Source: a virus
Lineage: Duplodnaviria > Heunggongvirae > Uroviricota > Caudoviricetes
Length of the DNA stretch: 4,531 nt
Reading direction: 5' to 3' (one strand)
Virus record (IMG/VR): IMGVR_UViG_2713896899_000001
Coordinates: 1-4,531 of that record
The position numbers and the translations under genes were made by a program. The notes below the pieces were generated by a model. That model was given only the letters and a program-made list of their open reading frames with translations, did not search any database and had not been told where the DNA came from. Positions 1-4,531 of this stretch are shown one piece after another (position 1 is the first letter of the stretch; each line of letters opens with the position of its first letter).

Positions 1-162
1 GATGGAAACGACTCATCGACGTACTTAATCAGCCAGGAGTTCCCAAAAATGGATAAAACACTTATGGCTATTCAGACTAAATTCACTATCGCCACTTTTA
101 TTGGCGATGAAAAGATGTTTCGTGAGGCCGTCGAAGCCTACAGGAAATGGAGGTCAAAATGA
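1..162 (+). CDS. Partial CDS: 3' end of a gene entering from upstream of the window, or alternatively a 37-aa micro-ORF starting at ATG 49; hypothetical phage protein
   Basis: Frame 1 is open from base 1 to TGA 160-162 (53 codons, ...DEKMFREAVEAYRKWRSK*). The stop overlaps the next gene's ATG (159-161) in an ATGA junction. Internal ATG at 49 is preceded by AGGAG (35-39). Absent from the ORF track because the long reading has no in-window start. I do not recognise the sequence. Confidence 0.4.
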   Translation, partial: DGNDSSTYLISQEFPKMDKTLMAIQTKFTIATFIGDEKMFREAVEAYRKWRSK

Positions 163-347
163 TTCCGGTAGAACTGGCGAAAACTCCAGAGTTAAGTCGA
201 TTAAAAAGAGAATATCACATTGCTGAGGCTCGTTACTGGCGTAAAGCGGGAGATAAATCAAAGAAACAACTTTGTTTATGGCAGGCACAAAGAGAGCGCA
301 TGAATGAGCGCGAATTTCTTTCCGCCCCATCCGAATTACCATTCTGA
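159..347 (+). CDS. Hypothetical small basic protein (62 aa) with C-terminal ...SAPSELPF; first gene of the recombination cluster
   Basis: ORF track gives 147..347, but ATG 159 has GGAGG (149-153) 5 nt upstream and forms an ATGA overlap with the upstream frame's stop, so 159 is the likelier start. Stop TGA 345-347 is embedded in the SD (GAGGTGA) of the next gene. Lys/Arg-rich. No family recognised. Confidence 0.6.
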   Translation: MIPVELAKTPELSRLKREYHIAEARYWRKAGDKSKKQLCLWQAQRERMNEREFLSAPSELPF

Positions 348-355
348 GGTGAATT

Positions 356-1036
356 ATGGGAACTGCGACATTAATACTCGGTGAGTCTGGCACCGGAAAA
401 TCAACCAGCATGAGAAATATCAATCCAGAGGAAGCAATACTTATAAAACCAATAGGCAAGCCGCTACCATTTAAATCAAAAGACTGGCTTGCATGGGATG
501 CCAGAGCAAAAAAAGGAACCGTAGTTACTACTGACAAATGGGACATAATAGTTGCTGTAATTAAGCGTGCTCACGAATACGGAAAAAGAATCGTTATTGT
601 TGATGACTTCCAGTATGTGATGAGCAATGAGTTTATGCGCCGCTCAGAAGAAAAGTCGTTTGATAAATTTACTGAGATAGGCCGCCACGCATGGGAGGTG
701 ATTAAGGCTGCACAGGATGCGCCTGATGACCTGAGAGTCTATTTTCTTGCGCACACCGAAGAAACACCTATGGGGCGCGTGAAAATGAAAACTATCGGCA
801 AAATGCTGGACGAGAAAATCACTGTTGAAGGCATGTTTACTATAGTTCTTCGCACCCTTACCCGTGATGACCAGTTCTTTTTCACCACGAAAAACAACGG
901 TGCAGACACTGTTAAATCCCCAATGGGAATGTTTGATTCCAATGAGATTGATAACGATCTCTCTTTCGTCGATGCCACTGTTTGTGATTACTACGGCATC
1001 AATAATGTTCATCAAATTAAGGAAAACGCCGCATGA
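356..1036 (+). CDS. Sak4-like phage recombination ATPase (RecA-fold P-loop NTPase, AAA_24-type), 226 aa
   Basis: N-terminal Walker A directly after the start (LILGESGTGKSTS), Walker B-like hhhhDD (RIVIVDDFQ). Size and N-terminal P-loop are typical of core-only RecA-like phage Sak4 proteins. Followed by an overlapping SSB-like gene, the arrangement known for Sak4. SD GAGG 346-349. Family call is from motif recall, not a search. Confidence 0.65.
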   Translation: MGTATLILGESGTGKSTSMRNINPEEAILIKPIGKPLPFKSKDWLAWDARAKKGTVVTTDKWDIIVAVIKRAHEYGKRIVIVDDFQYVMSNEFMRRSEEKSFDKFTEIGRHAWEVIKAAQDAPDDLRVYFLAHTEETPMGRVKMKTIGKMLDEKITVEGMFTIVLRTLTRDDQFFFTTKNNGADTVKSPMGMFDSNEIDNDLSFVDATVCDYYGINNVHQIKENAA

Positions 1037-1620
1037 GCAACGTGATTTTTACTTATAACGAAGAAGCAGCACTGACCGCAGGGCAAGGTGGTTTTATTAA
1101 CGAAACTGGCGCTCATATCATTACCATTACTGAAGCAGAACTAAAGCAATCAGAAAAAGGCGCAAAATTTATTGAATTTTCTGGCGAATCCGACGACGGA
1201 CGTAAAATCCAATATCTTAGCGTTTGTGTTCAGAAAAATGACGGCACGGAAAACAAATTTGGCGCAAATGTCGTTCACGCCATGATGGGGTGTGCCGGGA
1301 TTGGACAATTAACGCAACATATGGTTTCCGCCAGTAAATTTGTTGCACCTGAATTTCATGGAAAGAAAATCGGGTTAGTGCTCCAGAAAGTATTAACCAC
1401 AAACAAAAAGACTGGCGCAGACAGCTACCAGATGGAAATACGCATCCCGTTTATTGCACAAACAGGTCAAACCCTTAAAGAAAAGGCAGAAGGCAAGCAA
1501 CCAGAAACTATCGCCAACATGGTCGCCAGTCTCAAAGATAAAGACAATCGCTCTAAAAACGTAAGCCAGAATCATGCAGATGATTATGGTTACAGCCAGA
1601 ACGATTACCCTCCTTTCTGA
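1033..1620 (+). CDS. Non-canonical phage SSB-like protein (195 aa), probable cognate partner of the Sak4-like ATPase; acidic/aromatic C-terminal tail ending in Pro-Phe
   Basis: ATGA overlap with the Sak4 stop (ATG 1033-1035 / TGA 1034-1036), SD AAGGAA 1019-1024. C-terminus ...HADDYGYSQNDYPPF resembles the bacterial SSB tip (DDDIPF) and the T7 gp2.5 acidic tail ending in Phe. The N-terminus does not match canonical E. coli SSB, so the OB-fold is inferred only from context and tail. Confidence 0.5.
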   Translation: MSNVIFTYNEEAALTAGQGGFINETGAHIITITEAELKQSEKGAKFIEFSGESDDGRKIQYLSVCVQKNDGTENKFGANVVHAMMGCAGIGQLTQHMVSASKFVAPEFHGKKIGLVLQKVLTTNKKTGADSYQMEIRIPFIAQTGQTLKEKAEGKQPETIANMVASLKDKDNRSKNVSQNHADDYGYSQNDYPPF

Positions 1621-1643
1621 TTACTGAAAATAAGGCTCCCATT

Positions 1644-1940
1644 ATGCCAGCGCCTCTGTATGGTGCGGATGACCCGCGCAACTGCTCCGGTAGCTCCAAG
1701 GCGGAGGTGCTGGAAAATATCAAAAACAATTTCGACGCGTTTCTTGCTCTGACACCAGAAACAAAAGCAGAACGGATGTACCGACGCGATATACAACTCG
1801 CGCTAAAACAGGAGAAGGACCGAATAAACGAAACATCAATCCGACCATTCCGCAAATCCACATATACCCACTTCCCTGAATATATCGACCCGCGCCTGCG
1901 TAATTACCGCTCACGCTATGGCGCTATCAGTAATGACTGA
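1644..1940 (+). CDS. Hypothetical phage protein (98 aa)
   Basis: ORF track ORF, same strand as operon, SD AAGG 1632-1635 about 8 nt upstream of ATG. Stop TGA 1938-1940 lies inside the SD (GAGGAA) of the next gene. No recognisable domain by eye. Confidence 0.6.
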   Translation: MPAPLYGADDPRNCSGSSKAEVLENIKNNFDAFLALTPETKAERMYRRDIQLALKQEKDRINETSIRPFRKSTYTHFPEYIDPRLRNYRSRYGAISND

Positions 1941-1950
1941 GGAATTAACA

Positions 1951-2241
1951 ATGAAAACAATGAAGCTAAACATCGACCTCGGAAAATACGTTATTACCGG
2001 AACCAAACACGACCTGATTCTTAGCGAAAGAGGAATTATCAAAGAAGGCGAGAATGCAGGGAAAGAAACACTAAGTCGTATCGGTTATTACAGCAAGTTT
2101 GAGCATCTGGTCAAAGAGTTATGCAACCGTGAAATCCTGTTATCTCAGACGCAGACGCTACAGGATATTCAGCAGCATATCGAAACTTTAGGTATGTCAC
2201 TTAGCATGGCTATTGACCAGTTCATGGAGAGTAAATCATGA
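1951..2241 (+). CDS. Hypothetical phage protein (96 aa; 107 aa if started at ATG 1918)
   Basis: ORF track start is 1918. ATG 1951 is preferred because GAGGAA (1939-1944) sits 6 nt upstream, whereas 1918 has no SD and would overlap the preceding gene by 23 nt. Stop TGA 2239-2241 overlaps the next start. No family recognised. Confidence 0.6.
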
Positions 2242-2402
2242 GAGGACTTGCATACAATCCCGGCATTCTTCCGGCAGAAATGATTATTCGCCAACGCGTA
2301 AAGCCAATGCCATCGAGAGAGGAATTACTTAAGAGAAATTCTTTTCCATCAGTGAATCAAAACAAATATCTGAATGCGATGTTGCGGAGTGGGAAGAAAT
2401 GA
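2238..2402 (+). CDS. Small basic hypothetical protein (54 aa), not in the supplied ORF track
   Basis: Manual translation: [57 protein letters not shown] 2238-2240 overlaps the upstream stop (TGA 2239-2241) and its stop TGA 2400-2402 overlaps the downstream start ATG 2399-2401. SD GGAGAG 2226-2231. Fills an otherwise ~160-bp gap in a tightly packed operon. Confidence 0.5.
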
Positions 2403-2896
2403 GACAAATGACACTAATTGAGATGGATGGTTTTCTGAAAGGTAAATGCATCCCAAGTGATTTAAAGGTTAACGAAACAAACGCTGAATATCTTGTCCGT
2501 AAGTTCAGTGAACTTGAATCAAAACTCAACGAGCAGCGTGAGTATTACGAGGGCGTTATCTCGGATGGGAGTAAGCGTATTGCTGAACTGGAGAAAAGCG
2601 AAGAGCAACTCATCAACGAGCGTGACCATGCTGAGTATGCTTTAGCTGATATGTATTTTGCAGCAACCGGGAACAGGCCGGAATGGAGTAACTGTTTCAG
2701 TTTTTCAGATGCAGTAGATGCCGTAGTTGACAGAATTGCTGATTTAGAAGCTAAACAGCCATCGCCAGTAGTACCGGAAGAAAAACCAATGCCTAACCCT
2801 CTTAGCAGGTACGCGGTCGATGCTGTTGCCGCTATTGCAGAGGTGAGAGGCTGGAACGCCTGCCGCGCTGCAATGCTTCAGGGAAAAGGAGAGTGA
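2399..2896 (+). CDS. Probable Ead/Ea22-like family protein (165 aa) with central coiled-coil
   Basis: ATGA overlap with the preceding small ORF. Heptad-like, charged central segment ([17 protein letters not shown]...[15 protein letters not shown]). C-terminus ...[21 protein letters not shown] matches my recollection of the conserved C-terminal motif of lambdoid Ead/Ea22-like proteins. Unverified without HMM search. Confidence 0.5.
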
Positions 2897-2897
2897 T

Positions 2898-3452
2898 ATG
2901 ACCACTATAACCGATAAGAAACAGTATCCAGGCGAGCAATATCTTAATGAGCTGATCACCAACATAGAGTTTGCTGCAAGGGCACCAGTTGAAGTCGTGA
3001 GAGCGATGGCAGCAGAGCTACAGAAGCGGCGCGAAGCTGATAGTGCAGAACCTGTAAGCCAAACTTACAAGTTGCCAGTTAATACACCTTGCCAAGATGC
3101 GCCAGCCCATATCTGGCTGCAAACGGCTGGAGTATGGCCAGAAGATGGCGAGTTAAGCGAATTAACGTGGTGCAGCCACAATCAGCACCATGATGACACG
3201 CTATATGTTCGAGCTGACCTTGTGAATGGCAACTATCCGGTAACTCCGGATGGTTGGATAAGCTGTGGTGAGCGAATGCCGGAAGAAACGGGTGACATTA
3301 TTGTTGTTTCGGATGGCATTGTAATGTCAGGGATTTCTTATTCTCGTCGTGACGGGTTCTATATAGCCGCATTGGAGTACGACGACGATGAGCCAATTGG
3401 CGGTGTAACCCACTGGATGCCGCTACCGGAACCACCGCAGGAGGTGAAGTAA
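2898..3452 (+). CDS. Probable DUF551-domain phage protein (184 aa)
   Basis: SD AAAGGAGAG 2885-2893, ATG 2 nt after the upstream stop. C-terminal region GWISCGERMPEETGDIIVV...GGVTHWMPLPEPP fits the W...LPE...HWMPLP pattern I associate with DUF551 in enterobacterial prophages. Locally GC-rich (one 60-nt line counted at about 58% GC versus about 40-43% in the Sak4 and 1951-2241 regions). Confidence 0.5.
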   Translation: MTTITDKKQYPGEQYLNELITNIEFAARAPVEVVRAMAAELQKRREADSAEPVSQTYKLPVNTPCQDAPAHIWLQTAGVWPEDGELSELTWCSHNQHHDDTLYVRADLVNGNYPVTPDGWISCGERMPEETGDIIVVSDGIVMSGISYSRRDGFYIAALEYDDDEPIGGVTHWMPLPEPPQEVK

Positions 3453-3736
3453 TGGACTCCTTCGCGAAATATACGATTATTGACTGGATAGCCTTCCTTC
3501 AGGTTTTGCTCATCTGGTTTTATATGGCTTACAGGAGTGGACAGTGGATTGTCAGTGTAGCCTGTAGCAAGGGATGGCGTTGGTGGAACCGAAAGAATAA
3601 AAAAGCACTGGCATTGGATTCGTTTTACGAAGCATTCAATCTTAACAGCCTTCAGCCTGGTTCTGTCATTGTAGTCACCACTCAAAGCGGCATGACGATA
3701 CAAATTCACAAGCCAAAGGAGGAAGGTCGTGGCTAA
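3452..3736 (+). CDS. Small predicted single-pass membrane protein (94 aa), unknown function
   Basis: TAATG overlap with the upstream stop (TAA 3450-3452 / ATG 3452-3454), SD AGGAGG 3438-3443. About 19-residue hydrophobic stretch IIDWIAFLQVLLIWFYMAY followed by a basic cluster KGWRWWNRKNKK (positive-inside rule implies a cytoplasmic C-terminal domain). Confidence 0.55.
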   Translation: MDSFAKYTIIDWIAFLQVLLIWFYMAYRSGQWIVSVACSKGWRWWNRKNKKALALDSFYEAFNLNSLQPGSVIVVTTQSGMTIQIHKPKEEGRG

Positions 3737-4013
3737 CCTGCAACTTGCCGTCAAAGGTGAATACTTCGACGCCATGATTCGCGGAGAGAAAACGGAAGAG
3801 TATCGCCTGTGTAATGACTACTGGAATAAGCGAATCATGTTCCGGGAATATGACCGCCTGATTATCACAAAGGGATATCCGAAGCGCGACGATTCCAGCC
3901 GCAGAATTGATATTCCGTATGACGGATATGAAATCAAGACAATCACACATCCGCACTTCGGTGATAAACCGGTAAAGGTATACGCGATAAAGGTAAATAT
4001 CGGCAATGAATAA
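3729..4013 (+). CDS. Small ASCH/PUA-like fold protein (DUF3850-type), 94 aa, GTG start
   Basis: GTG 3729 preceded by a strong SD AAAGGAGGAAGG (3715-3726); overlaps the preceding gene by 8 nt. N-terminal LQLAVKGEYFDAMIRGEKTEEYR matches the ASCH-type beta1-loop-helix signature (compare E. coli YqfB [22 protein letters not shown]), followed by DRLIITKGY. Fold call is motif-based and tentative. Confidence 0.5.
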   Translation: MANLQLAVKGEYFDAMIRGEKTEEYRLCNDYWNKRIMFREYDRLIITKGYPKRDDSSRRIDIPYDGYEIKTITHPHFGDKPVKVYAIKVNIGNE

Positions 4014-4017
4014 CAAT

Positions 4018-4042
4018 CCTCGCACTCGCGGGGATTTCTTTT
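4018..4042 (+). terminator. Putative Rho-independent terminator (hairpin 1)
   Basis: Stem CCTCGC (4018-4023) / GCGGGG (4028-4033), 6 bp with one G-U pair, loop ACTC, followed by ATTTCTTTT (4034-4042). Lies 5 nt after the stop of the 3729-4013 gene. Confidence 0.45.
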
Positions 4043-4049
4043 ATCTGAA

Positions 4050-4072
4050 CTCGCTACGGCGGGTTTTGTTTT
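4050..4072 (+). terminator. Putative Rho-independent terminator (hairpin 2, tandem)
   Basis: Stem CTCGC (4050-4054) / GCGGG (4059-4063), 5 bp with one G-U pair, UACG tetraloop (UNCG-type), followed by TTTTGTTTT (4064-4072). Sequence-related to hairpin 1. Confidence 0.45.
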
Positions 4073-4085
4073 ATGGAGACAAGAA

Positions 4086-4430
4086 ATGTCAGATTTGGCT
4101 ATGAAGGTTTTGAAATGGCAATCGACTGGCGATGTTGGCATCAGTAGCGCAACTCTTGCCTCAATCGCATGTGGCCTGAAAAAGAATATCTATGGTCATA
4201 GCTTCGGTGCTCCACATGACGCAGCCGATTTCAGACGATGCGTTGCACTTGTTGAGCAGATTCCAGAAATCAGAGCTTCATTCGACAAAGTTGCAAAGCG
4301 CGTTCCGGCATTCAAAGGCATCCTCAACGAATGGGATTCCCTCGTTGCTCTGTTGAAGTCTGAAATGAAGATACACGGAAACAAAGCACCAGAGACTTAC
4401 AGAAGAATTAGCGAGTTACGCAAGGACTAA
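4086..4430 (+). CDS. Hypothetical protein (114 aa), isolated gene downstream of the terminators
   Basis: ORF track ORF, SD GGAGA 4075-4079 about 6 nt upstream of ATG 4086, stop TAA 4428-4430. Sequence [31 protein letters not shown]... has no motif I recognise and no obvious hydrophobic TM segment. Confidence 0.55.
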
Positions 4431-4435
4431 CCACA

Positions 4436-4454
4436 GCCTCACACTCGATGAGGC
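4436..4454 (+). other. Stem-loop (6-bp stem GCCTCA/TGAGGC, 7-nt loop) immediately after the last gene; not a canonical terminator
   Basis: GCCTCA (4436-4441) and TGAGGC (4449-4454) are exact reverse complements. No U-tract follows (CTGCCAGCTTC), so it is more likely an RNA stability or processing element or a protein-binding site than an intrinsic terminator. Confidence 0.3.
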
Positions 4455-4501
4455 CTGCCAGCTTCTCAATAGACTGGCCCCCTGAATCTCCAGACAACCA
4501 A

Positions 4502-4521
4502 TATCACTTAAATAAGTGATA
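4502..4521. promoter_or_regulatory. Perfect 20-bp palindrome TATCACTT-AAAT-AAGTGATA, operator-like
   Basis: Arms 4502-4509 and 4514-4521 are exact reverse complements (8 bp each) around a 4-bp AT spacer. Half-sites TATCAC/GTGATA are identical to the outer hexamers of the lambda CI/Cro operator consensus (TATCACCGCCGGTGATA) but with 8 instead of 5 intervening bp. Sits in non-coding DNA at the window edge. Confidence 0.4.
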
Positions 4522-4531
4522 GTCTTAATAC

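What the first reader, a model, noticed from the sequence alone, without database searches (positions are those of the whole stretch)
2238..2402. Unannotated 54-aa ORF translationally coupled at both ends
The ORF track has nothing between 2241 and 2399. Manual translation gives a stop-free 54-codon ORF whose ATG overlaps the upstream stop (ATGA) and whose TGA overlaps the downstream ATG (ATGA), with GGAGAG 6 nt upstream. Double coupling in a gap-free operon is strong evidence for a real small protein, likely missed by a length cutoff. It is basic (R/K-rich).
Basis: seen in the sequence. Interest (0 to 1): 0.45.

Follow-up and report, generated by a model that had tools for sequence, protein, structure and literature searches.

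The report
Known small phage gene (DUF2737)
The 54-codon reading frame is a real, conserved small phage protein, but it belongs to a long-annotated family of unknown function (DUF2737, P22 orf56) that almost always sits just after the phage's anti-RecBCD gene, so the find is ordinary.

Summary
There is a 54-codon ORF at 2238-2402 (+). ATGA overlaps join it to both neighbours, GGAGAG lies 6 nt upstream, and the protein is basic (pI 11.0).

It is not an unannotated gene. It matches Pfam DUF2737 over its full length (E = 3e-32) and phrog_1117. Its named homologues are P22 orf56, HK620 hkaI, HK97 gp38, Sf6 gene 23 and ES18 gp44. RefSeq annotates it in 1266 of 5426 complete E. coli genomes. It was missing from the ORF track only because of a length cutoff.

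It is clearly a protein:
- It is intact in 212 of 214 related loci.
- dN/dS is 0.22 overall and 0.08-0.10 in the conserved core (residues 23-48).
- Shifted sense frames give dN/dS above 1.

The double overlap is typical of this operon (6 of 11 junctions overlap), and only the downstream overlap is conserved.

New context: 161 of 164 abc2 (anti-RecBCD) loci carry DUF2737 just downstream, even at 38% abc2 identity and with shuffled alleles. Virulent Jersey-type phages carry it without abc2.

No function has been published, no fold match was found, and the structure model is weak. My best guess (about 0.35) is an early host-targeting peptide linked to the recombination/anti-RecBCD module.

The parts
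2238..2402 (+). DUF2737-family small protein gene (54 aa). Homologues: P22 orf56, HK620 hkaI, HK97 gp38, Sf6 gene 23, ES18 gp44.
   Evidence: Pfam PF10930 E=3.4e-32, 110.5 bits against a cutoff of 25, full length. phrog_1117 E=1.3e-37. 100% identical proteins in phage CurroJimenez_Bas106 and 60 IMG/VR loci. dN/dS 0.22.
2304..2381 (+). Conserved core of the protein, residues 23-48 ([26 protein letters not shown]). It carries the family-wide motif P-x-R-[ED]-E-L-x-x-R-N-S-F...N-[KR]-[YH]-[LI] and is predicted as a short helix-loop-helix.
   Evidence: R33, F36 and N42 are invariant and N34 and S35 are at least 90% conserved in 46 diverse members. dN/dS is 0.10 and 0.08 in the two clades, with synonymous sites saturated between clades. 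AF2 helices at 27-32 and 43-52, block pLDDT 71-85.
2226..2231 (+). Shine-Dalgarno-like GGAGAG, 6 nt upstream of the ATG, inside the 3' end of the DUF5405 gene.
   Evidence: Sequence. Related DUF5405 contexts keep GGAGAG. Its function is inferred, not tested.
2238..2241 (+). ATGA start/stop overlap with the upstream DUF5405 gene.
   Evidence: An ATGA upstream overlap is found in 48 of 163 unique contexts: most Jersey-clade contexts (37 of 48) and the DUF5405 contexts of the P22/lambdoid clade. 98 of 163 have a 10-nt gap after abc2 instead.
2399..2402 (+). ATGA stop/start overlap with the downstream Ea22-like gene. The preceding codons (2385-2398, GGAGTGGGAAGAAA) form that gene's purine-rich ribosome-binding region.
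   Evidence: The downstream start overlaps the stop in 152 of 163 unique contexts, with ATGA in 121.
1644..1940 (+). abc2 (anti-RecBCD protein 2), the conserved upstream partner of DUF2737 in temperate phages.
   Evidence: Pfam PF11043 E=4.8e-38. 161 of 164 abc2-sampled unique contexts have DUF2737 within 1 kb downstream.
1951..2241 (+). DUF5405 gene (Sf6 gene 24 / ES18 gp45 type), an optional cassette inserted between abc2 and DUF2737.
   Evidence: Pfam PF17399 E=1.4e-5, phrog_154. Present in a minority of contexts. The same post-abc2 linker TGAGGAATTnACnATG precedes either gene.
2399..2896 (+). Ead/Ea22-like downstream gene with a conserved N-terminal region of about 40 aa and a variable remainder. 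It is the commonest downstream neighbour.
   Evidence: phrog_614 / Ead_Ea22. An N-terminus M[KR]QM[ST][14 protein letters not shown] occurs in about 85 related contexts, with protein lengths of 135-232 aa.

Best explanation
Shown: 2238-2402 encodes a genuine 54-aa basic protein of the DUF2737 family. Its homologues are P22 orf56, HK620 HkaI, HK97 gp38, Sf6 gp23 and ES18 gp44. The gene lies in the early-left (P_L) operon of an HK620/P22-like lambdoid prophage of E. coli. The gene order is kil, a small ORF, Sak4-like ATPase, SSB-like protein, abc2, DUF5405, DUF2737, then the Ea22-like and other 'ea' genes. There is no sense-strand promoter or terminator signal nearby, so it should be transcribed early as part of the antiterminated P_L transcript. 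It is packed against its neighbours by 4-nt overlaps.

Inferred mechanism:
1. The upstream overlap lets ribosomes finishing DUF5405 reinitiate at the ATG, helped by GGAGAG.
2. Its own last codons supply the ribosome-binding site of the next gene, so its translation probably helps keep that site open.
3. The protein is too small and too weakly structured to be an enzyme. It most likely acts by binding a conserved enterobacterial macromolecule through its C-terminal 26-residue helix-loop-helix motif ([14 protein letters not shown]...NKYL). The variable N-terminal half tunes this or is dispensable.
4. In temperate phages the gene is an almost obligatory distal neighbour of abc2. My committed guess is therefore that it is an accessory member of the recombination/anti-RecBCD module. 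It would modulate host DNA-end processing (RecBCD or another host nuclease or repair factor) or its consequences during early infection. It is not a required Abc2 cofactor.

Confidence is about 0.97 that it is a real DUF2737 protein gene. It is about 0.35 for the Rec-module-linked mechanism, and that is the number given below.
For: Identity:
- Pfam PF10930 E=3.4e-32 over the full length.
- phrog_1117 E=1.3e-37.
- RefSeq 'DUF2737 family protein' in the same gene order.
- P22 orf56 at 77% identity; HK620 hkaI; ES18 gp44 'similar to P22 orf 56'.

Protein-level selection:
- 212 of 214 loci are intact.
- NG86 dN/dS is 0.22 in two independent clades (80 and 47 unique CDS).
- The core gives 0.08-0.10, and shifted sense frames give 1.4-1.6.

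Not an RNA element:
- No Rfam hit.
- Fold z = +0.76.

Mid-operon position: no sense-strand promoter or terminator signal near it.

Rec-module link:
- abc2 is immediately upstream in 101 of 110 P22/lambdoid-clade contexts.
- Sampling by abc2, 161 of 164 unique contexts have DUF2737 downstream, and 145 are directly adjacent.
- The link holds at 57%, 39% and 38% abc2 identity in ES18, Flyfo Tbat2_3 and mEp010.
- It is retained in mEp235, where every other 'ea' gene is absent.
- It is retained when DUF5405 is inserted between the two genes.
- Allele types are shuffled (r=0.13), so the pairing is not just unbroken linkage.
- Phage records: 232 with abc2 against 223 with full-length DUF2737.

Small binder rather than enzyme: 54 aa, AF2 pLDDT 65-73, pTM 0.24-0.27, three short helices.
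Against: - No experiment on this family was found in the searchable literature.
- Abc2 forms its complex with RecBCD without any orf56 product. The eLife 2022 study co-expressed only RecB, RecC, RecD and Abc2. It lists only Abc1 and Arf as uncharacterised partners (PMC9836394).
- Family members in virulent Guernseyvirinae/Kagunavirus phages lie among tiny early genes between the lysis and terminase genes, with no abc2 in the fetched flanks. abc2's 232 records hold only 84 Salmonella phages, against 420 for DUF2737, so most Jersey-type phages appear to lack abc2. I did not check this record by record.
- Cronobacter phage ENT47670 has the gene after RecT/exonuclease without abc2.
- Shuffled alleles argue against a co-adapted physical Abc2-DUF2737 interface.
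- Known RecBCD-blocking DNA mimics are acidic (my own knowledge; gp5.9 pI 4.0 in PMC9836394), whereas this protein is strongly basic.
- The gene is dispensable in some genomes: the CUS-3 pseudogene, L203, and three abc2 contexts lacking it.
- Adjacent genes only 10 nt apart could stay together partly for mechanical reasons.
Confidence: 0.35

Rival explanations
1. It is a generic early host-takeover or anti-defence peptide with no functional tie to Abc2 or recombination. It would bind some other conserved enterobacterial target, for example a defence-system component or a transcription, translation or division factor. On this reading its position after abc2 is inherited lambdoid gene order, not a functional link.
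For: The same conserved core occurs in virulent Jersey-type and Kagunavirus phages with no abc2 nearby, in clusters of tiny early genes of unknown function. P_L operons are rich in small host-directed peptides such as Kil, found here at 49-162, CIII and Ral. abc2 and DUF2737 alleles are uncorrelated. The gene is dispensable in some phages.
Against: 98% co-occurrence with abc2 despite extensive mosaicism and allele shuffling. Retention next to abc2 when all other 'ea' genes are lost, as in mEp235. No match to any PADLOC model, although that library covers defence systems and not counter-defence proteins.
Confidence: 0.35
2. It counters a host 'guard' that senses tampering with RecBCD, such as a retron- or abortive-infection-type sensor. 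It would accompany abc2 to neutralise the alarm that Abc2 triggers.
For: Tight pairing with abc2 without allele co-adaptation fits a protein that acts on a host sensor and not on Abc2 itself. That guards of RecBCD exist is my own background knowledge, not a tool result.
Against: Virulent phages lacking abc2 also keep the gene. There is no direct evidence of any kind.
Confidence: 0.1
3. Its main role is structural for the operon. It would be a conserved 'joint' sequence that promotes homologous exchange of flanking accessory modules and delivers ribosomes to the downstream gene. The peptide itself would be unimportant.
For: The conserved nucleotide island spans the abc2 3' end, DUF2737 and the first 100-130 nt of the downstream gene, and it is flanked by variable sequence. 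The downstream overlap is conserved in 152 of 163 contexts, and the C-terminal codons form the next gene's ribosome-binding site. The distant locus L216 pairs a 29%-identical DUF2737 with a near-identical Ea22-like N-terminus, which points to a recombination joint.
Against: Selection is on the amino-acid sequence. dN/dS is 0.08-0.10 in the core, with pS 0.29-0.38 within clades and saturated between clades. A DNA-level joint would conserve synonymous sites as well. The reading frame is intact in 212 of 214 loci.
Confidence: 0.04
4. It is not a gene: a chance open frame between two real genes.
For: ORFs of this length are common by chance in the window, with about 16 spurious ORFs of 54 aa or more.
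Against: Full-length Pfam and PHROG matches, conservation across temperate and virulent phage lineages, a dN/dS of 0.22 found only in this sense frame (the one low antisense value, 0.35-0.41, fits the frame that shares its third-codon positions), and intactness in 99% of relatives.
Confidence: 0.01

Closest known systems
Pfam DUF2737 (PF10930) / phrog_1117: P22 orf56 (NP_059593), HK620 HkaI (NP_112042), HK97 gp38, Sf6 gene 23, ES18 gp44, ST64T gp14, RefSeq WP_001214456
   Same: Same family, same length (54-56 aa), same conserved core. Same place in the early-left operon, directly or nearly directly after abc2. 77-100% identity.
   Different: Nothing material. In this window a DUF5405 cassette lies between abc2 and the gene, as in Sf6 and ES18, so the upstream junction is an ATGA overlap instead of the usual 10-nt spacer.
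Guernseyvirinae/Kagunavirus DUF2737 proteins (phrog_4684; for example Salmonella phage Jersey gp67)
   Same: Same C-terminal core (FPTREELxKRNSFPGPDKNKYLNRMW), similar length (51-53 aa) and the same dN/dS of 0.22. Usually 4-nt overlaps at both ends.
   Different: The N-terminal half is unrelated (about 40-44% overall identity). The phages are virulent siphoviruses. The gene lies between the lysis cassette and the terminase among tiny genes of unknown function, with no abc2.
Accessory proteins of the P22 recombination / anti-RecBCD system (Abc1, Arf) and Abc2 itself
   Same: Small proteins encoded in the same module of the same operon. Abc1 and Arf likewise have no known molecular function (PMC9836394; PMC12315714). 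DUF2737 co-occurs with abc2 in 98% of abc2 contexts.
   Different: No sequence similarity. Abc1 and Arf have genetic phenotypes in recombination, while orf56 has none reported. Abc1 and Arf are present in only some abc2 phages, whereas DUF2737 is in nearly all.
Small host-directed peptides of lambdoid P_L operons (Kil, CIII, Ral, Gam)
   Same: Same operon and the same size class (37-100 aa). Early expression and non-essential. They act by binding a host protein (established knowledge of lambda biology). Kil is present in this window at 49-162.
   Different: No homology (only DUF2737 is hit in Pfam). The target and phenotype of DUF2737 are unknown.

Membership tests
Pfam DUF2737 (PF10930) / phrog_1117 | Scores above the family's curated HMM threshold over the full model length. 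| tested here: met
   110.5 bits against a gathering score of 25, E=3.4e-32, residues 1-53 on model positions 1-53 of 53. phrog_1117 E=1.3e-37, 1-54 of 54.
Pfam DUF2737 (PF10930) / phrog_1117 | Stand-alone protein of about 50-57 aa with the conserved core P-x-R-[ED]-E-L-x-x-R-N-S-F...N-[KR]-[YH]-[LI]. | tested here: met
   The window protein has [12 protein letters not shown]...NKYL. R33, F36 and N42 are invariant and N34 and S35 are at least 90% conserved across 46 diverse members.
Pfam DUF2737 (PF10930) / phrog_1117 | Restricted to Enterobacteriaceae phages and prophages. | tested here: met
   Hits are in Escherichia, Salmonella, Shigella, Shimwellia, Superficieibacter, Cronobacter and Serratia phages. 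The one Bacteroidota scaffold matches only the C-terminal half (residues 23-54), as Jersey-type phages do, so I suspect a phage contaminant; this was not checked. There are only 90 representatives at 50% clustering.
P22-type recombination / anti-RecBCD module (Erf or Sak4, SSB, Abc1, Abc2) | Encoded contiguously with abc2 in the early-left operon. | tested here: met
   161 of 164 abc2 contexts have it within 1 kb downstream, and 145 are adjacent. In the window it is 297 nt after abc2, with DUF5405 between them.
P22-type recombination / anti-RecBCD module (Erf or Sak4, SSB, Abc1, Abc2) | Contributes to recombination or to the control of RecBCD. | not testable with these tools
   No genetic or biochemical data were found. 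The Abc2-RecBCD complex forms without it (PMC9836394).
Translationally coupled gene pair | Stop codon of one gene overlaps or abuts the start codon of the next on the same strand. | tested here: met
   ATGA at 2238-2241 and at 2399-2402. The downstream overlap is conserved in 152 of 163 contexts, and the upstream overlap in 48 of 163.
Translationally coupled gene pair | Translation of the downstream gene depends on translation of the upstream one. | not testable with these tools
   This needs reporter fusions with upstream nonsense mutations. No RNA structure sequestering either start was predicted (z=+0.76).
Ribosomal protein bL33 | Significant sequence or profile similarity to bL33. | tested here: not met
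   The only PDB profile hit was chloroplast bL33c at E=0.056, domain i-Evalue 0.81. Rejected.
Structured RNA element or small RNA in place of a protein | Rfam match, or folding energy beyond shuffled controls. | tested here: not met
   No Rfam match at E<=1 in the whole window. MFE z-score +0.76 for 2215-2420.

The most novel reading that the evidence does not exclude
DUF2737 is an unrecognised, near-universal partner of the Abc2 anti-RecBCD gene. It would be a 54-aa basic peptide that targets a host DNA-end-processing factor or a guard of one, and virulent Jersey-type and Kagunavirus phages would use it on their own. That would add a new class of small phage modulator of host recombination or immunity to the P22-type Rec module.
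Probability: 0.3. Interest if true: 0.55.

Novelty: already known. Interest (0 to 1): 0.22.

Why it matters
As a gene call it does not matter. The ORF is already in Pfam, PHROGs and RefSeq and has been annotated in P22-like phage genomes for years. Finding it only shows that a 60-aa cutoff hides real phage genes.

What could matter is the context found here. The gene is present in about a quarter of complete E. coli genomes. It is under strong purifying selection. In temperate phages it is tied to the anti-RecBCD gene abc2 in 98% of contexts despite heavy mosaicism. Yet none of the recombination-module papers I could read mentions it. That makes it a cheap, well-defined candidate for a deletion and pull-down experiment in P22 or HK620. 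If it has a phenotype, it would fill a gap in a classic phage recombination and counter-defence module.

Tried and rejected
1. Structure-based function assignment. AF2 with a 25-sequence alignment gave pLDDT 64.8 and pTM 0.24. With 46 sequences it gave pLDDT 73.3 and pTM 0.27. Foldseek against the PDB gave no hits. Against BFVD it gave only four hits, all at E>=0.19, none named and none significant. Nothing usable.
2. PDB sequence-profile search. The only hit was bL33c at E=0.056. I followed it with hhalign against E. coli L33 (probability 0.2%) and rejected it.
3. NCBIfam: no model matched. PADLOC: no match for this protein.
4. Rfam and RNA folding, to test a non-coding explanation: negative.
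5. Literature. Searches for DUF2737, orf56 with P22, accession numbers and Abc2 with PpiB, plus reading the phage L, epsilon34, lambdoid Rec-module and RecBCD-inhibitor papers. No functional statement about this gene was found. The original P22 abc-region papers from the 1980s are not in the library.
6. A co-evolving pair with the downstream Ea22-like gene. Rejected, because the distant locus L216 pairs a 29%-identical DUF2737 with a near-identical Ea22-like N-terminus, which indicates a recombination joint.
7. An obligate Abc2 cofactor. Disfavoured by allele shuffling, by abc2-less carriers and by Abc2-RecBCD complex formation without it.
8. Fusion proteins in the databases (P0184-P0187, P0190, P0208) as 'Rosetta stone' clues. 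They look like read-through or mis-called starts into neighbouring genes and were not informative.
Full report
**1. The observation**

The window has an ATG-initiated, stop-free ORF of 54 codons at 2238..2402 on the + strand.
- Its ATG (2238-2240) overlaps the TGA (2239-2241) of the upstream ORF 1951..2241.
- Its TGA (2400-2402) overlaps the ATG (2399-2401) of the downstream ORF 2399..2896.
- GGAGAG lies at 2226-2231, 6 nt before the ATG.
- The product, [54 protein letters not shown], has pI 11.0 and a net charge of about +7.5.

Two points weaken the reasoning.
- An ORF of this length is not remarkable in itself. About 16 evidently spurious ORFs of 54 aa or more lie in other frames of this 4.5-kb window.
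- Overlapping junctions are the norm here. Six of the eleven consecutive gene junctions overlap, by 16, 4, 4, 4, 1 and 8 nt.

**2. What it is**

The protein matches Pfam DUF2737 (PF10930) end to end: E = 3.4e-32, 110.5 bits against a gathering score of 25. It also matches phrog_1117 at E = 1.3e-37.

RefSeq annotates the same gene as 'DUF2737 family protein' (WP_001214456.1) in E. coli MS 21-1. The gene order there is Ral, CIII, Kil, a small ORF, ATPase, DUF669, anti-RecBCD, DUF5405, DUF2737, Ead/Ea22-like, and further on xis and int.

Named homologues:
- P22 orf56, 77% identity. An 'unknown protein' is already annotated at this position in the short P22 abc-region record J02471.
- HK620 hkaI, annotated as 'similar to HK97 gp38'.
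- Sf6 gene 23.
- ES18 gp44, annotated as 'similar to phage P22 orf 56'.
- ST64T gp14.

The 165-bp gene occurs at 80% nucleotide identity or more in 1266 of 5426 complete E. coli genomes, with up to 4 copies per genome. PGAP annotates it there. An identical protein is encoded by phage CurroJimenez_Bas106 and by 60 of the IMG/VR loci I fetched.

'Unannotated' therefore reflects only the ORF track's length cutoff. The ORF tool's default minimum is 60 aa.

The window is the early-left (P_L) operon of an HK620/P22-like lambdoid prophage:

| Coordinates | Gene |
|---|---|
| 49-162 | Kil (PF06301) |
| 147-347 | small ORF, no family match |
| 356-1036 | Sak4-like ATPase |
| 1033-1620 | SSB-like protein |
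| 1644-1940 | abc2 |
| 1951-2241 | DUF5405 |
| 2238-2402 | DUF2737 |
| 2399-2896 | Ea22-like |
| 2898-3452 | DUF551 |
| 3452-3736 | DUF4752 |
| 3729-4013 | phrog_625 |
| 4086-4430 | phrog_1229 |

**3. Is it really a protein?**

I gathered 214 related loci from IMG/VR, one-genome-per-species GTDB contigs and phage records.
- The frame is intact, at 51-56 aa, in all but two loci. CUS-3 has an internal deletion of about 77 nt that gives MRGLA followed by a stop. L203 has a nonsense codon at position 3.
- On 127 unique coding sequences, Nei-Gojobori dN/dS is 0.22 in the P22/lambdoid clade (80 sequences). It is also 0.22 in the Jersey/Kagunavirus clade (47 sequences).
- For residues 23-48 it is 0.10 and 0.08 in the two clades.
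- The two shifted sense frames give 1.4-1.6 and contain stops.
- Between the two clades synonymous sites are saturated, while the core keeps about 70% amino-acid identity.
- There is no Rfam match anywhere in the window.
- The region does not fold better than shuffled sequence (z = +0.76).

**4. Junction architecture across relatives**

In 163 unique contexts the downstream gene's start overlaps the DUF2737 stop in 152, with ATGA in 121.

The upstream ATGA overlap is seen in only 48. These are most Jersey-clade contexts (37 of 48) plus the minority of P22/lambdoid contexts that carry DUF5405. In 98 contexts the gene follows abc2 after a 10-nt spacer with its own GAGGA Shine-Dalgarno.

The linker after abc2 (TGAGGAATTnACnATG) is the same whether DUF5405 or DUF2737 follows. 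DUF5405 therefore looks like a cassette inserted exactly at that junction.

The last codons of DUF2737 (CGG AGT GGG AAG AAA TGA) form the purine-rich ribosome-binding region of the next gene. This accounts for part of the basic C-terminal tail. Without the last six residues the family's median net charge is still +4.5.

Whether translation is actually coupled was not tested and cannot be with these tools.

**5. Family size, structure and literature**

An exhaustive profile search of 1.84 billion representative proteins found only 90 family representatives at E <= 0.001. Genome hits are confined to Enterobacteriaceae and their phages.

The invariant core is P-x-R-[ED]-E-L-x-x-R-N-S-F-[PG]-x-x-[ND]-x-N-[KR]-[YH]-[LI]. 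The N-terminal half is clade-specific.

AlphaFold2 models are weak: pLDDT 64.8 and 73.3, pTM 0.24 and 0.27. They show only short helices at about 12-15, 27-32 and 43-52. Foldseek found nothing significant in the PDB or BFVD. A marginal profile hit to ribosomal protein bL33 (E = 0.056) was rejected by hhalign (probability 0.2%). NCBIfam has no model matching it, and it matches no PADLOC model.

No paper in the searchable library gives the gene a function. The 2022 structural study of Abc2-RecBCD and the 2025 survey of lambdoid Rec modules do not mention it.

**6. Context: the one non-trivial result**

In the P22/lambdoid clade, abc2 lies immediately upstream in 94 of 110 unique contexts, and in 7 more with DUF5405 between them. 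The recombinase further upstream varies (Erf, Sak4 with SSB, Abc1). So does the gene downstream (eaE, Ea22-like, DUF551, DUF4752, phrog_625).

To remove ascertainment bias I sampled IMG/VR by abc2, using three divergent queries. Of 164 unique abc2 contexts, 161 (98%) have a DUF2737 hit within 1 kb downstream. 145 are directly adjacent and 15 sit about 300 nt away, behind DUF5405. Three contexts have lost the gene cleanly, one copy is fused to the next gene, and one is cut by a contig end.

The pairing persists at low abc2 identity:
- ES18, 57%.
- Flyfo siphovirus Tbat2_3, 39%. The DUF2737 homologue there lies in an unannotated gap (E = 3e-14).
- mEp010, 38% (E = 5e-7).

In mEp235 the whole 'ea' region is absent, but the order abc2, DUF2737, xis, int remains.

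abc2 and DUF2737 allele types are shuffled. Pairwise identities correlate at r = 0.13, and 92 of 1500 sampled pairs have abc2 below 75% identity with DUF2737 above 95%. The pairing therefore survives recombination without allele-specific co-adaptation. Phage-record counts agree: 232 with abc2 against 223 with full-length DUF2737.

Against a strict functional tie:
- Several hundred virulent Jersey-type and Kagunavirus phage records carry the gene. In the loci I examined it lies among tiny unknown genes between the lysis cassette and the terminase, with no abc2.
- Cronobacter phage ENT47670 has it after RecT/exonuclease without abc2.
- Abc2 binds RecBCD when co-expressed with only RecB, RecC and RecD (PMC9836394).

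**7. Most likely mechanism**

Shown: a conserved, selected small basic protein, encoded mid-operon with no sense-strand promoter or terminator signal nearby.

Inferred:
- It is made early from the antiterminated P_L transcript.
- Ribosomes reach it by reinitiation from DUF5405 in this window, or through its own Shine-Dalgarno in most relatives, and its translation feeds the next gene.
- It acts by binding a conserved enterobacterial macromolecule through the C-terminal helix-loop-helix core.

I commit, at about 0.35, to an accessory role in the recombination/anti-RecBCD module. It would modulate host DNA-end processing or its consequences.

Rivals:
- A generic host-takeover or counter-defence peptide whose position is merely inherited (0.35).
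- A counter to a guard of RecBCD (0.10).
- A recombination 'joint' and ribosome-delivery element whose peptide is unimportant (0.04). The dN/dS values contradict this.
- Not a gene (0.01).

**8. Verdict**

It is wrong that the gene is unannotated and that the double coupling is the telling evidence.

The feature is an already known member of an uncharacterised family, so interest is low. The near-universal abc2-DUF2737 pairing, and the sharing of the family with virulent Guernseyvirinae, make it a reasonable candidate for a simple knockout and pull-down study.

Noticed in passing
window 1941-1953 and 1951-2241: DUF5405 (Sf6 gene 24 / ES18 gp45 type) looks like a cassette inserted exactly between abc2 and DUF2737. 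The linker after abc2 (TGAGGAATTnACnATG) is the same whether DUF5405 or DUF2737 follows. The PHROG label for this family, 'replication initiation protein', has no support that I could see.
   Followed up: partly
L084 2968/2998-3153 (Cronobacter phage ENT47670); L222 ~2047-2250 (Flyfo siphovirus Tbat2_3): Intact DUF2737 homologues lie in unannotated gaps of these public phage records (HMM E=2.5e-23 and 3.3e-14). The gene really is missed by some annotation pipelines.
   Followed up: yes
L086 2997-3083 (phage CUS-3, between hkaJ and hkaH): The DUF2737 copy is a pseudogene here. An internal deletion of about 77 nt gives MRGLA followed by a stop, and the C-terminal codons survive out of frame. The gene is therefore dispensable for at least this prophage.
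   Followed up: yes
window 4015-4036 and 4047-4066 (+): Two tandem terminator-like hairpins with T-runs lie in the only sizeable intergenic gap of the operon (4014-4085), just before the phrog_1229 gene. This may be a P_L-operon terminator that is read through under N antitermination.
   Followed up: no
L448 4045-4057 (HK620 record), equivalent to window ~2331-2343: The HK620 annotation places a predicted terminator, 'tL3', inside hkaI (the DUF2737 gene). The equivalent window sequence forms only a weak AT-rich hairpin, and my terminator scan did not call it.
   Followed up: partly
window 2399-2896 and downstream genes of ~85 related loci: The downstream Ea22-like proteins share a conserved N-terminus of about 40 aa (M[KR]QM[ST][14 protein letters not shown][SR][16 protein letters not shown]). 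It is followed by coiled-coil-like and C-terminal parts of very variable length (135-232 aa), a strongly mosaic gene family. The same N-terminus follows a DUF2737 protein only 29% identical to the window's in L216.
   Followed up: partly
proteins P0130, P0185, P0190, P0208; locus L337; the 'duf_t7' allele: Odd family variants exist. Some have an internal tandem duplication of the core or of the whole protein (106 aa). Others are read-through fusions to the downstream eaE-like or Ea22-like gene.
   Followed up: no
window 49-162 and 147-347: 49-162 encodes Kil (PF06301, E=8e-22). The next small ORF (66 aa, or 62 aa from the ATG at 159 that RefSeq uses) has no family match. It occupies the position of HK620 hkaM, which sits between kil and the Sak4 gene in the same way and is labelled 'recombinase' in RefSeq.
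   Followed up: partly
L214 (Taishania pollutisoli scaffold22, 18,987 bp): A Bacteroidota genome assembly carries a DUF2737 match covering only the C-terminal half (residues 23-54, 69% identity), the pattern seen in Jersey-type phages. A contaminating enterobacterial phage contig seems more likely to me than a genuine Bacteroidota prophage.
   Followed up: no

Follow-up and report, generated by a model that had tools for sequence, protein, structure and literature searches.

A DUF4752 membrane-protein gene and an ASCH-like gene overlapping in a lambdoid early-left operon are very probably separate neighbouring cassettes

The DUF4752 gene and the ASCH-like gene that overlap by a few nucleotides in this stretch of viral DNA are very probably two separate accessory cassettes, lying side by side by chance in the mosaic exo-xis segment of a lambdoid or P22-like pL operon. 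Both families are already catalogued, and their arrangement is already known. The window, by which we mean the whole stretch of 4,531 nt that was analysed (positions 1 to 4,531 of IMG/VR virus record IMGVR_UViG_2713896899_000001), had previously been interpreted from its letters alone as carrying a candidate two-gene accessory module that resembles gene pairs of the toxin/effector-sensor or exclusion type, in an arrangement not recognised as a described one. In fact, GenBank has contained this arrangement since phage ST104 (as orf7/orf6), and RefSeq annotates it. The module proposal did not hold either: the two genes are mostly found apart, the joint between them is not specific to the pair, and a search of either protein against PADLOC-DB at E ≤ 0.1 gave no match to a known or candidate defence-system model.

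Results

Pfam and PHROG searches on all ORFs of the window gave the gene order Sak4, SSB, Abc2, DUF5405, DUF2737, Ea22-like, DUF551, DUF4752, ASCH-like, tL4-type hairpins and phrog_1229. Synteny was found with ST104, HK022, mEp213, Stx phages and E. coli prophages, in which the order runs into xis and int. In the relatives these two genes come after the gene order of the window, and in the E. coli relative they follow phrog_1229. The sequence identifies the window as the exo-xis ("ea") portion of an early-left (pL) operon, that of a lambdoid or P22-like prophage. The exo-xis segment of lambda-like prophages is a well-known variable, mosaic region, and passages in two papers describe its genes as early-expressed modulators of the lysis-lysogeny decision (PMC3824215, PMC8614690). 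An Rfam search of the window returned no match.

Both ORFs are as the sequence-only reading had described them, each 94 aa long, with an 8-nt overlap and a strong Shine-Dalgarno (SD) sequence, AGGAGG, at the junction. Upstream of them lies a DUF551-domain gene (2898..3452, plus strand; Pfam DUF551, 54 bits). The first of the two ORFs, the DUF4752 gene (ORF1; 3452..3736, plus strand, ATG start), matched phrog_667 with E = 6.6e-39 and Pfam DUF4752 (PF15944) with E = 2.7e-36 and 123.9 bits against a cut-off of 27, residues 8-91 aligning to profile positions 2-84 of 84. A transmembrane segment was predicted at residues 8-26 (TIIDWIAFLQVLLIWFYMA; 3473..3529, plus strand), with a Kyte-Doolittle 19-residue mean of 1.78. 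This agrees with the earlier description of a small single-pass membrane protein, and the hydrophobic segment was kept in 11 of the 11 homologues examined (Kyte-Doolittle range 1.46-2.09). Across these homologues the charge around the helix was +4 to +7 on the C-flank and -1 to +1 on the N-flank. A hydrophobic segment of ~19 residues combined with a positive-inside bias is what is expected of a single-pass inner-membrane protein, and these sequence features support a predicted single-pass anchor with N-out/C-in orientation. Beyond the anchor follows a basic part of ~65 residues that is predicted to be cytoplasmic. The AF2 model contained a long helix at residues 9-48, at low confidence (pLDDT 65, pTM 0.32). 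WD40 matches among PDB chains were rejected, since no single stretch passed the threshold, and we ascribe them to the Trp-rich sequence GWRWWNRK. Sequence and profile searches of both proteins against PDB chains gave nothing meaningful, an NCBIfam search of both returned no match, and our literature search found no paper that mentions DUF4752.

The second ORF, the ASCH-like gene (ORF2; 3729..4013, plus strand, phrog_625), encodes a predicted PUA-like beta-barrel and starts with GTG. This start is backed by PHROG 625, where residues 1-93 fall on profile positions 1-93; the RefSeq annotation uses the same start, and other genera have ATG at that codon. The N-terminal ASCH/PUA-like signature that had been noticed earlier is intact and conserved. 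The octapeptide G19-E-K21-T-E-E24-Y-R26 (GxKxxExR; 3783..3806, plus strand) is conserved in two alignments: G19, K21, E24 and R26 are invariant among close homologues, and in the family alignment at 40-55% identity K21 remains invariant while G19, E24 and R26 are at least 90% conserved. The proposed fold stood as well, in that a structure search with the AlphaFold model (pLDDT 82.6) ranked ASCH structures first. A PUA-like beta-barrel whose nearest solved structures are ASCH proteins places ORF2 in the ASCH superfamily. Since ORF2 scored only 14.3 bits against Pfam ASCH (PF04266), below the gathering threshold of 21.2 and over residues 6-28 only, and since its distant homologues gave weak matches (sub-threshold ASCH matches in 5 of 62 and 10 of 27, DUF3850 in a few), this membership holds at the superfamily level only. 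The family has conserved motifs of its own, namely W32, R35, G49-Y-P and T73-H-x-H-F-G. Papers on ASCH and phages found in the literature search dealt with other contexts only. Pfam searches of long or N-terminally extended members returned an Ea22 fusion, which we attribute either to a frameshift in the linker or to an error of gene calling; besides this fusion there were only weak Zn-ribbon matches.

Both ORFs are short, and long antisense ORFs on the minus strand (3359-3775 and 3675-4025) cover the same stretch, which would favour the view that one or both are not genes and that they overlap by chance. We took the antisense ORFs to be by-products of sense frames that are conserved, and gave them no weight. 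The strong Pfam and PHROG matches, protein conservation down to 40-50% identity with the motifs kept, the 1,244 clusters at 50% identity of the ASCH-like family and the confident ORF2 fold leave such a view with practically no probability, and at the level of sequence comparison it is already refuted by the conservation data.

We also considered whether ORF2 could be an N4-acetylcytidine amidohydrolase of the YqfB type, which would feed nucleotide salvage in support of phage replication. The catalytic residues of YqfB are Lys21, Thr24, Arg26 and Glu74, with Thr24 acting as the nucleophile (PMC9599836). The Lys and the Arg are present in ORF2, but the position of Thr24 is taken by a Glu that is at least 90% conserved, and the catalytic set is therefore incomplete. 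When the family profile was compared with YqfB by hhalign, which was used for residue matching and not as evidence of homology, only the motif aligned (to K21/T24/R26 of YqfB), and the E-value of 0.19 was not significant. With its own conserved GYP and THxHFG motifs, the family is highly improbable as a group of YqfB-type enzymes.

The tight overlap, which suggests translational coupling, and the strong SD speak for a dedicated system formed by the DUF4752 and ASCH-like genes, that is, a PUA-like sensor with a membrane effector (toxin-type, abortive infection or superinfection exclusion). The same idea is favoured by the frequency of small membrane proteins among effectors and of PUA-like domains among sensors. 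The SD of the ASCH-like gene, AGGAGG, is located within the last codons of DUF4752 (3717..3722, plus strand), 6 nt before the GTG. The GTG start and the upstream TAA stop together make up the 8-nt overlap GTGGCTAA (3729..3736, plus strand), and ORF2 is read in the +1 frame relative to ORF1. If this junction were peculiar to a two-gene system, then it should not recur behind unrelated upstream genes. However, the joint ...AGGAGGTTAACCGTGGCTAA with the identical 8-nt overlap was found behind more than 10 different upstream genes, and a tail ...QEVNRG-stop with the same overlap occurs on DUF551 variants, on a Lar-like Zn-ribbon protein and on others. Almost every related junction has a GGAGG equally far from the start, irrespective of the upstream gene. 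Where the ASCH gene is absent, DUF4752 ends in KPKEEK-stop and the sequence continues straight into the hairpins. Together, the SD, the GTG and the 8-nt overlap form an unchanging left edge of the ASCH cassette, which is encoded within the final codons of whichever gene precedes it. As many unrelated genes upstream show the same overlap and SD, these features are no mark of a partnership between DUF4752 and the ASCH-like gene.

A cassette linker, CCGCAGGAGGTGAAGTAATG, can be read directly from the sequence between DUF551 and DUF4752 (3435..3454, plus strand). It contains AGGAGG at 3439-3444, and the DUF551 stop TAA (3450-3452) overlaps the DUF4752 ATG (3452-3454), the final DUF551 codons ...PEPPQEVK holding both the linker and the SD of DUF4752. 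The C-terminal PQEV(N/K) tail recurs on many upstream genes in related loci, and the linker core CCGCAGGAGGT is also present 5' of the ASCH gene in loci that have no DUF4752.

The distribution of the two genes bears on the same question. In favour of a dedicated system, the two genes stand together in 13 phage records and in 266 E. coli genomes, but as a requirement co-occurrence failed. The ASCH gene was present in 142 GenBank phage records and DUF4752 in 51, and in complete E. coli genomes the corresponding numbers were 1,466 and 539. ASCH genes occurred without DUF4752 in 129 of the 142 phage records and in ~82% of the ASCH-carrying E. coli genomes. Conversely, there was no adjacent ASCH gene in about half of the DUF4752 E. 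coli genomes and in about three quarters of the DUF4752 phage records. In IMG/VR, DUF4752 was found at 21 of 80 ASCH-anchored loci and the ASCH gene at 53 of 79 DUF4752-anchored loci. Other genera were sampled through one representative genome per bacterial or archaeal species, and none of the 12 ASCH-like loci found there had DUF4752 within 3 kb. Three divergent DUF4752 genes (from an Enterobacter ea region, a Mu-like early region and a nin region) were inspected, and none preceded an ASCH gene. The cluster counts at 90% identity differ strongly, with 649 for the ASCH-like family (1,244 at 50% identity) vs 47 for DUF4752. An obligate two-gene module would be co-occurring and adjacent, divergent homologues included; the DUF4752 and ASCH-like genes instead assort independently.

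The pair was nevertheless commoner than random placement would give: an ASCH gene was adjacent in ~49% of the DUF4752 E. coli genomes, whereas overall the ASCH gene was present in ~27% of complete E. coli genomes, many Stx phages included. Such an enrichment is expected anyway, because both genes fill adjacent slots of the same prophage type. Since the pair exceeds the random expectation, there may be an optional functional interaction where both genes are present. Against a dedicated system also speaks the site, an early lytic operon beside recombination genes and not a known lysogen-expressed moron slot. With each gene very often found without the other and the coupling joint shared by unrelated neighbours, we regard a dedicated sensor-effector system as very unlikely.

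The adjacency evidence also raised another candidate partner. At 6 of the 80 IMG/VR loci, a Lar-family gene (PF14354, E = 1e-8) lies directly upstream of the ASCH-like gene with the same 8-nt overlap. This is consistent with an ASCH-like protein that serves restriction alleviation or counter-defence, reading or processing a modified base or nucleotide, with or like Lar-type Zn-ribbons, and to which DUF4752 is unrelated. One structural relative of ORF2 is a 168-aa viral 'Restriction alleviation protein' (BFVD; TMq 0.69, E = 7e-6), although this name may refer only to the other half of the 168-aa protein. Paired CxxC motifs stand ahead of the ASCH domain in ~6 of 27 N-terminally extended members, but these Cys-rich extensions had no Lar similarity detectable by phmmer with the Lar-like neighbour as query. 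The equivalent regions of Rac and lambda presumably encode Lar and Ral, which would count in favour. Adjacency in a mosaic region is, however, uninformative for DUF4752, and the same caution applies to Lar. We consider this role of the ASCH-like protein unlikely. Its fuller form is likewise improbable, namely that the phrog_625 family is an early counter-defence or restriction-alleviation factor for a modified base or nucleotide, that its true partner is a Lar-like Zn-ribbon, fused or adjacent, and that DUF4752 is a separate early membrane-acting protein.

Downstream of the pair, an intrinsic terminator-like hairpin with a 9-bp stem followed by a T run (4015..4046, plus strand) aligned base for base with the 'tL4 terminator' annotated in HK022 (X51962). 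Its homology to an annotated hairpin, GC stem and T run identify it as a tL4-type terminator. A second terminator-like hairpin (4047..4076, plus strand) is conserved in HK022 and ST104, and the fold of 4010-4085 had an energy of -26.4 kcal/mol (z = -4.6). The hairpins that the sequence-only reading had placed after the pair are thus real, but the end of the operon that it had placed there is not. Because the gene at 4086..4430 (plus strand; 114 aa, phrog_1229 E = 8e-51) comes next, with xis and int beyond it in relatives, the hairpins do not end the operon.

Discussion

If the DUF4752 and ASCH-like genes are separate cassettes, as we think very probable, then both would be transcribed early from pL, with antitermination reading through the tL4-type hairpins. 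Through the linker, translation of the ASCH-like gene would be coupled to that of the upstream gene or would follow from it by re-initiation. The linker core CAGGAGGT may double as a short homology patch for cassette exchange between phages. DUF4752 would enter the inner membrane through residues 8-26 in the predicted N-out/C-in topology. On the cytoplasmic side there would be a juxtamembrane stretch, basic and rich in Trp, and a small domain at the C-terminus. DUF4752 would act alone, and its target would be a process of host or phage that is associated with the membrane. The ASCH-like protein would be a soluble PUA-like barrel with a putative pocket around K21, E24 and R26 and the family-specific Y50 and H74. 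The ligand that this pocket most likely binds early in infection would be RNA or a nucleotide, and it may be a modified base; this protein, too, would act alone.

As a candidate new system the pair carries little weight, because its genes are chance neighbours in a region that is heavily shuffled and belongs to very well sequenced phages. It does provide an example of a tight overlap and a strong SD that can belong to the boundary of one cassette. In early operons of phages, overlap alone should therefore not be taken to show that two genes are partners. Both families are widespread, and a phenotype for either of them would help to explain the exo-xis region, which is poorly understood and influences the induction of Stx prophages.

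Comparison with known systems

The closest known arrangement is that of ST104, where orf7 (DUF4752) and orf6 (ASCH domain-containing) share 97.7% DNA identity with the window across the 562-nt pair. Order, 8-nt overlap and downstream hairpins are alike, whereas the flanks differ: in ST104 the pair is preceded by an Ea22-like gene and the hairpins lead directly into xis, and the window has DUF551 upstream and phrog_1229 downstream. These differences are expected because the region is mosaic. Equivalent DUF4752/ASCH genes are present in CUS-3, HF4s, mEp213/mEp043 and E. coli prophages. The early-left end of HK022 (ASCH-like gene, tL4, xis, int; X51962) is homologous in the ASCH gene and tL4 at ~93% identity, and it is without DUF4752, because its match to the pair begins only at the ASCH start (query position 429).

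At the level of structure, the best matches of the ORF2 beta-barrel were members of the ASCH superfamily (3iuw, PH0355 (2z0t), E. coli YqfB, PF0470 and ZmASCH). ORF2 shares with this superfamily (Pfam ASCH, DUF3850) the N-terminal GxKxxExR and a small, stand-alone size, and differs from YqfB in the missing Thr24 nucleophile and in its family's own conserved motifs. The exo-xis genes of lambda and Stx phages (orf60a, orf61, orf63, orf73, ea22, ea8.5) are likewise small and occupy the same slot between the recombination genes and xis, but they belong to protein families other than DUF4752 and ASCH-like. According to passages in the two papers on this region, it is expressed early and affects lysogenisation and induction (PMC3824215, PMC8614690); neither DUF4752 nor the ASCH-like protein is a subject of these papers, and ASCH, PUA and transmembrane are not mentioned in PMC8614690.

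The linker resembles the boundary or linker sequences of lambdoid phages in the modular model of Susskind and Botstein, which are likewise conserved at gene boundaries amid unrelated neighbours. The 2001 work of Clark et al. on HK620 reportedly concerns boundaries of this kind. A published model explains phage mosaicism by homologous recombination at short boundary sequences that are conserved (PMC3233612). Unlike the boundary sequences of the modular model, the linker described here encodes the last residues of the upstream protein together with the SD and start of the next gene.

Distribution of the two overlapping genes

The DUF4752 gene (ORF1) runs from an ATG at 3452 to a stop codon at 3734-3736, and the ASCH-like gene (ORF2) from a GTG at 3729 to a stop codon at 4011-4013. 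The two overlap by 8 nt, with AGGAGG at 3717-3722, 6 nt 5' of the GTG, which confirms the sequence-only reading of two small overlapping genes with a strong Shine-Dalgarno (SD) sequence. The GTG start is backed by the PHROG alignment, in which residues 1-93 fall on profile positions 1-93; RefSeq annotation gives the identical start, and other genera carry ATG at this position.

The genes had been proposed to form a two-gene accessory module, an interpretation that their distribution does not support. Among GenBank phage records (coverage at least 80%), the ASCH gene was found in 142, DUF4752 in 51 and the adjacent pair in 13; for complete E. coli genomes (n = 5,426) the corresponding counts were 1,466, 539 and 266. 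DUF4752 lay within 3 kb in only 21 of the 80 IMG/VR loci closest to the window's ASCH gene, and the ASCH gene was present at 53 of 79 DUF4752 loci in IMG/VR. In species-representative genomes of other genera, DUF4752 was near none of 12 ASCH loci (from Brenneria, Citrobacter, Enterobacter, Kluyvera, Scandinavium, Dryocola and one alphaproteobacterial MAG). The pair occurs more often than if the two genes were placed independently across genomes, an enrichment sufficiently explained because both genes fill adjacent slots in the same prophage type. The arrangement, thought not to be a described one, already has annotated instances in public records of phages and of E. coli.

Divergent DUF4752 genes (in loci L164, L165 and L163, at 3001-3285, 3001-3270 and 3001-3285) sit in quite different early regions: directly 3' of the transposition genes (A, B) of a Mu-like phage, between the replication genes and ninB of a lambdoid replication/nin region, and in the ea region of Enterobacter soli. 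No ASCH-profile match was found among their neighbours in these three settings. Since divergent copies occupy such different regions, DUF4752 moves as a lone cassette.

The joint upstream of the ASCH-like gene

At ASCH loci lacking DUF4752 the upstream gene was variable (many DUF551 variants, a 100-aa Lar-family Zn-ribbon protein, a 132-aa Cys-rich protein and others), and in the great majority the upstream protein ended in ...Q-E-V-N-R-G-stop with the identical 8-nt overlap with the ASCH start. The DNA joint reads ...CCGCAGGAGGTTAACCGTGGCTAA..., and AAAGGAGGAAGGTCGTGGCTAA in the DUF4752 version; similarity between loci starts only ~15-25 nt 5' of the start codon. DUF4752 itself ends in KPKEEGRG-stop when the ASCH gene is present, whereas it ends in KPKEEK-stop and directly abuts the downstream hairpins when the ASCH gene is absent. 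Since an identical joint follows varied upstream genes, and the DUF4752 end is altered without ASCH, the SD, start codon and overlap belong to the ASCH cassette as its left edge. The cassette imposes them on any gene that precedes it, and they do not point to a DUF4752-ASCH partnership.

In a few DUF4752 loci, 32 aa of the ASCH gene remain as a stump. ASCH-less loci came in three kinds, with this stump fused to foreign sequence (L098, L122), with a deletion fusing the ASCH start region to the hairpins (L097, L104), or with the KPKEEK end immediately 5' of the hairpins (L127, L140 and similar). The three kinds seem to reflect separate events of gain or loss.

A short conserved linker with the core CAGGAGGT recurs from one gene boundary to the next in the ea region (window 3435-3454 and 3711-3736; junctions in loci L004-L083). 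It encodes the upstream protein's last residues (PQEV-N/K...) and the next gene's SD; at the DUF551/DUF4752 joint (3435-3454) it reads CCGCAGGAGGTGAAGTAATG, its core identical to that of the ASCH joint. Because more than 10 unrelated upstream genes have an identical joint to the ASCH gene, the linker looks like a recombination boundary sequence. Conserved boundary sequences were reportedly described by Clark et al. in 2001 for the HK620 early region. Module exchange between phages through sequences of this kind is a published model (PMC3233612). Two fused database proteins, P0169 (an Ea22-like N-terminal part joined to an ASCH domain) and P0168 (N-terminal part without a Pfam match), are probably products of single-base linker indels or gene-calling errors; the linker GGAGG of locus L041 is short of one G.

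The two protein families

ORF1 is a full-length DUF4752 member (Pfam, 123.9 bits). Residues 8-26 form its sole strongly hydrophobic stretch (Kyte-Doolittle 1.78), and 11 of 11 homologues, down to 48% identity, keep it together with a C-terminal flank that is strongly basic (+4 to +7 in 25 residues). Since both are conserved, the earlier call of a single-pass membrane protein is plausible as a prediction, and the topology would probably be N-out/C-in. The AF2 model, of low confidence (pLDDT 65), has a long helix at 9-48, then a short helix and a beta-hairpin. A phmmer search of the PDB matched residues 29-61 to WD40 repeat proteins (whole-sequence E 5.8e-5), a likeness that we regard as spurious: no single stretch passed threshold, and it was put down to a Trp-rich segment.

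The assignment of ORF2 as an ASCH/PUA-like protein is supported. Pfam ASCH matched over its first 23 profile positions alone, below threshold (14.3 versus 21.2 bits), and the GxKxxExR signature octapeptide (G19-E-K21-T-E-E24-Y-R26) is kept in homologues both close and distant (the latter at 40-55% identity). With an AF2 model built from 40 homologues (pLDDT 82.6), Foldseek placed ASCH structures on top (3iuw, probability 0.99, modest E-values). Among viral models, the top two matches were close relatives (52-59% identity, TM ~0.9), and lower named matches were mostly DUF3850, ASCH, activating signal cointegrator or RNA-binding protein. The family comprises 649 clusters at 90% identity and 1,244 at 50%, with W32, R35, G49-Y-P and T73-H-x-H-F-G as family-specific conserved positions. 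YqfB has catalytic residues Lys21, Thr24, Arg26 and Glu74 (PMC9599836); a YqfB-type amidohydrolase was ruled out, the conserved Glu aligning with the YqfB Thr nucleophile in the motif alignment.

A Lar-family Zn-ribbon gene (PF14354, E = 1e-8) lay directly 5' of the ASCH gene, with the identical joint, in 6 of 80 IMG/VR loci (e.g. L022), a weak lead tying the ASCH-like protein to restriction alleviation. The ASCH-like protein shares its fold (TMq 0.69) with a viral protein of 168 aa that bears the name 'Restriction alleviation protein' (BFVD A0A8S5UN54), and several distant ASCH homologues (P0194, P0210, P0215, P0221, P0248, P0270) carry N-terminal CxxC...CxxC extensions; however, no sequence similarity of these extensions to Lar was found. 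A functional Lar-ASCH link may exist.

Proposed functions

Both are most likely non-essential accessory genes that are transcribed early from pL. The exo-xis region is known for genes that are expressed early and affect lysogenisation and induction (PMC3824215, PMC8614690). The DUF4752 protein is probably anchored in the inner membrane and would work alone via its basic, Trp-rich cytoplasmic segment and small C-terminal domain. The ASCH-like protein is probably a soluble binder of RNA or a nucleotide ligand, possibly an enzyme, with a putative pocket around K21/E24/R26/Y50/H74. Neither protein fitted a defence-system model in PADLOC. Both families are common and uncharacterised.

Genomic setting and comparison with related phages

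The window's genes form one plus-strand run. Pfam and PHROG assign a Sak4-like annealing ATPase (356-1036), SSB (1033-1620), Abc2 anti-RecBCD (1644-1940), DUF5405 (1918-2241), DUF2737 (2238-2402), Ea22-like (2399-2896), DUF551 (2898-3452), DUF4752 (3452-3736), ASCH-like phrog_625 (3729-4013) and phrog_1229 (4086-4430). The stretch is the exo-xis ("ea") part of a lambdoid/P22-like early-left operon. The window end is 93-98% identical to ST104, HK022, mEp213/mEp043, CUS-3 and many Stx phages, and most of the complete E. coli genomes have prophages that also match it; xis and int come next in annotated relatives. Similarity to HK022 and mEp213 ends at ~4469, so that a perfect 9+9 palindrome at 4502-4521 (TATCACTTA-AA-TAAGTGATA), in the non-coding stretch 3' of phrog_1229, lies in a different mosaic block; its TATCAC half-site resembles lambda-type operator half-sites.

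Two hairpins with T runs (4015-4046 and 4047-4076) directly follow the ASCH stop, with a fold far stabler than shuffled sequence (z = -4.6). The genes had been placed at the end of the operon, just before terminators; the hairpins are real, but because phrog_1229 follows here, and xis-int in relatives, they are internal to the operon. In lambdoid pL transcription, N/Nun-type antitermination passes through such terminator sites, and the window's hairpins would be read through in this way. ST104 and HK022 share both hairpins, and the counterpart of the first is annotated as tL4 in HK022. The recombination module (356-1940) has the Sak4-like ATPase and SSB followed by Abc2, without Abc1, whereas that of ST104 is Erf-Abc1-Abc2, a difference that is another mosaic swap in the same operon.

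Follow-up and report, generated by a model that had tools for sequence, protein, structure and literature searches.

ORF114 of a lambdoid prophage: an accessory early-left gene from a large protein family and a candidate for functional discovery

The 114-amino-acid reading frame in a 4,531-nucleotide stretch of tailed-phage DNA (positions 1 to 4,531 of IMG/VR record IMGVR_UViG_2713896899_000001, the whole of which is called the window here) is a gene under purifying selection. It is already known as a sequence, namely as ORF114 of phage 434, gene 32 of HK022 and PHROG 1229. The gene is almost certainly an accessory cassette of this ORF114 family, and the window lies distally in the early-left (pL-type) operon of a P22/HK620-like lambdoid prophage. 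Taken as a whole and with its mechanism included, the best explanation that we can offer, which we hold tentatively, is that ORF114 is the stand-alone, delayed-early accessory effector gene of this cassette. The perfect palindrome downstream of the gene is the end of an insertion sequence, IS2.

Identity of ORF114 and its cassette

The reading frame of the initial annotation was confirmed at exactly its coordinates; it lies on the plus strand and has an ATG start (Table 1). Its product matched phrog_1229 over residues 1-114 (E 8e-51). In translated searches, the window protein was 99.1% identical to a protein of the temperate Lederbergvirus Huey, 98.2% identical to proteins of mEp043, mEp213 and the Stx2 phages 1717 and 2851, 96.5% identical to HK022 gene 32 and 95.6% identical to phage 434 ORF114 (GenBank M60848). 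The latter two identities extend over all 114 residues, which makes the 434 and HK022 genes the same gene as that of the window. All of the family-invariant residues (W11, G18, S20, S21, P43, D45, D48, R51, C52, and W83) are present in the window protein. Against the alleles of 434, HK022, and E. coli 536, dN/dS was 0.03-0.19 (four alleles, dS 0.10-0.18). ORF114 was present in 940 of 5426 complete E. coli genomes (~17%) at 1220 places, and its annotation at these places was always "hypothetical protein". In the Stx2a Traversvirus phages, codons 1-56 alone survive.

Table 1 Features of the window.
Feature	Position	Strand	Basis or remark
AAA_24/Sak4-like ATPase	356-1036	+	Pfam
195-aa protein, no Pfam match	1033-1620	+	Single-strand DNA-binding protein per HK620 annotation
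Abc2, anti-RecBCD	1644-1940	+	Pfam Anti-RecBCD_p2, E 4.8e-38
DUF5405, DUF2737, Ea22-like protein, DUF551, and DUF4752 genes		+	Pfam
94-aa gene	3729-4013	+	ASCH-domain protein per RefSeq annotation of relatives
Intrinsic-terminator-like hairpin 1 with T-run	4015-4044 (stem 4015-4036)	+	9 pairs, 5 GC, T-rich tail
Intrinsic-terminator-like hairpin 2 with T-run, TTTTGTTTTAT	4047-4074 (stem 4047-4066)	+	Terminator scan
Shine-Dalgarno GGAG	4075-4078	+	7 nt 5' of ATG, read from sequence
CDS of 114-aa protein	4086-4430	+	ATG start, ORF call; phage 434 ORF114 / HK022 gene 32 / PHROG 1229 family
Weak hairpin without U-tract, just 3' of the stop codon	4434-4457	+	Fold energy; absent from terminator scan output
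Left end of IS2 insertion	4470-4531	+	Identity to published IRL; outside the phage cassette
IRL of IS2	4470-4511		Identical to IRL oligonucleotide in PMC3299598
Perfect palindrome	4502-4521 (arms 4502-4510 and 4513-4521)		9+9 nt, 100% complementary
OrfA docking site TAAATAA of IS2	4509-4515		
Start of extended -10 promoter P_IRL (TGAT)	4517-4520		

The statement that no motif could be assigned to the protein was borne out, since Pfam, NCBIfam, and PADLOC returned 0 families at E<=1 for the window protein. The PHROGs matches were only to families without an assigned function, and no homology of ORF114 to a known structural or regulatory phage protein was found. A literature search on ORF114, its accession numbers, PHROG 1229, and exo-xis combined with anti-defence found no paper on the function of the family. 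Likewise, neither an experiment nor a homology tying the ORF114 family to a function was found.

The window is a mosaic whose segments match HK620, TL-2011a, JEP4, HK629, and numerous Stx phages at ~95-97% identity. Its genes are closely packed on the plus strand, and ORF114 lies on the same strand as the coupled Sak4/Abc2/Ea22/DUF551/DUF4752 operon. In 434, HK022, Huey, and E. coli 536, xis-int comes directly after ORF114 with t'I between, which agrees with the int-proximal place in a pL operon that had been proposed for the gene. The G+C content of ORF114 (0.48-0.50) is within the range of the operon (0.40-0.51).

Alignments of the relatives showed how the region is put together. The order in lambda is tL4-type hairpins, orf55 (lambdap35), a hairpin, and xis, and the order in 434, HK022, and Huey is hairpins, orf55, a hairpin, ORF114, a weak hairpin, t'I, and xis. 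In the window and in E. coli 536, the hairpins are followed by ORF114, and orf55 is precisely missing. The window thus shares with 434 and HK022 the upstream hairpins, the Shine-Dalgarno sequence, and the downstream hairpin, whereas 434, HK022, and Huey have the extra orf55 before ORF114 and t'I with xis-int after it, and the window has IS2 after it. The Shine-Dalgarno sequence sits within a recurrent cassette junction, TTTTAT(T)GGAGA, found ahead of orf55 and ORF114 in 434, HK022, Huey, and lambda, and the cassettes start at this junction, 8-12 nt past the T-run of a terminator. The ORF114 cassette of ~440 bp is inserted in 434 where lambda runs from the orf55 hairpin straight to xis. From the shared junction and arrangement, we conclude that ORF114 is a discrete present-or-absent unit of this size.

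It had been proposed to check whether the gene varies among otherwise syntenic prophages, and this was the case: lambda is without ORF114, which 434, HK022, Huey, the window, and E. coli 536 have. The gene also assorts independently of those around it, with the upstream ASCH gene found in 1678 E. coli genomes versus 940 for ORF114, and with at most 309 genomes having a place that covers at least 80% of window positions 3950-4531. The prophage remnant at thrW of E. coli 536 is degraded and keeps ORF114 intact.

ORF114 shares its niche with the exo-xis genes of lambda (Ea8.5, orf55/lambdap35, orf60a, orf61, and orf63), which are small and non-essential, belong to the N-antiterminated pL transcript, where they sit in the interval from the recombination genes to xis, and have the same tL4-type hairpins upstream. 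However, relatives of ORF114, unlike the exo-xis genes, reach far beyond lambdoid phages. A kinship to lambda Ea8.5 was rejected, as hhalign of the family profile gave a probability of 0.06.

Flanking hairpins and the IS2 end

The tandem terminators described upstream of the gene were recovered as two sites, each with a hairpin and a T-run. Hairpin 1 has a folding energy of -13.1 kcal/mol (z -5.3, 0/200 shuffles as good), and the "t-L4" feature of phage 434 (GenBank M60848) maps onto it. Hairpin 2 has a folding energy of -11.0 kcal/mol (z -3.3 versus shuffles) and is identical in 434, HK022, and lambda; both hairpins are kept in these three phages and in E. coli 536. As GC-rich hairpins followed by a U-tract, the two sites are predicted to be Rho-independent terminators. 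It should be noted that two terminator-like sites per 932-nt scan is a count within chance (shuffles 1.1 ± 1.2).

A scan for the sigma-70 consensus alone found no sigma-70-like promoter site on either strand of positions 3600-4531. Furthermore, only ~8 nt separate the T-run of the second terminator from the Shine-Dalgarno sequence, leaving no space for a promoter belonging to ORF114 itself.

The stem-loop reported downstream of the gene is present just after the stop codon and is identical in 434, HK022, 536, and Huey, but it is weak (-9.1 kcal/mol, z -1.85, 9/200 shuffles as good). Because it has no U-tract, it is no terminator. In relatives, t'I lies ~60 nt 3' of ORF114; in the window it has been displaced by IS2. 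Rfam gave no match to a structured RNA in the window at E<=1.

The palindrome had been seen as a site bounding the gene. It is real and belongs to the unrelated IS2 end. Window positions 4470-4527 equal the published IS2 left end [TAGACTGGCCCCCTGAATCTCCAGACAACCAATATCACTTAA]ATAAGTGATAGTCTTA, the L79 substrate, in which the 42-bp IRL is adjoined by the OrfA site and P_IRL (PMC3299598). The palindrome covers the inner end of the IRL, the docking site of the OrfA repressor, and the first bases of P_IRL, and by sequence identity it is the OrfA operator region at the end of IS2 (IS3 family). The 70-nt IS2-end stretch was found 20,619 times among 4710 E. coli genomes, on plasmids as well as chromosomes, and IS2 transposase genes adjoin its E. 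coli copies (e.g., in L001). A phage operator or att site was ruled out by the identity with IS2, the multiple copies, and the adjoining transposase genes. Prophage homology with Huey, 434, and 536 ends at 4469-4470. IS2 is thus inserted 39 nt 3' of the ORF114 stop codon, which would sever ORF114 from the t'I and xis seen in relatives. The insertion occupies the sequence from 4470 to the end of the window and hides what comes next.

Distribution and predicted structure of the family

In an exhaustive HMMER search, 1878 representative clusters (counted at 50% identity) reached E<=0.001, 182 of them E<=1e-10. A profile search of a set of 5.8 billion proteins found 494 proteins at E<=1e-5, and none of the 120 matches listed of these had an informative name or a credible Pfam domain. 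No relevant Pfam family was matched by 43 diverse family members, and PADLOC and NCBIfam were likewise empty for them.

Lambdoid and P22-like phages of Escherichia, Salmonella, and Cronobacter carry members of the family, as do ~60-kb Vibrio phages and the Nonanavirus phages Bas82 and AVIO78A, the Bas82 homologue being 42% identical to the window protein. Bas82 comes from BASEL, a collection centred on virulent phages (PMC11990801). Other members are found in an Aeromonas phage, the Mu-like Haemophilus phage SuMu, Arthrobacter phages, and a Brevibacterium prophage. The family is also represented on 109 plasmids of Pseudomonas, among them pBT2436-type megaplasmids, and on a few plasmids of other genera. 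Genomes and metagenome-assembled genomes with members include those of Burkholderiales, Acidobacteriota, Polyangiaceae, Alphaproteobacteria, Patescibacteria, and Lutibacter. Overall, the hosts are Enterobacterales, Vibrio, Pseudomonas, Burkholderiales, Actinobacteria, Acidobacteriota, Myxococcota, and others.

In the loci that we viewed, the ORF114-family gene was always within an early or accessory region. It overlaps the end of an RdgC-family gene in Bas82, lies in the early region 5' of GemA and Mor in SuMu, follows YqaJ-RecT-SSB in the Brevibacterium prophage, and is flanked by a DUF3799 exonuclease and an AAA_23 ATPase on a 69-kb contig (L012). In pBT2436 its neighbours include a pair of orphan DNA methyltransferases and an SRAP peptidase, and at plasmid loci an SRAP peptidase and a 3'-5' exonuclease are near it. 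The Pfam families among 86 immediate neighbours included RdgC (4), HU (4), Mu Gp11_C (3), integrase (3), and excisionase (2). No conserved partner was found in 59 distinct IMG/VR loci, where the commonest neighbour family reached 8/59; the ORF114 protein therefore most likely works alone, without a fixed partner. In addition, 20 longer family members were scanned for fusion partners and no significant Pfam domain was found. The E. coli "fusions" to ERF, Kil, a MazG-like domain, and Ea22 were set aside as singletons that resemble recombinants or miscalls.

The ORF114 protein has a mass of ~12.6 kDa. An AlphaFold2 model built from a 43-sequence alignment was very confident (mean pLDDT 96.2, pTM 0.89) and predicted an all-alpha protein of seven helices with a long loop at residues 29-45. 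In the structure search that had been suggested for the protein, Foldseek found no solved structure like the model at E<=0.001. The viral structure library held only uncharacterised relatives, with a Clavibacter phage protein as the third BFVD fold match.

Among 164 domains non-redundant at 70% identity, P43 and C52 were conserved in 100%, and W11, G18, S20, S21, D45, D48, R51, and W83 in 98-99%. In the model, S20 and S21 are placed at the N-terminus of helix 2, and D45, D48, and C52, spaced i, i+3, i+7, would lie on one face of helix 3. The nearly invariant polar residues and the single, never-substituted cysteine suggest a putative site for catalysis or for binding a metal or ligand, more than a scaffold. 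It should be noted that D45-P-x-D48 and S20-S-x-T may simply be N-capping boxes of helices, and that G18, P43, W11, and W83 could be structural.

Two ideas about the protein were not sustained. The motif G-[IV]-S-S-x-T ... P-x-D in ORF114 suggested HhH / HhH-GPD, and profile and structure comparison gave no support for such a DNA-binding or glycosylase fold. The pI of 9.4 of the window protein hinted at nucleic-acid binding, which was rejected as a family property in view of the family median pI of 5.8. With the pI unconserved across the family, general nucleic-acid binding and DNA mimicry are both unsupported.

Expression and possible role of ORF114

In lambda, N mediates read-through of the pL terminators. 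Genes behind pL terminators need N-modified polymerase, and delayed-early expression is thus the most economical reading for ORF114. With two intrinsic terminators upstream and no promoter of its own, the gene would be silent in a lysogen. After infection or induction, N-modified RNA polymerase from pL would read through the terminators and ORF114 would be transcribed as a delayed-early gene, together with the Sak4, SSB-like, and Abc2 genes for recombination and anti-RecBCD activity in the same operon. On the strength of these signals, early expression of ORF114 is probably antitermination-dependent.

We speculate that the protein, acting alone, would be a small enzyme or a ligand- or metal-binding effector aimed at some target that bacteria have in common through conservation. 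Its time of action would be the establishment of the mobile element, and it would serve in host takeover or counter-defence rather than in lysogenic conversion. That ORF114 is a host-takeover or counter-defence effector is a possibility to be entertained with some reserve. Lambda Gam and Ral are small early counter-defence proteins. Like ORF114, these two and P22 Abc2, a homologue of which lies in the window (1644-1940), are small stand-alone proteins of the early-left operon; however, ORF114 has no sequence or fold similarity to them, and the analogy is functional only. Early phage regions are crowded with unrelated small genes, and the location is for this reason weak evidence for counter-defence. 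Furthermore, a broad anti-restriction role is unlikely because Bas82, which carries a homologue, is reported to be highly sensitive to Old and to those restriction-modification systems that were tested on it (PMC11990801).

The company that the family keeps could instead suggest an accessory of the recombination and repair module that modulates the phage recombinase or host nucleases and repair proteins in early replication. The window neighbours are a Sak4-like AAA_24 ATPase, an SSB-like protein, and Abc2; the neighbourhoods of Bas82 (RdgC), L012 (exonuclease and ATPase), the Brevibacterium prophage (YqaJ-RecT-SSB), and the plasmids (SRAP peptidase and 3'-5' exonuclease) have the same flavour, as do the RdgC, HU, integrase, and excisionase genes among the Pfam-matched neighbours. 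However, there is no constant partner, early phage regions always carry such genes so that the association may be positional only, the pI is unconserved, and no DNA-binding domain was detected. We consider this role unlikely.

Less probable still is the proposal of the initial annotation that ORF114 is an insulated moron with a host-directed function, expressed from the repressed prophage and giving the lysogen exclusion, defence, or another such trait. A moron is a gene added between genes that are adjacent in related phages, has its own promoter and terminator, and is expressed from the prophage. Like the morons, for example cor of HK022 ("moron gene product", AF069308), ORF114 is a single-gene presence/absence cassette, and in relatives this cassette has a terminator at its downstream boundary. 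Its absence from lambda, the terminator hairpins at its bounds, its independent assortment, and its intact state in the degraded remnant of E. coli 536 all fit this proposal, and the int-proximal, variable cassette is the part of it that stood. The other signs speak against it: ORF114 has no promoter-like site, terminators take the place of a promoter immediately upstream, the gene is in early-operon orientation, its G+C is ordinary for the operon and shows no compositional anomaly, and the palindrome is IS2. PADLOC also gave no match. Moreover, homologues in the virulent-collection phage Bas82, in Vibrio phages, and on megaplasmids argue against a conversion gene expressed in the lysogen.

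By analogy with the exo-xis genes, the position beside xis might also indicate that ORF114 modulates either the choice between lysis and lysogeny or excision and integration. ORF114 is directly 5' of xis-int in all lambdoid relatives, excisionase and integrase make up 5 of the 86 immediate neighbours scanned, and according to one report the exo-xis region of lambda and Stx phages affects the lysogenic-lytic decision (PMC8614690). Nevertheless, Bas82, the Vibrio phages, the Mu-like phage, and the megaplasmids have no annotated xis-int neighbour, there is no similarity to Ea8.5, and lambda lives without ORF114, making this a very doubtful account. A spurious or decaying ORF without function is hardly credible. 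It would be in keeping with the lack of annotation anywhere and with the truncated Stx2a Traversvirus copies, but it is effectively refuted by conservation, namely the low dN/dS and the 1878 diverged clusters with invariant residues; the very confident structure model and the good Shine-Dalgarno sequence before the start codon also stand against it.

The reading of ORF114 as a delayed-early effector can be extended to the family in a more speculative form. The family may be an unrecognised seven-helix fold, with an invariant Cys, Ser-Ser, Asp, Asp, and Arg, that serves as a small enzyme or a ligand- or metal-binding protein. Phages, both temperate and virulent, and megaplasmids from many bacterial phyla would make use of it early in their establishment, directed at a host target that is universally conserved; it might, for instance, be a counter-defence or host-takeover protein of a new class. 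We regard this extended form as rather improbable as it stands.

As a sequence feature, ORF114 is ordinary, having been in GenBank since the int-xis record of phage 434 and being catalogued as PHROG 1229, and one false lead is now removed in that the palindrome, as the OrfA operator region of IS2, is no phage regulatory site. The family behind it is worth keeping, with at least 1878 clusters at 50% identity and no Pfam model. What draws attention to it is the combination of a model at pLDDT 96 without a solved-structure neighbour and a strictly invariant constellation of polar residues and cysteine. The early accessory regions of phages and plasmids have been a repeated source of new host-takeover and anti-defence activities, and 434, HK022, and Huey are tractable model phages with nearly the same protein. 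Since the ORF114 family is large, unannotated, structurally orphan, and present in such phages, it is reasonable to regard it as a candidate for functional discovery.

Recurrent junctions between gene cassettes

The small genes around ORF114 (the 114-aa homologue of phage 434 ORF114) are joined to one another in a recurrent way (see table). Each small gene begins with the motif TTTTAT(T)GGAGA, located 8-12 nt past the T-run of a terminator. The cassettes lying between such junctions also vary in presence. The orf55 cassette is found in lambda, 434, HK022 and Huey and is cleanly absent from the window and from E. coli 536, and lambda does not have the ORF114 cassette. This pattern points to recombination from one repeated hairpin/Shine-Dalgarno junction to another.

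Coordinates of features in the window and in related loci
Feature	Location	Remark
Recurrent cassette junction	window 4066-4085; L003 330-565; L095 2415-2500; L107 (lambda) 1540-1900
32-aa ORF	window 4006-4104	ATG at 4006
195-aa protein	window 1033-1620	between Sak4-like ATPase and Abc2
Hairpin GCCTCA...TGAGGC	window 4434-4457	directly 3' of ORF114 stop codon
IS2 left end	window 4470-4531	inserted 39 nt past ORF114 stop codon
Region of truncated ORF114	L108 (phage 06-3462) 1474-2327	likewise in phages phi419 and phi345
Plasmid loci of ORF114 homologue	L093 (pBT2436) 3990-10627; L094 (pF051) 3656-7088
Prophage remnant at tRNA-Thr	L002 (E. coli 536) 5927-7955

The 32-aa ORF extends across both terminator hairpins, overlaps the beginning of ORF114 and almost certainly does not represent a gene. 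The 195-aa protein had no Pfam match at E<=0.001, yet the annotation of HK620 calls its counterpart a single-strand DNA-binding protein; of the genes beneath the match in phage APC_JM3.2, one is named DUF669.

Truncated, fused and extended forms of ORF114

Stx2a phages of the Traversvirus group retain only codons 1-56 of ORF114 (96% identical), as a 76-aa ORF that runs at its end into a gene for an orphan adenine DNA methyltransferase. This overlap therefore places a mosaic joint within ORF114. Six database proteins (P0015, P0017, P0029, P0035, P0052, P0053), in which half of ORF114 is fused with ERF, Kil, a MazG-like domain or Ea22, point the same way.

Several domain architectures occur among members of the ORF114 family (database proteins P0085, P0135, P0139, P0150, P0163, P0175, P0188, P0189, P0080, P0083, P0086, P0192). 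One is a tandem duplication of the domain in which copy 1 is degenerate and retains D48 and C52, both invariant in the family. N-terminal zinc-ribbon-like extensions (CxxC...HxxC or CxxC...CxxC) are recurrent, as is a C-terminal extension of ~150 aa, and no Pfam match was found to the N- or C-terminal extensions of these members. A Foldseek search of the viral structure library BFVD with the AlphaFold2 model of ORF114 matched A0A3G5AI15 of the giant virus Sylvanvirus (TM 0.68, E 0.069, 17% identity), a match that may reflect either remote kinship beyond the bacteriophages or chance.

Genomic surroundings and the right edge of the window

In the Pseudomonas plasmids pBT2436 and pF051, a gene for an SOS-response-associated (SRAP) peptidase lies near the ORF114 homologue. 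Two orphan DNA methyltransferases adjoin the homologue in pBT2436, and in pF051 it is preceded upstream by genes for an RNA ligase and for an AAA ATPase. The prophage remnant of E. coli 536, with IS100 directly upstream, retains only an ASCH gene fragment, an intact ORF114 differing from the window allele by 1 amino acid, an HTH (xis-like) gene and an integrase.

The hairpin following ORF114 lacks a U-tract, and phages 434, HK022 and Huey as well as E. coli 536 carry it with the same sequence; it is possibly a processing or stability element. In these four relatives the terminator t'I and then xis-int come next, and in the window IS2 cuts the early-left operon off from them. The insertion may have uncoupled pL transcription from xis/int and contributed to immobilising the prophage.

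Follow-up and report, generated by a model that had tools for sequence, protein, structure and literature searches.

Hu et al. 1994, Lei & Hu 1997 and Lewis et al. 2004 are reportedly the primary papers on the InsA site and the left end of the insertion sequence IS2. The left terminal inverted repeat of that element (IRL) is 42 bp long. P_IRL, a weak promoter of the extended −10 type, is located immediately inside it, and OrfA/InsA, a 14-kDa protein, binds directly upstream of this promoter (Lewis et al. 2012, PMC3299598). In a hydroxyl-radical footprint, nucleotides (nt) 39–42 (T,T,A,A) and 43–48 (A,T,A,A,G,T) were strongly protected, the docking site of OrfA was given as 5′-TAAATAA-3′, and TGAT at nt 48–51 was placed at the start of the extended −10 element of P_IRL (PMC3299598). 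In the circularized element, the strong junction promoter, Pjunc, takes its −10 box from the outermost bases of the IRL, TAGACT (PMC3299598, PMC3219604). OrfA/InsA is also described as a repressor of P_IRL (PMC3299598, with reference to Hu et al. 1994 and Lei & Hu 1997), and dimerization is ascribed to OrfA residues 58–105 (Lei & Hu, cited in PMC3219604).

Similar control is found in other insertion sequences. In IS30 a truncated transposase covers its own promoter, and repression, as in IS2, takes place at or next to the terminal repeat (PMC3299598). In IS1, according to references in PMC12095673, InsA binds the element's own inverted repeats, so that a small helix-turn-helix (HTH) protein represses the transposase promoter, again as in IS2. 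The protein families and the sequences of IS1 and IS30 are nevertheless different from those of IS2. The OrfA protein of IS911, which is also an IS3-family element, is by contrast reported to have no repressor function (PMC3299598), and InsA-type repression is therefore not universal in that family.

The DNA described here is a stretch of 4,531 nucleotides (‘the window’) that ends with two inverted repeats. A preliminary description gave the correct positions for both and treated them as a single arrangement, in which a stem-loop is followed by a perfect, lambda-operator-like palindrome. Comparison with known elements separates the two. From position 4470 to its end, 62 bases in all, the window consists of the left end of IS2 (IS3 family, IS2 group), and the palindrome is almost certainly that element's own control region (the inner end of the IRL, the InsA operator and P_IRL), present because IS2 has inserted into a spacer of the prophage. 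The stem-loop lies on the phage side of the IS2 boundary (4469/4470), and the apparent succession of stem-loop and palindrome is an accident of insertion. The features of this region are the following:

4436..4454, plus strand: stem-loop GCCTCA-N7-TGAGGC, in an intergenic stretch of phage DNA, 6 nt beyond the stop codon of an ORF114-like gene (from the sequence).
4465..4469, no strand: presumed 5-bp target site CTCAA (from the sequence of an uninterrupted prophage, L003, and from the 5-bp duplication, GTTAA, of IS2 in locus L002).
4470..4531, plus strand: IS2 nt 1–62, the left end of the element (matches curated IS2A of E. coli K-12 at 62 of 62 positions).
4470..4511, plus strand: IRL, the 42-bp left terminal inverted repeat with the transposase binding and cleavage domains (end alignment, PMC3299598, PMC3219604).
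4502..4521, no strand: 20-bp dyad TATCACTTA-AA-TAAGTGATA, IS2 nt 33–52, the InsA/OrfA operator (end alignment, the numbering of PMC3299598, and relatives).
4508..4517, no strand: published footprint, IS2 nt 39–48 (TTAA and ATAAGT), including the docking site TAAATAA at window positions 4509–4515 (PMC3299598).
4517..4525, plus strand: extended −10 element of P_IRL, comprising TG (4517–4518), one base, and the putative hexamer TAGTCT (4520–4525), which drives insC/insD (PMC3299598).
Beyond the window: the expected right end of IS2, where the right terminal inverted repeat (IRR) would read ...GGGGCAAATCCA; the visible part of this IS2 copy is nt 1–62.

In the curated K-12 record the mobile-element feature of IS2A starts at the T of TAGACTGG, which corresponds to window position 4470, and the window matches that element without a difference from this base to its end. 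The same DNA, taken as window positions 4468–4531, matches at 20,619 places; of 5,426 complete E. coli genomes, 4,710 carry at least one. The number of IS2 left ends per genome has a median of 3 and reaches 41, and the copies are found on chromosomes and plasmids in unrelated contexts (41 distinct left flanks among the sampled copies), as expected for a multicopy mobile element. About 30 bp further on, these other copies carry a coding sequence annotated as an IS2 family transposase with a programmed frameshift. The orfA/orfB pair of IS2, with its −1 frameshift, codes for a transposase of the HTH + DDE type and is present in these copies. A complete copy at locus L002 (TAGACTGG...GCAAATCCA) is 1,331 bp long, has imperfect terminal inverted repeats (IRL of 42 bp, IRR of 41 bp), and lies between 5-bp duplicates of the sequence GTTAA within the lysozyme gene rrrD, which it splits; it has the length, repeats and duplication that define IS2.

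Some database matches extended the IS2 hit back over the stem-loop, at 88% identity. We set these aside as a BLAST extension through patchy chance similarity upstream of IS2 nt 1. They sit in another context, in which IS2 lies beside an HTH gene in strain YJ3.

By position in the curated K-12 element, the start of insC1 (annotated ‘IS2 element protein InsA’) is IS2 nt 92, equivalent to window position 4561, 30 bp beyond the end of the window. The IS2 transcription start also falls beyond the window end. The transposase genes of the element and the window's phage genes share one orientation, and OrfA contains an HTH_Tnp_1 domain (E = 1.8e-19). Compared with the known left ends of the K-12 copies IS2A–IS2K, this one is the identical thing, with the same 62 of 62 bases, boundary, footprint, docking site and extended −10 element. 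The visible part shows no difference; its location, in a lambdoid prophage spacer upstream of xis, is specific to this strain.

Apart from the IS2 end, the window consists of a mosaic early-left region of lambdoid type, with best matches to HK620, HK629, TL-2011a and Stx phages, in which the annotated genes include a Sak4-like annealing protein, SSB, Ea22-like, DUF551, DUF4752 and ASCH proteins. Related phages and prophages align colinearly with it as far as ...TTCTCAA, ending at position 4469, and then continue with GATATCCAGACC... into a terminator, the promoter pI, xis and int; pI in these relatives is CII-dependent. Homology to the relatives thus stops sharply at 4469, as it should at the edge of an insertion sequence. 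The uninterrupted prophage L003 reads ...TTCTCAA|GATATCC across the insertion point. IS2 has entered a spacer of ∼105 bp that runs from the ORF114-like gene (4086–4430) to the xis gene of the terminator/pI/xis/int module, at a point ∼67 bp upstream of the xis start as measured in L003. The ORF114-like gene is the last early-left gene of the lambdoid prophage. The bases CTCAA that precede the junction are presumed to be the target site, and would be found duplicated at the right end of this IS2 copy.

The junction between phage and IS2 (CCAGCTTCTCAATAGACTGGCCCCC) has no match among viral contigs or among the contigs of species-representative genomes, and is spanned by none of the 5,426 complete E. 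coli genomes; the insertion therefore appears to be private to the source strain. One further inverted repeat, a hairpin that crosses the junction (CCAGCTT...AGACTGG; z = −3.3 for the segment 4425–4480), was rejected as meaningless because it is created by the insertion itself.

The palindrome consists of two 9-bp arms, TATCACTTA (4502–4510) and TAAGTGATA (4513–4521), around a central AA. It is not strictly perfect, as had been claimed: 18 of its 20 positions are symmetric, and the AA centre is not. When the left end of a full copy is aligned with the reverse complement of its right end, the left arm (TATCACTTAA, nt 33–42) proves to be the conserved block that lies furthest inside IRL and IRR alike. 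The right arm (nt 43–52) is an inverted copy of that block, present solely at the left end. Window positions 4508–4517 read TTAAATAAGT and positions 4517–4520 read TGAT, an exact match to the published footprint and to the start of the extended −10 element. The dyad straddles the inner boundary of the IRL and the TG/−10 region of P_IRL, 40 bp upstream of orfA. The hexamer TAGTCT is a candidate −10 element by its fit to the consensus TGnTATAAT. A generic sigma-70 scan of the IS2 left end returned no −35/−10 promoter, a result that fits an extended −10 type without proving it.

Several elements of the preliminary description agree with this assignment. It had proposed a site for a dimeric HTH repressor with a specificity unlike that of lambda CI and Cro, and had suggested that the site regulates whatever lies just past the window; the literature supplies both the protein, IS2 InsA/OrfA with its HTH_Tnp_1 domain and its footprint, and the target, the transposase promoter P_IRL (PMC3299598). 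It was also right that this is not OL, and the site does not fall within a coding sequence, since it lies ∼40 bp upstream of the insC start codon. Its alternative suggestion of a recombination site is half right, because the transposase binds the terminal inverted repeat that contains the left arm of the palindrome, as the inner end of that repeat. What does not survive is the attribution to the phage: the protein is InsA/OrfA and the target P_IRL, rather than a prophage repressor or Cro acting on xis/int or a moron, and the palindrome is missing both from the uninterrupted prophage relatives and from the equivalent positions of 434, HK022 and HK97.

The lambda comparison itself deserves closer description. 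Lambda operators are 17 bp long, have hexamers 5 bp apart, and are arranged as tandem triplets in the immunity region. The IS2 site resembles OR and OL in its outer hexamers, TATCAC and GTGATA, which are those of the lambda operator consensus, and in that a dimeric HTH protein occludes a promoter; a CI/Cro operator of the prophage, regulating xis/int or a moron, could be read from the hexamers. The IS2 site is, however, 20 bp long, has its hexamers 8 bp apart rather than 5, stands singly rather than in a tandem array beside repressor genes, is not phage DNA, and is bound by an unrelated HTH_Tnp_1 protein. A search for TATCAC-N8-GTGATA found no further copy in the window, an outcome that the preliminary description had itself named as counting against its reading, and lambda-spaced sites are also absent from the window at up to 2 mismatches (the best has 3 mismatches in 12). 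The DNA that carries the palindrome is IS2; no uninterrupted relative has it, and it occurs in thousands of contexts outside phages. Its likeness to lambda operators is a coincidence.

An IHF-type architectural site, which had been offered as another possibility, fares no better. One match to the consensus WATCAANNNNTTR with a single mismatch does overlap the palindrome (4509–4521, minus strand), but the window contains 4 such matches against 6.15 expected, fewer than by chance, and HU and IHF are reported not to enhance the binding of transposase to IS2 ends (PMC3219604). We regard a prophage operator or an IHF site at this position as having a negligible chance of being correct.

By the statistics of the window, the palindrome is only mildly unusual. 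Using dinucleotide shuffles as the chance control for inverted-repeat counts, perfect inverted repeats whose arms measure 9 bp or more, with spacers of 0–6, are expected 0.13 times per window (31 of 300 shuffles contain one), and TATCAC-N8-GTGATA with at most two mismatches is expected 0.12 times (23 of 200 shuffles). Its reality must therefore rest on comparison. The palindrome is identical in thousands of IS2 copies, and a dyad is kept in some diverged relatives. Conservation alone is still no proof that the dyad acts as a unit, because each arm is separately constrained, the left by transposase binding and the right by the promoter.

The comparison covered left ends from 88 elements, copies of IS2 and its relatives. 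In the clade of IS2 and ISEc36 (OrfA at least 91% identical) the outer hexamers TATCAC and GTGATA are almost invariant, the exceptions being TATTAC at two loci and CATCAC at one (L080), while the 5 nt to the left of the outer hexamers take nine different forms. The centre of the dyad varies among relatives (TTAAATAA, TTATTTAA, TTAAGTTA, TTAAATTA and TTAAATAG), and in about half of the sampled IS2 copies it is inverted (AA to TT) between intact arms. Aeromonas relatives (OrfA 82%) have at the same position a perfect 17-bp palindrome, CCTCTTAA-C-TTAAGAGG, with 8-bp arms. Relative to IS2, it contains double changes at two symmetric pairs, 35/50 (T.A to C.G) and 37/48 (A.T to T.A); this covariation represents few independent evolutionary events, essentially one or two. 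Salmonella-plasmid relatives (OrfA 77–78%) have CTCTTA-AAA-TAAGAG, and one of them (L009) has the changed half-site in its right inverted repeat as well, at the inner end. The HTH region of OrfA differs in the Salmonella-plasmid relatives (SLVARQHGVAASQLFLW versus SHVARLYGINANQIFKW), the only relatives for which OrfA was aligned. In some relatives the dyad is degraded, to 6-bp arms in L008 and to 4-bp arms in L009 and in a Rahnella relative, L085.

This pattern is what would be expected if one HTH domain reads the half-site at both ends of the element, and if at the left end a further half-site, in inverted orientation, creates a site for a dimer over the promoter. The half-sites can be grouped as ATCAC/GTGAT in IS2 and ISEc36 and CCTCT/AGAGG in the Aeromonas and Salmonella-plasmid relatives, with a centre that may be free to vary or invert.

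The mechanism that these observations suggest, together with the published data, is as follows. The inverted copy at nt 43–52, placed beside the left arm at nt 33–42, creates the dyad on which InsA/OrfA sits. That protein has an N-terminal helix-turn-helix and a leucine-zipper-like dimerization segment. A dimer bound at both half-sites would occlude the extended −10 element and block RNA polymerase, since the right arm extends over the TG and into the −10 hexamer of P_IRL. Transcription of insC/insD (orfA/orfAB) would thereby be repressed, transposition kept low, and step I of IS2 transposition kept rare. InsA would also compete with the transposase for the inner part of the IRL. The binding, repression and dimerization of InsA that enter into this scheme are literature results from the sources cited above rather than products of our analysis.

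Within that scheme it is possible, if less likely than not, that the InsA operator is the full 20-bp dyad and not its 7–10 bp centre, and that the outer hexamers are specificity determinants whose evolution is coupled to that of the OrfA recognition helix and of the inner ends of both repeats. The whole dyad, with one half-site for each InsA monomer, would then be the functional unit. The dyad may instead be incidental, with the left arm kept as a transposase-binding repeat, the right arm kept as a promoter, and InsA reading only the A/T-rich TAAATAA centre. The published docking site is indeed the 7–10 bp centre rather than the 20-bp dyad, each arm has an independent function, and the relatives from Rahnella and from Salmonella plasmids have a weak dyad. 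Yet among relatives it is the centre of the site that varies most, with fixed arms on either side, about half of the sampled IS2 copies have that centre inverted between intact arms, and the Aeromonas clade has rebuilt a perfect palindrome from different arms. InsA, in addition, is described as dimerizing (PMC3219604). Taken together, these points make an incidental dyad unlikely.

A second possibility is that the palindrome acts as a nucleic-acid hairpin, either as a DNA cruciform in transposition or as an RNA hairpin in read-through transcripts (here those of the phage pL operon) that damps accidental activation of the transposase. The palindrome lies upstream of the native start site and would be transcribed solely by read-through, and its RNA fold is good (−7.1 kcal/mol, z = −3.8, with 0 of 200 shuffles as good); that z-score is uninformative, however, because any palindrome out-folds its own shuffles. 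The inversion of the centre from AA to TT in many copies would also fit, and hairpin template-switching produces changes of this kind. On the other hand, A/T-rich arms of 9 bp make a weak structure, and the ribosome-binding site and ATG, 30–40 nt downstream, are left uncovered. The published protein footprint already accounts for the site (PMC3299598). We consider a hairpin function very improbable, and return to the palindrome as a protein-binding control site of IS2.

The stem-loop at 4436–4454 is a separate matter. Its arms (4436–4441 and 4449–4454) enclose a 7-nt loop, and such repeats are common here: of perfect inverted repeats whose arms reach 6 bp or more and whose loops are 3–10 nt long, the window has 13, against 9.3 ± 4.0 in shuffles, of which 56 of 300 reach 13. 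We conclude that the stem-loop is ordinary phage intergenic DNA, unrelated to the palindrome and not beyond chance.

There is some reason to ask whether the stem-loop could nonetheless function in lambdoid phages, as an RNA 3′-end or processing hairpin after the ORF114-like gene or as a protein site upstream of the terminator, pI and xis. A 22-nt block that contains it (GCCTCACACTCGATGAGGCCTG, 4436–4457) is near-invariant in seven diverse lambdoid phages (434, HK022, HK97, HK446, g341c, HK75 and Stx2-1717) although indels are found immediately before it, in the stretch that follows the stop codon. The sole change in the stem across these phages, a C-to-T substitution on one side in HK75, would keep a G.U pair in RNA of the plus strand, but it is one-sided and has no compensatory partner. 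The predicted RNA fold (−9.1 kcal/mol, z = −1.35) is no better than chance, with 20 of 200 shuffles as good. A terminator scan of the window did not call the stem-loop, which is followed by CTGCCAGCTTCTCAA instead of a T-run, although the same scan called 4015–4036 and 4047–4066. Rfam gave no match at 4436–4531, and the curated phage 434 record has nothing annotated at the stem-loop, its annotated terminator, pI and CII site being downstream. The neighboring coding and spacer sequence is similarly conserved, and the invariance of the block may therefore mean only that the phages share a recent module. We accordingly give a function for the stem-loop little credence. Three sub-threshold Rfam matches at 3964–4071 are attributable to the terminator-like hairpins located there.

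What the end of the window contains is thus already known: the IRL, InsA operator and P_IRL of IS2, beside an unremarkable phage hairpin. Should the operator prove to be the full dyad, this would be a refinement of a known system and not a new one, and the palindrome raises no new question on phage repressors. It does bear on annotation, in that reading the palindrome as a phage operator assigns the control site of a mobile element to prophage regulation. For the prophage itself, the insertion separates the early operon of the window from the terminator/pI/xis/int module, and may in this way affect pL-driven expression of Xis and hence prophage excision.

The last phage gene before the IS2 insertion encodes a 114-residue protein and is preceded by two tandem hairpins, each followed by a T-run, that occupy the interval between it and an ASCH-domain ORF (positions 3729–4013):

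4015–4036, + strand: terminator-like hairpin 1
4047–4066, + strand: terminator-like hairpin 2
4086–4430, + strand: ORF114-like gene (114-aa ORF)

The terminator scan that identified the hairpins returned these two against an expectation of 0.6, and a rho-independent terminator is annotated at about the equivalent place in the record of phage g341c. Weak, sub-threshold Rfam matches at 3964–4071 probably reflect the same two hairpins. A Pfam search with the 114-residue product gave no match; the ORF is nevertheless widely conserved among lambdoid phages, where it goes by the names ‘ORF114 (phage 434)’, HK022 gp32 or ‘N15 early protein homolog’, and in those compared its homologues always lie directly upstream of the terminator/pI/xis module.

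The gene is followed by a 22-nucleotide block, GCCTCACACTCGATGAGGCCTG (positions 4436–4457; loci L090–L096), that is near-invariant in phages 434, HK022, HK97, HK446, g341c, HK75 and Stx2-1717, even where 10-nucleotide indels separate it from the stop codon. Several mosaic blocks of homology terminate just past it. Judged from these alignments, the block could mark the boundary of a module, or it could be a conserved element of small size.

The segment spanning positions 4425–4480 folds unusually well relative to shuffled sequences (z = −3.3), because it contains an inverted repeat, CCAGCTT...AGACTGG (4452–4480), that is half phage and half IS2 and arises from the insertion. We therefore rejected this repeat as a real feature and regard it as an artefact of the juxtaposition of phage and IS2 DNA.

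Within IS2 itself, comparison of genuine copies (loci L010–L072) revealed that the 20-basepair palindrome near the left end exists in two forms that differ at IS2 nucleotides 41–44 (positions 4510–4513). One form, TATCACTTAAATAAGTGATA, is shared by the window, K-12 IS2A and 31 loci; the other, TATCACTTATTTAAGTGATA, is its exact reverse complement and is found at 37 loci, with Shigella flexneri SFBU1023 and E. coli ECMA0423 contributing the majority. Since IS2 nucleotide 32 and the palindrome centre occur in the compared loci as A with AA, G with AA and G with TT, and never as A with TT, the pattern suggests a single AA-to-TT inversion of the centre, with unchanged arms, that later spread. Template switching at a hairpin would yield a change of this type.

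IS2 or near-identical ISEc36-type copies, with OrfA 95–100% identical to that of IS2, were also encountered (L047, L050, L055, L073, L074 and L076) on very short contigs (558–1,543 bp) whose assemblies bear the labels Streptosporangium, Paenisporosarcina, Lamprocystis and Brevibacterium, as well as in two MAGs, one assigned to Collinsella (5,072-bp contig) and one to Geobacteraceae (14.6-kb contig). These most likely represent enterobacterial contamination or mis-binning, rather than true hosts.

More distant members of the IS2 group carry different palindromes at the position of the IS2 dyad, approximately 40–60 bp upstream of orfA: CCTCTTAA-C-TTAAGAGG in Aeromonas relatives (L086–L089) and CTCTTA-AAA-TAAGAG in relatives on Salmonella plasmids (L008 and L009). 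L009 has the changed half-site in its right inverted repeat as well, and residues of the OrfA helix-turn-helix are altered in the Salmonella-plasmid relatives, the group whose OrfA was aligned. The operator, the terminal repeats and the OrfA protein thus appear, from these sequence comparisons, to co-evolve within the IS2 group.
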